In this document: in pieces, positions 1-11,878 of the stretch | Layout: each line of letters opens with the position of its first letter | How positions within the stretch are numbered: position 1 is the stretch's first letter | Virus record (IMG/VR): IMGVR_UViG_2654587726_000023 | Length of the DNA stretch: 11,878 nt | DNA from: a virus | Lineage: Duplodnaviria; Heunggongvirae; Uroviricota; Caudoviricetes | Reading direction: 5' to 3' (one strand) | The notes under the pieces: model-generated | What the model saw: the letters and a program-made list of their open reading frames with translations, nothing else | The model's database searches: none | What the model was told of the DNA's origin: nothing | Program-made: the position numbers and the translations under genes

Positions 1-2
1 CG

Positions 3-116
3 GGGATGCTGGAAAAGGGGAACGACCGCCGTTACAAGAAAAAGGCGCTCAGCAAAATTGGGGGGAAGCAGCATGTTTTTTACGTGCTGATGTTCCAGCC
101 TGAGGCAGAAGATTAA
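3..116 (+). CDS. 3-prime end of upstream CDS running off the window (possibly C-terminus of the island replication initiator/primase)
   Basis: Open frame from window edge to TAA at 114-116 (…KIGGKQHVFYVLMFQPEAED*); immediately followed by iteron array. Frame choice is uncertain because all three frames are open for most of this short stretch. Confidence 0.3.
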   Translation, partial: GMLEKGNDRRYKKKALSKIGGKQHVFYVLMFQPEAED

Positions 117-139
117 CCCCCTGTGTGATGTAAAAAGTT

Positions 140-262
140 GCGGGTTATGCGGGTTATCCTGTGTATAAGTGCATTAACTGTATGAATAAAAAGGAAATCA
201 ATAACCCGCACGTAACCCGCAAAACGGCAGTTATAACCCGCAAAAGTGCGATTATAACCCGC
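140..262. repeat. Iteron array 1: 2 abutting copies of GCGGGTTAT (140-157), a ~43 bp AT-rich spacer, then 4 copies of (A/G)TAACCCGC at 201, 212, 233, 254; putative replication origin
   Basis: Direct reading of the sequence; 9-mer in inverted orientation flanking an AT-rich core, with 21-bp spacing between later copies. Confidence 0.6.
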
Positions 263-326
263 AGAATTTCACCGTAAGGGTGTAAACAAGCGTAACCATC
301 AACGTTAAAACCGGAGAGCAGACAGC

Positions 327-752
327 ATGACAGCACAGATAGCGGCTTACGGGCGGCTGGTGGCTGACCCGCAGTTAAAGACCACCAGCAAAGGGACACA
401 AATGGCGATGGCGAGTATGGCGGTTCCCCTGCCATGCAGCCAGGCAGATGACGGAACGGCGACGATGTGGTTATCTGTCCTGGCGTTTGGCAGACAGGCC
501 GACGCACTGGCAAAACACCACAAAGGCGAACTGGTGAGCGTGGCGGGTAACATGCAGGTGAGCCAGTGGACAGGCCAGAACGGGGAAACGCAGCGGGGCT
601 GGCAGGTTATTGCAGACAGCGTAATCAGTGCGCGAACGGCGCGACCGGGCGGCAAAAAAGGTCAACAGGGCCAGGCCACTGACGCACTGAACAGGGCAAA
701 ACAACAGACAAGCCAGCACGATGACCCGTACGGGGATAACATACCGTTTTAA
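327..752 (+). CDS. ssb: Single-stranded DNA-binding protein (SSB) family protein
   Basis: 141 aa; OB-fold-like pattern (…WLSVLAFGRQADALAKHHKGELVSVAGNMQVSQWTGQNGETQRGWQV…) resembling E. coli SSB core, Gly/Gln-rich linker and C-terminal acidic tip …DDPYGDNIPF matching the SSB DDDIPF tail; GGAG RBS at 313-316. Confidence 0.7.
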   Translation: MTAQIAAYGRLVADPQLKTTSKGTQMAMASMAVPLPCSQADDGTATMWLSVLAFGRQADALAKHHKGELVSVAGNMQVSQWTGQNGETQRGWQVIADSVISARTARPGGKKGQQGQATDALNRAKQQTSQHDDPYGDNIPF

Positions 753-788
753 TTCACAACAGCGAACAGAGTAATTACGGGGGAAGGC

Positions 789-1319
789 ATGACAACGCTG
801 ACCATTAACCGGAAGCCGAAAGGCATTTACGGCACGCCGCAGAAAACGACGCAGGCGGCACAAGAGCAGGATAAAACCACATCGGCGCATAAAGTGATAC
901 CCGGCAATCAGAACGCACAGCAGAAGCCCACAGGGGCGACACCGTGGCAGCATATGACCAAAAGGCAGCGCAAAAACCGCCGACGCGTTAACCGCCTCAC
1001 TGAGATGTGGCCTGACTTATTCAGCCATAAAGCACCGAAGCCGCTTAAGGTGGGGATATTCGACGACCTGATGCAGGATATCGCCGTCAGGAGGCTGGCA
1101 TTCGGGCCGGGGGTATTACGTGCGACGCTGGCATCCTATGCGCAGTCTCCGCGCTATTACCGCGCCCTGATAGCTGGTGGCGCACGTTACGACCTGAAAG
1201 GCCAGCCATGTGGGGAAGTGACACCACAGGAACAGCAGGAGGCAGAAACACGGCTGATGGTGCTGAATGAGAAGCACAAGCGCCAGCGCCGGGCAGCAAA
1301 GGGGGATACATGCCAGTGA
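789..1319 (+). CDS. ProQ/FinO-domain RNA-binding protein
   Basis: 176 aa; basic N-terminal region (KRQRKNRRRVNRL) followed by PLKVGIFDDLMQDIA…LRATLASYAQSPRYYRALIAGGARYDLKGQPCGEVTPQEQ, closely resembling the ProQ/FinO domain core (PLKIGIFQDL…LRLYTSSWRYL…RVDLDGNPCGEL); strong RBS GGGGGAAGG before ATG 789. Confidence 0.65.
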   Translation: MTTLTINRKPKGIYGTPQKTTQAAQEQDKTTSAHKVIPGNQNAQQKPTGATPWQHMTKRQRKNRRRVNRLTEMWPDLFSHKAPKPLKVGIFDDLMQDIAVRRLAFGPGVLRATLASYAQSPRYYRALIAGGARYDLKGQPCGEVTPQEQQEAETRLMVLNEKHKRQRRAAKGDTCQ

Positions 1320-1558
1320 CATTTGAAGAAGTTCAGCAACATAAAAAGCTGCATGGTTTTGATGATCTGGAAACCACGACAGCAAAAAAATATCGTCGGT
1401 TGCTTTCTTCCGATGCGTTATTTTTTGTGGATCATCATGATTTTCTGCGTAGCTCACTGACCGGGGAAATTTTCGCAACCAACCGTGAGCAGGTGGAAGC
1501 GATGATCGAATATTTGTGGAAAATAAGACGCAGAATGCGGGAGCCAGTGAAACAATAA
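1310..1558 (+). CDS. Hypothetical small protein (82 aa), translationally coupled to upstream gene
   Basis: ATG 1310 overlaps stop of previous CDS (1317-1319), RBS AGGGGGA upstream; followed by intrinsic terminator; no recognisable family. Confidence 0.5.
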   Translation: MPVTFEEVQQHKKLHGFDDLETTTAKKYRRLLSSDALFFVDHHDFLRSSLTGEIFATNREQVEAMIEYLWKIRRRMREPVKQ

Positions 1559-1569
1559 AGCGATAAAGG

Positions 1570-1595
1570 CCCGGATTTTTTCCGGGTCTTTTTTC
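1570..1595 (+). terminator. Rho-independent terminator after ssb/proQ-like/orf82 operon
   Basis: Hairpin CCCGGA-ttttt-TCCGGG followed by TCTTTTTT. Confidence 0.7.
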
Positions 1596-1611
1596 AGGTT
1601 TTGTAAATTAT

Positions 1612-1761
1612 TTGTTCGTGGTTGTTCCAGGTTGTTCGGTGATTCTGGTTGATGTTTACATACTGATTTTTATGTATATGTTGGCGTGTGGCACTCAGAC
1701 GTGAGCCGCCACAATGCCGCCTGACCCCCTGCGCGATGCCGGGTTGATCTGCGAGATGCCG
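1612..1761 (+). promoter_or_regulatory. Putative regulatory region upstream of the capsid gene: TTGTTC x3 at 10-bp phasing (1612, 1622, 1632), interrupted palindrome TGTGGC-N15-GCCACA (1687-1713), ATGCCG x3 at ~21-bp spacing (1714, 1736, 1756)
   Basis: Direct reading; helically phased short repeats in the 235 bp intergenic region before the morphogenesis genes. Confidence 0.4.
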
Positions 1762-1832
1762 AGAGTGTCGGGCGGCGCTCCCCCCCGTGTTGGTTTCACG
1801 TCCTGAATCTTAACCAATGCGAGAAAACCTTC

Positions 1833-2978
1833 ATGAAGAAATTAATCGAACTCCGCCAGCAAAAAACCGCCCTGAAAAACCAGATGCGATCCCTGCTGGA
1901 AAAAGCCGACAGTGAAAACCGCAGTCTAACCGATGACGAAGGCAAACAGTTTGATGAACTGCGTGCAAAAGCCGATTCCCTCGACACAGAAATTTCCCGC
2001 CTCGAGTCTGTGGCTGATGAAGAACGTAACCAGCCTGGTGTTCCCGTCGAAGATAAAATCACCAAAAATGAGCTACGCTCTTACATTCTGACCGGGGAAA
2101 CCCGCAACCTGTCCGGCAGTGTTCCGGCTGATGGTGGTTATACGGTTATCCCGGAACTGAACAGAGAAATTATGCGTCAGCTTTCTGATGAGTCGGTGAT
2201 GCGTAAAATCTGTACTGTTAAAACCATTCACAGTAATGAATTTAAGCAACTGGTTTCTGCCGGGGGTGCGGTCGTGGGACACGGCGAAGAAGGTGCGGCA
2301 CGTAACCAGACGGCAACCCCAAAACTGAATGAAGTCAGTATCCGCCTGTATCCGATCTACGCTTACCCGAAAACCACTCAGGAAATTATCGATTTTTCCG
2401 AAGTCGATATTATGGGCTGGTTATCTTCTGAAATTGGCGACACTTTCGTTGATACCGAAGAAACGGATCTGGTTTCCGGTGATGGCGAGAAAAAAGCCAA
2501 AGGTTTCCTGACTTTCCCGCGCGCTACGGATAATGACAAAACCCGTCCTTTCGGTACGCTCCAGACGAAAAAAGTGACTGGCAGTCTCAGCGCCGATATG
2601 CTGATTGACCTGAAATTTACGCTGCGCAATAAGTACCGCAAAAAAGCTGTATGGGTGATGAACTCAAATACAGCCGCCTCCGCACAAAAACTGAAAAATG
2701 CCACTGGTGATTACATCTGGCGCGATCGTTTACAGGCTGGTGATCCTGATTCTCTGCTGGGGCTTCCGGTTGAATATCTGGAATTTATGCCAGACGGTGT
2801 GATTGCAGTCGGTGACTTTAAGCGCGGTTATTTCATCGTTGACCATAAAACCGGTACGCGTACCCGTCCGGATTTCAGCGAGCCTGGATTCATTAACATC
2901 TATACCCAGAAATATCTGGGCGGTGGTGTGGTGGATTCGAACGCCATCAAGATTCTGGAAATTCAGGCTGGCAAGTAA
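1833..2978 (+). CDS. Major capsid protein, HK97 family (with N-terminal coiled-coil delta/scaffold-like domain)
   Basis: 381 aa; N-terminal ~100 aa coiled-coil region followed by capsid fold motifs (…LVSGDGEKKAKGFL…, …NKYRKKAVWVMNSNTA…, …SLLGLPVEYLEFMPDG…VGDFKRGYFIVDH…) typical of HK97-type capsid proteins. Confidence 0.85.
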   Translation: MKKLIELRQQKTALKNQMRSLLEKADSENRSLTDDEGKQFDELRAKADSLDTEISRLESVADEERNQPGVPVEDKITKNELRSYILTGETRNLSGSVPADGGYTVIPELNREIMRQLSDESVMRKICTVKTIHSNEFKQLVSAGGAVVGHGEEGAARNQTATPKLNEVSIRLYPIYAYPKTTQEIIDFSEVDIMGWLSSEIGDTFVDTEETDLVSGDGEKKAKGFLTFPRATDNDKTRPFGTLQTKKVTGSLSADMLIDLKFTLRNKYRKKAVWVMNSNTAASAQKLKNATGDYIWRDRLQAGDPDSLLGLPVEYLEFMPDGVIAVGDFKRGYFIVDHKTGTRTRPDFSEPGFINIYTQKYLGGGVVDSNAIKILEIQAGK

Positions 2979-2984
2979 TGAGCA

Positions 2985-3008
2985 AAGGGGGCTTCGGCCT
3001 CCTTTTTC
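2985..3008 (+). terminator. Intrinsic terminator immediately after capsid gene
   Basis: Hairpin GGGGGC-ttcg-GCCTCC (7 bp stem with one G-U pair, UUCG tetraloop) followed by TTTTT. Confidence 0.65.
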
Positions 3009-3027
3009 AGCTTTATGGAGTACACCG

Positions 3028-3588
3028 ATGAAAAACACCGATTTTGAAATCCGTACATCTGAACTGACCGCCAGCGATAAAAAACTGGTGGGTTATGCCG
3101 TTCGCTGGAACAGCCTTTCAGAAATTATCTGGGACGAGTTTCGCGAACAGTTCACGCCGGGGGCTTTTGCTGACTATCTGGCGGCAGGTAATGATGTGCG
3201 CTGTCTGTATGAGCATGACTATACCCAACTGCTGGGGCGTACCAAATCCGGCTCACTGGTACTGACTGAGGATAACACCGGGCTACGTTTTGAACTGACA
3301 CCGCCAAATACCCAGCTTGGAAAAGATGTGCTTACGCTGGTGGAACGTGGCGATATTACAGGAATGAGCTTTGGCTTTCGCGCATTATGCGAGGAGTGGA
3401 ATATCGCGCAAAAACCGTATCTGCGTACTGTAACCGCAGCAGAACTCCGTGAAATCACGATAACATCGATGCCTGCTTATCCCGAATCCGGCGTGGAGAT
3501 TGCCCACCGTTCGTTGTTTGCACAGTACCCTGAATTACGCCCGGCAGGAAATAATCGTCATCGCTGGGCTGAACTGGCGGGGTTGTGA
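3028..3588 (+). CDS. Prohead maturation protease, HK97 family (S78/U35)
   Basis: 186 aa from ATG 3028 with GGAG RBS at 3017-3020; motifs …GYAVRWN…, …GAFADYL…, …LYEHD…LLGRTKSG…, …GDITGMSFGF… typical of HK97 prohead protease; ORF-track start at 2803 lies inside capsid gene and is rejected. Confidence 0.8.
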   Translation: MKNTDFEIRTSELTASDKKLVGYAVRWNSLSEIIWDEFREQFTPGAFADYLAAGNDVRCLYEHDYTQLLGRTKSGSLVLTEDNTGLRFELTPPNTQLGKDVLTLVERGDITGMSFGFRALCEEWNIAQKPYLRTVTAAELREITITSMPAYPESGVEIAHRSLFAQYPELRPAGNNRHRWAELAGL

Positions 3589-3589
3589 T

Positions 3590-4804
3590 ATGTGGTGGCC
3601 TTTTAGTCGTAAAAAAAGCGATCTGCGTAACCTGTCCATTGATGATTTTCTGGCGTTGTCTGGTGTACCAAATACCGGATCCGGAGAATATGTTTCTGCC
3701 GGGACGGCTGAATCATTGCCTGCTGTGATGAACGCGGTTTCTGTCATCGCTGAGGCGGTGGCCACGATGCCGTGTTACCTGTATCTGGTACGCAATGATA
3801 AGGGCAGAGAGGCGCGGGAATGGCTGGACAGTCACCCGGTAGATATTCTGCTGAATGAGCAGCCTAATTCGTGCCTGACACCTTACCAGTTTAAACGCAC
3901 AATGATGCGTCACTGCCTGCTGAACGGTAACGCCTATGCGGTTATTGAGTGGGGGCGGGACGGGCAGCCAAAATCACTTCATCCTTATGCGCCGGGGTGT
4001 GTTGTACCGGAACGCACAGGCACACACAAATACCGCTATACCATCACCGAACCCTGTACAGGAACGGTGCGCACGTATTTACAGGAAGAAGTTCTGCATC
4101 TCCGCTATGCCTCGGATGATGGCTTTCTGGGGCGTTCCCCCGTCACGATTTGCCGTGAGGCGCTGGGGCTTGGCCTTGCTCAACAGCGTCACGGAGCCAG
4201 CATTATGAAAGATGGCATGATGGCGGCAGGGATTATCACGTCAGGTGAATGGCTGGACGGCGTGAAAGGTAAACAGGCATTAGACGCACTGGAACGCTAC
4301 AAGGGGGCGAAAAATGCCGGAAAAACGCCAATCCTTGAAGGGGGCATGGATTACAGGCAGCTGGGGATGAGTAACCAGGATGCGGAATGGCTGGCCTCCC
4401 GTCGCTTCTCCATTGAAGACATCGCCAGGATGTTCAACGTGTCGCCGATTTTTCTTCAGGAATACAGCAACAGCACCTACAGCAATTTCAGTGAGGCGAG
4501 CCGCGCATTTCTGACCATGACAATGCGCCCGTGGCTGGCGAACTTCGAACAGCAAATCAAGGCCGCTTTGCTGGTGACTTCTCCCGTACCTGGTACCCGT
4601 TATCTGGTTGAGTTTGATTCAGCCGATTTACTGCGCGCCACACCCACCGAACGTTATGCCACGTATGAGAAAGGGATTAAGAGCGGGATCATGAATCCGA
4701 ACGAAGCTCGCGAACGCGAGGGTATGCCGCCGCGTGAAGGTGGTGATGAGTTCAGCCAGGCATGGAAACAGACTGTGGAAATTAAAGGGAGAAAAGATGA
4801 GTGA
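3590..4804 (+). CDS. Portal protein, HK97 family
   Basis: ~404 aa from ATG 3590 (2 nt after protease stop); portal motifs …LLNGNAYAVIEW…, …HLRY…GRSPV…, …LEGGMDY…, …SRRFSIEDIARMFNVSPIFL…. Confidence 0.85.
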   Translation: MWWPFSRKKSDLRNLSIDDFLALSGVPNTGSGEYVSAGTAESLPAVMNAVSVIAEAVATMPCYLYLVRNDKGREAREWLDSHPVDILLNEQPNSCLTPYQFKRTMMRHCLLNGNAYAVIEWGRDGQPKSLHPYAPGCVVPERTGTHKYRYTITEPCTGTVRTYLQEEVLHLRYASDDGFLGRSPVTICREALGLGLAQQRHGASIMKDGMMAAGIITSGEWLDGVKGKQALDALERYKGAKNAGKTPILEGGMDYRQLGMSNQDAEWLASRRFSIEDIARMFNVSPIFLQEYSNSTYSNFSEASRAFLTMTMRPWLANFEQQIKAALLVTSPVPGTRYLVEFDSADLLRATPTERYATYEKGIKSGIMNPNEAREREGMPPREGGDEFSQAWKQTVEIKGRKDE

Positions 4805-5099
4805 AGCCAGAATTACACCTGATGAAGTCAGGGCACATCTTCGACTTGATGATGATTTATCCGGTGAAGGCGAACTTCTGAAAATGTATACCGATGCGGC
4901 GCTGGAAGCCTGCCAGAAGCATATCGGGAAACGTTTTGAAGACGGGCTGGAATTTACCCCGGCAATGCGTGTTGGTTGCCTGATGTACATCGCTTTCCTG
5001 TACGAGAACAGGGAAGCAGTTTCACCAGTGGAGCAGTCTGAACTGCCTATGGCTATTTCTGCGCTCTGGTCGGTTTATCGTGATGTGGGGGTGTACTGA
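4797..5099 (+). CDS. Head-tail connector / DNA-packaging protein (phage gp6-like)
   Basis: 100 aa from ATG 4797 (overlaps portal stop in ATGAGTGA), RBS GGGAGA; N-terminus MSEARITPDEVRAHLRLDDD…LLKMYTDAALEA resembles gp6-like head-tail connector family. Confidence 0.55.
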   Translation: MSEARITPDEVRAHLRLDDDLSGEGELLKMYTDAALEACQKHIGKRFEDGLEFTPAMRVGCLMYIAFLYENREAVSPVEQSELPMAISALWSVYRDVGVY

Positions 5100-5539
5100 T
5101 GCCGTGGCAACCATTAAGGCGATGCACTGAGCCGGGCTGTAATAAGCGCGTGAAGTCCGGCAAGTGTGAAGAGCACAGACGGGCTGTATGGCGTGCAGAG
5201 GATGCCAGACGGGGACACCGCCGCGCGCGCGGGTATTCCCGACAGTGGGACAAATACCGCGCCCTGTACCTGAGCAAAAACCCGTTATGCGTGCGTTGTC
5301 TGGCTAAGGGGATTTATACGCCAGCTCTTGTGGTGGATCACATCATCCCCATCAATGGCGGCGGTGATGTTCTCTTCTGGCCTGAGTGGAACCACCAGGC
5401 ATTGTGCCAGACGTGCCACAACCGTAAGACGACACGGGAAGATCCAGCCACGAAAGCGAACCGTAAGGCGGGCATGTATCGCGAGCAGGAAGAACGGGCA
5501 GCACACCGTAACGACTGGATGTATGGCGATGATGACTGA
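5099..5539 (+). CDS. HNH endonuclease (packaging-associated)
   Basis: 146 aa; start ATG overlaps connector stop (TGATG); Cys-rich zinc region and HNH core …VVDHIIPINGGGDV…WNHQALCQTCHNRKT…; positioned just upstream of terS as in HNH-dependent cos packaging systems. Confidence 0.8.
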   Translation: MPWQPLRRCTEPGCNKRVKSGKCEEHRRAVWRAEDARRGHRRARGYSRQWDKYRALYLSKNPLCVRCLAKGIYTPALVVDHIIPINGGGDVLFWPEWNHQALCQTCHNRKTTREDPATKANRKAGMYREQEERAAHRNDWMYGDDD

Positions 5540-5708
5540 ACAGGAGCAAACCAGGCTGATACGTGGACTGATAAGGCAGCGTGACTTATGGAAGACACAG
5601 GAGACAGGGCACAAAGCCAACAGGACAGGGCGCACAGAACGCACCACAGCGAAGCAATTAACCGACCGTGACCGCGAGGTCATGGAATGTTTTCGCAATC
5701 GCTGGTGA
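5529..5708 (+). CDS. Hypothetical small basic protein (59 aa)
   Basis: ATG 5529 overlapping end of HNH gene in another frame; Arg-rich MMTEQEQTRLIRGLIRQRDLWKTQETGHK…; no clear RBS; could be non-coding. Confidence 0.3.
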   Translation: MMTEQEQTRLIRGLIRQRDLWKTQETGHKANRTGRTERTTAKQLTDRDREVMECFRNRW

Positions 5709-5827
5709 GGCCGTCAGAGGGGGTGGGGGTGGTTTTCAGGACGAAACCGTCCCTGCCGGACACCGACCGCCTCCTCAAATTTTTGTGCACGGGAATTTTT
5801 TTGAAAATAATTGGGCGAAAAAAGAAC

Positions 5828-6184
5828 ATGGCAAGACCACCAAAAGCCCCCGCTTACCTGGATGAAATCGCGGTCAGGCAGTGGAAGGAAAAATCGCGCC
5901 AGCTTTCCGGACGGGAAGACCTTACCCCCGCCGACTGGAGCAATCTGGAGCTGTATTGCGTTAACTACTCCATATACCGCAAAGCCGTCGAAGACCTTGC
6001 CACGCGCGGGTTCAGCATTGTTAACAGTCAGGGCAGCGAGAGCAGAAACCCTGCCCTGAGCGCAAAGGCTGACGCTGAAAGAATAATGATCAAAATGGCT
6101 TCTTTGCTGGGTTTTGACCCGGTAAGTCGCCGCAGAAATCCACCGGAAACAGAGGAAGAGGACGAGCTTGACCGCCTGGCATGA
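5828..6184 (+). CDS. Terminase small subunit (P27-like)
   Basis: 118 aa from ATG 5828; …PADWSNLELYCVNYSIYRKAVEDLATRGFSIVNSQGSESRNPALSAKADAERIMIKMASLLGFDP… resembles P27-family small terminase; directly precedes and overlaps terL. Confidence 0.65.
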   Translation: MARPPKAPAYLDEIAVRQWKEKSRQLSGREDLTPADWSNLELYCVNYSIYRKAVEDLATRGFSIVNSQGSESRNPALSAKADAERIMIKMASLLGFDPVSRRRNPPETEEEDELDRLA

Positions 6185-7829
6185 GTACGCAGAAGGCGTA
6201 AAAAACGGCAAAATTACGGCCTGTAAACGACTGAAACAGGCCGTTAAACGGTATTTTTCTGACCTTGAAAACCCCCTTTACACGTTCGATCCGGAGGTCG
6301 TGGAGCGGTTTATTGCCTTTTCCAGGGTGTGTCCGCACGTAAAAGGCGCAATGCGCGGTAGCCCCATTGAGCTGGAGCCGTGGCAGCAGTTCGCCTTTGC
6401 GTGCATCCTGGGCTTTAAGGTTAAGGCCACCGGACGGCGCAAATACACCAGCGCATTCATTGAAGTGCCGCGAAAAAATGCCAAATCCACGGTCGCCGCT
6501 ATCCTGGCTAACTGGTTTCTGGTTATGGAAAACGGGCAGCAGGATATTTACACCGCCGCCGTGAGTCGTGATCAGGCGCGGATCGTGTTTGATGATGCGC
6601 GTCAGATGTGCCTTTTATCCCGACCGTTACGAAAGCGGGTAAATATTCAGGCACACAAGGTGATACACCCGAAAACCAACAGCCTGTTAAAGCCACTGGC
6701 AGCAAAAGCGGCAACCATTGAAGGTACAAACCCGAGTCTTGCCATTGTGGATGAATATCACCTGCACCCTGACAACGGGGTTTATTCCGCGCTTGAACTG
6801 GGAATGGGGGCGCGTCCGGAGGGGCTGTTATTTGCCATCACCACATCGGGGAGCAACGTTGTTTCAGCCTGTAAACAACACTATGACTATTGCTGCCAGA
6901 TACTGGATGGTGAAGAGGTGAACGAATCCATGTTCGTGCTGATTTACGAGCTGGATGATGAAAGCGAGGTTGACGATCCGGCGATGTGGATAAAGGCGAA
7001 TCCCAATATCGATGTTTCCGTCGATCGTGAAAAACTGGCCTCAACCATCCAGAAAGCGCGGGGTATTCCGTCGCAGTGGGTGGAAATGCTCACCAAGCGA
7101 TTCAATATCTGGTGTCAGGGGGCTACACCGTGGATGGGTAGCGGTGCATGGGCGGAGTGCGCCGGAACGTTCGCGGAGGCGGATTTATACGGTCAGGAGT
7201 GCTACGCGGGGCTGGACTTATCATCAACCAGCGATATTTCCAGCGTGTGCTATGCCTTTCCGGTCGGTAAAAAGATTATGCTGGTTTCCCGTCACTATCT
7301 GCCGGAATTTCAGCTACAGAACCCCGCCAATAAAAACCGCGCCATCTATCGCCAGTGGGTAAAGGCGGGCTGGATACGCACAACACCGGGTGACTGCATT
7401 GATTATGACCGTATCCGTGATGACATCATGGCGGATGCAGAGAATTTCAATATCAGGCTGGTGGGCTTCGATACATGGAACGCCACGCACCTGAGGACGC
7501 AGCTACAGGGGGCAGGATTTGAGGTGGAGCCGTTCCCGCAAACATACCTTCGTTTCAGTCCGGCGGCGAAATCGTTCGAAGTTTTTGTTAACCGGAAGGT
7601 GATTGTGCATCGTGGCGATCCGGTGCTGGCCTGGTCAATGAGTAATGTTGTGATGCAGAGTGACGCAAACGCCAATATCAAGCCGAACAAGAAAAAATCA
7701 TCCAACAAGATAGACCCGAGCGTTGCGGCTCTGATGGCGTTTGGCACATTCCAGGCAGAACATGAGGAATTTGCATTTGATATAAGCGACAGCCACAAAG
7801 AGCGGCTTGCGGCGTTTGATGGGGTATGA
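6168..7829 (+). CDS. Terminase large subunit
   Basis: 553 aa; apparent TTG start at 6168 with GAGGA RBS, overlapping terS end; motifs …LEPWQQFAFACILGF…, ATPase region …EVPRKNAKSTVAAIL…, …AIVDEYH…, nuclease-domain region …GLDLSSTSD…. Confidence 0.9.
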   Translation: MTAWHEYAEGVKNGKITACKRLKQAVKRYFSDLENPLYTFDPEVVERFIAFSRVCPHVKGAMRGSPIELEPWQQFAFACILGFKVKATGRRKYTSAFIEVPRKNAKSTVAAILANWFLVMENGQQDIYTAAVSRDQARIVFDDARQMCLLSRPLRKRVNIQAHKVIHPKTNSLLKPLAAKAATIEGTNPSLAIVDEYHLHPDNGVYSALELGMGARPEGLLFAITTSGSNVVSACKQHYDYCCQILDGEEVNESMFVLIYELDDESEVDDPAMWIKANPNIDVSVDREKLASTIQKARGIPSQWVEMLTKRFNIWCQGATPWMGSGAWAECAGTFAEADLYGQECYAGLDLSSTSDISSVCYAFPVGKKIMLVSRHYLPEFQLQNPANKNRAIYRQWVKAGWIRTTPGDCIDYDRIRDDIMADAENFNIRLVGFDTWNATHLRTQLQGAGFEVEPFPQTYLRFSPAAKSFEVFVNRKVIVHRGDPVLAWSMSNVVMQSDANANIKPNKKKSSNKIDPSVAALMAFGTFQAEHEEFAFDISDSHKERLAAFDGV

Positions 7830-8119
7830 CGAGAATGAGCGAAACCGAACTACTAAAAATAATCCGTCGCGTTACCGGAATCAGCCAGGAAGCAGGCAAA
7901 CAGGAGGCCACGCAGCCGGACAGCGTGATAGCCGAAAATTACGCGCGTGTGGTGGCTGAGGTGATGCGCCGTGACGGTATCGAGCTTAACGGCGTGGATA
8001 TACGCAATATACGCACCAGAGTTCTGGAGTTGTTGTCATATCGTCGCCGCGTGGAGATGTACCAGGAGAAAGAAAAAATTACTTACCACTGGAAGAAGCC
8101 GGAGCGGTTACGACGTTAA
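7826..8119 (+). CDS. Hypothetical protein (97 aa) downstream of terL
   Basis: ATG 7826 overlaps terL stop (ATGA); alternative ATG at 7835; no recognisable family. Confidence 0.45.
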   Translation: MTRMSETELLKIIRRVTGISQEAGKQEATQPDSVIAENYARVVAEVMRRDGIELNGVDIRNIRTRVLELLSYRRRVEMYQEKEKITYHWKKPERLRR

Positions 8120-8123
8120 CTTG

Positions 8124-8170
8124 TGGTGACATACCGTGACGGAGAGTGACAACCAGTGACACACAGTGAC
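8124..8170. repeat. Five helically phased copies of GTGAC at exact 10-bp intervals (core at 8126, 8136, 8146, 8156, 8166)
   Basis: Direct reading: tgGTGACataccGTGACggagaGTGACaaccaGTGACacacaGTGAC. Confidence 0.7.
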
Positions 8171-8192
8171 AAAAAGACGGTATTTAAATAGA

Positions 8193-8222
8193 GTGGGTGT
8201 TTAATACCCCCCGTTTTTTTTC
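8193..8222 (+). terminator. Possible weak intrinsic terminator (short GC stem then T8 run)
   Basis: GGG…CCC short stem followed by GTTTTTTTT at 8212-8221; stem is weak. Confidence 0.3.
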
Positions 8223-8373
8223 GTGTGGTGCATGGTCAAAATGACCACGGAGAAGATACGCACCGAAGCAGAACAATTACCGTAGGTTAAAGCGACAGTA
8301 TTCACACCAGCAACCTGATTATCAATTTTCAGCCGTTCGGTGGCATCACTGGCCCCATTTTCCTGATGGGGTT

Positions 8374-8526
8374 GCGGGTTATTTGGGGGGGATTTGCGGG
8401 TTATTTTGAATGTCTCGCGGGTTACGCTTTGGCTAATATTCAAACGCATCATTTTTTAACTCATTGATATTAAAGAATAAAAAATACTTAGCAAGCGAAG
8501 ATAACCCGCTAACCCGCATAACCCGC
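8374..8526. repeat. Iteron array 2: 3 copies of GCGGGTTA(T/C) at 8374, 8396, 8417 (about 21-bp spacing), ~75 bp AT-rich spacer, then 3 abutting copies of (A)TAACCCGC at 8501-8526; same 9-mer as array 1
   Basis: Direct reading; same inverted-iteron-flanking-AT-core architecture as 140-262. Confidence 0.6.
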
Positions 8527-8879
8527 ACTGTTTTGTATATATATATACGAAAAATTGCATTCAGGAGGTGGGATCGAAATCCCTACAACCCATTGCTTAT
8601 GGGACTGCCCGCCCCGTCAAATTTTTACACCCGCGAAAAATACTTCAAGCTGGTGGGCATGATGCCGATATGGGGATCCCCATGTCGACATTAACGCCCC
8701 TCATGAATTGGCGTGCTTCCCCCTGGAAAGATGACCCGCCTGTATATTTCTTGTGTCTATTTGTTCCACGTTGTTTCATACAGTGCACCGAACGGTGTAG
8801 TTACTGGTGTAGTCATTTTGCGATTTTTAAAGTTATCTAAGATATTATTTGTCGCTTAAATTCAATTAGTTATGAGTAT

Positions 8880-10247
8880 TTGATTATAAATAGCGGATAT
8901 GAATATCCGGCGAAAAAAATCACCATCAACCTTGCTCCAGCCGATCTGCCAAAAGAAGGGGGACGATATGATTTGCCTATCGCTATTGCGTTACTGGCGG
9001 CCTCAGAACAGCTTACAGCCAATAAGTTAGATGAATATGAATTAGTCGGAGAACTGGCGCTTACAGGCGCTCTGCGTGGCGTTCCCGGCGCAATCTCCAG
9101 TGCAACTGAAGCTATTAAGTCGGGCAGAAAAATTATCGTCGCGAAAGATAACGAAGATGAAGTGGGGCTAATTAACGGTGAAGGATGCCTGATAGCCGAT
9201 CATCTGCAGGCTGTCTGCGCGTTTCTGGAAGGTAAGCACGCTCTCGAACACCCGAAACCAACTAATGCAGTATCCCGGGCGCTACAACATGATCTCAGTG
9301 ATGTTGTCGGTCAGGAGCAAGGAAAGCGAGGACTGGAAATTACCGCCGCTGGCGGGCACAACCTTTTACTGATTGGACCGCCGGGAACAGGTAAAACAAT
9401 GCTCGCCAGCCGTATTAATGGCCTTTTGCCAGATTTAAGCAATGAAGAGGCACTGGAGAGCGCTGCGATATTAAGTCTGGTAAATGCTGAATCAGTACAA
9501 AAACAATGGCGGCAGCGCCCGTTCCGCTCACCTCATCACAGTGCGTCGTTAACTGCGATGGTGGGCGGTGGTGCAATTCCAGGGCCAGGTGAAATTTCGC
9601 TGGCGCATAACGGCGTGCTTTTTCTTGATGAGCTACCTGAATTTGAACGGCGTACACTGGATGCCTTGCGAGAGCCGATTGAATCCGGGCAGATCCATCT
9701 TTCACGCACACGAGCAAAAATAACCTATCCAGCCCGTTTCCAGCTTGTCGCGGCAATGAATCCCAGCCCTACCGGACATTATCAGGGAAACCATAACCGC
9801 TGCACACCAGAACAGACATTACGTTATCTCAACCGGCTCTCGGGGCCCTTTCTCGACCGCTTCGATCTCTCACTGGAGATCCCATTACCGCCCCCCGGCA
9901 TTTTGAGTAAAACGGTAGTGCCGGGAGAAAACAGCACCACCGTTAAACAACGTGTAATGGCCGCCAGAGAGCGCCAATTTAAGCGGCAGAATAAACTGAA
10001 CGCCTGGCTGGATAATCCGGAAATACGCCAATTCTGCAAGCTTGAAAGCGAAGATGCGCAGTGGCTGGAAGAAACGCTGATCCATCTGGGGTTATCGATT
10101 CGTGCCTGGCAGCGGTTATTGAAAGTTGCACGAACCATTGCTGATATTGATCAGTCTGACATTATCACACGTCAGCATTTGCAGGAGGCAGTTAGCTATC
10201 GTGCGATTGACCGTTTGCTCATCCATCTGCAAAAACTACTGACATAA
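8880..10247 (+). CDS. comM: ComM (YifB) Mg-chelatase-like AAA+ competence protein, 5-prime truncated by island insertion
   Basis: 455 aa frame beginning IINSGYEYPAKKITINLAPADLPKEGGRYDLPIAIALL…, Walker A GPPGTGKT; corresponds to E. coli YifB from about residue 51 onward as I recall it; upstream in-frame sequence diverges and hits a stop at 8838-8840; only a TTG at 8880 with no RBS. Confidence 0.85.
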   Translation: MIINSGYEYPAKKITINLAPADLPKEGGRYDLPIAIALLAASEQLTANKLDEYELVGELALTGALRGVPGAISSATEAIKSGRKIIVAKDNEDEVGLINGEGCLIADHLQAVCAFLEGKHALEHPKPTNAVSRALQHDLSDVVGQEQGKRGLEITAAGGHNLLLIGPPGTGKTMLASRINGLLPDLSNEEALESAAILSLVNAESVQKQWRQRPFRSPHHSASLTAMVGGGAIPGPGEISLAHNGVLFLDELPEFERRTLDALREPIESGQIHLSRTRAKITYPARFQLVAAMNPSPTGHYQGNHNRCTPEQTLRYLNRLSGPFLDRFDLSLEIPLPPPGILSKTVVPGENSTTVKQRVMAARERQFKRQNKLNAWLDNPEIRQFCKLESEDAQWLEETLIHLGLSIRAWQRLLKVARTIADIDQSDIITRQHLQEAVSYRAIDRLLIHLQKLLT

Positions 10248-10271
10248 AAAAAGGGCATTTCGCCCTTTTTA
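10246..10271. terminator. Bidirectional intrinsic terminator between convergent comM and maoP
   Basis: AAAAAAAGGGC-atttc-GCCCTTTTT hairpin flanked by A-run and T-run. Confidence 0.75.
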
Positions 10272-10610
10272 TTAATCGTCAGAATCGGTGTAGTCTTCAG
10301 CACCTTCAACCTGCGGTTTACCGCCGGAAAGGGTGTGAAAACGTTTTGGACGCTTGATACGCGTCATATACTTGGACCACACGCGTTCTGCTTCTGTCAC
10401 TGGTTCACGTTCGCCACGGCATACTGCTACGAAGAGTTTCTCTTCCTCGGTAACCGGCTCGCGTTTGCCAAGATCCAACTCATTGAAGGCATAACCATGA
10501 CGCTCAAGCAGTTGTGCCTCTTTGATGGTGAAGTCACCATGACGAGAGAATCCACGTGGATAATGTTTATTGTCGAAATATCGATTAGTCGTCGTAAAGC
10601 TTTCCGCCAT
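10272..10610 (-). CDS. maoP: MaoP (YifE), macrodomain Ori protein
   Basis: 112 aa [60 protein letters not shown]… recognised as E. coli YifE. Confidence 0.9.
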
Positions 10611-10728
10611 CCTGCACGCTCCTAATTCTTTGACCGAGCTAGTTATGGCGCGGAGTATTAGTTACGCTTGACAGAGTGTAAAACAAAACATTTAAATCAT
10701 AACGACAAATAATTTTGCGGAGAGCACT

Positions 10729-11568
10729 GTGGATACGGAATTGTTAAAAACTTTCCTGGAAGTTAGCCGAACGCGTCACTTTGGTCGAGCGGCTGAATCG
10801 CTCTATCTGACCCAATCAGCCGTGAGCTTTCGAATCAGACAACTGGAAAATCAACTGGGTGTGAATCTTTTCACCCGCCACAGAAACAATATCCGTTTAA
10901 CCGCTGCCGGAGAAAAGCTTCTTCCTTATGCAGAAACGCTCATGAGCACCTGGCAGGCCGCCCGCAAGGAGGTGGCGCATACCTCACGACATAATGAGTT
11001 TTCTATCGGTGCCAGCGCCTCGCTGTGGGAGTGTATGCTTAATCAGTGGCTGGGACGTTTGTATCAAAATCAGGATGTCCATACAGGCTTACAGTTCGAA
11101 GCGCGAATTGCCCAACGGCAGTCTCTGGTAAAACAGTTACATGAACGCCAGCTTGATCTTCTTATTACAACTGAAGCCCCCAAAATGGACGAATTTTGTA
11201 GTCAGTTGCTGGGGTATTTCACTTTAGCGCTTTATACCAGTGCCCCTTCTAAACTAAAGGGAGATCTTAACTATCTGCGACTAGAGTGGGGGCCAGATTT
11301 TCAACAGCATGAGGCAGGTTTGATCGGTGCTGACGAAGTTCCCATTCTGACAACCAGTTCTGCTGAACTGGCACAGCAACAGATTGCGATGCTTAATGGT
11401 TGCACCTGGCTACCCGTCAGTTGGGCACGTAAAAAAGGCGGCCTGCATACCGTTGTCGATAGCACAACACTTTCACGGCCGCTTTATGCCATATGGCTAC
11501 AAAATAGCGATAAAAATGCGTTGATTCGCGATCTATTGAAAATTAACGTGCTGGATGAAGTGTATTAA
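10729..11568 (+). CDS. hdfR: LysR-family transcriptional regulator HdfR
   Basis: 279 aa, GTG start; N-terminal LysR HTH (…[26 protein letters not shown]…); recognised as E. coli HdfR; divergent from maoP. Confidence 0.9.
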
Positions 11569-11627
11569 TCTGAATGGCTGGCAAGGATGCCGGTAGAAGG
11601 ATTTACTTCGGAGAGGGTTATTTCAGA

Positions 11628-11658
11628 TAAAAAAAATCCTTAGCTTTCGCTAAGGATG
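11628..11658 (-). terminator. Intrinsic terminator downstream of trpT on the minus strand (also faces hdfR)
   Basis: Hairpin ATCCTTAGC-tttc-GCTAAGGAT (9 bp stem) with an A8 run on + strand, equal to a U-run on the minus-strand transcript. Confidence 0.8.
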
Positions 11659-11663
11659 ATTTC

Positions 11664-11739
11664 TGGCAGGGGCGGAGAGACTCGAACTCCCAACACCCGG
11701 TTTTGGAGACCGGTGCTCTACCAATTGAACTACGCCCCT
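11664..11739 (-). tRNA. trpT: tRNA-Trp (anticodon CCA)
   Basis: Reverse complement reads AGGGGCGTAGTTCAATTGGTAGAGCACCGGTCTCCAAAACCGGGTGTTGGGAGTTCGAGTCTCTCCGCCCCTGCCA, 76 nt, matching E. coli tRNA-Trp. Confidence 0.95.
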
Positions 11740-11747
11740 AATTAGGG

Positions 11748-11824
11748 TGGCGGAACGGACGGGACTCGAACCCGCGACCCCCTGCGTGACAGGCAGGTAT
11801 TCTAACCGACTGAACTACCGCTCC
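11748..11824 (-). tRNA. aspT: tRNA-Asp (anticodon GUC)
   Basis: Reverse complement reads GGAGCGGTAGTTCAGTCGGTTAGAATACCTGCCTGTCACGCAGGGGGTCGCGGGTTCGAGTCCCGTCCGTTCCGCCA, 77 nt, matching E. coli tRNA-Asp; 8 bp from trpT as in the distal end of rrnC. Confidence 0.95.
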
Positions 11825-11878
11825 ACCGAATTCTTTTACAACCACCGGTTTTATGACCGGCTTACTGCTTAATTTGAT

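Follow-up and report, generated by a model that had tools for sequence, protein, structure and literature searches.

The first 8,881 positions of the analysed DNA, together with a left half known from near-identical genomes, very probably form a capsid-forming phage-inducible chromosomal island (cf-PICI) of the EcCIEDL933 lineage, integrated in comM. The window denotes the whole stretch that was analysed, with a length of 11,878 nucleotides (IMGVR_UViG_2654587726_000023). Judging from sequence, the block within the window is in all likelihood the replication-distal ~8.9 kb, or right-hand part, of a cf-PICI of ~15 kb. We note that the element is real but of a kind already known, being a close relative of EcCIEDL933; the cf-PICI family was described in 2022-23 (bioRxiv 10.1101/2022.09.08.507074; PMC10085698), and comM is a known target, documented for integrative elements as comM/yifB (PMC7192596). 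We found no paper naming this particular comM-borne cf-PICI, with the six E. coli attB sites in Table S2 of 10.1101/2022.09.08.507074 standing outside this comparison, and nothing specific in the literature linking PICIs with comM/yifB. Taken by itself, the locus adds little, as one more E. coli cf-PICI, at comM; its value is that of a natural variant. Gene transfer by cf-PICIs, recognised only recently, is very widespread and needs phage tails alone, and, mixed with foreign tails, these islands can cross species boundaries.

Gene content in the window agreed in large part with a preliminary description of the same DNA. That description had listed capsid, protease, portal, gp6-like connector, HNH, TerS and TerL genes on the + strand, and each is present, with every named gene passing the curated Pfam cut-offs (Table 1). 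Pfam and PHROG assignments together span every gene of the element. The head set had also been called complete, which does not quite hold, as a head-closure gene is absent between portal and adaptor. The capsid protein carries the proposed delta domain, an N-terminal region of ~93 aa, and retains the cleavage motif SGSVPAD. Its best match among solved structures was PDB 9gyi, "Major head protein" (E = 1e-184), which we take to be the EcCIEDL933 capsid because length and alignment agree with the EDL933 gene. Five capsid residues needed in the prototype are conserved here along with the maturation motif, and mutating these five abolishes or reduces EcCIEDL933 transfer (10.1101/2025.02.11.637232).

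Table 1. Features of the comM-borne element, in window coordinates unless stated otherwise.
Feature	Position	Strand	Evidence and remarks
DUF927 primase/replicase, 3' end	1..116	+	tblastn, EcCIEDL933 DUF927 residues 674-710, 89%; remainder left of window
Predicted replication origin, iteron cluster A	138..264		TAACCCGC 2x on - strand, AT-rich spacer, 4x on + strand
SSB	327..752	+	Pfam SSB 1.1e-15; 68% to EcCIEDL933 SSB
ProQ/FinO-domain protein, accessory	789..1319	+	Pfam ProQ 6.2e-24
Small conserved ORF, 82 aa	1310..1558	+	phrog_1957 4e-36; 40% to EcCIEDL933 ORF upstream of capsid gene
HK97-fold major capsid protein, N-terminal delta domain	1833..2978	+	Pfam Phage_capsid 7e-61; 74% to EcCIEDL933
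Prohead maturation protease S78	~3027..3588	+	Pfam Peptidase_S78 1.2e-44; 61% to EcCIEDL933
Portal	3590..4804	+	Pfam Phage_portal 2e-91; 80% to EcCIEDL933; PDB portal matches
Head-tail adaptor Ad1, gp6-like	4797..5099	+	Pfam Phage_connect_1; phrog_40 1.8e-28; 56% to EcCIEDL933
HNH endonuclease	5099..5539	+	Pfam HNH 8.8e-10; 84% to EcCIEDL933; co-factor for packaging by cos terminases of HK97/P27 type
Homolog of EcCIEDL933 gene 1792, small ORF	5523..5708	+	78% identity; phrog_3173
cos1, own cos region, HNH-terS gap	5750..5800	+	...CACCGACCGCCTCCTCAAATTTTTGTGCACGGGAA...; aligns with phiP27 cos and with EcCIEDL933 at same position
TerS, P27 family	5828..6184	+	Pfam Terminase_4 4e-23; 89% to EcCIEDL933
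TerL	6168..7829	+	Pfam TerL_ATPase and TerL_nuclease; 93% to EcCIEDL933
Post-TerL conserved ORF, 97 aa	7826..8119	+	phrog_1561 9e-50; 77% to EcCIEDL933
Terminator-like hairpin	8195-8209		Terminator scan; 3' of post-TerL ORF
Iteron cluster B, second ori-like module	8374..8526		TAACCCGC 3x on - strand, AT-rich spacer, 3x on + strand
cos2, second cos-like site, phiP27 type	8564..8638	+	85.7% over 75 nt to annotated phiP27 cos region
Right (P) arm of attachment site	8665..8829		Putative integrase arm-type repeats: GGTGTAGTxA twice; TTGTTCCACGTTGT
attR core	8882..8897		ATTATAAATAGCGGAT; three-way alignment with uninterrupted K-12 comM
comM (yifB), codon 53 to stop	8883..10247	+	K-12 alignment; first 52 codons displaced
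attL core	15,048 bp upstream of attR in L001		ATTATCAATAGCGGAT
attB of restored comM, predicted			...ATTATCAATAGCGGATATGAATATCC...

The integrase, alpA and most of the replicase lie outside the window and are known solely from near-identical genomes (99.7%), where the order is comM 5' fragment, integrase, alpA, icd-like gene, DUF4222, DUF927 replicase and then the window. In one of these copies (L001), which is 15.05 kb as measured between the att cores, the integrase lies at 6035-7264 (Pfam Arm-DNA-bind_3 and Phage_integrase), alpA at 7641-7829 (Pfam Phage_AlpA, 2.7e-18; 90% identical to EcCIEDL933 alpA), and the full DUF927 gene at 9993-12116 (707 aa, Pfam DUF927), with the protease start annotated at 15027. 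This size falls within the ~10-18 kb, free of tail and lysis genes, that is used to recognize cf-PICIs. As proposed earlier, tail, baseplate and lysis genes were found neither among the window ORFs (Pfam, PHROG) nor in the complete L001 element (annotation), and the tail, lysis and immunity modules of an intact HK97-like prophage are missing between attL and attR in L001. The preliminary description had held that tail and lysis genes contiguous with the block upstream would make it an ordinary prophage; the left half of the near-identical copies contains none, and the cf-PICI reading therefore withstood that test there. Also characteristic of cf-PICIs, the element has its own capsid protein, protease, portal and gp6-like Ad1, a replicase with an adjoining origin, and HNH, TerS and TerL with an own cos, while the second head-tail joining protein (the prototype's head closure or "connector") is absent. 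Portal, adaptor and TerL, which classical PICIs lack and which the SatelliteFinder PICI model treats as "forbidden" components (PMC10085698), are all present in the window (Pfam). Overall, the earlier observation is confirmed and its interpretation as a cf-PICI in comM supported.

The right boundary of the element falls inside comM. The preliminary description had noted the lack of the first ~50 codons, and alignment with K-12 comM gave the exact number: codons 1-52 are missing at the junction and sit ~15 kb upstream in related genomes. The split gene is annotated as partial with its N-terminus missing (RefSeq), its Pfam ChlI N-domain match begins at profile position 33, and all other E. coli genomes match comM from window 8883 on, not before. 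Compared with the uninterrupted K-12 gene, the junction is a 16-bp core, ATTAT(C/A)AATAGCGGAT, which flanks the element as an imperfect direct repeat. The end of the block, earlier put at 8879, was within 2-3 bp of this boundary (the core starts at 8882). Following the 99.7% identical genomes leftward recovered the comM 5' fragment, the integrase and attL, and comM is borne out as the integration site. A 76-nt repeat (78% identity) lies near both element ends, and roxA-site elements have right arms 94-96% identical to the one here. A tyrosine integrase very probably inserted the island at comM codon 52/53. comM encodes a DNA-uptake/recombination helicase, and its inactivation would be reversed by excision, which may interest those who study regulated gene integrity.

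The iterons that had been described are present, in two clusters rather than one. The 8-mer TAACCCGC occurs 12 times in the window against 0.32 expected, and 0 of 200 shuffles reached 12. Six copies lie directly 3' of the replicase gene, at 140-262 (cluster A), in a region that was also picked up by TRF and a repeat finder and is 90% identical to the EcCIEDL933 post-rep region. The remaining module, cluster B, shows 77% identity over 154 nt to EcCIEDL933 (L004 6875-7027) and also occurs at the right end of the classical PICIs L007 and L008. Among accessory genes, ProQ/FinO is shared with the classical PICIs L007 and L091. A - strand ORF at 8201-8452, annotated as hypothetical in RefSeq, is probably no gene: it has no Pfam or PHROG matches, and from 8374 on it shares its 5' part with the iteron cluster. 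The Rfam search recovered two flanking tRNAs and nothing else, and the promoter scan was at chance (8 matches vs 7.9 expected).

Two cos-like sites were found, not one. At least 37 of 69 related loci retain the cos1 motif between HNH and terS; mutation of the neighbouring gene 1792 strongly lowers EcCIEDL933 transfer (10.1101/2022.09.08.507074). The second site, cos2, also occurs at the right end of the classical PICIs L007, L008 and L091. We ruled it out as the lambda-like cos-rpp arrangement of EcCICFT073-type PICIs because neither the window nor related PICIs contain a lambda-type cosN. Lying 2.85 kb downstream of cos1, cos2 could disturb unit-length packaging.

Homology with EcCIEDL933 suggests how the element may be induced and packaged, which helper and tails it may use, what size its capsids may have, and that it may currently be active. 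A helper phage would turn on alpA, to the left of the window, the island would excise across the 16-bp core, and the DUF927 primase/helicase would replicate it from the TAACCCGC iterons. The late operon (capsid, protease, portal, adaptor, HNH, TerS and TerL) would then produce small capsids, probably T=4, and island concatemers, cut at cos1 on the 5' side of terS, would be packed into them. The filled heads would join tails from a co-resident HK97/P27-like siphophage, the island itself encoding neither tail nor lysis functions.

This scheme has to accommodate the missing head-closure (Hc) gene. The Ad1 start overlaps the portal stop codon with no Hc gene between, no homolog of EcCIEDL933 head closure was found in the window (tblastn best E = 2.7), and alignment against Hc-containing relatives revealed a clean absence of ~339 bp. 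ORFs of 97, 82 and 61 aa were rejected as replacements because all three are also in EcCIEDL933, which has head closure. SatelliteFinder still assigns elements that have 10 of the 11 components to cfPICI Type B (459 of 969 elements; PMC10085698). In EcCIEDL933, all packaging-module genes bar 1792 are essential for transfer (10.1101/2022.09.08.507074), so that, with Hc missing, the present element could be transfer-defective alone. Because it lacks the prototype's gene, the helper probably supplies the head-closure protein too, or tails dock via the divergent adaptor alone.

A more severe outcome, which we consider unlikely, is that the element is a true cf-PICI by descent and now a transfer-defective relic, whose heads, with Hc lost, would be unable to hold DNA or bind tails and which would be inherited only vertically. 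The absence of Hc, the need for all head and packaging genes in prototype transfer, and the rarity of the comM-borne version (20 of 5,426 genomes) are consistent with such decay. However, the remaining ORFs are all intact. Two att sites carry the Hc-less module in copies 99% identical to each other, next to differing integrase and replicase modules, and 143 E. coli genomes have the Hc-less junction. Hc is also absent in nine other species, and its absence is a lineage trait. The Ad1-only arrangement turns up again in 9 of 57 scorable species-level loci, from Xenorhabdus to Gilliamella, with adaptors that are not monophyletic, a pattern that fits a working variant over decay; we accordingly rejected the idea that Hc-less elements form one distinctive Ad1 clade. 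These relatives beyond E. coli were surveyed by TerL alignment (70-92% identity to loci in 80 other species), and an integrase scan of species-representative genomes confirmed no relatives. Read as a working cf-PICI, the element is a natural variant in which a gene essential in the prototype appears dispensable in cis in a successful lineage, and one may ask which proteins actually come from the helper.

The element is a chimera, with a cf-PICI packaging module set within a different PICI backbone. The packaging module is 99% identical at another att site, beside a different integrase and primase (L005), which may count as evidence for recent mobility. The locus shows module shuffling between capsid-forming and classical PICIs, with integrase, replicase and right-end cos swapped around a 99% conserved head module. 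A tentative extension, possible but in our view not the probable case, is that a cos-type classical PICI backbone acquired the head and packaging module of a cf-PICI, giving a satellite with two packaging routes, combining its own cos1, a phiP27-type helper cos2 and a second Rep-cognate ori-like iteron module, and dispensing with its own head closure. If so, one route would use the island's terminase and small heads with helper head-closure protein and tails, and the other a phiP27-like helper terminase packing multimers into helper heads, widening the range of phages able to mobilise the element.

It is more doubtful still that the element acts mainly as a classical cos-PICI, packed by a helper terminase via cos2 into helper capsids, with its own capsid module secondary or phage-interfering. 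The identity of cos2 to the phiP27 cos region (86%) would suit this, as would the fact that a cos2-type module is the sole packaging signal in small PICIs without packaging genes, such as E. coli 042 L091. Island TerS shares just 32% identity with its phiP27 counterpart and island TerL 30%, and three island genomes amount to 45.1 kb, near the 42.6-kb phiP27 genome. Yet the same packaging module is found without cos2 in L005 and EcCIEDL933, the head genes here are intact and conserved, and cos2 may have come along with the backbone in recombination. Finally, it is extremely improbable that the element is an HK97-like prophage decayed by loss of tail, lysis and lysogeny modules rather than a satellite: the structural genes are all phage-derived, with HK97/P27-type phages as closest non-satellite homologs, but the best true-phage matches are just ~30-39% identical, the left half has the int-alpA-icd-DUF4222-primase set typical of PICIs, size is steady near 15 kb between genomes, the compact layout is kept in at least 80 species, and tail-gene fragments or pseudogenes are absent from the element.

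Compared with known systems, the element is closest to EcCIEDL933, the prototype cf-PICI of E. coli O157:H7 EDL933 (NZ_CP008957.1, ~1,680,300-1,694,800; family experiments in 10.1101/2022.09.08.507074). In keeping with the cf-PICI logic of the preliminary description, the two are collinear from int to the post-TerL ORF and both ~15 kb, with 56-93% protein identity across the window block and 84%, 90% and 83% for int, alpA and the DUF927 rep in the left half; they also share the TAACCCGC iterons after rep and the position of cos1. EcCIEDL933 differs in sitting between roxA and phoQ rather than in comM, in having head closure, in carrying PerC in place of ProQ/FinO, in holding iteron cluster B beside cluster A instead of at the right end, and in lacking cos2. 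A sister cf-PICI occupies roxA/phoQ in E. coli FDAARGOS_1249 (L005) and ~40 other genomes. It is 98-99% identical over window 294-8125 (SSB to post-TerL ORF) and 96% in the right arm, and it likewise lacks head closure, whereas its integrase (83%) and att site differ, its primase is P4-type with TGTTCACC iterons, and iteron cluster B and cos2 are both missing.

Classical non-capsid E. coli PICIs, for example L007 (tRNA-Pro/yejO), L008 (cspD/clpS) and E. coli 042 L091, share the left half (int-alpA-icd-DUF4222-rep-SSB, with ProQ or PerC in some) and the right-end phiP27-type cos module, and L007 and L008 have the TAACCCGC cluster too. Having no portal, adaptor, TerL or stand-alone capsid gene, they must use helper capsids. 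HNH-dependent cos siphophages of the HK97/phiP27 type resemble the island in their delta-domain HK97-fold capsid, S78 protease, portal and gp6-like adaptor, and in HNH, P27-type TerS, TerL and a homologous cos sequence. Protein identity to them is ~30-39%, and the island, a third the size of these phage genomes, is devoid of tail, lysis and lysogeny-switch genes. Satellite phage P4 is likewise an integrated satellite with an alpA-type regulator, a primase-helicase and a helper-type cos site, but it encodes no capsid, portal or terminase and instead remodels P2 capsids with Sid. The element's two separated clusters of the same iteron are reminiscent of the ori and crr of P4.

The window lies in the comM–maoP–hdfR–tRNA-Trp–tRNA-Asp–rrnC region of an Escherichia coli chromosome; this placement rests on its ORFs, on a search for tRNAs and on matching it to complete E. 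coli genomes. All 5,426 of these genomes match it from position 8883 rightwards, so the DNA to the left is an insertion. As the preliminary description had proposed, we aligned uninterrupted K-12 comM with the window, adding the left end of a near-identical complete element in E. coli NZ_AP022261 (L001). This alignment defined attL and attR as a 16-bp imperfect direct repeat, ATTAT(C/A)AATAGCGGAT, at the element ends, and placed the split in comM after codon 52. The earlier reading that comM lacks its first ~50 codons therefore holds, and the island end then set at 8879 was right to within a few bases of the core.

The right arm of the attachment site is 94–96% identical to the arms of roxA-site elements, but the final ~50 bp and the core differ. 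A 76-nt repeat (78% identity) containing two copies of GGTGTAGTxA plus TTGTTCCACGTTGT lies near both element ends (window 8742-8817 and L001 5927-6002), and these motifs are probably arm-type sites of the integrase. The comM- and roxA-site integrases diverge most at residues 1-40 and 161-200. Arm conservation together with core and integrase divergence would fit a change in the core that the integrase recognises. Only 20 of the 5,426 E. coli genomes have the island–comM junction, and none of 80 species-level loci from the TerL scan described below does. E. coli cf-PICIs (phage-inducible chromosomal islands that form capsids) use six attB sites (10.1101/2022.09.08.507074), and comM/yifB is a documented target whose integrity is governed by integrative elements (PMC7192596). 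Salmonella prophage ST35 recombines within aatttccggctaaaaaaataaccatt (window 8897-8925, comM codons ~58-66; TIGER supplement). Because this stretch lies only a few bases downstream of the island core, this short part of comM is a hotspot common to both.

Genes were called at Pfam curated thresholds, with PHROG used for the adaptor and small ORFs. Every head and packaging gene named in the preliminary description was recovered on the + strand above the Pfam cut-offs, and its statement that tail, baseplate and lysis genes are lacking was borne out: nothing in the window resembled tail, baseplate, holin or endolysin genes in either search. The ProQ/FinO protein is RNA-chaperone-like with an N-terminal extension of ~60 aa; it occupies an accessory slot that holds PerC in EcCIEDL933, the prototype cf-PICI of E. 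coli O157:H7 EDL933, and its gene is also carried by two classical, non-capsid-forming PICIs (L007 and L091, the latter in E. coli 042). A tandem repeat, TTGTTCGAGG (2.7 copies, 1612-1638), lies in the 275-bp gap 5' of the capsid gene and may be a regulatory site of the late operon. Directly after the last + strand gene are ~4.8 copies of a 10-nt repeat with GTGACA (8126-8175), a stretch with short matches in many E. coli genomes. A - strand ORF at 8201-8452, which RefSeq relatives annotate as encoding a hypothetical protein, probably does not represent a genuine gene: neither Pfam nor PHROG gave a match, and iteron cluster B overlaps its 5' part from 8374.

Features of the element in window coordinates, with identity to EcCIEDL933
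Feature	Position	Strand	Basis or detail	Identity
Integrase				84%
alpA				90%
DUF927 primase/replicase (3' end in the window; identity is for the gene)	off left edge, just before cluster A			83%
Iteron cluster A	140-262		six TAACCCGC copies around AT-rich stretch, directly after DUF927 3' end	
SSB	327-752	+	Pfam	68%
ProQ/FinO-domain protein	789-1319	+	Pfam	
Conserved small ORF	1310-1558	+	part of operon	
HK97-type major capsid protein	1833-2978	+	Pfam	74%
S78 prohead protease	~3027-3588	+	Pfam	61%
Portal	3590-4804	+	Pfam	80%
gp6-like head-tail adaptor	4797-5099	+	Pfam; PHROG "adaptor Ad1"	56%
HNH endonuclease	5099-5539	+	Pfam	84%
Conserved small ORF (gene-1792 homolog)	5523-5708	+	part of operon	78%
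cos1 (element's own)	~5750-5800		between HNH and terS; homologous to phiP27 cos, more divergent	
P27-family small terminase (TerS)	5828-6184	+	Pfam	89%
Large terminase (TerL)	6168-7829	+	Pfam	93%
Conserved small ORF (post-TerL)	7826-8119	+	part of operon	77%
Terminator-like hairpin	8195-8209		after the operon	
Iteron cluster B	8374-8526		TAACCCGC x3 on - strand, AT-rich spacer, x3 on + strand; ori-like, inverted	
cos2	8564-8638		cos-like	
Right attachment arm	8665-8829		GGTGTAGTxA and TTGTTCCACGTTGT motifs repeated	
attR core	8882-8897		16-bp direct-repeat copy	
attL core	15,048 bp upstream of attR, in L001		16-bp direct-repeat copy	

Comparison with a sister cf-PICI at roxA/phoQ in E. coli FDAARGOS_1249 (L005) reveals a composite build. 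The two are 98–99% identical over window 294-8125, whereas 1-293 and 8125-8665 are not common to them (breakpoints 294 and ~8125), and in L005 the integrase is another one (83%), the primase is P4-type and the iterons are TGTTCACC. The window element is a chimera, with flanks derived from the backbone of a PICI that has a DUF927 replicase. Because the head module is near-identical in a different backbone, it has moved from one to another recently, which argues that it is active. At L005 8515-8745, a P4-alpha-like primase is followed by multiple TGTTCACC repeats, an octamer that also forms the ori/crr iterons of phage P4.

The replication iterons proposed earlier stood up to statistical comparison: the 8-mer TAACCCGC has 12 copies where 0.32 would be expected, a count that no shuffle out of 200 approached. 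Its two clusters are 8.1 kb apart in the window element, whereas in EcCIEDL933 a segment 77% identical to cluster B adjoins cluster A, after rep. Across related PICIs, each replicase type has its own iterons 3' of its gene, but the classical PICIs L007 and L008 carry the TAACCCGC module at the right end despite unrelated replicases using different iterons. In the window element the cluster B module is cognate to the DUF927 replicase, for which it may provide an additional origin or a P4 crr-like enhancer.

Between its portal and adaptor genes EcCIEDL933 encodes a "phage head closure protein" of 113 aa; a sister element, QL57EC (L009), has this gene too, with flanks that are otherwise similar. 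The window has no head-closure homolog: the gene is cleanly missing, and the adaptor start overlaps the portal stop (4797-4804). In 143 of the 5,426 E. coli genomes portal and adaptor adjoin in this way, compared with 355 that have the EDL933-type gene. Adaptor-only spacing (~310 nt from portal to HNH) was found in nine of 57 scorable species-level loci from other genera; the adaptors of the nine do not group together. Because of this distribution, the absence is a lineage trait rather than local damage, and it apparently arose more than once. A transfer-defective relic is a possible reading of the missing gene, but these population data are contrary to it. All head and packaging genes but one are essential in EcCIEDL933 (10.1101/2022.09.08.507074); given this, probably either a helper phage supplies head closure besides tails, or the divergent adaptor itself serves to dock them.

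The two cos-like sites differ in their relationships. Of 69 related loci, at least 37 have the conserved motif ACCxCCCGCCxCCTCAAATTTTTACGCACGG at the cos1 position. The second site, cos2, shares 85.7% identity across 75 nt with the cos region annotated in the Stx2e phage phiP27; EcCIEDL933 and L005 lack it, whereas classical PICIs have it at the right end, including the 8-kb E. coli 042 island without any packaging genes. The TerS and TerL of the island share only 32% and 30% identity with their phiP27 counterparts, which makes it likelier that cos2 serves a helper's terminase than that of the element, or that it is a passenger that came along with the backbone. The presence of cos2 could also indicate a cos-PICI packaged mainly by its helper, but we consider this improbable, as it leaves the intact, conserved head module unexplained.

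At least 80% of the 8.9-kb block is present in 64 complete E. coli genomes, nine of which carry it at full length with 99.4–99.7% identity. The left half of the element was read from such near-identical genomes rather than from the window's own. In L001, the order is comM 5' fragment, tyrosine integrase, AlpA-family regulator, an icd-like gene with small ORFs, DUF4222, DUF927 replicase, the window's content and the comM 3' part. Contiguous upstream tail or lysis genes, which by the preliminary description would mark an ordinary prophage, are absent between the att sites of near-identical genomes such as L001. The left half, which is of PICI type, contradicts a decayed prophage, as do the conserved size of 15 kb, the low identity (~30–39%) to real phages and the lack of tail-gene remnants.

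Scanning a single genome for each species with a TerL profile recovered 80 loci with TerL 70–92% identical, from Shigella, Klebsiella, Enterobacter, Serratia, Yersinia, Proteus, Xenorhabdus, Photorhabdus, Pantoea, Erwinia, Aeromonas, Pasteurellaceae and Gilliamella. Their common layout is portal–(Hc)–Ad1–HNH–TerS–TerL, where Hc is head closure and Ad1 the gp6-like adaptor. This spread agrees with the published account of a widespread family, in which SatelliteFinder identified 969 cfPICIs with a median size of 14 kb, present in 13% of Enterobacteriaceae genomes (PMC10085698).

The window element is collinear gene for gene with EcCIEDL933, a prototype characterised by experiment, which lies between roxA and phoQ in strain EDL933. 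The best solved-structure match of its capsid protein is PDB 9gyi (E = 1e-184); its maturation motif, SGSVPAD, is kept, as is an extra "connector loop". Also kept are the equivalents of D257, K290, D295, E319 and R345, positions at which mutation impairs EcCIEDL933 transfer (10.1101/2025.02.11.637232). EcCIEDL933 is induced by a helper phage via alpA, builds its own small capsids and packages itself with its own HNH, TerS and TerL, the helper giving tails only (10.1101/2022.09.08.507074); the capsids were later resolved as T=4, 47.5 nm (10.1101/2025.02.11.637232). Homology and synteny indicate that the window element belongs to the EcCIEDL933 lineage, and by analogy it would work as EcCIEDL933 does. 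What merits experiment is the loss of head closure, the second cos site and the splitting of the ori. The original identification of a capsid-forming PICI in comM was thus correct; the element's family was described in 2022-23, and its insertion target is of a known type.

Follow-up and report, generated by a model that had tools for sequence, protein, structure and literature searches.

Array 1 of a cf-PICI-like satellite as the probable Rep-proximal unit of its replication origin

An 11,878-nucleotide stretch of DNA from the IMG/VR record IMGVR_UViG_2654587726_000023 (Caudoviricetes), referred to here as the window, begins with the 3' end of an open reading frame cut by its left edge, followed at positions 140-262 by a cluster of six copies of a 9-mer, GCGGGTTAT or its reverse complement ATAACCCGC. 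The question raised by this locus is whether the cluster, array 1, is the site at which the element replicates, and whether the truncated gene encodes the protein that acts there, as a preliminary description had proposed. We consider it probable, at roughly 0.8, that array 1 is the Rep-proximal unit, unit A, of the origin of a cf-PICI-like satellite, and that a DUF927 Rep protein acts there as initiator and helicase.

The satellite, its Rep protein and array 1

E. coli chromosomes match the window over its whole length, at up to 99.3% identity. An annotated E. coli locus with that identity (L001), which also supplied the full-length rep gene, identifies the window as the right two-thirds of an element of about 15 kb that splits E. 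coli yifB. The left part of the element in L001 encodes, in order, int, alpA, YlcI/YnfO, an Icd-like gene, small ORFs, DUF4222 and a 707-residue DUF927 protein, after which array 1 follows, 6 kb from attL. The middle part holds ssb, a ProQ/FinO-domain gene and an 82-residue ORF. The late region encodes the element's own HK97-type major capsid protein, protease, portal, connector, HNH protein, TerS and TerL, then two small ORFs, with no tail genes. At the right end, a second repeat cluster, array 2, is separated from the remainder of yifB by about 350 bp of non-coding DNA. Pfam models for AlpA, SSB and ProQ match the corresponding proteins. The same gene content has been described for capsid-forming PICI (bioRxiv 10.1101/2022.09.08.507074), and by this content the element is a capsid-forming PICI-like (cf-PICI) satellite.

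The first gene after array 1 is ssb (327-752, + strand; Pfam SSB, E=1.1e-15), directly followed at 789-1319 by the ProQ/FinO-domain gene (Pfam, E=6e-24), whose position is taken by a PerC-family gene in the O157:H7 and 042 elements. Within the roughly 8.9 kb of element that the window holds, Chi sequences (GCTGGTGG) occur on the + strand at 356, 1173, 3336, 7457 and 8649 and on the - strand at 382, and a Chi-containing CTGGCTGGTGG lies directly after unit A in five related loci (L003, L010, L014, L015 and L020). Such sites may shield linear intermediates of replication or packaging from RecBCD. Over its last 165 bp or so (about 8663-8827), the element shares 94.5% identity with the right end of the O157:H7 cf-PICI (L024, 20221-20385), despite different chromosomal sites and integrases that are only distantly similar at the DNA level.

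The truncated reading frame comprises the last 37 codons and the stop codon of rep (3-116, + strand). Its product is identical to the C-terminus of the 707-residue L001 protein and belongs to the variable C-terminal domain whose sequence, as described below, tracks that of the repeats. Full-length Rep matches Pfam DUF927 (E=1.4e-45) and PHROG 1139, named "DNA primase" (E=3e-174), carries a Walker A motif (GKT), and finds two proteins of known structure, 8tch, the SaPIbov1 Rep initiator, which has helicase activity (E=1.8e-14), and 5dgk, the SCCmec Cch helicase (E=3.4e-4). The NCBIfam Cch1 helicase model is matched at E=7e-11 with 41 bits, below the family cut-off of 700, so Rep is not a Cch orthologue. 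Pfam finds neither a primase domain nor a Rep_3 domain in Rep. Primase activity is suggested by database names only, and the protein may not be a primase; its helicase part is the one confidently assigned. These family and structure-level matches identify Rep as a replication initiator-helicase of the SaPI-Rep/Cch kind, in agreement with the role given earlier to the ORF at the left edge. Foldseek served solely to identify 8tch and 5dgk, both already matched by the sequence search, and a literature search for 8TCH found no paper. An AlphaFold model of full-length Rep has a mean pLDDT of 60, falling below 50 over residues 586-707, so no fold is claimed for the C-terminal domain, and a PDB profile search with that domain returned chance matches only.

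Array 1 starts 23 bp past the rep stop codon (114-116). Two abutting copies of GCGGGTTAT at 140-148 and 149-157, a tandem with a 9-bp period that reads as ATAACCCGC on the - strand, are followed by a 43-bp spacer (158-200) and then by four copies on the + strand between 201 and 262: ATAACCCGC at 201-209, 233-241 and 254-262, and GTAACCCGC, which has a mismatch, at 212-220. The tight pair and the phased copies thus have opposite orientations. The spacer, a candidate unwinding site, is 69.8% A+T against 49% for the window as a whole, and its 31-mer at 173-203 ranks fifth among the least stable duplexes of the 11.9-kb window (z=3.15). The preliminary description had claimed two inverted 9-mers, an AT-rich core of 43 bp and four 9-mers at 21-bp spacing. 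The pair, the core and the number of downstream copies stand as described; the uniform 21-bp spacing does not, the intervals being 11, 21 and 21 bp with one copy mismatched. The window contains 19 matches to the 9-mer when up to one mismatch is allowed, compared with 2.5 +/- 1.7, and at most 8, in 200 shuffled sequences, which marks the repeats as non-random. Twelve of the 19 copies fall in just two clusters, 140-262 and 8374-8526.

Next to rep, no repeat cluster or A+T-rich candidate other than array 1 was found. A promoter and terminator scan of positions 1-400 found neither, including no sigma-70-like promoter, and an Rfam scan of the whole window detected two chromosomal tRNAs only, with nothing at either array. 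A DnaA-box-like sequence, TTATACACA, lies inside the spacer at 160-168 on the - strand; as a single relaxed match with no conservation in other genera, it was dropped from the proposed mechanism. Between the rep stop codon and the first repeat, positions 117-139 and the equivalent segments in L004-L022 contain a semi-conserved CAYGTGNGAG followed by an A/T run.

A second, inverted unit, contiguous or split

Array 2, or unit B (8374-8526), uses the same 9-mer and repeats the layout of array 1 read backwards. Three phased copies on the - strand come first (8374-8425, starting at 8374, 8396 and 8417, with spacings of 22 and 21 bp, the last copy being GTAACCCGC), then a spacer of 75 bp (8426-8500; 72% A+T), and then on the + strand a tight triple, ATAACCCGC, CTAACCCGC, ATAACCCGC, with a period of 8-9 bp (8501-8526). 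The 31-mer at 8456-8486 in this spacer is the least stable duplex of the window (z=3.78). After the triple follows a (TA)n-type flank, GTTTTGTATATATATATACGAAAAA (8530-8556), the third least stable segment of the window (z=3.35). Both the triple and the flank are found in relatives whatever the class of iteron they carry. Comparison with the corresponding unit of E. coli 042, in which the two units are also far apart, shows 0 substitutions in 48 iteron positions and 22 in the 145 other positions (Fisher p=0.0012), indicating that the repeats of the remote unit are under constraint. No gene follows unit B in this element, and near array 2 the promoter and terminator scan returned only a terminator on the + strand (8195-8222) and weak matches.

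Several smaller features surround unit B. The GTTTTGTnTATATATAC-GAAAA flank beside its triple is common to different genera and iteron classes, even where no gene follows, being present at 8530-8556 in the window, at 14578-14615 in L003, and after unit B in L004, L005, L009, L017 and L019; candidate roles for it are DNA unwinding, priming and promoter activity. An ORF for 83 residues on the - strand (8201-8452) begins in the array 2 spacer and crosses its three - strand iterons. Both L001 and L002 annotate it as hypothetical, nothing in Pfam, PHROG or NCBIfam matches it, and the call may be spurious. Five GTGACA repeats with a 10-bp period (8126-8173), distinct from the iterons, lie after the ORF at 7826-8119 and before the terminator.

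The preliminary description had also pointed to other genomes as a place to look for such arrays beside homologous rep genes. A scan with one genome per species yielded 20 loci with Rep proteins 56-87% identical to that of the window, from at least 11 genera of Enterobacterales (sources comprise Escherichia albertii, Winslowiella, Cedecea, Serratia, Rahnella, Pantoea, Yersinia, Citrobacter, Pectobacterium, Tenebrionibacter and Apirhabdus). The sequence after rep was readable in 19 of the 20, and all 19 have the array 1 layout. The rep stop codon is followed, at about +24, by two or three repeats set end to end, in the interval +23 to +45; an A+T-rich spacer some 45-55 bp long comes next, and then three or four inverted repeats spaced 11, 21 and 21 bp. 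The sequence of the repeat varies from locus to locus and includes GCGGGTTAT (the window), GTGGGTTA, CTTGTCCCA/TTATCCCA, CGTGGTTCA, GTTGGTTCA and CGGTTCA.

Unit B directly follows unit A in 11 of the 20 relatives, about +180 to +310 past the rep stop codon. Two further elements, each with the repeat TAACCCGC, likewise have contiguous units: L024, the cf-PICI of O157:H7, for which helper induction has been done with phage HK106, and L028, a classical E. coli PICI. Elsewhere the units are split, by 0.17 kb in L006, 2.2 kb in L003 and L020, 4.8 kb in L015, 6.2 kb in L014, and 8.2 kb in the window element and in E. coli 042 (L027). Wherever unit B was found, contiguous or split, it has a fixed orientation and carries the iteron of its own unit A. 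The intervening DNA differs, consisting of ssb-proQ, a MazF-like gene, phage-like genes or an entire capsid module. Two loci, L010 and L011, have no unit B within the sequence examined. Derivation of the split form from the contiguous form by circular permutation or inversion was ruled out.

Two of these loci show unusual surroundings. The right end of the split cf-PICI of E. coli 042 (L027, 9501-10673) adjoins a prophage terL that lacks its N-terminus, so the satellite looks embedded in a late gene of a helper prophage, as has been described for HE-PICIs (PMC10111431). Locus L012, from Yersinia pekkanenii, has three full A+B iteron regions on one contig. One directly follows the rep stop codon and the other two precede it by about 5.7 kb and 1.1 kb, with about 4.6 kb and 1.2 kb between neighbours. 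This arrangement suggests tandem or nested elements, or partial duplications.

The iterons and the C-terminal domain of Rep

Which protein reads the repeats can be approached by finding what changes when their sequence changes. The Rep protein of the E. albertii locus L003 is 94.6% identical to that of the window over residues 228-600 and 34% identical over residues 601-707, and its iterons are CTTGTCCCA. The DNA of L001 and L003 can be aligned from DUF4222 to about Rep codon 600, through ssb-proQ, and to the right of array 2; the segments that cannot be aligned are the Rep C-terminal domain with array 1 and the repeats of array 2. The converse is seen in L004 and L019, from Winslowiella and Tenebrionibacter, whose Rep proteins are 73-76% identical to that of the window in the core and 67-68% identical in the C-terminal domain, and whose iteron, GTGGGTTA(T), is one base off GCGGGTTAT. 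As far as these sequences tell, the repeat co-varies with the last 105 or so residues of Rep in both directions, which supports reading the array as an origin.

No other protein considered behaves this way. AlpA (WP_001409403.1) and TerS (WP_001353110.1) are each identical in L001 and in an element in which array 1 has been replaced (L002, below); these two and Int do not track the iterons and were rejected as their binders. DUF4222 is less alike in elements that share an iteron (34-42% identity) than in elements whose iterons differ (53-55%), and was rejected because it does not track iteron class. The same repeat occurs at four integration sites (yifB, beside roxA/phoQ, beside cspD/clpS, and beside a prophage terL), and iteron sequence also does not follow the Rep core or the integrase.

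A natural exchange of the replication module is found in at least five E. coli genomes (H10-H14), which have the same element as the window from position 294 on and a different left part. In one of them, L002 (NZ_CP115984), identity from position 294 onward is 99.7%. The rep gene there encodes a 604-residue P4-family primase that matches TIGR01613 and shares 49.5% of its residues with P4 alpha. This rep and the eight TGTTCACC repeats behind it, which occur in both orientations, take the place of the DUF927 rep and array 1 (5690-8040), and TGTTCACC is exactly the type-1 8-mer of P4. Literature searches for the 9-mer and for TGTTCACC found unrelated primers only. Array 2 is retained with its ATAACCCGC repeats (16080-16232), now an orphan in an element with a non-cognate, P4-alpha-like rep. 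Unit A, then, moves together with rep, and unit B can stay behind alone; the orphan also indicates that unit B is dispensable for the persistence of such an element.

Known origins, rival explanations and the proposed mechanism

The origins of SaPIs lie right after rep, with opposed iterons flanking an A+T-rich region, and SaPI Rep loads itself, its C-terminal winged helix binding the iterons and setting specificity (PMC9371898). Array 1 resembles those of SaPIbov1, SaPI1 and SaPI5 in its position 3' of rep, in its opposed iterons, with at least two on each side of an A+T-rich region (here two on the - strand and four on the + strand), and in the homology of its Rep to SaPIbov1 Rep (8tch). Unlike SaPI iterons, which are 5-6 bp long, those of the window are 8-9 bp and form a tight block and a block phased at 21 bp; further differences are the two inverted units of the DUF927-Rep family, 8 kb apart here, and the Gram-negative host. 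The origins of E. coli PICIs are organised alike, and a pri-rep-ori fragment of EcCICFT073 replicates a plasmid (Fillol-Salom et al. 2018, PMC6092414). EcCICFT073 shares with our element the order int, alpA, Icd-like, DUF4222, rep, ori, ssb and late genes, as well as two iteron sets around an A+T-rich region. Its Rep, however, is a P4-alpha-like primase of 584 residues and its iterons are TGTCTACC, in contrast to the DUF927 Rep and GCGGGTTAT of the window, so that this validated origin belongs to another rep class. The SaPI/PICI-type architecture ascribed to array 1 at the outset thus agrees with published origins.

In the P4 record, the alpha gene is directly followed by crr, and ori is found at a distance of 4.7 kb; each contains the type-1 8-mer. 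P4 and the window element both have one iteron cluster right after the initiator gene and another cluster, made up of the same repeat, that is remote from it, by 4.7 kb and 8.2 kb respectively. The two systems differ in their proteins, a P4-family primase with its C-terminal domain as opposed to a DUF927/Cch-like Rep without a TIGR01613 match, in their iterons, and in that the clusters are usually contiguous among relatives of the window element. The second cluster of P4 is needed in cis, being annotated as "cis required region", which is a P4 feature; the orphan unit B of L002 and the lack of one in L010 and L011 hint against a strict cis requirement here. SCCmec Cch (5dgk) is a helicase of the same DUF927 family on an integrative mobile element.

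The iteron plasmids pSC101, R6K, P1 and F use Rep_3-type winged-helix proteins, dimers or monomers, which recruit DnaB and are not themselves helicases, and their iterons are 17-22 bp long. Like array 1, they have direct repeats phased at about two helical turns beside an A+T-rich unwinding element, and they too have additional iteron arrays, which in the plasmids act in control. Unlike them, the window has a Rep without a Rep_3 domain, 9-bp iterons in both orientations, and one DnaA-box-like site, which is not conserved. Because plasmid iteron arrays also serve copy control, binding of Rep would not by itself prove that replication starts at array 1. The arrays might bind Rep for copy control or autoregulation only, through titration or handcuffing of arrays 1 and 2, with replication starting elsewhere. 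Phased 21-bp direct repeats with a remote second array do resemble the control iterons of iteron plasmids, and unit B is absent from L010 and L011 and orphaned in L002. But each array encloses one of the window's easiest-melting segments, as origins do; the layout equals that of mapped SaPI/PICI origins, with no other candidate beside rep; and iterons usually combine control with origin function. We judge this explanation improbable.

Explanations that give the repeats to proteins other than Rep fare less well. Operators for a satellite transcription factor, AlpA or another regulator, over the ssb and packaging operon would account for the place of array 1 upstream of ssb and, where the units are contiguous, for the position of unit B some 30 bp ahead of a small gene, and the TATATATA flank could be a -10 element. 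Yet AlpA is the same in L001 and L002 despite the replaced unit A, the iterons track only the Rep C-terminal domain, positions 1-400 hold no sigma-70-like promoter, and unit B is followed by no gene here, which together make this explanation quite unlikely. Still less can be said for packaging sites, the cos or pac of TerS, or for arm-type sites of the integrase: TerS proteins and integrases do bind short repeats, and array 2 is close to the right end, but the same layout is seen in elements that lack both terminase and capsid genes (L003, L004 and others), L001, L002 and E. coli 042 share one TerS protein while unit A of L002 differs, and the same iterons serve elements at four integration sites with array 1 remote from attL. 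That the repeats are chance or non-functional remnants is scarcely credible. The orphan array 2 of L002-type elements, and only of those, fits a remnant; against this, none of the 200 shuffles reached the observed count, the layout is kept over at least 11 genera, and iteron positions are constrained.

Array 1 is thus best read as the likely replication origin of the preliminary description, a reading that draws on rep homology, on layout and on the co-variation of iterons with the Rep C-terminus seen in the compared sequences. Judging by the co-variation, the last 105 or so residues of Rep are most likely the part that recognises the 9-bp iterons. Rep bound to the tight pair and Rep bound to the phased copies would face one another over the A+T-rich spacer, and by analogy with SaPI Rep the protein would melt this spacer and load itself there as the replicative helicase, with the neighbouring ssb supplying single-strand binding protein. 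We infer, then, that Rep binds the repeats, that the spacer melts and that replication starts there. In most relatives the contiguous A and B units would make up a quasi-palindromic origin of about 300 bp. With about 8.1 kb of cargo (ssb, proQ, capsid, portal and terminase genes) between the units of the window element, the origin would be bipartite on the excised circle, as are ori and crr of P4. Unit B may be a second origin, an enhancer of unit A by Rep-mediated looping, or a limiter of replication.

A bolder version of the two-unit scheme is that the inverted units are one-sided Rep loaders that form one origin together, that their junction is a recurrent slot for cargo, that replication requires Rep-mediated pairing over 8 kb, and that an orphan unit B could be bound by the Rep of a co-resident satellite. 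We hold this to be a speculative proposal, more doubtful than not. If it were true, the whole capsid and packaging module would lie inside the element's own origin, P4 ori/crr-like pairing would extend to the SaPI-Rep helicase family, and the orphan unit B of P4-alpha-type recombinants could lead to cross-talk or incompatibility between satellites.

Taken by itself, array 1 is most likely an ordinary PICI/SaPI-type origin and confirms the cut ORF as the initiator gene. The kind of system is known, and the layout of two units split by cargo is a variant that we did not find described in the PICI and cf-PICI texts consulted, although Fig. 2a of PMC6092414 may show part of it; the cf-PICI texts consulted likewise contain no map of the origin. 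The finding offers an origin definition, at the level of sequence, for the DUF927-Rep class, which is present in 243 of the 5,426 complete E. coli genomes and includes the model cf-PICI of E. coli O157:H7; more than 1,884 homologues of this Rep were detected. At least five classes of iteron, each matched to a Rep C-terminal domain, amount to a natural specificity code, which includes a near-isogenic swap of the domain and makes recognition of DNA by the initiator directly testable. Inverted origin units that cargo can separate, while their iterons stay constrained, bear on the capture of late genes by satellites and on their exchange of replication modules.

Follow-up and report, generated by a model that had tools for sequence, protein, structure and literature searches.

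Three genes, encoding an SSB, a FinO-domain protein and an 82-aa protein (ORF3), lie side by side in the window, the whole 11,878-nucleotide stretch of DNA analysed here, and the question raised by this locus is whether they constitute a dedicated accessory operon of a phage satellite or ordinary constituents of the island. The former was the original prediction. All three open reading frames were found at the coordinates it gave, each preceded by a purine run resembling a Shine-Dalgarno sequence (GGAGAG for the frame at 327, GGGGGAAGG for that at 789 and AAGGGGGA for that at 1310), and the predicted location between the origin (139-263) and the capsid genes of the satellite (the first starting at 1833) also holds (Table 1). 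In our best explanation, which we consider probable, the region forms the distal part of the early transcription unit, the one for replication, in a capsid-forming PICI (cf-PICI), and is composed of three independently assorting cassettes.

Table 1. Features of the three-gene region and its flanks, with coordinates in the window
Feature	Position	Strand	Description
DUF927 primase-helicase (pri-rep), 3' end	1-116	+	Whole gene at 9993-12116 of L001; tblastn agrees
Replication origin	139-263		Iteron TAACCCGCA, 2 inverted and 4 direct copies flanking an AT-rich spacer (158-200)
PICI-lineage SSB, 141 aa	327-752	+	OB fold, linker of ~40 aa, C-terminal tip DDPYGDNIPF
SSB-ProQ spacer, 36 nt	753-788	+	Holds the ProQ ribosome-binding site
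FinO-domain protein, 176 aa	789-1319	+	FinO domain at residues 64-168; PF04352
82-aa cf-PICI protein (ORF3; PHROG 1957)	1310-1558	+	Predicted topology alpha-alpha-beta-beta-beta-alpha
Intrinsic terminator ending the early operon	1565-1594	+	5' A-tract and U-tail pair to give an 11-bp stem
Capsid-operon control region	1599-1832	+	Outside the three-gene region; leads to the capsid gene at 1833

Judged by its gene content, the element is a cf-PICI, a satellite of E. coli phages, inserted in yifB/comM. In the annotation of locus L001 the cf-PICI gene set is complete, with int, alpA and pri-rep together with its own capsid, protease, portal, connector, HNH, terS and terL genes; the island occupies about 15 kb between the yifB halves and is without tail or lysis genes. 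The gene order within the split yifB is int, alpA, icd-like, DUF4222, DUF927 pri-rep, SSB, ProQ, ORF3, capsid, protease, portal, connector, HNH, terS and terL, followed by the second yifB half. The iteron TAACCCGCA is found in 10 exact copies across the whole window against 0.08 expected, and 6 of these copies are located within the origin; a second iteron cluster is present at 8373-8527. Megablast found no match to the region in the phage collection. The SSB and ProQ/FinO genes are already covered by RefSeq annotation, and the three genes are known, publicly annotated cassettes, each shuffled on its own. A search of genome contigs with a single-protein query returned just one locus.

A close relative is EcCIEDL933, the prototype cf-PICI (15.4 kb, the same order of size as the present island), which shares the order int, alpA, DUF927 pri-rep and post-origin small genes as well as the late order capsid, protease, portal, connector, HNH, terS and terL, with identities of 93% for TerL, 74% for MCP and 68% for SSB. 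Immediately ahead of its capsid operon is a gene of the ORF3 family (40% identity). The two islands differ in that a PerC-family gene is present in EcCIEDL933 and absent here, the reverse being true of the FinO-domain gene; they also differ in integration site, EcCIEDL933 being inserted in the pepT/roxA-phoQ region. The SSB, ProQ and ORF3 genes are not discussed in the EcCIEDL933 paper (Alqurainy et al., bioRxiv 10.1101/2022.09.08.507074).

The SSB passed both curated family cut-offs (Pfam PF00436, E=1.1e-15, 58 bits where 26 are required; NCBIfam TIGR00621, 58.9 against 53.95) and matched PHROG 44 (SSB) with E=4e-38, in good agreement with the predicted OB-fold SSB carrying an IPF tip. The IPF ending persists in tip variants from other islands, among them GDGIPF, EDNIPF and RDEIPF. 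Like E. coli SSB and the plasmid and phage SSBs, the satellite protein has an OB fold, a disordered linker, a D-x-IPF tip and, apparently, three of the four stacking aromatics, but it is much shorter than E. coli SSB, its 40-aa linker lacks the Gly/Gln richness of the E. coli one, and its tip reads DNIPF in place of DDDIPF. When aligned to the E. coli sequence (UniProt P0AGE0), residues W48, F54 and W81 fall on W54, F60 and W88, and the positions of W40 and H55 are occupied by Q and Leu, respectively; the match between the two proteins amounts to only 24.6 bits. Since the SSB has no close phage relative (at most 31% identity to sequenced phages, the best matches being in Gram-positive phages), it represents a satellite-specific lineage. 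The 36-nt spacer downstream of it is near-identical across most SSB-ProQ islands, L004 being the exception. The claim that an SSB falls outside the usual satellite toolkit had to be given up, because the lineage occurs in 31 of the 56 cf-PICI loci sampled and, to judge by matches at the DNA level, in 1806 out of 5426 complete E. coli genomes (1095 for the ProQ-like gene and 135 for ORF3, the matches of all three being essentially all chromosomal), and published work on Gram-negative PICIs assigns SSB to their 'Replication' category (PMC10111431). The SSB is a routine replication-zone gene of these islands and no oddity; as 25 of the 56 cf-PICIs replicate without an SSB of their own, it is at most auxiliary.

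The second gene encodes a ProQ/FinO-family protein, as had been predicted, for it matched PF04352 well above the cut-off (E=6.2e-24, 84.5 bits, cut-off 27; residues 64-168, 104 of the 109 profile positions), and its sequence matches in PDB include the N-terminal domain of E. coli ProQ (5nb9, 7e-12), FinO (1dvo, 9e-11), NMB1681 and RocC. Both homologies at issue, OB-fold for the SSB and FinO-domain for this protein, were thus detected by profile search. The conserved N-terminus MTxLTINRKPKGIY is followed by a Q/T-rich linker, a basic patch (KRQRKNRRR) occupies residues 58-66, and a short basic tail follows the domain; the N-terminal extension is basic and probably disordered. The RNA-contact Arg/Tyr/Arg are retained as R111, Y123 and R133 in a HMMER alignment to E. 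coli ProQ, and we map these to R58, Y70 and R80 of ProQ. Along the family alignment, conservation reaches at least 90% at Y123 and R133, and most members also have R111.

Chromosomal E. coli ProQ shares the FinO-type domain at its N-terminus (PDB 5nb9, E=7e-12), but the 176-aa satellite protein lacks the linker and the C-terminal Tudor-like domain of ProQ, its FinO domain being at the C-terminal end, and it is the product of an accessory gene on a mobile island whereas ProQ is a core global regulator. FinO of F-like plasmids and, by its description, FopA/PcnR of IncI pCol1B9 are more alike in carrying a single FinO domain with basic extensions and in being encoded on mobile elements, and the aligned Arg and Tyr for recognition of RNA 3' ends are kept in the satellite protein. 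The differences are that FinO is ~35% identical within the domain, that the satellite protein has its own conserved N-terminus, and that it resides on a phage satellite and not on a plasmid. Its assignment to FinO proper (NF010317, score 64.2 against a cut-off of 136) or ProQ proper (NF003434, 59 against 127) was rejected. On sequence grounds, the protein is a separate lineage within the ProQ/FinO family. In the literature, ProQ/FinO-like genes are counted as accessory in an Enterobacter PICI and in cf-PICI-like plasmids from Vibrio (PMC13612085, PMC13230959).

The ATG of ORF3 overlaps the stop codon of the ProQ-like gene by 10 nt (ATGCCAGTGA), and this overlap bears out the proposed translational coupling of the small frame. 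ORF3 matched PHROG 1957 with 4e-36 and is a member of a genuine protein family, with 54 cluster representatives at E<=1e-3 and the conserved residues Y28, D41, A56 and Q61. Its structure was predicted with confidence (pLDDT 93), and a search for fold relatives of this model gave zero hits in PDB and zero in BFVD; nothing was found by sequence search of PDB, by tblastn against the phage collection or, for 37 family members, in Pfam. Kinship of ORF3 to PerC was rejected (hhalign against PICI PerC, probability 0.7%; Pfam blank for the 37 members), and a PDB search with PerC, considered as the packaging factor Rpp, gave zero matches. Homologues of ORF3 with 40-46% identity precede the capsid operon in L094 and L005, islands carrying neither SSB nor ProQ. 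As indicated by this distribution, ORF3 is specific to cf-PICIs and goes with the capsid module whether ProQ is present or not.

An RNA partner co-varying with the ProQ-like gene was sought by Rfam, synonymous-site, terminator and island comparisons, and none was found. With Rfam at E<=1, only tRNAs and chance matches were obtained for the window and the whole island; among 10 other ProQ-bearing islands, isrK plus C4 were detected in three and an int-alpA motif in three, and therefore no known RNA tracks ProQ. The synonymous-site conservation of 56 distinct ProQ-like genes gave no clear embedded RNA element, the dips being mild (codons 13-33, 45-57 and 113-125). Minus-strand terminator-like sites in ssb/proQ (683-661, 729-708 and 981-964) were discarded, as just as many were present in shuffled sequence and no promoter accompanied them.

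One alternative, which we regard as unlikely, is that the FinO-like protein regulates copy number or replication in a way similar to FopA/PcnR (IncI), stabilising an island antisense RNA that limits the translation of pri-rep or another early gene. Such a role would fit the position of the ProQ-like gene, always directly after the origin or a replication gene, and the iterons abutting its ribosome-binding site in SSB-less islands, and FopA also carries an N-terminal extension, with two basic stretches in it, and lacks the extra domains of FinO/ProQ (PMC7491321). A minus-strand unit antisense to the early operon was indeed detected in L001, with a promoter-like site at 8683-8655 and a strong terminator at 8123-8103, but the same unit is also present in the ProQ-less island L002, no antisense promoter/terminator pair near pri-rep, ssb or proQ was above chance, and the plasmid FinO-family proteins are only ~35% identical. 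No equivalent of the FinP or Inc antisense RNA was found. Low probability is also given to a broader proposal, that members of the FinO lineage would be satellite-specific RNA chaperones acting with an RNA of the island, helper or host, either in timing the satellite life cycle or in sabotaging helper gene expression, and that ORF3, separately, would be a new-fold factor required for satellite capsid production or for the early-to-late switch.

The linkage of the three genes was examined in two sets of loci. Among 80 ProQ-bearing loci, the gene after ProQ is PerC in 49, ORF3 in 17 and another ORF in 10, and PerC precedes ProQ in 4; where ORF3 follows ProQ, a detectable capsid gene adjoins in 16 of the 17. 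The 56 cf-PICI loci, which were picked regardless of ProQ content, carry the ORF3 family in 37 cases, SSB in 31, PerC in 22 and ProQ in 5; because both samples hold many near-identical islands, these counts are descriptive and not independent. The combinations observed include SSB alone, ProQ with PerC, SSB with ORF3 in the absence of ProQ, and SSB-PerC-ORF3 (EcCIEDL933). The FinO-like gene is an optional cassette, present in 5 of the 56 cf-PICIs, and in classical PICIs a PerC-family gene usually adjoins it. The operon proposed for the three genes is therefore only partly right: they are real genes and ProQ and ORF3 are coupled, but SSB, ProQ and ORF3 assort independently among islands, the partner of ORF3 being the capsid module. 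The same observations weigh against a dedicated operon for interference, in which replication proteins of the host or helper would be hijacked through the SSB tail, and helper transcripts would be acted on, to the benefit of the island, by the FinO-like protein and its coupled small partner. This reading draws on the post-origin slot, which is variable among PICIs and carries accessory genes, on the intact SSB tip, on the 10-nt overlap of ProQ and ORF3, and on the satellite-specific SSB lineage; since the genes move separately, ORF3 tracks capsid genes and not ProQ, the SSB is common in the replication zone of these islands, and PADLOC gave zero matches for all three proteins, we hold it to be quite unlikely.

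With regard to transcription, a crude consensus scan of positions 1-326 identified neither a promoter-like nor a plus-strand terminator-like site, an internal promoter in the origin region being possible. As no sigma-70-like promoter or terminator was found between pri-rep and SSB, the three genes are probably on an AlpA-dependent early operon. The hairpin at 1565-1591 plus its U-tract has a dG of -19.4 kcal/mol (z = -4.4), and the terminator is kept after ORF3 with compensatory C:G to U:A changes, including in the ProQ-less islands L002 and L005. Conservation with or without ProQ implies that it is no specific ProQ ligand, and the original suggestion of a FinO target at this site thus gives way to the end of the early operon. 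Downstream, the capsid control region contains a conserved 17-mer (1599-1615), three TTGTTC repeats with 10-nt spacing (1612-1637), a promoter-like site (1655-1682) and a structured leader (1688-1802). EcCIEDL933 has the 17-mer and the TTGTTC repeats as well, upstream of its own capsid gene.

Ligands of the ProQ type are characterised by a GC-rich stem, a U-tail and an A-tract on the 5' side by which the helix is lengthened. The terminator has all of these, nearly all ProQ-containing clusters finish in such a terminator, and a review of FinO/ProQ proteins describes terminator hairpins as the binding route for most ligands (PMC9977716), from which it could be proposed that the FinO-like protein acts in cis by binding the 1565-1594 hairpin and stabilising the early-operon mRNA; we consider this very unlikely, because terminators of this kind are generic and the same one stands behind ORF3 in islands devoid of ProQ. 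Least probable of all is that the SSB serves as a decoy or shield against host defences sensing phage SSB or ssDNA, or as a competitor for host SSB-interacting proteins, for in spite of its divergence (a score of 24.6 bits with E. coli SSB and the loss of W40 and H55) and its absence from nearly half of the cf-PICIs, it has a fixed place beside origin and primase, retains the IPF tip and apparently three of the four stacking aromatics, and has neither a defence-related neighbour nor a PADLOC match.

Under the preferred reading, of three cassettes at the far end of the early unit, the SSB most likely coats ssDNA when the DUF927 primase-helicase opens the adjoining origin, and its IPF tail would connect this DNA, once coated, with the replisome and repair proteins of the host, as suggested by family membership and position. 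The FinO-domain protein most likely binds the hairpin and 3' U-tail of one or a few RNAs, to go by its retained residues; such binding would protect these RNAs or promote their pairing, leading to post-transcriptional control of island genes and possibly of helper or host genes. ORF3 would have been inherited with the capsid/packaging module and joined to the ProQ cassette here as a chance result of mosaic assembly, and our best guess is a small adaptor or regulator for the early-to-late transition or for capsid production. Transcription of SSB-ProQ-ORF3 probably ends at the terminator, and the capsid operon would then use its own promoter and structured leader.

As to the significance of these findings, the outcome for the SSB is mainly corrective, and the 82-aa family provides a concrete candidate for a gene specific to capsid-forming satellites. 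FinO-domain proteins are, to our knowledge, the least understood among the major families of bacterial RNA chaperones, and the characterised examples from mobile elements, FinO and FopA, each rely on a single antisense RNA to regulate how their own element spreads or at what copy number it is kept. The satellite-borne proteins would add a third FinO lineage, which occurs in some 7-20% of complete E. coli genomes (about a fifth by DNA match). So far as we know, the conflict between PICI satellites and their helpers has been described at the protein level only, and this lineage would be an obvious place to seek its RNA-based control.

The region shows 99.5% identity to the chromosomes of several E. 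coli strains, and in strain 2014EL-1345-2 the whole island interrupts yifB/comM, with one part of that gene on either side. The early side of this island carries int, alpA, an icd-like gene, DUF4222 and a DUF927 primase-helicase (pri-rep), followed by the SSB, FinO-like and ORF3 genes and then by the capsid module, with major capsid protein, prohead protease, portal, connector, HNH, and small and large terminase. This gene order is that of a capsid-forming PICI (cf-PICI; bioRxiv 10.1101/2022.09.08.507074), and EcCIEDL933, the prototype of the group, is closely related (identity 93% for TerL, 74% for capsid and 68% for SSB). In the annotated E. coli locus L001, which holds a full island, the halves of the interrupted yifB/comM, encoding a Mg-chelatase-like AAA ATPase, lie at 5677-5850 and 20881-22245; the ORF at 8880-10247 of the window is the C-terminal part of the same gene.

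The original prediction described an accessory operon of an SSB, a ProQ/FinO-domain protein and a coupled small ORF between an origin and the capsid genes. Since the ORF, family-match, iteron and hairpin results bear out the genes, domains, coupling, origin and terminator, the observation was right in every particular, whereas its interpretation is only partly supported. A purine-rich ribosome-binding site lies ahead of each gene, and the coupling of ORF3 is seen in its start, which lies 10 nt before the FinO-like stop (overlap ATGCCAGTGA). The repeats upstream of SSB have the layout of an iteron origin. The stretch between pri-rep and ssb gave neither a sigma-70-like promoter nor a plus-strand terminator, and thus the three genes are probably the tail of an AlpA-dependent early operon ending at 1594. 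SSB and the FinO-domain gene are members of known families and had been annotated before; RefSeq already labels the three products 'single-stranded DNA-binding protein', 'ProQ/FINO family protein' and 'hypothetical protein'.

Features of the three-gene block and of the adjoining capsid-operon control region (window coordinates)
Feature	Position	Strand	Remarks
Putative iteron origin	139-263		Upstream of SSB; 9-mer TAACCCGCA six times around AT-rich spacer
SSB gene	327-752	+	ORF listing, direct reading
FinO-like gene	789-1319	+	ORF listing, direct reading
82-aa gene (ORF3)	1310-1558	+	ORF listing, direct reading
Terminator, hairpin and U-tract	1565-1594		Downstream of ORF3; -19.4 kcal/mol, z = -4.4
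Invariant 17-mer	1599-1615		Control region
TTGTTC, three copies	1612-1637		Control region; on one helix face
Promoter-like site	1655-1682		Control region
Invariant leader hairpin	1688-1712		Leader; GTGGCACTCAGACGTGAGCCGCCAC
Long leader hairpin	1716-1776		Arms entirely different between islands, complementarity kept (fully compensatory)
Invariant box	~1788-1802		Capable of pairing with the 1688-1712 hairpin

The reading of the three genes as one unit is contradicted by their distribution. Of 5426 complete E. coli genomes, megablast showed some part of the block in 1488 and at least 80% of it in only 44; taken singly, SSB had a DNA match in 1806 genomes (1082 at 80% coverage or more), the FinO-like gene in 1095 (385) and the 82-aa gene in 135 (all 135). 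Every combination was found among annotated examples: the SMS-3-5 cf-PICI has SSB and ORF3 but lacks ProQ, other examples have ProQ and PerC without SSB, or SSB, ProQ and PerC together, and EcCIEDL933 has the order SSB, PerC, ORF3-like gene. A local tblastn survey of ProQ-bearing loci covered 80 from IMG/VR, the annotated E. coli loci and the window, and neighbours were counted in the 80 loci with a placeable ProQ gene start: ProQ was followed by PerC in 49, by ORF3 in 17 and by some other ORF in 10, and was preceded by PerC in four. An adjoining capsid gene, marking a cf-PICI, was detectable in 16 of the 17 ORF3 loci, the contig of the 17th being too short. For a sample independent of ProQ, we fetched loci by a 17-mer that cf-PICIs keep ahead of their capsid genes; the 56 cf-PICIs with enough upstream sequence carried the ORF3 family in 37 cases, SSB in 31, PerC in 22 and ProQ in five, never ProQ and PerC together, these locus sets containing many near-identical islands and the counts being descriptive. 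One island without SSB and ProQ has an ORF3 homologue (46% identity) after the replication gene and ahead of the capsid operon. It follows from these results that SSB is part of the replication zone, that the FinO-like gene forms a regulatory cassette which islands may carry or lack, and that the 82-aa gene goes with the capsid module; the translational coupling of ORF3 to ProQ in this island is a side effect of cassette joining. A PerC-family regulator gene almost always directly adjoins the FinO-like gene of classical (non-capsid) PICIs (53 of the 80 loci; for instance L003 9011-9826 and L004 9462-10279, with about 50 further loci).

The SSB, predicted to carry a DNIPF tip, indeed terminates in DDPYGDNIPF and matches Pfam PF00436 (E=1e-15), NCBIfam TIGR00621 (over cut-off) and PHROG 44 (E=4e-38). 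E. coli SSB is a distant relative (24.6 bits); in alignment with its sequence (P0AGE0), three of four DNA-stacking aromatics and the IPF tip are kept, but W40 is lost, as is H55 of the tetramer interface. No relative above 31% identity was found in sequenced phages, so the lineage is satellite-specific. In a survey of Gram-negative PICIs, SSB was classed under 'Replication' alongside primase and DUF5906 genes because of co-localisation with mapped origins (PMC10111431). The most economical reading is that the SSB supports island replication at the neighbouring origin, and since 25 of the 56 cf-PICIs are devoid of SSB, its role is auxiliary, not essential.

Other repeats were noted in the window. 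Towards the right end of the island, a second origin-like iteron cluster (window 8373-8527) holds the 9-mer TAACCCGCA at 8373 and 8395 on the minus strand and at 8510 and 8519 on the plus strand, with a near-copy at 8502; the copies flank AT-rich 8440-8500 in the layout of the 139-263 origin, and the cluster may serve as another origin or in copy control (handcuffing). Immediately past the last plus-strand gene, five exact GTGAC copies with a strict 10-nt period (8126, 8136, 8146, 8156 and 8166; window 8126-8170) look like a putative protein-binding array.

The 82-aa protein matches PHROG 1957 (4e-36) and has no relative in Pfam or PDB. Exhaustive HMMER search gave 54 cluster representatives, with Y28, VDHH (40-43) and ATNxEQ (56-61) conserved, and AlphaFold with the family alignment predicted an alpha-alpha-beta-beta-beta-alpha topology at pLDDT 93; the protein represents an orphan family with a confidently predicted, unmatched fold. 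Downstream, the capsid-operon control region and leader (1599-1832) are conserved over 21 diverged cf-PICIs, and Rfam has no family for them. As the leader also occurs in ProQ-less islands, ProQ cannot be necessary for what it does; of the features seen in these islands, the leader is the clearest candidate for control at the RNA level.

The predicted ProQ/FinO assignment was confirmed by a match to the full FinO domain (residues 64-168; PF04352 E=6e-24), and sequence matches in PDB were ProQ, FinO, NMB1681 and RocC. In the family alignment, a conserved N-terminus (MTxLTINRKPKGIY) is followed by a Q/T-rich linker that varies, then by a basic patch (KRQRKNRRR), also conserved, and by the FinO domain. 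Alignment to ProQ indicates that an Arg/Tyr/Arg set is kept as R111, Y123 and R133, presumably ProQ R58, Y70 and R80. The protein falls under the curated cut-offs for both FinO proper and ProQ proper; it has about 35% identity to plasmid FinO, and its layout, with basic extensions round a single FinO domain, resembles that of FinO and FopA rather than that of ProQ (PMC7491321).

No RNA partner was found in Rfam, known PICI RNAs, synonymous sites or the terminator. The terminator, originally proposed as the FinO-type target, was rejected as a dedicated ligand: it is conserved with compensatory changes in ProQ-less islands, and similar terminators close almost all of these clusters. Rfam gave no matches in the window's island, including isrK, C4-type and int-alpA RNAs, and synonymous-site conservation along the FinO-like gene gave no clear signal. 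These PICI RNAs occur in only some ProQ-bearing islands, above Rfam gathering scores: isrK and C4-type immunity RNAs in L004 (5697-5885), L046 (4185-4370) and L058 (2732-2917), and the int-alpA motif in L003 (2054-2121), L046 (868-935) and L075 (904-971). The minus strand of L001 (8683-8100) holds a unit that runs antisense to the early operon. A promoter-like site and a YlcI/YnfO-family gene are followed there by a strong terminator (GGCGACC...GGTCGCC with a T-rich tail, 8123-8103), and the unit is a possible source of cis-antisense RNA; ProQ-less islands also carry it.

In the index of the contig collection, the commonest ProQ-like allele, P0064, is found in 4005 blocks. In PICIs with this allele (L007-L012, ~8479-16498), SSB-ProQ is followed by three large genes (about 840, 690 and 920 aa) in which Pfam has no domain and which may be an uncharacterised defence system. 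Published mentions of ProQ/FinO-like genes, from an Enterobacter PICI and from Vibrio cf-PICI-like plasmids (PMC13612085, PMC13230959), are annotations only, and the cf-PICI papers make no mention of them. The chief interest of the locus lies in its uncharacterised, widespread FinO-domain lineage of satellites.

Follow-up and report, generated by a model that had tools for sequence, protein, structure and literature searches.

How is the capsid gene controlled in a satellite that builds its own capsid? The question is raised by an 11,878-nt stretch of viral DNA (hereafter, the window) that, as judged from its gene content, includes the right-hand portion of a capsid-forming phage-inducible chromosomal island (cf-PICI). 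In this island, a gap of 274 bp between an 82-aa ORF (orf82) and the capsid gene holds the control region. cf-PICIs are recently recognised and widespread satellites, and their cross-species spread depends on their own capsids. The cf-PICI literature examined mentions no promoter or transcript for the capsid operon and contains no text linking cf-PICIs to leaders or attenuators. A preliminary description of this DNA had proposed a repeat-rich control region at 1597-1832, in front of the capsid gene. A conserved promoter and a leader were indeed found there, and the computed conservation, base-pair covariation and alternative complementarity make it likely that the region is the late-operon control region of the cf-PICI, consisting of a promoter and a two-state cis-regulatory leader RNA.

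Island context of the capsid gene

The island is of the ~10-15 kb class and carries int, alpA, pri/rep and its own genes for capsid, protease, portal, connector, HNH, TerS, and TerL, as identified by Pfam matches and from an annotated relative; the definition of cf-PICIs used here also requires the absence of tail and lysis genes. The relative, an island of E. coli ATCC 43886 (L001), is 99.8% identical and is annotated with genes for an integrase, an AlpA-type regulator, a primase, SSB, a ProQ/FinO protein, and the proteins from capsid to TerL. The AlpA of the island is a small CP4-57/Vis-type protein (PF05930). The prototype EcCIEDL933 shows the same gene organisation as the present island (bioRxiv 10.1101/2022.09.08.507074). 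The features that frame the control region are as follows.

327-752: SSB gene
789-1319: gene for a ProQ/FinO-domain protein (PF04352, E 6e-24)
1310-1558: orf82 (phrog_1957, a family in which function is not assigned)
1565-1597, + strand: intrinsic terminator-like hairpin with a T-run; inverted repeat with arms AAAGGCCCGGA and TCCGGGTCTTT, -18.1 kcal/mol
1833-2978, + strand: HK97-type major capsid gene (PF05065, E 7e-61; RefSeq annotation of the 99.8% identical island)
After the capsid gene: prohead protease gene (annotated in the ATCC 43886 island)
3500-4804: portal gene
5099-5539: HNH gene
5687-6184: TerS gene
6168-7829: TerL gene

The capsid gene heads the controlled operon, which continues with the protease, portal, connector, HNH, TerS, and TerL genes. 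The hairpin at 1565-1597 is a credible intrinsic terminator that would close the upstream replication/accessory operon (SSB, ProQ/FinO, and orf82). The terminator of the preliminary description thus held up, though a simple terminator scan missed the hairpin; weak Rfam leader matches align it as a terminator stem.

Two of the upstream genes deserve mention. The ProQ/FinO-domain RNA-binding protein is encoded two genes 5' of the structured leader described below, and an RNA chaperone is unusual in a satellite; EDL933-type islands carry a gene for a PerC-family regulator in its place. Because a ProQ/FinO gene was found near the leader in only ~22 loci, it is no universal partner of the leader. 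The product of orf82 is 40% identical to that of the ORF in the same position of EcCIEDL933-type islands, and a homologue is also present in Pantoea. It was rejected as a partner regulator, being adjacent to the leader in ~78 of ~190 leader loci (about 40%) and absent from about half of the islands; its AF2 single-sequence model (pLDDT 54) was unusable.

A host comM-like gene, a LysR regulator gene, and two tRNA genes lie 3' of the island genes. The comM-like (Mg-chelatase) ORF (8880-10247) begins at profile position 33 of the N-terminal domain, with TTG as its sole start, so that the 5' end of comM/yifB appears to be the insertion site of the island. The nearly identical island of ATCC 43886 is located between gcd and hpt.

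Promoter and upstream element

Two DNA elements were identified between the terminator and the predicted start of the leader.

1600-1637, + strand: module A, a putative upstream promoter element; TTTGTAAATT box (TGTAAAT at 1602-1608) followed by TTGTTC at 1612, 1622, and 1632
1655-1682, + strand: predicted sigma-70-type promoter; -35 TTTACA (1655-1660), 16-bp spacer, -10 TATGTT (1677-1682)

In an alignment of 73 non-redundant upstream regions anchored on HP1, the first hairpin of the leader (1687-1713; see the next section), no conservation was seen 5' of about -95. Its onset was abrupt, at about -89, and four conserved blocks followed.

About -89 to -81 relative to HP1: block 1, TTTGTAAAT
Block 2: T/G-rich repeats every 10-11 bp; TTGTTC in three copies here and in EDL933-type islands, TGTAC/GTTTAC/GATTAC or TGTTC/TGTTTTC/TGTTTG elsewhere
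Block 3, after a constant 17 bp: -35 element TTTAC[A/T]
Block 4, after 16 bp: -10 region cATGTATATcTT (here TATGTT), ending 6-7 nt before HP1

Both promoter hexamers lie at a fixed distance from HP1 across the islands. Module A, present in one copy per island, is also found in EDL933-type islands, and the 17-bp distance from its end to the -35 element is likewise constant. A promoter scan recovered the site at 1655-1682, but its eight matches in 8.9 kb are at chance level, so that the match is not significant alone; the promoter was called from its positional conservation and from the gene arrangement of L003-type islands, in which the upstream genes are divergent and a promoter must fall within the region. 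The making of cf-PICI capsids without an inducing phage (bioRxiv 10.1101/2025.02.11.637232) is consistent with such an autonomous promoter. Judging from the position of the -10 element, transcription would start at ~1688-1690, and the mRNA would thus begin directly with HP1.

The three TTGTTC copies with 10-bp phasing reported in the preliminary description are exact (1612-1617, 1622-1627, and 1632-1637), and their 26-nt pattern has a single occurrence in the window, where 0.01 would be expected. The accompanying suggestion, that phased arrays in the region are activator sites, stands in part. It suits the TTGTTC array, which, together with the TGTAAAT box, is fixed in position before the -35 element across diverged islands, as would fit a DNA-binding factor; it does not suit the palindrome and the ATGCCG repeats, which are treated below. 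The module A repeats probably bind a factor or bend the DNA, and we infer that the bound protein would be an activator. A helper-phage late activator finds no support: among 50,697 phage records, none holds a relative of the promoter region, and, as already stated in the preliminary description, there is no clean P2 Ogr-type site (TGT-N12-ACA); in 1597-1660, the TGT at 1602 has CGT at +15. A helper-phage origin of the promoter or the leader was also rejected, all matches being due either to chance or to cf-PICIs deposited as phages. The record LR881103.1 (L396), a 16.5-kb cf-PICI, is deposited as 'Escherichia phage vB_KppS-Ant'. Directly after TerL, it contains a 2.3-kb gene (2036-4333) annotated as a tail tape measure protein, which is unexpected in a satellite of a kind described as lacking tail genes and may be a misannotated accessory gene.

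Two explanations of module A from within the island itself were considered: AlpA as its binder, which was left unsupported, and Rep iterons, which were rejected. One and the same module A is found alongside 3-4 AlpA types, and the alpA promoter regions have no motif in common with it beyond the level of shuffled sequences; the divergence of module A nonetheless tracks that of AlpA (Mantel r 0.43) more than that of the capsid (r 0.14). As for Rep iterons, the iteron type changes freely across 71 islands while module A is constant. The origin of the ATCC 43886 island (L001, 10410-10635), which separates the primase gene from the ORF that follows, contains ~10 iterons ACTGTTCACC in both orientations, which share a TGTTC core with the module A repeats; the last copy corresponds to ~23-34 of the window. 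The iterons vary widely among islands (GGTGAACA, GCGGGTTA, TGAACCAA, and others), and this diversity among related islands points to modular exchange of the replication module.

In many islands that are not of the E. coli type (e.g. L114, L156, and L137), a GC-rich hairpin with a T-run, CCCCTGTCTCTGATGGGGGTTTTCTTTAT, lies over the place of the -35 element, about -52 to -25 from HP1. This arrangement resembles a fusion of an insulating terminator with a weak -35 element (TTTTCT).

Leader RNA and its alternative pairing

Downstream of the promoter, the following RNA elements were predicted up to the capsid start codon.

1682-1835, + strand: match to the leader RNA family (covariance model R1, 89.5 bits, E 2.5e-24; sole match in the window)
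1687-1713, + strand: HP1, predicted 5'-terminal hairpin; lower stem UGUGGC/GCCACA, internal loop A/CC, upper stem CUCA/UGAG, loop GACG
1716-1776, + strand: SL2, long stem-loop; basal stem GCCGCCUGAC / GUCGGGCGGC (inverted repeat 1716-1730/1762-1776), apical part with two CUGCGnGAUGCCG repeats
1777-1788, + strand: C-rich/pyrimidine single-stranded linker GCUCCCCCCCGU, unpaired in the fold and C/U-rich in nearly all family members
1789-1832, + strand: HP3 and ribosome-binding region; conserved UGGUUUCACGU paired with ...GAGAAAACC (1821-1829) in the covariance model alignment
1796-1806, + strand: element b, UCACGUCCUGA, complementary to element a, the apex of HP1 (UCAGACGUGA, 1695-1704)

Along the RNA, the fold shows HP1, SL2 two nt later (1-5 nt across the family), the C-rich linker, and, beside the start codon, a third helix. 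Two of the repeats named in the preliminary description fall within these helices. The nested palindrome (TGTGGC-a-CTCA-gacg-TGAG-cc-GCCACA) folds as the hairpin HP1. The three ATGCCG copies are present at 1714, 1736, and 1756 (spacings of 22 and 20), two of them within a 13-nt direct repeat CTGCGnGATGCCG at 1729 and 1749; across the window, the hexamer itself shows no enrichment (12 copies, with 9.2 expected). Four features go beyond that description: the inverted repeat 1716-1730/1762-1776 around the ATGCCG repeats, the promoter-like site at 1655-1682, the TGTAAAT box at 1602-1608, and the complementarity of 1695-1704 to 1796-1806.

Matches to the region were found in 523 of 5,426 complete E. 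coli genomes (~10%). These matches are modular, with some sharing only 1581-1637 and others only 1688-1840. Further loci were collected as IMG/VR capsid relatives, as contigs with the exact HP1 21-mer (at least 120), and as variants retrieved with degenerate patterns of HP1 or of the downstream element, and islands of Pantoea rodasii and Shigella were added. The non-redundant sample comprised 105 unique leaders, of which 40 remained at a cut-off of less than 93% identity, and the 73 upstream regions used above. Because a profile search of genome contigs with the capsid alignment gave only two loci, the taxonomic breadth of the set rests on IMG/VR contigs. Model R1 gave exactly one match per island in 99 of 99 islands (1.13 Mb, both strands). 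At the gathering threshold, Rfam 15 yielded no family other than two tRNAs across the window; the best scores in 1500-1900 were 12-20 bits against thresholds of 41-233 and were located on the upstream terminator. The covarying RNA is best read as a cis-regulatory leader, and one previously uncatalogued in Rfam. It is a candidate family for Rfam-like catalogues and a one-per-island marker of cf-PICIs.

The leader alone is not significantly more stable than shuffled sequences (z -1.8), and a distant AT-rich variant (L080) has no significant fold. The helices were supported by comparison. RNAalifold, applied to a MAFFT alignment of 37 non-redundant leaders, independently predicted HP1 and the base of SL2, and pairing was scored in two alignments.

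Alignment A2, 37 leaders: 94.2% of cells paired, versus 38-47% when slid; 11 pairs changed on both sides; 0 of 500 shuffles reached the covariation
Alignment A3, 85 distinct leaders, model-based and fitted to the model, which biases the pair counts: 97.5% of cells paired, versus 36-48% when slid; 12 pairs changed on both sides; 0 of 500 shuffles reached the covariation

Compensatory changes were found in eight of ten basal pairs of SL2 in A2 and in nine of nine in A3. On the + strand, G.U pairs outnumber A.C pairs by 48 to 16, an excess that the fitting of A3 to the model favours and that points to a + strand RNA. In HP1, three pairs show compensatory changes and 99.7% of cells are paired (A3), a covariation for which, as for that of the a:b helix described below, there are few independent lineages (in essence two classes and the EDL933 type). 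The sequence of HP1, including its unpaired bases, is almost invariant, and its 21-mer core is found exactly in >120 viral contigs, at least, among the matches listed. The interior of SL2, by contrast with its paired base, is unrelated between subgroups and forms a three-way junction with GNRA-like loops in many islands; given this variability, the ATGCCG repeats are a local feature, confined to the E. coli subgroup. Both these repeats and the palindrome had been taken for protein-binding arrays and are better read as RNA: they lie 3' of the predicted transcription start and within helices in which compensatory changes occur and G.U pairs are more numerous than A.C pairs. A 30-codon ATG ORF (1714-1806, MPPDPLRDAG...) was considered as a leader peptide and rejected. 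It lacks a Shine-Dalgarno sequence and spans SL2 up to an end within element b; because SL2 varies, other leaders do not conserve it, and it is probably fortuitous.

The third helix bears on translation. In the family, HP3 (UGGUUUC(A)CGU / ACGGAAACCA, 3-5 nt before AUG) is 95.9% paired and carries a weak Shine-Dalgarno-like GGA/GAG; in the present leader, the GAGAAAACC arm carries the GAG ~9 nt before the ATG at 1833. In the subgroup of the present leader, HP3 takes a slightly different register, and the minimum-energy fold of the present sequence pairs 1786-1794 with 1813-1821. Variation in HP3 is limited to U-A/U.G wobble, with no double compensatory change.

HP1 has a second potential partner, reached by a long-range or pseudoknot helix. 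Its loop and 3' arm (AGACGUGA in the family) are complementary to UCACGUCU on the 5' side of HP3, and in the present leader, a and b can form 10 bp interrupted by a single bulge. Across the family, pairing in the a:b helix reaches 97-98%, with U-A replaced by G-C in 11 distinct sequences and with two G.U pairs. Among 114 distinct leaders, A..U in HP1 always occurs with CACGUC in b (103 leaders) and C..G always with CCCGUC (11 leaders), without exception; the latter class was retrieved independently from either side of the pairing with degenerate patterns. Variants with A replaced by G in the HP1 loop form G.U with b. The upper stem of HP1 and the competing a:b helix are thus both maintained by covariation, suggesting that both folds are used, which is the signature of a two-state leader. 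No second copy of a or b that could serve as a trans-acting RNA was found elsewhere in the island.

EDL933-type leaders are too divergent for model R1, yet have the same architecture. Their HP1 is GUGGugCCAG-GACG-CUGGggCCAC, and CCAGGACGC:GCGUCCUGG gives a 9-bp a:b complementarity in a different sequence. In these leaders, GCGUCCUGG is also the 5' arm of an intrinsic terminator hairpin (GUCCUGGAGUU...AACCCCAGGAC-U7/8, -14.1 kcal/mol), which has an AGGA Shine-Dalgarno sequence in its 3' arm and whose U7-8 directly abuts the capsid ATG. The simple scan did not call this terminator because of an internal mismatch. The full leader folds as HP1, SL2, and the terminator (-65.5 kcal/mol, z -5.3), and the minimum-energy fold of the prefix without the terminator 3' arm is the a:b antiterminator CCAGGACGC:GCGUCCUGG. 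An alternative helix competing with the 5' arm of a terminator is therefore present in EDL933-type leaders, and the homologous a:b pairing covaries in the present family. At 6205-6271 of L002, the minimum-energy fold joins the U-run to an A-tract, AUGAAAAA, that precedes the terminator hairpin, extending the EDL933-type terminator as in A-tract/U-tract bidirectional terminators. In the present leader, no U-run follows HP3, and any control would be translational only.

These elements suggest the following scheme. The terminator at 1565-1597 would end the upstream operon, and the sigma-70 promoter of the region itself would drive the capsid/packaging operon. The nascent leader would form HP1 and SL2 first, and the choice between two folds would fall when b emerges. 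In one fold, HP1 and HP3 would both be formed and the weak ribosome-binding site of the capsid gene occluded, giving an OFF or low state; in the other, b would invade the HP1 apex through the GACG loop and free the 3' arm of HP3 that bears the ribosome-binding site, giving an ON state. The direction of the switch, with a:b pairing as ON, is a presumed one, and the leader probably switches shape to set the amount of capsid. In EDL933-type leaders, the same logic would act on the intrinsic terminator, with transcriptional and translational control at once. A doubtful extension is that the nearly invariant HP1, together with SL2, acts as the receptor for a trans-acting partner (RNA polymerase in the manner of put RNAs, a host RNA-binding protein, or a helper or island factor) that chooses between the HP1 and a:b folds. 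If true, the element would belong to a new class of satellite riboregulators, setting the timing or dose of capsid production without recourse to classical AlpA induction, and the making of cf-PICI capsids without inducing phage would be accounted for. The promoter, the upstream element, and the predicted two-fold leader are now defined to precise nucleotides.

Other readings and known systems

Several other readings of the region can be set against the two-state leader. The leader may be a constitutive 5' UTR that stabilises the mRNA and tunes translation without any switch, the a:b complementarity simply building one compact fold. 5'-terminal hairpins are established stabilisers of E. coli mRNAs against 5'-end-dependent decay; HP1 begins ~0-2 nt from the predicted 5' end, and capsids are made without induction. 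This reading is unlikely, since covariation keeps both the upper stem of HP1 and the a:b pairing that competes with it, since EDL933-type leaders place a terminator and a Shine-Dalgarno sequence under that very competition, and since a stabiliser would not need nearly invariant loop and bulge sequences. That invariance, extending to the unpaired bases, would rather suggest recognition by a conserved partner, and HP1 and SL2 may then act like the put RNAs of phage HK022, binding the transcribing polymerase and making it resistant to pausing and termination over the ~6.5-kb operon from capsid to TerL. Like putL just downstream of PL (PMC9378689), they are two adjacent stem-loops, 1-5 nt apart, and the first of them starts where transcription is predicted to start; in EDL933-type leaders, moreover, there is a terminator for the polymerase to pass. 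We regard a put-like function as quite improbable, however: putL and putR show no sequence similarity and model R1 finds nothing in HK022, the sequence of SL2 is free to vary whereas stem II of put makes specific contacts, the present operon has no convincing internal terminators, and the a:b complementarity and its covariation would be left unexplained.

The remaining readings place the function in the DNA. An activator or repressor could bind all three repeat sets as DNA, with the palindrome serving as an operator that covers +1 and the TTGTTC and ATGCCG arrays as further sites. The conserved position of the TTGTTC array and TGTAAAT box would agree with this, as would a palindrome at the start site and the closer correlation of module A with AlpA than with the capsid. 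The sequence of SL2, including the ATGCCG repeats, nevertheless varies while its pairing is kept, with an excess of G.U; the arms of the palindrome are asymmetric (A vs CC), and a third site, at a distance of 100 nt, covaries with them; and the co-occurrence of one module A with 3-4 AlpA types, along with the lack of a motif shared with the alpA promoters, speaks against AlpA. DNA sites throughout the region are thus very improbable, and the preferred reading retains a DNA-level role for module A. A cos or packaging site in the GC-rich palindrome is hardly credible. In HK97-type HNH-cos systems, cos lies between HNH and terS. High conservation of a 21-mer that stands in front of the morphogenesis genes would be in keeping with a packaging site, but the packaged cf-PICI genome LR881103 starts 22 nt before terS and ends after HNH, which leaves the capsid leader internal at ~12.1-12.3 kb, and RNA-type covariation would find no explanation.

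Among known systems, the upstream element resembles phased direct-repeat activator sites, such as the P2 Cox boxes at P4 PLL, OmpR/PhoB-type boxes, and the Fis sites at rrnB P1, in having 3-4 direct repeats with 10-11 bp phasing, centred about -55 to -85 and on one helix face. Module A differs from these in that its binder is putative, and it is neither the P2 Ogr dyad (TGT-N12-ACA, near -55) nor the Rep iterons of the island; its GTAAAT-N5-RTNC loosely fits the degenerate Fis core. The arrangement of a promoter heading late or lysis-morphogenesis genes, followed by a short leader, recalls the lambda PR'-qut-6S RNA-tR' region and P. aeruginosa PalpB-tB with AlpA, and EDL933-type islands share with these an intrinsic terminator before the first late gene. 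The present leader differs from lambda PR' in lacking a conserved -10-like pause element (NANNNT-type) in HP1 and the initial transcribed region, where such an element falls within the first ~25 bases, CACAAT at 1710-1715 being confined to the subgroup of the present island, and the upstream genes (SSB, ProQ/FinO, and orf82) include no Q gene. The AlpA of P. aeruginosa is a larger Q-like protein (PMC9371919), unlike the small CP4-57/Vis-type AlpA of the island.

HK022 putL and putR are likewise cis-acting RNAs of two stem-loops just downstream of a promoter in an enterobacterial mobile element, although the start position here is placed from the -10 element only. The stem-loops of put RNA are separated by about one unpaired base, and the RNA binds the zinc-binding domain of the RNA polymerase beta' subunit and suppresses termination. 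The present leader shows no similarity to the HK022 loci (L004 and L005) by sequence or by model R1; its second stem varies freely, and its first hairpin has an alternative partner beside the ribosome-binding site. The closest parallel in logic is with attenuators and riboregulators that sequester the ribosome-binding site. A leader peptide, a T-box, a protein-binding motif, or the pocket of a known ligand could not be recognised here, which sets the present leader apart from the described members of these classes, as does the absence of an Rfam match. The principle appears to be shared, in that mutually exclusive helices would decide whether a terminator hairpin or a helix occluding the Shine-Dalgarno sequence is formed, and the EDL933-type relatives hold the full set of attenuator elements: HP1 as the anti-antiterminator, the a:b helix as the antiterminator, and the terminator.

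Follow-up and report, generated by a model that had tools for sequence, protein, structure and literature searches.

What kind of element carries a packaging module that begins with the capsid gene and ends with the terminase genes? A stretch of viral DNA of 11,878 nucleotides (the window) raises this question, since a first-pass annotation had read its genes in the order capsid, protease, portal, connector, HNH, small ORF, terS and terL, all on the plus strand. Gene calls from Pfam and PHROG profile searches of the window ORFs agree with this order:

1833-2978, plus strand: major capsid protein, HK97 fold (PF05065, E=7e-61; PHROG 10)
3028-3588, plus strand: S78 prohead serine protease, HK97 family (PF04586, E=1e-44; 61% identity to EcCIEDL933)
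3590-4804, plus strand: portal protein (PF04860, E=2e-91; 80% identity to EcCIEDL933)
4797-5099, plus strand: head-tail adaptor Ad1, gp6-like (PF05135, 4e-5; PHROG 40 'head-tail adaptor Ad1', 5e-29)
5099-5539, plus strand: HNH endonuclease (PF01844, 9e-10; PHROG 144, 7e-45; 84% identity to EcCIEDL933)
5523-5708, plus strand: 61-aa ORF, orf61 (78% identity to the same-position EDL933 ORF)
5828-6184, plus strand: TerS, small terminase subunit, P27 family (PF05119, 4e-23; 88% identity to EcCIEDL933)
6168-7829, plus strand: TerL with ATPase and nuclease domains (PF03354, 4e-26; PF20441, 2e-52; 93% identity to EcCIEDL933)
7835-8119, plus strand: conserved 94-aa ORF (77% identity to the same-position EDL933 ORF)

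Capsid, protease, portal, HNH, TerS and TerL (6/6) are intact, with Pfam scores above the gathering cut-offs. The capsid and portal genes are neither swapped nor misassigned, as PF05065 identifies the former and PF04860 the latter. The first ~95-100 aa of the capsid protein form a coiled-coil delta (scaffolding) domain, with the PF05065 match beginning at residue 101. The protein is 74% identical to the EcCIEDL933 capsid; its best PDB match is 9GYI 'Major head protein' (385 aa, E=1e-184), which has the length of the EcCIEDL933 capsid. The HNH endonuclease is a packaging accessory of HNH-cos terminases. The 94-aa ORF follows terL in every E. coli island examined and had no match in the Pfam profile search.

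Tight start/stop overlaps had been described for these genes, and they are present, except that the protease-portal gap reads as 1 nt (TGAtATG) and not 2 nt. Portal and connector overlap by 8 nt (ATGAGTGA), connector and HNH by 1 nt (TGATG), HNH and orf61 by 17 nt, and terS and terL also by 17 nt, the terL start codon being TTG. Two larger gaps were absent from the first-pass annotation: a 49-nt capsid-protease spacer with a GC-rich hairpin and then a T run, and a 119-nt spacer (5709-5827) between orf61 and terS. Co-transcription of the capsid-to-terL genes as a single operon is plausible.

The module lies in a 15-kb island in yifB

Of a 15.0-kb island in E. coli yifB, the window holds the rightmost 8.9 kb. 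This 8.9-kb stretch is found at 99.7% identity in several independent complete genomes, and the gene content of the left half, which lies outside the window, was read from one such 99.7% identical genome (L001). There, the att cores form a 16-nt repeat (15/16 identical) at 2833-2848 and 17881-17896, so that the island measures 15,048 bp between the cores. The right-hand boundary in the window is:

8882-8897, plus strand: attR core ATTATAAATAGCGGAT, where the island meets the 3' part of yifB

The L001 island encodes int, an AlpA-like HTH protein, an Icd-like protein, DUF4222, DUF927, SSB, ProQ and the packaging genes. Tail or lysis genes are neither annotated in the L001 island nor found among the window ORFs. 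An HK97-like temperate phage, either intact or as a cryptic prophage, was rejected since the order differs from the canon and tail genes are lacking.

An assembly misjoin near 1600-1830 or 2980-3030 could in principle have created the unusual order. Both intervals are, however, identical and continuous in multiple independently finished genomes, and EcCIEDL933, CREC-2, CFSAN064036, KppS-Ant and Pmp8 share these junctions. Misassembly is for practical purposes ruled out because, of 5426 complete E. coli genomes, 538 carry the module, which was also found, in the same order, in the Klebsiella element vB_KppS-Ant and the Pasteurella element Pmp8. For the portal-to-TerL block, 528 complete E. coli genomes have >=80% coverage, and the packaging module occupies several integration sites, with different integrases.

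These data also bear on the idea that the locus is a decaying, functionless remnant of an HK97-like prophage, whose tail and lysis genes disappeared and whose order was scrambled by rearrangement. Such decay would fit the missing tail and lysis genes and the missing connector gene discussed below, and a relative in Rosenbergiella (L002) is indeed degraded, its portal being cut at ~residue 251 and abutting the last 83 terL codons. Against this, 8/8 packaging ORFs of the window are intact and tightly coupled, the 528 E. coli genomes repeat this order and size at several sites with different integrases, and the order is shared by Klebsiella and Pasteurella; moreover, virions have yielded packaged DNA of homologous islands and the prototype is experimentally mobile. 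We therefore regard a prophage remnant as very unlikely. The region is, with high probability, the packaging and morphogenesis operon of an EcCIEDL933-family capsid-forming phage-inducible chromosomal island (cf-PICI) in E. coli yifB.

The gene order is a signature of proteobacterial cf-PICIs

The nearest genuine phages by capsid are SfI, SfII, SfIV, ST64B and phiP27 (33-37% identity over the capsid). They share with the island the HK97-fold capsid with delta domain, S78 protease, portal and Ad1 families, as well as P27-type TerS, TerL and HNH. In these phages the connectors are followed by tail genes and, unlike the island, they encode tails and lysis functions. As had been claimed, the order in the window departs from the HK97-type canon: the nearest phages keep terS-terL-portal-protease-capsid-Ad1-Hc1, as compared for SfII, whose proteins are 30-36% identical to those of the window. 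Neither rotation nor inversion can yield the island order, because the strand is constant while capsid, protease and portal are reversed. Relatives with both connector genes have Hc1 before Ad1, which is also opposite to the phage order.

Proteobacterial cf-PICIs have a conserved order of capsid-protease-portal-head connectors, followed by hnh-terS-terL (Alqurainy et al., bioRxiv 10.1101/2022.09.08.507074), and the window matches this published statement. The capsid-first order is thus already described for this class and canonical within it: it is a conserved signature of a proteobacterial satellite lineage, not a peculiarity of the locus. The prototype EcCIEDL933 is experimentally characterised and mobile (bioRxiv 10.1101/2022.09.08.507074), and its capsid structure has been reported (bioRxiv 10.1101/2025.02.11.637232).

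We located EcCIEDL933 at L014 20329-34760, where the sequence of genes is that of the window's island. Colinearity spans 17 proteins, with int (84%) at one end and the last ORF (77%) at the other, so that the synteny comparison with related islands proposed earlier returned a gene-for-gene match. The shared order comprises int, alpA-like HTH, icd-like, DUF4222, DUF927, ssb and a small ORF, and then the packaging run of capsid, protease, portal, Ad1, HNH, small ORF, terS, terL and small ORF. Identities to the L001 island are 84% for int, 89% for the HTH regulator (alpA) and 83% for the DUF927 primase-replicase, while the packaging proteins are 56-93% identical to those of the window's island, against the 50-90% similarity to EcCIEDL933 expected of a cf-PICI. 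The two islands are alike in size, ~15 kb (15.4 kb as published for EcCIEDL933 versus 15,048 bp). They differ in integration site (between roxA and phoQ in EDL933 versus yifB), in the presence of Hc1 between portal and Ad1 in EcCIEDL933 only, and in a ProQ/FinO-family gene of the window's island at the place of a PerC-family gene in EcCIEDL933.

Other features of the class are found as well. [quoted passage not shown] Of the two expected head-tail joining genes (adaptor and connector), it has Ad1 only.

The same packaging order was observed in KpCIDSM30104, deposited as 'phage' vB_KppS-Ant (LR881103.1; 58-86% protein identity), and in Pasteurella 'phage' Pmp8 (OR544139.1; 47-70%). KppS-Ant derives from virions and matches part of the K. 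pneumoniae DSM 30104 genome at >99% identity. Both elements have Hc1 before Ad1, and their accessory and regulatory genes and hosts are unlike those of the window's island. Classical Gram-negative PICIs (EcCICFT073, EcCIED1a) have the int, alpA, rep backbone and helper induction through alpA in common with the island, but are without capsid, portal and terminase and redirect the helper TerS by Rpp.

Mutagenesis of EcCIEDL933 showed that each packaging gene is required for transfer of the island but not of the phage (bioRxiv 10.1101/2022.09.08.507074). Transfer was fully lost in the packaging-module mutants except that of hypothetical gene 1792, in which it was severely reduced (bioRxiv 10.1101/2022.09.08.507074). 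orf61 is the ortholog of the small hypothetical hnh-terS gene of EcCIEDL933, which we infer to be number 1792 because the numbering runs from 1786 = capsid. EcCIEDL933 and KpCIDSM30104 are the only islands for which helper induction, small (T=4) island-made capsids, exclusive self-packaging and the use of helper tails have been demonstrated.

The identity, order and junctions of the genes were read directly, as were the colinearity with EcCIEDL933, the limits and prevalence of the island and the ends of linear assemblies in relatives. The analogy to EcCIEDL933 suggests the following course. A helper phage would switch on alpA of the island, which would then excise and replicate via its DUF927 primase-replicase and SSB. 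One rightward operon would be expressed, encoding the capsid protein with its delta domain, S78 protease, portal, adaptor, HNH, small ORF, TerS and TerL, and the island proteins would build small, island-specific proheads. A TerS-TerL-HNH complex would cut the island cos in the 119-nt pre-terS spacer, unit-length 15-kb DNA would be packaged with terS-terL first and capsid through HNH last, and the helper would supply tails only.

The discovery value of the gene order is small, as it is a documented hallmark of proteobacterial cf-PICIs and the island is close to the prototype. For annotation, the 15-kb yifB element should be labelled a cf-PICI satellite and not a cryptic HK97-like prophage, and the order capsid-protease-portal-...-hnh-terS-terL can serve as a quick diagnostic of proteobacterial cf-PICIs.

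cos most likely lies in the pre-terS spacer

In HK97-type HNH-cos phages, cos is reportedly located between hnh and terS. The corresponding interval of the window is:

5709-5827, plus strand: conserved non-coding spacer, with blocks GGGGTGGGGG, CTCAAATTTTT and GGGAATTTTTT in common with EcCIEDL933

Pasteurella Pmp8 shares part of these conserved blocks. Two linear Klebsiella assemblies that come from virions and represent homologous islands (LR881103.1 and PQ569648.1) have their ends inside the pre-terS spacer, both starting with terS and ending with the small ORF after HNH. Cohesive cos ends have been reported for cf-PICI DNA (bioRxiv 10.1101/2025.02.11.637232). These published ends, and the break of the two Klebsiella assemblies at this point, support the earlier suggestion that cos separates HNH from terS; cos most likely lies inside 5709-5827, where the cut would be made.

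A sub-lineage of islands is without Hc1

Hc1, the head-closure (stopper) gene, is the second head-tail connector gene of the prototype, and its absence speaks against the cf-PICI reading. Ad1 (4797-5099; 56% identity to EcCIEDL933 Ad1) is the sole connector gene of the window's island, whereas Hc1 is located between portal and Ad1 in EcCIEDL933, CREC-2, KppS-Ant, Pmp8 and P12620-1. A tblastn search of the whole island with three Hc1 proteins gave nothing better than E=0.67, and no remnant of Hc1 (PF05521) was detectable. Unrelated sequence takes the place of the segment that runs from the C-terminus of portal to the N-terminus of Ad1. The Hc1-less junction occurs in 143 complete E. coli genomes, ~1/4 of the E. 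coli islands of the EcCIEDL933 family, and in islands with different integrases and sites, such as yifB (the window) and beside tRNA-Ile (CFSAN064036).

The island might therefore be a partly autonomous cf-PICI that lost Hc1 and takes both stopper and tail from its helper, or a non-transferable dead end. The absence of a gene that five relatives have, the swapped portal-Ad1 stretch and the role of adaptor and connector proteins in setting the tail compatibility of cf-PICIs would all fit. However, the occurrence of Hc1-less islands at varied sites with different integrases in the 143 genomes argues for continued mobility, while leaving the source of the stopper unaddressed, and we consider this alternative unlikely. 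It is similarly doubtful, though conceivable, that Hc1-less islands form a functional sub-class, with tail-less, DNA-filled heads that are stable without a stopper or with stopper and tail from the helper. If true, the published picture in which cf-PICIs 'only steal tails' would change.

Predicted control elements in and around the packaging module

Within the EcCIEDL933-family island, the following candidate control elements were identified:

1566-1594, plus strand: terminator-like hairpin with T run, predicted to close the upstream replication/accessory unit after orf82
1598-1635, plus strand: conserved control region ahead of the packaging operon, with an invariant TTTTGTAAATTATTTGT block and two TTGTTCCANGTTGT copies
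1655-1682, plus strand: sigma-70-like match TTTACA-16-TATGTT, candidate packaging-operon promoter by consensus match only
1687-1713, plus strand: hairpin/palindrome GTGGC ACTCA GACG TGAG CC GCCAC, candidate capsid-gene leader or operator
2984-3007, plus strand: GC-rich hairpin with T run directly 3' of the capsid stop (RNAfold, -17.7 kcal/mol)
8761-8774, plus strand: right-end TTGTTCCANGTTGT copy in the attP arm, with a same-position site in EcCIEDL933

The hairpin at 1566-1594 has an 11-bp stem (RNAfold), and its position is kept in the alignment with CREC-2 and EDL933. The TTTTGTAAATTATTTGT block is invariant across five islands. Sigma-70-like matches are no more numerous in the region than in shuffled sequences. 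The base pairs of the 1687-1713 hairpin are preserved in five islands, with three compensatory double changes in the inner stem in EcCIEDL933. Post-capsid hairpins of -17 to -20 kcal/mol, differing in sequence, were found in EcCIEDL933, KppS-Ant, Pmp8 and the Rosenbergiella island; the one at 2984-3007 could act as a leaky terminator or stabilise the mRNA and may serve to tune expression. The Hc1-less sub-lineage, the post-capsid hairpin and the TTGTTCCANGTTGT repeat could inform work on satellite regulation and head-tail docking.

Copies of the TTGTTCCANGTTGT repeat are found in the att arms, between int and alpA, and ahead of the packaging operon, where those at 1612-1625 and 1622-1635 are 10 bp apart. 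The repeat is over-represented in the window (3 versus 0.36 expected), in L001 (10 versus 0.92) and in the EDL933 stretch (9 versus 1.08). EcCIEDL933 has TTGTTCCANGTTGT at the same four positions as the window's island, while the upstream repeat of KppS-Ant has a different motif.

Gene content and identity of the island

ORF listing combined with profile searches showed that the island genes in the window form an unbroken plus-strand series running from SSB to a 94-aa ORF. The only Rfam matches in the window were the two chromosomal tRNAs at its right end.

Features of the window
327-752, +, SSB
789-1319, +, ProQ/FinO-family protein (PF04352, E=6e-24)
1310-1558, +, 82-aa ORF (orf82)
1833-2978, +, major capsid protein (PF05065, E=7e-61)
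3028-3588, +, S78 prohead protease (E=1e-44)
3590-4804, +, portal (E=2e-91)
4797-5099, +, gp6-like head-tail adaptor (Ad1)
5099-5539, +, HNH endonuclease
5523-5708, +, 61-aa ORF
5828-6184, +, P27-type TerS
6168-7829, +, TerL
7835-8119, +, 94-aa ORF
8880-10247, 3' part of yifB, followed by maoP, hdfR and two tRNAs at the right of the window

The profile searches ruled out that the capsid and portal assignments had been confused. The start/stop junctions described in the first-pass annotation could be read directly from the sequence: the overlaps amount to 8 nt for portal-adaptor (ATGAGTGA), 1 nt for adaptor-HNH (TGATG) and 17 nt for terS-terL. The protease-portal junction is indeed tight, although the gap is 1 nt and not 2 nt. 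Only two true spacers interrupt the run of packaging genes, namely 49 nt 3' of the capsid gene and 119 nt 5' of terS.

Several finished E. coli chromosomes match the initial 8.9 kb of the window at 99.7% identity. One of these (L001) contains the whole island, in which genes for a tyrosine integrase, an AlpA-like regulator of the HTH type, an Icd-like protein, DUF4222 and a DUF927 primase-replicase precede those of the window; no tail or lysis genes are present in this complete element. The element is bounded inside yifB by a 16-nt repeat, ATTAT(C/A)AATAGCGGAT, and by these limits measures 15,048 bp; the right copy of this repeat lies at 8882-8897 in the window. EcCIEDL933, the prototype capsid-forming phage-inducible chromosomal island (cf-PICI), was located in the EDL933 chromosome (NZ_CP008957.1; L014 20329-34760), between two 50-kb stretches that contain other prophages; colinearity between the two islands extends from int through the last small ORF. 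Protein identities were 84% for Int, 89% for the AlpA-like regulator, 83% for DUF927, 74% for capsid, 61% for protease, 80% for portal, 56% for Ad1, 84% for HNH, 78% for the small ORF, 88% for TerS, 93% for TerL and 77% for the final ORF. The best match of the capsid among solved structures was 9GYI ('Major head protein', E=1e-184), whose 385 aa equal the length of the EcCIEDL933 capsid. The island of the window is closely related to this prototype, which has been studied experimentally.

Three regions outside the packaging genes deserve mention. Between the last island ORF and attR lies about 760 nt of low GC content (8120-8880; 0.43-0.44), with an 83-aa minus-strand ORF (8201-8452) that has no Pfam match. 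Since 564 nt at its start share 93% identity with the right end of the E. coli CREC-2 island and a further stretch matches EcCIEDL933, this region belongs to the island, as an attP arm or accessory slot. Just 3' of the DUF927 gene, at 138-255 (L001 9137-9254), tandem 21-nt repeats (TAACCCGCAAAA...) and a GTTGCGGGTTAT repeat form a plausible candidate for a replication-origin iteron region. Finally, the ProQ/FinO-family gene (789-1319) occupies an accessory slot directly upstream of the packaging operon, which holds a PerC-family regulator in EcCIEDL933 and CREC-2 and is empty in the CFSAN064036 island; the satellite cargo here would be an RNA chaperone.

The gene order is that of proteobacterial cf-PICIs

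The order capsid-protease-portal-connector-HNH-(small ORF)-terS-terL at 1833-7829 had been noted as non-canonical, and this was borne out by comparison with phages. It is already known as the defining layout of proteobacterial cf-PICIs: Alqurainy et al. (bioRxiv 10.1101/2022.09.08.507074) described this organisation as conserved among them, and also noted a difference in genetic organisation between PICI and phage packaging modules. In that work each gene of the EcCIEDL933 module was mutated, which abolished island transfer in all cases but that of the hypothetical gene 1792, where transfer was severely reduced, while none of the mutations affected phage transfer. Judged by position and numbering (the capsid gene being 1786), gene 1792 is probably the counterpart of the 61-aa ORF of the window, the two ORFs being 78% identical.

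The identical order was found in Klebsiella vB_KppS-Ant (LR881103.1), in Pasteurella Pmp8 (OR544139.1), in the CREC-2 island integrated beside thiM, and in the CFSAN064036 island, which has a different integrase and lies beside a tRNA-Ile gene. Moreover, of 5426 complete E. coli genomes, 538 contain a match to the block from portal to TerL, and in 528 the match covers 80% or more of the block. Together with the 99.7% identity to finished chromosomes, this excludes a misassembly or misjoin as the source of the arrangement.

The nearest genuine phages by capsid (SfI, SfII, SfIV, ST64B and phiP27) share only 33-37% identity with the island protein and have the canonical order; for SfII this was verified as terS-terL-portal-protease-capsid-Ad1-Hc1, followed by tail genes. 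Because the strand is kept while the sequence of capsid, protease and portal is reversed, neither rotation nor inversion can yield the island order, as had been argued before. In relatives with both connector genes, the gene for the head-closure (stopper) protein Hc1 precedes Ad1, in contrast to the Ad1-Hc1 order of SfII.

The synteny comparison rests on phage and E. coli collections. One scan of genome contigs with the capsid protein gave seven loci, of which a partly deleted one in Rosenbergiella was informative; the others were distant, phage-like Clostridia loci with a terL-portal-...-capsid order. The Rosenbergiella sp. YN46 locus (L002 4158-7129) is a degraded relative. Its capsid (88% identical) and protease genes are intact; the portal breaks off near residue 251 and is directly followed by the final 83 codons of terL, the connectors, HNH, terS and the greater part of terL having been lost by deletion. 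Departures from the textbook order may also occur in ordinary E. coli prophages, as the RefSeq annotation of an EDL933 lambdoid prophage (L012 39209-46882) lists HNH, terS, terL, a 645-aa 'major capsid protein', a small ORF and a frameshifted 'portal protein'.

Absence of the head-closure gene

The one real deviation from the prototype is that the island of the window lacks Hc1. In EcCIEDL933, CREC-2, KppS-Ant, Pmp8 and Klebsiella P12620-1 this gene lies between portal and Ad1, and the EDL933 protein matches PF05521 (E=7e-23). No Hc1 homologue or remnant was found across the whole island, and a copy hidden at another position was rejected; nor is the ORF that follows terL a divergent Hc1. Outside this stretch the CREC-2 island is 96% identical; here its roughly 467 nt (L015 4183-4649) give way to about 125 unrelated nt (window 4772-4896; the corresponding EcCIEDL933 stretch is L014 31103-31441). 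The junction reflects replacement and not a simple deletion, and the replaced stretch extends from the last codons of portal across the whole of Hc1 into the first Ad1 codons (about 40, estimated by eye from the protein comparison). Of the 5426 complete E. coli genomes, 143 have this junction, and the islands that carry it differ in integrase and integration site. The Hc1-less islands are therefore a propagated sub-lineage rather than carriers of a private lesion. That this sub-lineage works differently at the head-tail interface seems rather unlikely.

Probable position of cos and form of the packaged DNA

The 119-nt spacer (5709-5827) contains conserved blocks that are common to EcCIEDL933 and partly to Pasteurella Pmp8. 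Two Klebsiella records derived from virions bear on it. The particle-derived vB_KppS-Ant sequence is more than 99% identical to a genome region of K. pneumoniae DSM 30104; as a linear record it extends from 22 nt upstream of terS to 37 nt past the small ORF. The record PQ569648.1 ends inside the last codons of the small ORF, and the opening codons of terS mark the start of its island part, which adjoins unrelated sequence there. Both records lack 70-130 nt of spacer that are present in the other islands examined, as expected if the physical ends lie inside the spacer, although this does not fix the exact cut. Kala et al. are said to have reported in 2014 that cos is flanked by hnh and terS in HNH-cos phages such as HK97. 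The proposed cos between HNH and terS is accordingly well supported by the Klebsiella assembly ends and this phage precedent, though not proven for the island of the window. The same holds for the packaged form: the DNA would begin with terS-terL, cross the att junction, continue with int and the replication genes and close with the genes from capsid to HNH. We take vB_KppS-Ant to be KpCIDSM30104, a cf-PICI reported to have cohesive cos ends (bioRxiv 10.1101/2025.02.11.637232).

vB_KppS-Ant was described as a 'filamentous ssDNA phage', yet it is a cf-PICI. 'Klebsiella phage P12620-1' (PQ569648.1, L017) comprises 106.5 kb, the last ~16 kb of which are a complete cf-PICI (locus 2645-18504) spanning terS through the small ORF that follows HNH; the record is apparently a chimera, assembled from a phage and a satellite packaged along with it.

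Candidate control elements and a repeated motif

A consensus scan for promoters and terminators gave no better counts than shuffled sequences did, so it cannot define the operon; the sigma-70-like match at 1655-1682 belongs to a consensus-match class no better than chance. A strong terminator-like hairpin follows orf82 (1566-1594), and downstream of it a TTTTGTAAATTATTTGT block is invariant in five islands. In the capsid gene leader or operator region, a conserved hairpin or palindrome (GTGGCACTCAGACGTGAGCCGCCAC, 1687-1713) keeps its pairing in EcCIEDL933 through three compensatory double changes (CTCA/TGAG to CCAG/CTGG), and could be a 5' stem-loop of the RNA or a palindromic operator.

Directly 3' of the capsid stop codon, a GC-rich hairpin of -17 to -20 kcal/mol was present in all five islands examined (window 2984-3007 and the capsid-protease spacers of L014, L009, L010 and L002, i.e. 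EcCIEDL933, KppS-Ant, Pmp8 and Rosenbergiella). Its sequence varies among the islands and a T-rich tract usually comes next. This hairpin may be a leaky terminator or an mRNA stabiliser favouring capsid expression. Combined with a capsid-first operon, it would yield more capsid than protease and portal, an excess that we infer to fit small-head stoichiometry.

The motif TTGTTCCANGTTGT was strongly over-represented, with 10 copies in L001 (0.9 expected) and 9 in the EDL933 stretch (1.1 expected), often 10 bp apart. It occurs at the same four places in both islands: 5' of int, in the int-alpA spacer, 5' of the capsid operon and at the right end. The two copies at 1612-1635, 3' of the hairpin at 1566-1594, have this 10-bp spacing.

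Sites of TTGTTCCANGTTGT
Window: 1612-1635, 8761-8774
L001: 2881-2957, 4292-4345, 10612-10635, 17759-17772
L014: 20240-20263, 21607-21650, 27883-27906, 35478-35491

We found no description of this motif in the literature consulted. TTGTTCCANGTTGT may be a binding site for an island regulator (AlpA-like, Xis-like or of the integrase arm-type), and such a putative regulator may link excision with control of the late operon.

Follow-up and report, generated by a model that had tools for sequence, protein, structure and literature searches.

A mobile, iteron-like array of five phased GTGAC motifs at the late-operon end of PICI satellites in Escherichia coli

Results

The array and its surroundings

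The window, which here means the whole stretch of 11,878 nucleotides that was analysed (IMG/VR record IMGVR_UViG_2654587726_000023), represents the right two-thirds of a capsid-forming PICI satellite (cf-PICI) of approximately 15 kb. It encodes an SSB, a ProQ/FinO-domain protein, an HK97-type capsid, a protease, a portal, a connector, an HNH, a P27/HK97-type small terminase (TerS), TerL and a 97-aa ORF which we refer to as orf97. L001 denotes the complete island, which has yifB/comM as its insertion site and encodes a tyrosine integrase, AlpA and a P4-type primase at its left end. The gene for the ProQ/FinO-domain protein (window 789–1319) was missing from the other PICIs compared, and in two of them, L123 and L124, a PerC-family regulator was found in its place. 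The features at the end of the late operon are as follows (window coordinates).

7826..8119, plus strand: orf97, a 97-aa ORF matching phrog_1561; the late operon ends with this gene, which is always the upstream neighbour of the array
8126..8170, plus strand: GTGAC iteron-type array with five cores (8126–8130, 8136–8140, 8146–8150, 8156–8160 and 8166–8170) and four differing spacers
8171..8194, plus strand: A-run, GACGGT and an AT-rich stretch, AAAAAGACGGTATTTAAATAGAGT; right flank common to both types of downstream flank
8195..8222, plus strand: terminator-like hairpin GGGTGTTTAATACCC (8195–8209) and then a T run, from a terminator scan; ends the late (packaging) operon

All five GTGAC cores are in direct orientation with a period of exactly 10 bp, and the spacers, which in order are ATACC, GGAGA, AACCA and ACACA, with AAAAA after the last core, are all different, so that the array is no simple tandem duplication. 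The start at position 8124 given in the preliminary description merely includes two extra flanking bases before the first GTGAC. The exact 10-bp phasing that it reported was confirmed both by the coordinates and by shuffling, as the longest 10-bp-phased run of any 5-mer was two in 300 shuffles of the window compared with the five observed. At other periods, from 7 to 13 bp, no run longer than two was present in the window. The motif itself occurred 24 times in the window where 19.3 occurrences were expected, and as there is no window-wide enrichment of GTGAC the signal is wholly local.

From the orf97 stop codon it is 7 nt to the start of the array, after which come the AT-rich stretch and the hairpin. 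Since this terminator-like hairpin ends the late operon, the array is located in the 3' untranslated end of that operon. The distance from the array to the attR core, AATAGCGGAT (8890–8899), is 720 bp, which agrees with the earlier figure of approximately 700 bp from the junction. A promoter reading of the last GTGACA together with TAGAGT, which scores 9/12, was rejected, as transcription would run into the hairpin and the -10 element was not conserved in the other type of flank. Further downstream, a palindrome, GGTCAAAATGACC, followed by ACG was observed at window 8235–8250, and other PICIs (L124, L049) keep it as GGTCATAATGACCACGCAG in their 3' regions.

Other cis sites of the island

A direct repeat of 76 nt (78% identical) was found on both sides of the att core, at window 8746–8821 and at L001 2468–2543, and it contains tandem GGTGTAGTYA units, in two copies, which are located approximately 75–130 bp from the core on both arms (window units 8794–8817). 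These tandem units are probably the integrase arm-type sites. The same arm layout with a different repeat was observed in the Klebsiella island L002, where TGTATAAACA units are present at 4850–4875 and 5085–5108. The island's own origin lies just left of the window, at L001 8111–8330, after the gene for the P4-type primase. Its TGTTCACC/GGTGAACA iterons, of which there are eight or nine, surround AT-rich DNA and occur in both orientations. In other PICIs (L123, L148) this position is occupied by GGTAGACA/GGTAGATA iterons.

A conserved block, GGGGGTGGGGGTGGTTTTCAGGAC, was identified at window 5722–5750 within the gap between hnh and terS (5709–5827). It is common to the cf-PICIs of E. coli, Shigella and Klebsiella and takes the forms GGGGTGGGGG-NN-GTTTTCAGGAC and GGGGT(G)GGGGG-NN-GTTTTCAGGAC. 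LR881103, a linear Klebsiella cf-PICI record obtained from induced particles, terminates exactly after the CAGGAC of this block. The hnh-terS gap is the location of cos in HK97, and we consider the block to be a candidate cos of the cf-PICIs. No mapping of cos was found in the cf-PICI literature searched, nor were any further particle-derived cf-PICI records found which would confirm these ends. The HK97 TerS recognises a single 15-bp site located 15–29 bp from the cut, and no array (PMC11331095).

In the classical PICIs L123 (9070–9290) and L124 (9070–9260), the orf97 homolog is directly followed by (AACCCG)TTGATATTTTCG repeats and lambda-cosN-like sequences (e.g. CGCCAGCGGCGAACATCGGGG). This stretch, syntenic with the array, presumably represents the cos1/cos2 region that has been published for EcCICFT073.

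Between the hairpin and the att core the window also contains direct repeats, GGGGTTGCGGGTTATTT (two copies), and AACCCGC units (gataacccgctaacccgcataacccgcac) at 8368–8406 and 8488–8530, around the start of an 83-aa ORF on the minus strand (8201–8452) which is restricted to this island lineage and had no family match. A segment at window 8560–8625, GGGATCGAAATCCCTAC...CATTGCTTATGGGA, is found directly after the array and hairpin in islands L162, L252 and L257, so that approximately 350 bp, including the 83-aa ORF, look to have been inserted here. This segment resembles a tRNA T-arm fragment and is possibly the remnant of an old att site.

Distribution, mobility and conservation of the array

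Of 5,426 complete E. coli genomes, 207 carried the array, in every case on the chromosome. The carriers were both cf-PICIs and classical PICIs, with different integration sites and different left flanks. Islands were also sampled through homologs of orf97, independently of the array, which gave 36 distinct downstream sequences; the array was present in about one third of these, and none of the 36 sequences contained any other 5-mer repeated in phase three times or more.

Anchoring on the conserved right flank alone (A-run plus GACGGT) recovered 11 variants of the array, among which one of 25 core columns was variable compared with seven of 20 spacer columns (Fisher p = 0.015). The right border of the module, AAAAAGACGGT, was kept in all variants. 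Two independent variants had lost exactly one 10-bp unit with the phasing retained, while in the allele of L308 and L311 the whole array had collapsed (…catcgagat-aaagacggtttaacc…) and both flanks were retained, making this a natural array-null island. As all variants have a common spacer ancestry, the array is a single module which has spread and not a product of convergent evolution. In every island context it was found on the sense strand, preceded by a stop codon and followed by the terminator hairpin; in three contexts it starts 7–17 nt past the orf97 stop codon and in L049-type islands it is 250 bp from orf97.

The array is therefore real, conserved in core and in phase, and mobile among islands. 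The general expectation set out beforehand, that of a phased array for cooperative protein binding, gained support from these data, as the array is beyond chance, its cores are kept while its spacers vary, and unit-precise deletions keep the phase. As to conservation in related islands, which had been suggested as a check, the cores are kept in the 11 variants, and the array is absent from the islands L002, L123 and L124.

Lack of association between the array and island genes

Among the classical PICIs, L162 and L148 carry the array in the absence of the cf-type capsid, portal, HNH, TerS and TerL, while the Klebsiella cf-PICI L002 lacks it even though its TerS is 85% identical. Nor did the type of own origin predict its presence: with the TGTTCACC type, L001 has the array and L002 does not, and with the GGTAGACA type, L148 has it and L123 does not. 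The same arm repeats were present in two islands without the array, L123 and L124 (EcCICFT073 and an O157 island), whose AlpA proteins are 90–95% identical and whose orf97 proteins are 72–80% identical. No island protein was specific to the array-positive islands among the islands compared. The array is independent of the island TerS, Rep, Int and AlpA, and since no island gene tracks it, its reader is most likely a protein provided in trans.

Two further candidates were set aside. A partition centromere, one of the functions offered in the preliminary description, is disfavoured, as no partition ATPase or adaptor genes were annotated in the complete island or detected by Pfam among its proteins. 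The site matS, which is bound by MatP in the E. coli Ter macrodomain, is a 13-bp palindrome (consensus GTGACRNYGTCAC) whose GTGAC half-sites are in inverted orientation; it was rejected because the five cores of the array are all direct at 10 bp with no inverted partner.

A phage initiator family with GTGAC arrays inside its genes

A pattern scan of public collections for four GTGAC motifs at a 10-bp period returned, besides PICIs, a lambdoid prophage of E. albertii with six GTGAC motifs inside a 352-aa ORF (L011 3899–3956). This ORF comes after genes like cI, cro and cII and before a lambda P-like gene. It contains a DnaT domain, and its PHROG match is phrog_1408/3729 ("replication initiation protein"). 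The family to which it belongs combines a replisome-organizer-type N-terminal domain with a DnaT domain, and the next gene is lambda-P-like or a helicase. High-GC arrays located between terL and portal, also returned by the scan, were considered as a second satellite lineage and rejected, since they belong to ordinary tailed prophages, consist of near-perfect tandem 10-mers of slippage type and were found by the construction of the pattern.

A homolog of the initiator N-terminal domain was present in 52 of the 120 viral contigs having four phased GTGAC motifs (loci L125–L244). Identities ranged from 30 to 100% (31 homologs at 80% or more, eight at 50–80% and 13 below 50%), and in all 52 contigs the array was inside the N-domain match or within 300 bp of it. 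Read on the GTGAC strand, the phage architecture is conserved and consists of a short-repeat tract (TCTTTATC... or TCTTCTC...) and then 4–8 GTGAC units. In the 247 phage units GTGAC was preceded by C in 85% of cases, by T in 12%, by A in 2% and by G in 0%, while the invariance of the GTGAC core itself holds by construction of the search. The spacing was 10 bp in 80% of cases and 11 bp in 20%, with mostly 4–6 copies per array.

For a test free of this ascertainment bias, seven initiator homologs were picked by protein similarity alone. Four of the seven, from Aeromonas pAEv1818, Pseudomonas phita81A and the Escherichia phages Evi and 204576, contained two in-gene arrays, the second of which was then followed by GATAAAGATAAAGA; no in-gene arrays were found in the three most distant of the seven. 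In L245–L247 and L251 the in-gene arrays are at about 1329–1366 and 1588–1636. Because a 10-bp period shifts the reading frame with each unit it cannot stem from an amino-acid repeat, and the conservation is thus at the DNA level, within a coding gene, like that of the lambda ori in gene O. An insertion in the initiator protein results from extra units in the first in-gene array. Two in-gene YGTGAC arrays with a 10/11-bp period, together with the GATAAAGA-type tract, are probably the origin of this initiator family, for which no description of iterons or origin was found in the literature searched. The initiator type was present in 2,186 of the 5,426 E. coli genomes (40%), in up to five copies per genome, and each of the three strains closest to the window has at least one copy.

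Comparison of the island array with the phage iterons

The preliminary description was right to expect a phased protein-binding array, while the specific candidates that it named are each disfavoured and the closest natural counterpart, replication-origin iterons, was absent from its list. The island array and the phage initiator iterons have in common the GTGAC core, a direct head-to-tail repeat, differing spacers and a transcribed location, and the five copies at 10 bp of the island compare with 4–6 copies at 10 or 11 bp in the phages. They differ in several respects. The base before the core is G, C, A, A and A in the island compared with a pyrimidine in 97% of phage units, so that four of the five island units depart from the phage pattern. 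The GATAAAGA- or TCTTCTC-type tract which adjoins the phage arrays is absent from both flanks of the island array, and the AT-rich flank is on the opposite side relative to the orientation of the motif. The island array is non-coding, whereas the phage arrays are inside genes. The element common to island and phages is thus the 5-bp core and the geometry only, and as the preceding pyrimidine, the location in or beside a cognate initiator gene and the tract are all lacking, the island array is not a member of the phage origin class. We describe it as iteron-like and with a putative reader; its closest counterpart is the origin of an initiator family which is very common among prophages.

No cognate initiator gene was found in the island by tblastn with the N-domain, by Pfam scan or by hhalign of orf97 (probability of 0.3%). 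A blastn search of phage and plasmid collections for a donor of the module gave no match, and no sequenced phage or plasmid with the spacers of the island was found. The prototype cf-PICI has HK106 and HK446 as its documented helpers, neither of which was among the phages with the initiator domain.

Co-occurrence in E. coli was estimated with concatenated queries, the overlap being taken from the union count. The initiator was present in 133 of 207 array-positive genomes (64%), in 290 of 540 genomes which were PICI-positive and array-negative (54%) and in 1,763 of 4,679 PICI-free genomes (38%). Relative to array-less PICIs the excess was modest (OR 1.55, p = 0.01, with phylogeny ignored). The enrichment of the initiator is mostly a general association of PICIs with prophages (54% compared with 38%), and the excess specific to the array is weak.

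Discussion

We tentatively favour the view that the array is an origin-iteron mimic which is read in trans by a phage initiator and acts as a decoy or as an auxiliary origin, a reading which we hold as a real possibility while stopping short of calling it probable. A resident or infecting prophage would make an initiator of the GTGAC type, and monomers of this protein would bind head-to-tail along one face of the island array. The array on the induction-amplified island might then sequester or handcuff the initiator, in the manner of a competitor origin, or it might recruit the phage replisome to the island and so serve as an auxiliary origin. Both the binding of the initiator and its consequences are inferred. 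The wider proposal, that satellites carry a mobile mimic of the iterons of a common prophage family, which need not be that of the helper, and that the mimic captures the initiator to sense, exploit or throttle prophages via replication, is one that we put forward with a little more reserve, as possible and rather doubtful.

A laboratory precedent exists for the decoy. Plasmid-borne ori-lambda iterons silence the theta replication of rep-lambda phages, and the AT-rich part of the origin is dispensable for this effect (PMC3349717, Hayes et al. 2012). Titration or handcuffing of the O protein was proposed as the basis of this "inhibition phenotype", for which oop transcription was also required (PMC3349717). 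The likeness lies in iterons without a functional origin, placed in trans on a multicopy replicon and directed against phages of the matching replication type. The plasmid, however, was a laboratory construct needing oop transcription, whereas the island array is natural and is carried on a satellite, and its effect is putative.

The second parallel is with other satellite cis sites. Satellites are known to copy the packaging signals of their helpers (cos, pac) and to redirect terminases and capsids. Like the helper cos in P4 and in cos-type SaPIs, or the Rpp-specific cosB of EcCICFT073, the array is a short cis site on a satellite with a reader that may not be self-encoded, and it shares the 3' non-coding stretch in which classical E. 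coli PICIs keep their cos. Those sites serve packaging, whereas the array resembles replication iterons and follows no terminase type. No direct description was found in the literature on GTGAC iterons, on replisome-organizer-type origins or on the use of helper origins by satellites, and the literature on inducers of E. coli PICIs gave no useful information. If the proposal is correct, replication would join the phage functions which satellites tap or sabotage, by means of a cis element of 45 bp. The work also yielded, as a by-product, a probable layout for the origin of an initiator family which 40% of complete E. coli genomes carry.

The chief alternative is that a different protein which stacks head-to-tail, either a host protein of the winged-helix response-regulator type or an island-wide protein such as orf97, binds the array, and that its role is regulatory, as a roadblock, in termination control or as a nucleoprotein landmark. 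We regard this as possible but, on balance, unlikely. The geometry of the array, in which a pentamer is followed by five bases and a further pentamer as a direct repeat, is typical of tandem winged-helix binding, and sites of the OmpR/PhoB/CpxR type, which have this geometry, provide a lead. The mismatch of the flanking bases with the phage iterons also leaves space for another binder. We know of no host factor with such a phased GTGAC site, and matS, with its inverted half-sites, is unlike the array. For orf97 itself, the position of the array within 7–17 nt of its stop codon in three contexts is suggestive, but orf97 is found equally in array-less islands, the orf97 proteins of array-negative L123 and array-positive L148 are nearly identical, and in L049-type islands the two are 250 bp apart. 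No DNA-binding fold or family was detected in orf97. As a candidate binder it was rejected: it had no Pfam match, its sole PHROG match was to phrog_1561, a function-unknown family, and its comparison with the initiator N-domain gave the hhalign probability of 0.3% noted above. A single-sequence AlphaFold model of orf97 was all-helical with a pLDDT of 71, and Foldseek found no match with E below 0.4 in PDB or BFVD. Should another factor bind, the late operon of PICIs would still end in a regulatory element that is both conserved and mobile.

Recognition of the array by a terminase, as a cosB-like recognition or wrapping site of the island small terminase or of a helper terminase, is in our view improbable. 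It would suit the position of the array just after the terS-terL-orf97 genes, the lambda-type cos which classical PICIs have in the syntenic stretch after the orf97 homolog, and the GTGAC tandem repeat found in the terL-portal gap of an unrelated high-GC phage lineage. The earlier suggestion of a TerS recognition site is nevertheless disfavoured, because islands without an HK97-type TerS, TerL and HNH (L162, L148) carry the array while L002 lacks it. The conserved block and the end of LR881103 are both in the canonical hnh-terS gap, with the array approximately 2.4 kb downstream of this gap, and HK97 TerS reads one 15-bp site near the cut (PMC11331095) and not an array.

An equally improbable reading places the function in RNA: the late-operon 3' UTR would present five GUGAC motifs to an RNA-binding protein or would be processed into a small RNA. 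The invariable location on the sense strand between stop codon and terminator hairpin would be in keeping with this, as would the ProQ/FinO-family protein encoded by the island, but the ProQ gene is missing from the other array-positive islands. The predicted fold was no better than that of shuffled sequences (z = -1.1), the terminator hairpin being the only stable structure. A 10-nt period fits the DNA helix, and the occurrence of the same core and phase in phage origins favours a reading at the DNA level.

It is slightly less probable again that the array is a neutral repeat, born of slippage and without function. Its copy number does shift by whole units, and the L308/L311 allele has lost the entire array. 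However, the spacers are all different, unlike those of slippage repeats, the cores are kept while the spacers vary (p = 0.015), and the module has spread over different island types and integration sites.

We give very little credence to the array being a set of integrase arm-type or excisionase (RDF) accessory sites, as the preliminary description had also suggested. On the minus strand the unit TGTCACT is loosely like part of the arm repeat GGTGTAGTCACT, and the array occupies the side of the island away from int, but the likeness hangs on the most variable spacer. Clear arm repeats are present elsewhere, in tandem and approximately 75–130 bp from the core on both arms, compared with 720 bp for the array, and array-less islands have the same arm repeats and an AlpA that is 90–95% identical.

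P4 requires a second iteron cluster in cis and so has two separate clusters, ori and crr, which are bound by the alpha primase-helicase. The island likewise has a P4-type primase with TGTTCACC iterons after its gene, and one base separates the own-origin iteron TGTTCACC from TGTCAC(T/C), but that the array is a second, crr-like replication site of this primase is the least probable reading of all, since the sequences are off by an indel, the array does not co-vary with the type of own iteron, and islands of both the TGTTCACC and the GGTAGACA type occur with and without it.

The decoy or auxiliary-origin reading which we prefer concerns prophage iterons, and GTGAC-type iterons may serve other replicons too. 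In a contig of Scandinavium hiltneri (13,974 bp, approximately 1,170x coverage; L028 1400–1880) five GTGACC motifs at a 10-bp period were observed together with more GTGACC/GGTCAC pairs. This origin-like region also contains AGTGGC iterons and AT-rich DNA and adjoins a primase-related 561-aa ORF, and the contig is plasmid-like or satellite-like.

Follow-up and report, generated by a model that had tools for sequence, protein, structure and literature searches.

A second, inverted iteron unit near the right end of a capsid-forming PICI in Escherichia coli: a probable member of a two-unit replication-origin system

The island and its two iteron clusters

The window, that is, the whole stretch of 11,878 bp of DNA that was analysed, is Escherichia coli chromosome, in which a 15,048-bp capsid-forming PICI (cf-PICI) is inserted in yifB. 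The gene content of the island was taken from the RefSeq annotation of a genome locus that is 99.3% identical to the window (L001). There, the island starts with genes for an integrase, an HTH regulator, an Icd-like protein, a DUF4222 protein, and a 707-aa Rep with a DUF927 domain, which are followed by SSB and a ProQ/FinO protein. The packaging genes encode the major capsid protein, prohead protease, portal, connector, HNH, P27-family TerS, and TerL. The packaging module is 80% identical to that of an island in E. coli O157:H7 (L003), which we take to be a match to the prototype cf-PICI EcCIEDL933. In the same annotation of L001, the integrase, an AlpA-type HTH regulator, rep, and the capsid and packaging set are found together without tail genes, which is the gene set of the capsid-forming PICI family described previously (10.1101/2022.09.08.507074).

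The right boundary of the island was placed by alignment to the intact yifB gene of K-12 and to attL. The attR core, ATTATAAATAGCGGAT, lies at 8883-8898 (plus strand), where yifB resumes; the attL core, against intact K-12 yifB, is ATTATCAATAGCGGAT. A terminator-like hairpin (8195-8209) closes the packaging operon, and the second of two iteron clusters follows it and ends 357 bp short of the attR core, that is, of the right end of the island. Because the comparison with uninterrupted K-12 yifB puts the attR core at 8883-8898, cluster 2 lies inside the island. Thus, both clusters belong to it, and the original prediction does not fail on the point that it had named itself, namely that one of the clusters might lie outside. 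In addition, a search of the window with Rfam at gathering thresholds gave only two chromosomal tRNA genes (11667-11824) and no RNA family at the second cluster.

The original prediction had described twelve copies of one 9-mer in two clusters. The second cluster was found exactly at 8374-8526, about 8.2 kb from the first one, and the repeat is indeed enriched. The exact 9-mer (GCGGGTTAT/ATAACCCGC) occurs nine times in the window, with starts at 140, 149, 201, 233, and 254 and at 8374, 8396, 8501, and 8518, and only 0.13 copies were expected from dinucleotide-preserving shuffles (200 shuffles, with a maximum of two copies in any of them). The number of twelve is correct for the 8-bp core GCGGGTTA and not for the 9-mer: six copies of the core lie at 140-262, six at 8374-8526, and none outside both clusters in the 11,878-bp window. 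In 35.9 kb of L001, the core is likewise confined to the two clusters (chance expectation 1.34 copies). However, isolated copies of GCGGGTTA occur at about 31 per Mb, as counted in 161 kb of E. coli DNA. This is the background frequency, so the word is not unique genome-wide and the clusters alone are specific. Island-specificity of the word itself was rejected.

Cluster 1 (unit 1, 140-262) is a canonical PICI ori. The window opens with the 3′ end of rep (1-116, plus strand), which comprises the last 38 codons of the DUF927 protein, with the stop codon at 114-116, and encodes part of its C-terminal domain; unit 1 starts 24 nt past this stop codon. It consists of two tight iterons on the plus strand (140 and 149), an AT-rich core of 43 bp (158-200, 70% A+T), and four iterons on the minus strand (201, 212/213, 233, and 254) with a spacing of 11/21/21 bp. 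A DnaA-box-like sequence, TTATACACA, lies beside the tight iterons (160-168, minus strand), and Tenebrionibacter (L017) has TTATCCACT at the place that matches this site.

Cluster 2 (unit 2) begins with three spaced iterons on the plus strand, J1-J3 (8374-8424), which are GCGGGTTAT at 8374, GCGGGTTAT at 8396, and GCGGGTTA(C) at 8417, with start-to-start spacings of 22 and 21 bp. They are followed by an AT-rich core of 76 bp (8425-8500, 71% A+T), which is the second most AT-rich 60-nt stretch in the window (0.80). The core includes a match to the IHF consensus, TATCAATGAGTTA (8457-8469, minus strand), and two motifs, TTGATAT and AAAAAAT..TTAGCA, are kept in the alignment of the iteron class. 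The tight iterons J4-J6 (8501-8526, minus strand) are ATAACCCGC, TAACCCGC, and ATAACCCGC; these reverse copies start at 8501/8502, 8510, and 8518/8519, that is, 8-9 bp apart. The outer flank of the unit (8529-8557, plus strand), TGTTTTG(TA)6CGAAAAATTG, is conserved; it may be a site that melts easily, or it may resemble the -10 element of a promoter.

In both units, an AT-rich core separates a tight set of iterons (8-9 bp) from an opposed set whose iterons are two helical turns apart (21-22 bp). Three copies on either side in the same layout had been predicted for both clusters, but cluster 1 is built of 2 + 4 copies and cluster 2 is its mirror image. The tight copies come first in cluster 1 and last in cluster 2, and unit 1 is collinear with the reverse complement of unit 2 in the alignment. 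Furthermore, unit 1 and the reverse-complemented unit 2 of Serratia fonticola (L015) have about 40 nt of core sequence in common. This likeness, together with the collinearity, indicates that unit 2 is an inverted paralogue of unit 1. The accessory sites differ, with the DnaA-box-like sequence in unit 1 and the IHF match and the TTTTG(TA)n flank in unit 2, which hints at some division of labour between the units.

In the published PICI origin, an AT-rich region has two or more iterons on either side, in opposite directions, and the whole lies immediately 3′ of rep (Qiao et al. 2022, PMC9371898; Fillol-Salom et al. 2018, PMC6092414). Unit 1 and unit 2 both have such opposed iterons around an AT-rich region. 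Meanwhile, only unit 1 is located immediately 3′ of rep, and unit 2 lies 8,234 bp further. Judged from its layout, unit 2 is a complete PICI-type origin by the published criteria, with the exception of its position.

Rep and the iterons of related islands

Relatives of the island were collected from three sources. The packaging module and the rep gene were searched against complete E. coli genomes, and the Rep alignment was scanned against one genome per species and against IMG/VR viral contigs. The iteron of each locus was defined as the most repeated 7-mer just 3′ of rep and was then mapped over the whole locus. It should be noted that many of the IMG/VR loci are close E. coli relatives, and all counts given here are counts of loci and not of independent events. 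Six iteron classes were found, namely GCGGGTTA in E. coli, CTTGTCCC in E. coli and E. albertii, (T)GTTGTCC in IMG/VR contigs, CTTATCCC in Serratia oryzae, TTGGTTCA in Serratia and Yersinia, and GTGGGTTA in Tenebrionibacter. A second unit exists in each of the classes. Across these six classes, the iteron of unit 2 was the same as that of its own unit 1 in every locus with a unit 2 (38/38).

The only Pfam domain of Rep is DUF927. Its structural relatives include 8tch, a staphylococcal "pathogenicity island protein" (E = 1.8e-14), and 5dgk, the SCCmec helicase Cch, and it also matches the Rep region of SaPIpT1028. Proteins of the SaPI Rep family recognise their iterons through a winged-helix domain at the C-terminus and are self-loading hexameric helicases (PMC9371898). 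Among the E. coli islands, the helicase core of Rep shows 93-97% identity. In the last 110 residues, the identity is 90-94% between members of the GCGGGTTA class and 40-43% against the CTTGTCCC and TGTTGTCC classes. We infer that the C-terminal domain is the iteron reader of this Rep. The iteron class tracks the divergence of this domain, and this is a correlation to which linkage could contribute.

An island with the iteron CTTGTCCC (L006) illustrates both sides of this relation. Its unit 1 has a spacing of 11/21/21 bp, and its unit 2 has a spacing of 22/21 bp plus a tight triple, so that the spacings are identical to those of the window. In this split-type island, a single segment between conserved flanks holds both units as well as the part of rep for the C-terminal domain, and one recombination could therefore swap all of them. 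The co-variation of the iterons with the Rep C-terminal domain is thus partly linkage, and not independent compensatory change.

The conservation within unit 2 was examined in 21 unique sequences of the GCGGGTTA class. The iteron columns were invariant in 42 of 48 cases, and the spacer columns between the iterons in 9 of 27. J1-J3 were invariant in all of these relatives, and so were J4-J6 except for one copy in the O157 type. More widely, in six classes and four genera, the iterons are near-perfect and the spacers diverge. The keeping of near-perfect iterons within unit 2 argues for selection despite linkage. In addition, the flank 3′ of the tight iterons of unit 2 is found in every iteron class and genus inspected, with the consensus TTTTG(T/C)(T/A)TATATA and 16 of 30 columns invariant, and it is at this flank that homology to relatives of other iteron class picks up again.

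These data bear on the view that unit 2 is a functionless relic of duplication or recombination, or part of an ORF on the minus strand. RefSeq annotates a hypothetical protein of 111 aa over unit 2 in L001, and a duplication of about 120 bp flanks the unit 2 module in another island, L004, which shows that the module moves by recombination. However, a relic would hardly keep near-perfect iterons in six classes and four genera while its spacers diverged. As for the ORF, it is 83 aa long in the window and 111 aa in L001, its start region is variable, and most genomes have no gene call. The coding reading of this ORF (8201-8452, minus strand) was rejected, because it has no Pfam match, is not conserved, and overlaps the terminator-like hairpin. 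Taken together, we regard the relic or ORF explanation as highly improbable.

A natural control is provided by L005. Its packaging module is 95% identical, and it has a RepA-type replicon with its own iterons 3′ of repA. In this island, GCGGGTTA is absent altogether, and the unit 2 module is missing from a right end that is otherwise homologous to that of L004. By this control, the presence of unit 2 appears to depend on the type of replicon.

Arrangement of the units and the cos site beside unit 2

Two arrangements of the units were seen. In 18 loci, including the O157:H7 island, unit 2 lies about 45 bp past unit 1 (adjacent arrangement). In 20 loci, it is found close to the island's right end, at a distance of 2.2-11.9 kb downstream of unit 1 (split arrangement). 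The orientation is constant in every locus, with the tight copies of unit 1 on the rep side and those of unit 2 on the far side. Thus, the separation of 8.2 kb is not fixed by design, since many relatives have their units about 45 bp apart. Rather, it is one of two natural arrangements, the units being side by side in relatives.

Unit 2 was not found in the available DNA of 11 loci, and for seven of them the sequence downstream was shorter than 7 kb. These 11 include the Serratia-type L010 and L050 as well as L030 and L031, which belong to the L007 family; all four have 10 kb of downstream sequence. In L007 itself, unit 2 was detected 11.9 kb from unit 1, with the same flank and the same cos site (cos-B, see below), once longer DNA was examined, and L029-L031, three further members of its family, have only 7-10 kb of downstream sequence. 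The idea that some lineages are without unit 2 was therefore rejected for the L007 family as an artefact of flank size. On the present sampling, the second unit is near-universal in those E. coli islands that have enough sequence.

In the adjacent-type islands, the spaced set of unit 2 is preceded, at 24 bp, by one extra iteron in inverted orientation. Unit 2 of the window is without it, and an apparent remnant, gcgTAACCatc, is present after unit 1 at about 286-296 (compare 7217-7229 in L003). This remnant suggests that the adjacent and split arrangements are related by a breakpoint at this place.

Two other PICI Rep families have only the N-terminal domain in common with this Rep. Their iterons form a compact double layout, all within about 230 bp of rep, which opens with tight copies in one direction and closes with tight copies in the other (forward and reverse). 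No remote cluster was seen in these two families.

In islands of the adjacent type, the flank of unit 2 is followed after about 10-30 nt by the start of a gene, with an ATG and a Shine-Dalgarno sequence, and a transcriptional role is therefore possible. Unit 2 would then be a promoter or operator controlled by Rep, in which TTTTG(TA)n serves as the -10 element and is set by Rep on the tight iterons. Such a promoter would drive the downstream genes in the adjacent type, and in the present island, after circularisation, its transcript would run through cos and attP to int. All classes have kept the flank TGTTTTGTATATATATACGAAAAATTG, and an SD-like AGGAGGTGG is kept in the window at 8563-8571, both of which agree with this reading. 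However, the sigma-70 consensus scan gave no promoter at the flank of unit 2, and there is no acceptable -35 element 16-18 bp upstream. The flank is also conserved in all split-type islands though no gene follows it there, and a promoter would leave the spaced iterons, the AT core, and the mirror-image copy of the origin unexplained. For these reasons, we give the promoter reading little credence.

In the window, a cohesive-end site of the phiP27/SfV type (cos-B, 8556-8660, plus strand) lies directly to the right of unit 2, which ends 30 bp short of it. The counterpart of the 10-nt phiP27 cos is TGCCCGCCCC, at about 8606-8615. Positions 8577-8638 are 88.9% identical to the cos region that is annotated in phiP27, and positions 8602-8641 match the left termini of the SfV and SfIV records as well as sequence close to the ends of SfII and ST64B. 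In phiP27, SfV, SfII, SfIV, and ST64B, by contrast with cos-B, cos is found between HNH and terS, and no iteron cluster stands alongside. A second cos-like sequence of the window, cos-A (5708-5812), is located in the HNH/terS intergenic region and is homologous to its counterpart in the O157 island; the match to cos-B is absent from the O157 island. It has been reported that EcCIEDL933 is packaged by its own terminase (10.1101/2022.09.08.507074), and EcCICFT073 is a precedent for two functional cos sites in one PICI (PMC6092414).

Unit 2 and cos-B travel as one module at the right end of the island in the split cases of E. coli and E. albertii that were inspected. The module is present in islands with packaging genes (the window, L004, and L020-25) as well as in islands without them (L006, L008, and L007). 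A cos was also sought beside unit 2 in Serratia L015 and at the right end of the O157 island, and neither search gave anything informative. The conserved junction, whether or not packaging genes are present, would fit a packaging accessory, with bound Rep or a host protein aiding the terminase at cos-B. However, in the 18 adjacent-type loci, unit 2 lies by unit 1 and not by a cos-like sequence, and the iterons follow the specificity of Rep and not the type of terminase. Since the adjacent-type unit 2 lies away from any cos-like sequence, unit 2 is not in itself a packaging element, and a packaging role has in our opinion a very slim chance.

Models of the second unit and comparison with known systems

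In our view, cluster 2, together with its flank as far as 8557, is probably one of the two units of a PICI replication-origin system, namely the second one, in inverted orientation. By analogy with known replicons, unit 2 is most likely a second Rep-binding element of the origin type, either a second origin or an auxiliary site like crr of P4. Both the binding of Rep to the units and any role in replication are what we infer from the sequence. The two-site replicon of the original prediction, so qualified, gains support from the location of both units in one island, their fixed relation to rep, the joint change of the iterons with the Rep C-terminal domain, and the conservation of the iterons. 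The partition site that had been offered beside it was rejected, because the annotated products of the island (L001) include neither ParA/ParB nor ParM/ParR.

The proposed mechanism would be as follows. After induction and excision, the DUF927/MCM-like, self-loading Rep would bind the iterons of both units via its C-terminal domain, and unit 2 would then melt and fire as a second origin. Alternatively, unit 2 may be an auxiliary, Rep-loaded site like P4 crr, which would come into synapsis with unit 1 by Rep-Rep contact. If each unit launched a single fork, the forks would start 8 kb apart on the 15-kb circle, and one arc would stay uncopied whether they moved towards each other or apart. The units therefore cannot be obligate half-origins, and it follows that each unit is self-sufficient, or that one of them acts via DNA looping.

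A stricter model holds that the origins of this Rep family are inherently bipartite, and that the distal unit of a split origin must synapse by Rep looping for initiation. This model is doubtful in our view. If it were true, the fusion of the distal unit to cos would couple initiation physically to the packaging site. In analogy to P4, in which crr is proximal and ori is distal, the distal unit might be the true start site.

Extra origin iterons are also known from plasmids as negative control loci. P1 incA and F incC are direct-repeat iteron arrays that have no AT-rich melting core and act negatively. Unit 2 could similarly titrate Rep or handcuff unit 1. Like these loci, it has the same iterons as the rep-proximal origin outside the origin proper and at a variable distance, and the pairing of iteron arrays by Rep, on which handcuffing relies, is also needed by the favoured model. 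However, the iterons of unit 2 are inverted around an AT-rich core, and the initiator is a DUF927 protein and not of the Rep_3 type. Furthermore, unit 2 has the full layout of an origin (inverted sets, AT-rich core, and (TA)n flank), and a satellite that out-replicates its helper in a lytic burst should have little need for a copy limit, to judge from PMC6092414. A control locus is therefore quite unlikely, and an origin-type element is preferred.

In P4, both ori and crr are required in cis, and bridging between ori and crr has been proposed. The P4 ori and crr were reportedly the subject of work by Flensburg and Calendar in 1987 and by Ziegelin et al. in 1993. In the P4 record (NC_001609), the alpha gene is directly followed by crr (4291-4590), while ori (9086-9809) is 4.7 kb away, and both carry the type-1 repeat TGTTCACC in tight and inverted copies. 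The layout of the present island is similar, in that there are two separated clusters of one 8-mer, one 3′ of the initiator gene and the other kilobases away. The initiator-proximal cluster is crr in P4 and unit 1 here. However, the clusters of P4 bracket the replication operon, whereas those of the island bracket ssb and the head genes.

The initiators are different as well. P4 alpha has the Pfam domains Zn_Ribbon_Prim, Toprim, D5_N, DUF5906, and Pox_D5, none of which is common to Rep (DUF927); thus, a Zn-ribbon/Toprim/D5_N/SF3 protein stands against a DUF927/MCM-like one. No similarity between Rep and P4 alpha was detectable by BLASTP (E = 0.069), and P4 was absent from the results of a tblastn search of Rep against 50,697 phage records at E ≤ 1e-5. 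Homology of Rep to P4 alpha was rejected on the basis of the BLASTP value and the different Pfam domains. The likeness to P4 ori/crr that had been predicted is accordingly retained for the two-cluster layout with the same iteron and given up for an initiator of the alpha type. The element is a capsid-forming PICI and not a P4-like satellite.

R6K offers another comparison. Its initiator pi belongs to the Rep_3 family and mediates DNA looping between the gamma enhancer and the distant alpha/beta origins. Gamma has seven direct iterons, and the sites of alpha and beta are only partial. The island resembles R6K in the kilobase spacing of iteron sites on one replicon and in a possible bridge by the initiator. 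Unlike in R6K, both sites of the island are complete, mirror-image origin units, and the initiator itself is the helicase.

The layout is also like that of the PICI/SaPI replication origin, which was reportedly described by Ubeda et al. in 2007: the opposed iteron sets surround an AT-rich region, and the gene of the Rep helicase lies just upstream. However, the published PICI origin is single and 3′ of rep, whereas two inverted units are found here, the second of which is up to about 12 kb off. Unit 2 also differs from the published origin in being fused to cos when split and in the extra TTTTG(TA)n flank. EcCICFT073, the sole Gram-negative PICI of which a minimal replicon has been tested, has a different Rep family, and rep with the rep-adjacent region sufficed for it (PMC6092414). 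Our literature search for a second origin in PICIs or cf-PICIs, which covered text and not figures, found only descriptions of a single origin. What appears to be new is the inverted duplication of a PICI iteron origin, the copies of which are, in many islands, kilobases apart and joined to cos at the distant one.

Unit 2 together with cos-B forms a recognisable right-end module, which is useful for the annotation of island boundaries and modules. The natural adjacent and split variants are a tractable material for the P4 crr question, that is, the role of a second, distant initiator-binding site. If the bipartite reading is true, they would offer a natural series of separations from 45 bp to 12 kb for studying long-range origin activation. 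If unit 2 is functional, a large family of enterobacterial satellites would have a duplicated or split origin. This would affect the design of minimal replicons and synthetic PICI vectors, the ideas about how the self-loading Rep helicase assembles, and the view of incompatibility between co-resident islands.

Signs of recombination and cos-like sites

In the island at the gcd/hpt site (L004), we found that a direct duplication of ~120 bp flanks the module made up of unit 2 and cos, with its copies at 15645-15768 and 16085-16200. In addition, a second cos-like copy lies beyond this module (16318-16381). In contrast, the RepA-type island L005 has one copy of the duplicated sequence, and the module is absent. 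This difference is a footprint of module insertion or exchange through recombination.

Meanwhile, the sequence gcgTAACCatc is located in the window directly past the last cluster 1 iteron (286-296), and it looks like a truncated remnant of a seventh, inverted iteron. In the adjacent-type islands, where unit 2 is ~45 bp from unit 1, the seventh (inverted) iteron stands before unit 2 (7217-7229 in the O157:H7 island L003). Window 286-296 marks a likely breakpoint at which the adjacent arrangement differs from the split one.

The island contains two cos-like sites of the phiP27/HK97 type. One of them, cos-B (window 8556-8660), adjoins cluster 2 and shares 88.9% identity with the annotated phiP27 cos region. 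cos-B also matches the SfV and SfIV records at their extreme left ends. The other, cos-A (window 5708-5812), occupies the canonical position between the HNH and terS genes, and the corresponding region of the O157:H7 cf-PICI is its homologue. A precedent for one PICI with two functional cos sites is EcCICFT073 (PMC6092414).

The right end of the island

The hypothetical protein WP_235777884.1 was annotated by RefSeq in the near-identical genome locus L001, and it corresponds to window 8117-8452 on the minus strand. Its counterpart in the window is an ORF of 83 aa (8201-8452, minus strand). Both the spaced iterons of cluster 2 and a terminator-like hairpin fall partly or wholly within this annotated gene. 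The Pfam search gave no match, its length varies among near-identical genomes, its start is not conserved and it is uncalled in most genomes. The gene call is probably spurious.

Directly 3' of the stop codon of the ORF at 7826-8119, GTGAC is repeated five times with an exact period of 10 bp (window 8126-8170, starting at 8126, 8136, 8146, 8156, and 8166). This array may be bound by a protein. At the equivalent place, relatives carry another repeat, GCGGTAACTnnnTGATATT (L003 15625-16020, and also L004 and L005). Just within both island ends, there is a direct repeat of 76 nt with 78% identity (window 8744-8819 and L001 5927-6002). It includes the tandem motifs TTGTTCCA(C/G) and GGTGTAGT(C/T)A, which are probably arm-type binding sites for integrase or excisionase. 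Islands with other types of integrase carry different versions of the end repeat; for instance, GTGCAGTCAGT occurs twice at each end of L005. Furthermore, cos-B and the arm-type repeats are separated by a stretch that includes a near-perfect palindrome, gatatggggatccccatgtcgac (window 8662-8691). The palindrome is conserved in two other loci: L003, where it stands at the right end of the O157 island (16249-16284), and L019 from Shigella flexneri.

Origins and host-factor-like sites

A distinct PICI Rep family of 606/619 aa (L084-L099) has only the N-terminal domain in common with the Rep of the island, and its iteron is CTGTTCACC (e.g., L085 6513-6735). The type-1 iteron of P4, TGTTCACC (L100 4314-4585 and 9310-9413), is contained exactly in CTGTTCACC. 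The DNA-binding domains of this family and of P4 alpha may be related. In addition, the complete double origin unit occurs three times within 6 kb in Yersinia pekkanenii (L012 7153-7412, 11735-11994, and 12916-13205), with the iteron TTGGTTCA. The three copies may reflect related islands in tandem or nested within one another, or else duplications of rep-ori.

In cluster 1, a DnaA-box-like sequence, TTATACACA, abuts the tight iterons (window 160-168, minus strand), and the Tenebrionibacter locus L017 has TTATCCACT in the equivalent position. Meanwhile, the AT core of cluster 2 contains a match to the IHF consensus, TATCAATGAGTTA (window 8457-8469, minus strand), and L004, L006, and L009 have similar matches. 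Unit 1 and unit 2 may recruit different host factors.

Follow-up and report, generated by a model that had tools for sequence, protein, structure and literature searches.

In all likelihood, a capsid-forming phage-inducible chromosomal island (cf-PICI) of about 15 kb has inserted site-specifically into yifB/comM, and its attR core is at positions 8883-8898 of the window (the whole stretch of 11,878 nucleotides analysed); YifB would be inactive while the island is resident, and precise excision of the island would restore the gene. The window holds only the right 8.9 kb of the island. The attL site and the integrase lie outside it and were read from carrier genomes, among them L002, which is 99.3% identical to the window, and from genomes of this identity the window's copy is presumed to be complete. 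The features are listed in Table 1.

Table 1. Island and host features of the window, with putative recombination sites
Feature	Positions	Strand	Basis or remark
Replication and accessory region, end part	1..1558	+	primase end, SSB, ProQ/FinO, hypothetical
DUF927 primase, C-terminal end	1-116	+	last 116 bp of the gene in the window
SSB	327-752	+	PHROGs, Pfam
ProQ/FinO-family protein	789-1319	+	PHROGs, Pfam
Hypothetical gene	1310-1558	+	coordinate mapping
Head and packaging module	1833..7829	+	PHROGs, Pfam, coordinate mapping
HK97-type major capsid	1833-2978	+	
S78 prohead protease	3028-3588	+	
Portal	3590-4804	+	
gp6-like head-tail adaptor	4797-5099	+	
HNH	5099-5539	+	
Small ORF	5523-5708	+	
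TerS	5828-6184	+	
TerL	6168-7829	+	
Small island gene, phrog_1561	7835-8119	+	without Pfam or PADLOC match
Small island gene	8201-8452	-	without Pfam or PADLOC match
Noncoding island right end, attP-derived P' arm and upstream repeats	8453..8882	+	no family matches; no promoter-like site
Conserved P' arm block, candidate arm-type integrase sites	8753..8823	+	conservation across islands, motifs repeated in left arm
Island-derived in-frame stop, 13 unrelated codons, then TTG 8880	8838..8882	+	translation, SD energies; stop is TAA 8838-8840
att core at attR, 16-bp direct repeat ATTATAAATAGCGGAT	8883..8898	+	attB/attL/attR comparison
Putative core-type integrase site C, ATTATAAAT	8883..8891	+	imperfect inverted repeat of C' TTTTATAAA
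Putative 7-bp overlap (strand exchange), AGCGGAT	8892..8898	+	spacer between C and C' inverted repeats
yifB/comM 3' fragment, codons 53-506	8883..10247	+	without promoter, RBS and first 52 codons

Compared base by base, identity to K-12 yifB begins at position 8883, codon 53 (ATT, Ile53), and the frame then runs for 454 codons without stops or frameshifts, encoding a protein 98.2% identical to K-12 residues 53-506 with no internal stops. In the list of open reading frames of the window, the fragment belongs to ORF 8880..10247 (455 aa, TTG start), in which the Pfam ChlI match does not begin until profile position 33 of 121, with complete Mg_chelatase and Mg_chelatase_C domains after it. The abrupt start of the comM frame reported by the first-pass annotation is real, and its position shifts from about residue 51 to 53 on comparison with K-12. 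The annotation also read the in-frame upstream sequence correctly, as unrelated and closed by a stop: the translation across the junction is ...FKVI*DIICRLNSISYEYL-IINSGYEYPA, and the part before the homology is unrelated to YifB. As it had further described, the only start is a TTG without a ribosome-binding site; TTG 8880 is the sole ATG, GTG or TTG between the stop at 8838-8840 and the start of homology, and is a weak candidate re-initiation codon, with an anti-SD duplex energy of -1.5 kcal/mol vs -11.9 kcal/mol for the native yifB ATG. Sequence to the right of 8883 was matched in 5426/5426 complete E. coli genomes and sequence to the left in 27/5426, so the break at this position is not due to chance.

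Based on the sequence and the structure of a homologue, YifB is very probably inactivated by the insertion, the first of the two outcomes originally supposed. For the ChlI (Lon-like) domain, the score falls from 151.2 bits in the intact protein to 100.1 bits for the 3' fragment and 45.6 bits for the 5' stub. The lost residues 1-52 include E22, S26, K43, R46 and R50, which are the equivalents of inter-subunit (S26-R50, E22-R117) and pore (K43, K46) residues of Legionella ComM, whose Lon-like domain was reported to be necessary for oligomerisation and DNA translocation (PMC11612176). We considered it very unlikely that translation restarts on the 3' fragment, at TTG 8880 or TTG 8973, and yields an N-terminally truncated YifB with some or all of its function. 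In favour of this, the frame is open over all 454 codons, the fragment has the entire AAA+ and C-terminal domains, and the in-frame TTG 8973 (residue 83) is preceded by an SD-like GAAGGGGGA (-10.8 kcal/mol), from which a shorter product is possible if the fragment is transcribed. Set against this, TTG 8880 has almost no SD pairing, 8210-8880 contains no plus-strand promoter-like site, the upstream DNA has a convergent gene as well as two hairpins resembling terminators (8195-8209, 8350-8374), and the Lon-like domain would have lost at least 32 of 121 profile positions together with the residues named above. The fragment shows no decay because the insertion is recent, its DNA being 99.9% identical to intact yifB alleles. 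To our knowledge, no phenotype has been established for E. coli YifB.

The nature of the island was left open by the first-pass annotation and is specified here. On its gene content, the island is a cf-PICI, a phage satellite. The left part, as seen in L002, encodes a tyrosine integrase, Phage_AlpA (2.7e-18), DUF4222 and the DUF927 primase (Pfam), and the left half is a PICI-type int-alpA-Icd-like-DUF4222-primase module with rightward transcription. PHROGs and Pfam gave strong matches for seven of the eight head and packaging components in the window. A second head-tail gene (head closure), found in L009 and L010, is absent from the window island, which has 10/11 core components, corresponding to SatelliteFinder 'Type B', and may be a partly defective variant because this gene is missing. 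In L002, L009 and L010 the DNA between the att sites has no annotated tail or lysis genes, and all island ORFs of the window are accounted for; the small ORFs of unassigned function and ProQ had no PADLOC match to defence systems. The distance between the att sites falls within the cf-PICI range of about 10-18 kb, integrase, AlpA regulation and primase replication modules are present (in L002), lysis genes are lacking, as is a full tail module, and this organisation agrees with the published cf-PICI criteria (10.1101/2025.02.11.637232; PMC10085698).

The same genes could be read as a degraded prophage remnant whose tail and lysis genes were deleted, given that the capsid, protease, portal, adaptor, HNH, TerS and TerL are all phage-type, that the head-closure gene is missing in the window copy, and that the excised attP junction was not found in viral contigs (30-mer) or metagenome contigs (28-mer). 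We give this reading little credence, as the att junctions are clean on both sides, the element measures 15.05-15.14 kb in divergent carriers, its left half is the rightward PICI-type module, and the whole is organised exactly as cf-PICIs are defined. The integrase shares 84% identity with its counterpart from a classical PICI inserted at the EcCICFT073 site, and the same packaging module, 99% identical, also occurs behind a different PICI integrase.

The attB-spanning 316 bp are intact in 5398/5426 complete E. coli genomes, where yifB is contiguous with 506 codons and starts 52 residues before the junction. About 27 genomes have an island of ~15.05 kb between a 59-codon 5' yifB stub and the 3' fragment, and in every carrier examined the 5' fragment and a matching repeat lie ~15 kb to the left. 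The island is 15,048 bp long in L002 and 15,073-15,136 bp in L009, L010 and L004. The interpretation as an attR junction with insertional truncation of comM, first proposed from the window sequence, is thus borne out by every comparison proposed with it: K-12 yifB aligns up to the junction, the 5' fragment and its direct repeat were found, uninterrupted sites are abundant, close relatives do not start at this position, and the gene is split in >20 independent complete assemblies. An assembly chimera, or a yifB that naturally begins here in this lineage, would account for the abrupt sequence change and nothing else, and has a negligible probability given the same junction in those genomes and in three metagenome or IMG/VR contigs, the 5' fragment in each carrier examined, and the contiguous gene elsewhere.

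The islands at this site differ from one another in their integrase alleles (93.6-96.3% identical), in the replication gene (a DUF927 primase or a RepA helicase) and in the accessory gene (ProQ or PerC), and host-side SNPs also differ among the carriers; with different islands and different host SNPs at an identical junction, these are therefore independent site-specific events. Neither the integrase (searched as back-translated peptides) nor a 25-mer of the island side plus core was found in the GTDB species representatives, which may mean that the element is restricted to E. coli or just that the representative genomes lack it.

The attL copy of the 16-bp repeat reads ATTATCAATAGCGGAT; the two copies are exactly identical over AATAGCGGAT (8889-8898), and the repeat common to attL, attR and attB is ATTAT[C/A]AATAGCGGAT. 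The junctions are identical in L002, L009, L010, L006, L007 and L008, and in L004, where the insertion is in preA (TATCGAT), evidently usable as a secondary site, the island-side boundary is the same as in the yifB-site islands. Elements inserted by a tyrosine integrase are marked by a core direct repeat at each end and by relatives in which attB is uninterrupted, and both were seen here. At position 8888 the island A always stays with attR and the host C with attL, and for this reason we placed the exchange to the right of 8888. The putative site C and its partner C' (TTTTATAAA, at the island left end outside the window) are complementary at 7/9 bases, and we infer from this arrangement that the spacer AGCGGAT is the overlap. 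In the related phoQ-type attP the arrangement is alike, GTGATAAAA-GGACATA-TTTTATCAA, with 8/9 bases complementary, giving a 9-7-9 core in two related systems, and the core derived here for the phoQ-type system, GGACATATTT, is the published EcCICFT073 core.

The imperfect duplication that the first-pass annotation suggested as a remnant of the att core, TATGAGTAT (8871-8879) and TATGAATAT (8898-8906), does occur in the sequence but does not represent the att repeat. Of its two copies, one belongs to the island and one to the host; their spacing of 17 bp is too wide for sites flanking an overlap, and the island copy is not conserved at the same site, reading TAAATGATT in L009 and TTGGGTTTA in L010. 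Its occurrence is also near chance, with 4 matches (≤1 mismatch) in the window vs 1.4 expected, a number equalled in 11/200 shuffles.

The 165 bp at 8665-8829 are 94-97% identical at island right ends in about 1000 other E. coli genomes, and the P' arm block is their conserved stretch, showing no variation when yifB-type and phoQ-type islands are aligned. The candidate arm sites are TTGTTCCACGTTGT (8773-8786) and the tandem GGTGTAGTTA / GGTGTAGTCA (8796-8815), and these motifs recur in the left arm (L002 5533-5600). The integrase of L002 has Arm-DNA-bind_3, Phage_int_M and Phage_integrase domains, and the motifs probably function as arm-type integrase sites. Together with the inverted core-type sites around an overlap of 6-8 bp, this is the layout of a tyrosine-integrase attachment site, in which the positions of binding and cleavage are predicted. 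ORF 8568..8840, in frame with the yifB 3' fragment, had no Pfam or PADLOC match and was treated as non-coding because of this and its overlap with the conserved arm DNA. An Rfam scan of the window returned only two host tRNAs (Trp, Asp), the rest being sub-threshold noise, and no RNA family in the island right arm.

We propose that the island's own tyrosine integrase inserts it into codons 53-58 of yifB/comM, by recombination of an attP ATTATAAAT-AGCGGAT-TTTTATAAA with its flanking arm-type sites and an attB ATTATCAAT-AGCGGAT-ATGAATATC. The 5' piece, which encodes a 59-residue stub (...IINSGFL*), stays behind the yifB promoter ~15 kb to the left, outside the window, and the 3' piece is left without promoter, RBS and the first 52 codons; because the island supplies no replacement N-terminus, YifB/ComM would be inactive during residence. 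The sole mismatch in the repeat, ATC vs ATA, is synonymous (both Ile54), and precise excision would therefore restore an intact yifB. By analogy with characterised PICIs, excision may be AlpA-dependent and triggered by a helper phage, and the attP junction of the excised island would read GATTATAAATAGCGGATTTTTATAAATTAG.

It is conceivable, and in our view unlikely, that the yifB site is more than a harmless place to land, and that by switching ComM off the cf-PICI lineage reduces its own recombination-mediated loss or alters the uptake of incoming DNA, as is known from AbaR islands in Acinetobacter, with helper-induced excision transiently restoring ComM; if true, a recombination helicase of E. 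coli would be switched reversibly by a satellite. The biology is as expected, as a mobile element in comM and cf-PICIs in E. coli were both already known, and with a known kind of element in a gene known as a mobile-element target we regard the assignment as correct but ordinary. It adds a precisely mapped attachment site, with core, putative overlap and arm sites, to the E. coli PICI/cf-PICI repertoire, one that destroys a conserved gene, unlike the published intergenic PICI sites. In genome annotation, a yifB pseudogene that is split in ETEC-like or animal E. coli is best read as a satellite insertion and not as gene decay.

Several known systems resemble the yifB island. With published cf-PICIs it shares the size of ~15 kb, int-alpA-primase on the left and capsid-protease-portal-connector then hnh-terS-terL on the right (the Proteobacteria order), the absence of tail and lysis genes, and a site-specific tyrosine integrase of a kind shared with classical E. 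coli PICIs; it differs in lacking the head-closure gene, with 10/11 core components, and in its yifB integration site. For one of them, EcCIEDL933, helper-phage-dependent induction and transfer in island-made small capsids with borrowed tails have reportedly been shown.

A survey of regulated gene integrity (Mageeney et al. 2020, PMC7192596), also described as domain disruption by integrative elements, listed yifB among its new candidates, and in its supplement comM is given as the site of S. Typhi prophage ST35; the ST35 core begins 3 nt downstream of the yifB cf-PICI core. As in such elements, an integrase clade repeatedly disrupts one Pfam domain without restoring it: the ChlI score ratio of attB to attL/R is 1.51 (151.2 vs 100.1 bits; cut-off of that survey, 1.1), and at least two independent integrations by a tight integrase clade occurred at one position, as the survey demands. 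The yifB candidate of the survey may belong to another integrase clade, and we saw no sign of excision serving as a regulatory switch.

Interruption of comM by AbaR islands in Acinetobacter lowers transformation-mediated island loss (PMC11441513). AbaRs likewise interrupt comM recurrently and specifically; unlike the yifB cf-PICI, they are Tn7-like transposons, do not use an integrase and att sites, and insert at another position. We know of no dependence of E. coli on natural transformation, and for this reason the selective logic of AbaRs may not extend to it.

Also related are the EcCICFT073-type PICIs at ycfD(roxA)-phoQ, with core GGACATATTT (Fillol-Salom et al. 2018, PMC6092414). The yifB core, ATTAT[C/A]AATAGCGGAT, was not found among the eight E. 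coli PICI sites of 2018 in that paper, a comparison that does not extend to the six cf-PICI attB sites of 2022/23. Integrase identity is 83-86%, and conserved between the two types are the arm-type motifs, the C' site at the left end (TTTTAT[A/C]AA) and the putative 9-7-9 geometry. In contrast, overlap and C site are AGCGGAT and ATTATAAAT at yifB, GGACATA and GTGATAAAA at phoQ, and insertion at phoQ is intergenic and does no harm, whereas at yifB it falls within a conserved domain. With integrases 84% identical and the same arms, the differing 7-bp overlap and C site suggest that a small change retargets a conserved integrase scaffold, and comparison of the two types may aid integrase engineering and the annotation of satellite boundaries.

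The comM gene (yifB in E. coli) is interrupted at the right end of a capsid-forming phage-inducible chromosomal island (cf-PICI). The first-pass annotation had proposed that the comM frame starts abruptly at about residue 51, at a probable attR; this was borne out with a correction of two residues, as base-by-base alignment to K-12 yifB (506 codons) showed identity beginning at window position 8883, codon 53. The in-frame translation upstream reads ...FKVI, a TAA stop (8838-8840), DIICRLNSISYEYL and then IINSGYEYPA, and the TTG at 8880 is the only ATG, GTG or TTG between this stop and the yifB homology. Its anti-SD pairing is -1.5 kcal/mol, versus -11.9 kcal/mol for the native K-12 yifB start. 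In the encoded product, the Pfam match to ChlI, which is the Lon-protease-like N-terminal domain in ComM/YifB, begins only at position 33 of the 121-position profile and is followed by complete Mg_chelatase (AAA+) and Mg_chelatase_C domains.

Features of the window and their best matches
Feature	Location	Description
yifB 3' ORF	8880..10247	TTG start, 455 codons
Major head protein	window ORF	phrog_10 / Phage_capsid
Prohead protease	window ORF	Peptidase_S78
Portal	window ORF	Phage_portal
Head-tail adaptor Ad1	window ORF	gp6-like connector
HNH	window ORF	HNH endonuclease
TerS	window ORF	Terminase_4
TerL	window ORF	TerL ATPase and nuclease domains

We compared window positions 8400-10300 with 5426 complete E. 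coli genomes using megablast. All 5426 matched rightward from 8883, only 27 matched leftward, and a 316-bp K-12 probe across the site was unbroken in 5398 of the 5426. E. coli AST217 is 99.3% identical to the entire window and has the 5' yifB fragment about 15 kb leftward of the 3' fragment. Between the fragments are genes for a tyrosine integrase, an AlpA-type regulator, an Icd-like protein, DUF4222 and a DUF927 primase (the int-alpA-Icd-like-DUF4222-primase left half of carrier islands), then SSB, ProQ, HK97-type capsid, prohead protease, portal, head-tail connector, HNH, TerS, TerL and two small ORFs. The left edge of the window falls within the primase gene, thus the window contains the island's rightmost 8.9 kb, followed by the attR junction, the yifB 3' fragment, maoP, hdfR, tRNA-Trp and tRNA-Asp; attL and int lie outside it. 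The earlier reading was right in substance, and island insertion in yifB now explains it precisely.

The element is 15.05-15.14 kb long, and no tail- or lysis-like genes were found between the att sites of three carriers (AST217, L009 and L010). Its gene content and order match the published cf-PICI definition, including the Proteobacteria gene order (10.1101/2025.02.11.637232; PMC10085698), and by its genes the island is classified as a capsid-forming PICI. A 'head closure' gene, located between portal and connector in the carriers E423 and PEC148, is missing from the window island and AST217, leaving 10 of the 11 SatelliteFinder core components; tblastn found no trace of a 'phage head closure protein' gene in the window. 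The regions set against each other here were 4797-5099 of the window, 12648-12986 of L009 and 12331-12669 of L010. Copies without the gene may borrow its function, or may be transfer-defective. No excised attP form was found in public viral or metagenome contigs, and every copy of the element seen was in E. coli-type sequence.

The empty site attB reads ...GCC ATTATCAATAGCGGAT ATGAATAT..., attL reads ...ATTATCAATAGCGGAT joined to TTTTATAAATTAG..., and attR in the window reads ...TATTTG ATTATAAATAGCGGAT joined to ATGAATAT.... A 16-mer, ATTAT[C/A]AATAGCGGAT (8883-8898), forms the direct repeat, with exact identity over 10 bp (8889-8898). The junctions were identical in all carriers inspected (AST217, L009, L010, two metagenome contigs and one IMG/VR contig), although these differ in host-side SNPs and in their islands, with integrase alleles 93.6-96.3% identical, a DUF927 primase or RepA helicase as replication gene, and ProQ or PerC as accessory. 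The yifB insertions are independent site-specific events and not a single clonal insertion. A short imperfect duplication, TATGAGTAT (8871-8879) and TATGAATAT (8898-8906), had been put forward as the att remnant; we rejected it, as one copy is island DNA and the other host DNA, L009 and L010 have unrelated sequence in place of the island copy, and the pair occurs in the window at a near-chance number.

Joining the right and left island ends gave the attP ...TTTG ATTATAAAT AGCGGAT TTTTATAAA TTAGTG..., that is, two imperfect 9-bp inverted repeats (7/9) flanking a 7-bp spacer. Related islands at roxA(ycfD)-phoQ, with integrases 83-86% identical to the yifB type, have an attP of the same geometry, GTGATAAAA GGACATA TTTTATCAA; the core derived for them, GGACATATTT, equals the published EcCICFT073 core (PMC6092414), which validates the approach. 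The mismatch at 8888 partitions uniformly, attL with the host C and attR with the island A, suggesting that strand exchange occurs to its right, within AGCGGAT (8892-8898). The integrase carries an Arm-DNA-bind_3 domain, and a block at 8753-8823 is conserved across both integrase types. The surrounding 165 bp (8665-8829) recur with 94-97% identity at the right island end in about 1000 further E. coli genomes. The block contains TTGTTCCACGTTGT and tandem GGTGTAGTTA/GGTGTAGTCA, both repeated in the left arm adjoining int, and we read these motifs as candidate arm-type integrase sites. The published 'att site core' of EcCIDI14, CGGTGTAGTTAATGGTGTAGTTAATT (Table S1, PMC6092414), equals the tandem arm-type motif (8796-8815), which these islands have close to each end, and is probably not a true crossover core.

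In E. coli E300010 (L004), an island with an identical integrase protein (WP_032345684.1) lies in preA instead of yifB (junctions ~2526 and 17618). Its termini are unchanged, which independently confirms the island end. The host overlap, TATCGAT, matches the island AGCGGAT poorly, with the host version retained in attL and the island version in attR; the insertion is probably a natural case of off-target integration at a secondary site. Packaging modules 99% identical to that of the window also occur behind the phoQ-type integrase at roxA-phoQ (e.g., FDAARGOS_1249). Identity to the window there ends at 8828, about 55 bp short of the core, which indicates that satellites otherwise identical exchange the integrase gene and core-proximal attP as one module.

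A ProQ/FinO-family RNA-binding protein is encoded at 789-1319 (Pfam ProQ, 6e-24), and a PerC-family regulator occupies the equivalent position in L009, L010 and the phoQ-type island L003, making this an exchangeable accessory slot. A small minus-strand gene (8116-8452), an accessory gene at the island's right end, has 83 codons in the window and E300010 and 111 in AST217 because of a 1-nt indel, and had no Pfam, PHROGs-function or PADLOC match. Adjoining the upstream side of the minus-strand ORF (8201..8452), three tandem copies of (A/C)TAACCCGC (8501-8526) precede a (TA)n run and a 17-bp inverted repeat (8525-8558); these elements, kept in the yifB-type L009 and L010 and absent from L003, may serve as operator or promoter of this gene. 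A 30-bp palindrome, ATGCCGATATGGGGA/TCCCCATGTCGACAT (8662-8691), at the start of the conserved right-arm block is mostly kept in related islands and could form a hairpin or bind a protein such as an excision or architectural factor.

For YifB, the island offers no substitute N-terminus, and the 5' stub is predicted to end ...IINSGFL after 59 residues. The ChlI score falls from 151.2 bits for the intact protein to 100.1 bits for the 3' fragment and 45.6 bits for the stub; the intact/best-fragment ratio of 1.51 is above the domain-disruption cut-off of 1.1 (Mageeney et al., PMC7192596). In Legionella ComM, oligomerisation and DNA translocation need the Lon-like domain, with inter-subunit contacts S26-R50 and E22-R117 and pore lysines K43, K46 and K64 (PMC11612176). 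The first 100 residues of E. coli YifB align gap-free with this protein (8rxd; E = 2.5e-141), and the equivalents E22, S26, K43, R46 and R50 are all within the 52 deleted residues. The fragment is preceded by terminator-like hairpins and a convergent ORF, and no plus-strand promoter-like site was found in 8210-8880. Given the missing N-terminus, cut ChlI, lost contact residues and lack of a promoter, inactivation of YifB while the island is resident is the best-supported reading. The 3' fragment is undecayed (no stops, 99.9% identical to intact alleles), and precise excision would restore yifB, since the sole repeat mismatch is a synonymous Ile codon. Within yifB, a strong SD-like GAAGGGGGA (-10.8 kcal/mol; 8953-8975) stands ahead of an in-frame TTG at 8973 (residue 83). 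This context is probably incidental, but should the fragment be transcribed, internal re-initiation would be most plausible at this TTG.

Of published PICI site lists, the comparison covered the eight E. coli sites reported in 2018 (PMC6092414), and the yifB core was absent from them. Integrative elements are known to target the gene itself: yifB is among the 'regulated gene integrity' candidates (PMC7192596), yifB/comM has been described as a serine-recombinase site, and S. Typhi prophage ST35 also lies in comM, with a core beginning 3 nt downstream of the island core. AbaR islands of Acinetobacter specifically target comM, and its disruption guards the island against transformation-mediated curing (PMC11441513). 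As cf-PICIs are likewise an established family with a characterised prototype (PMC10085698), the yifB insertion is a further case of a known element type in a known target gene.
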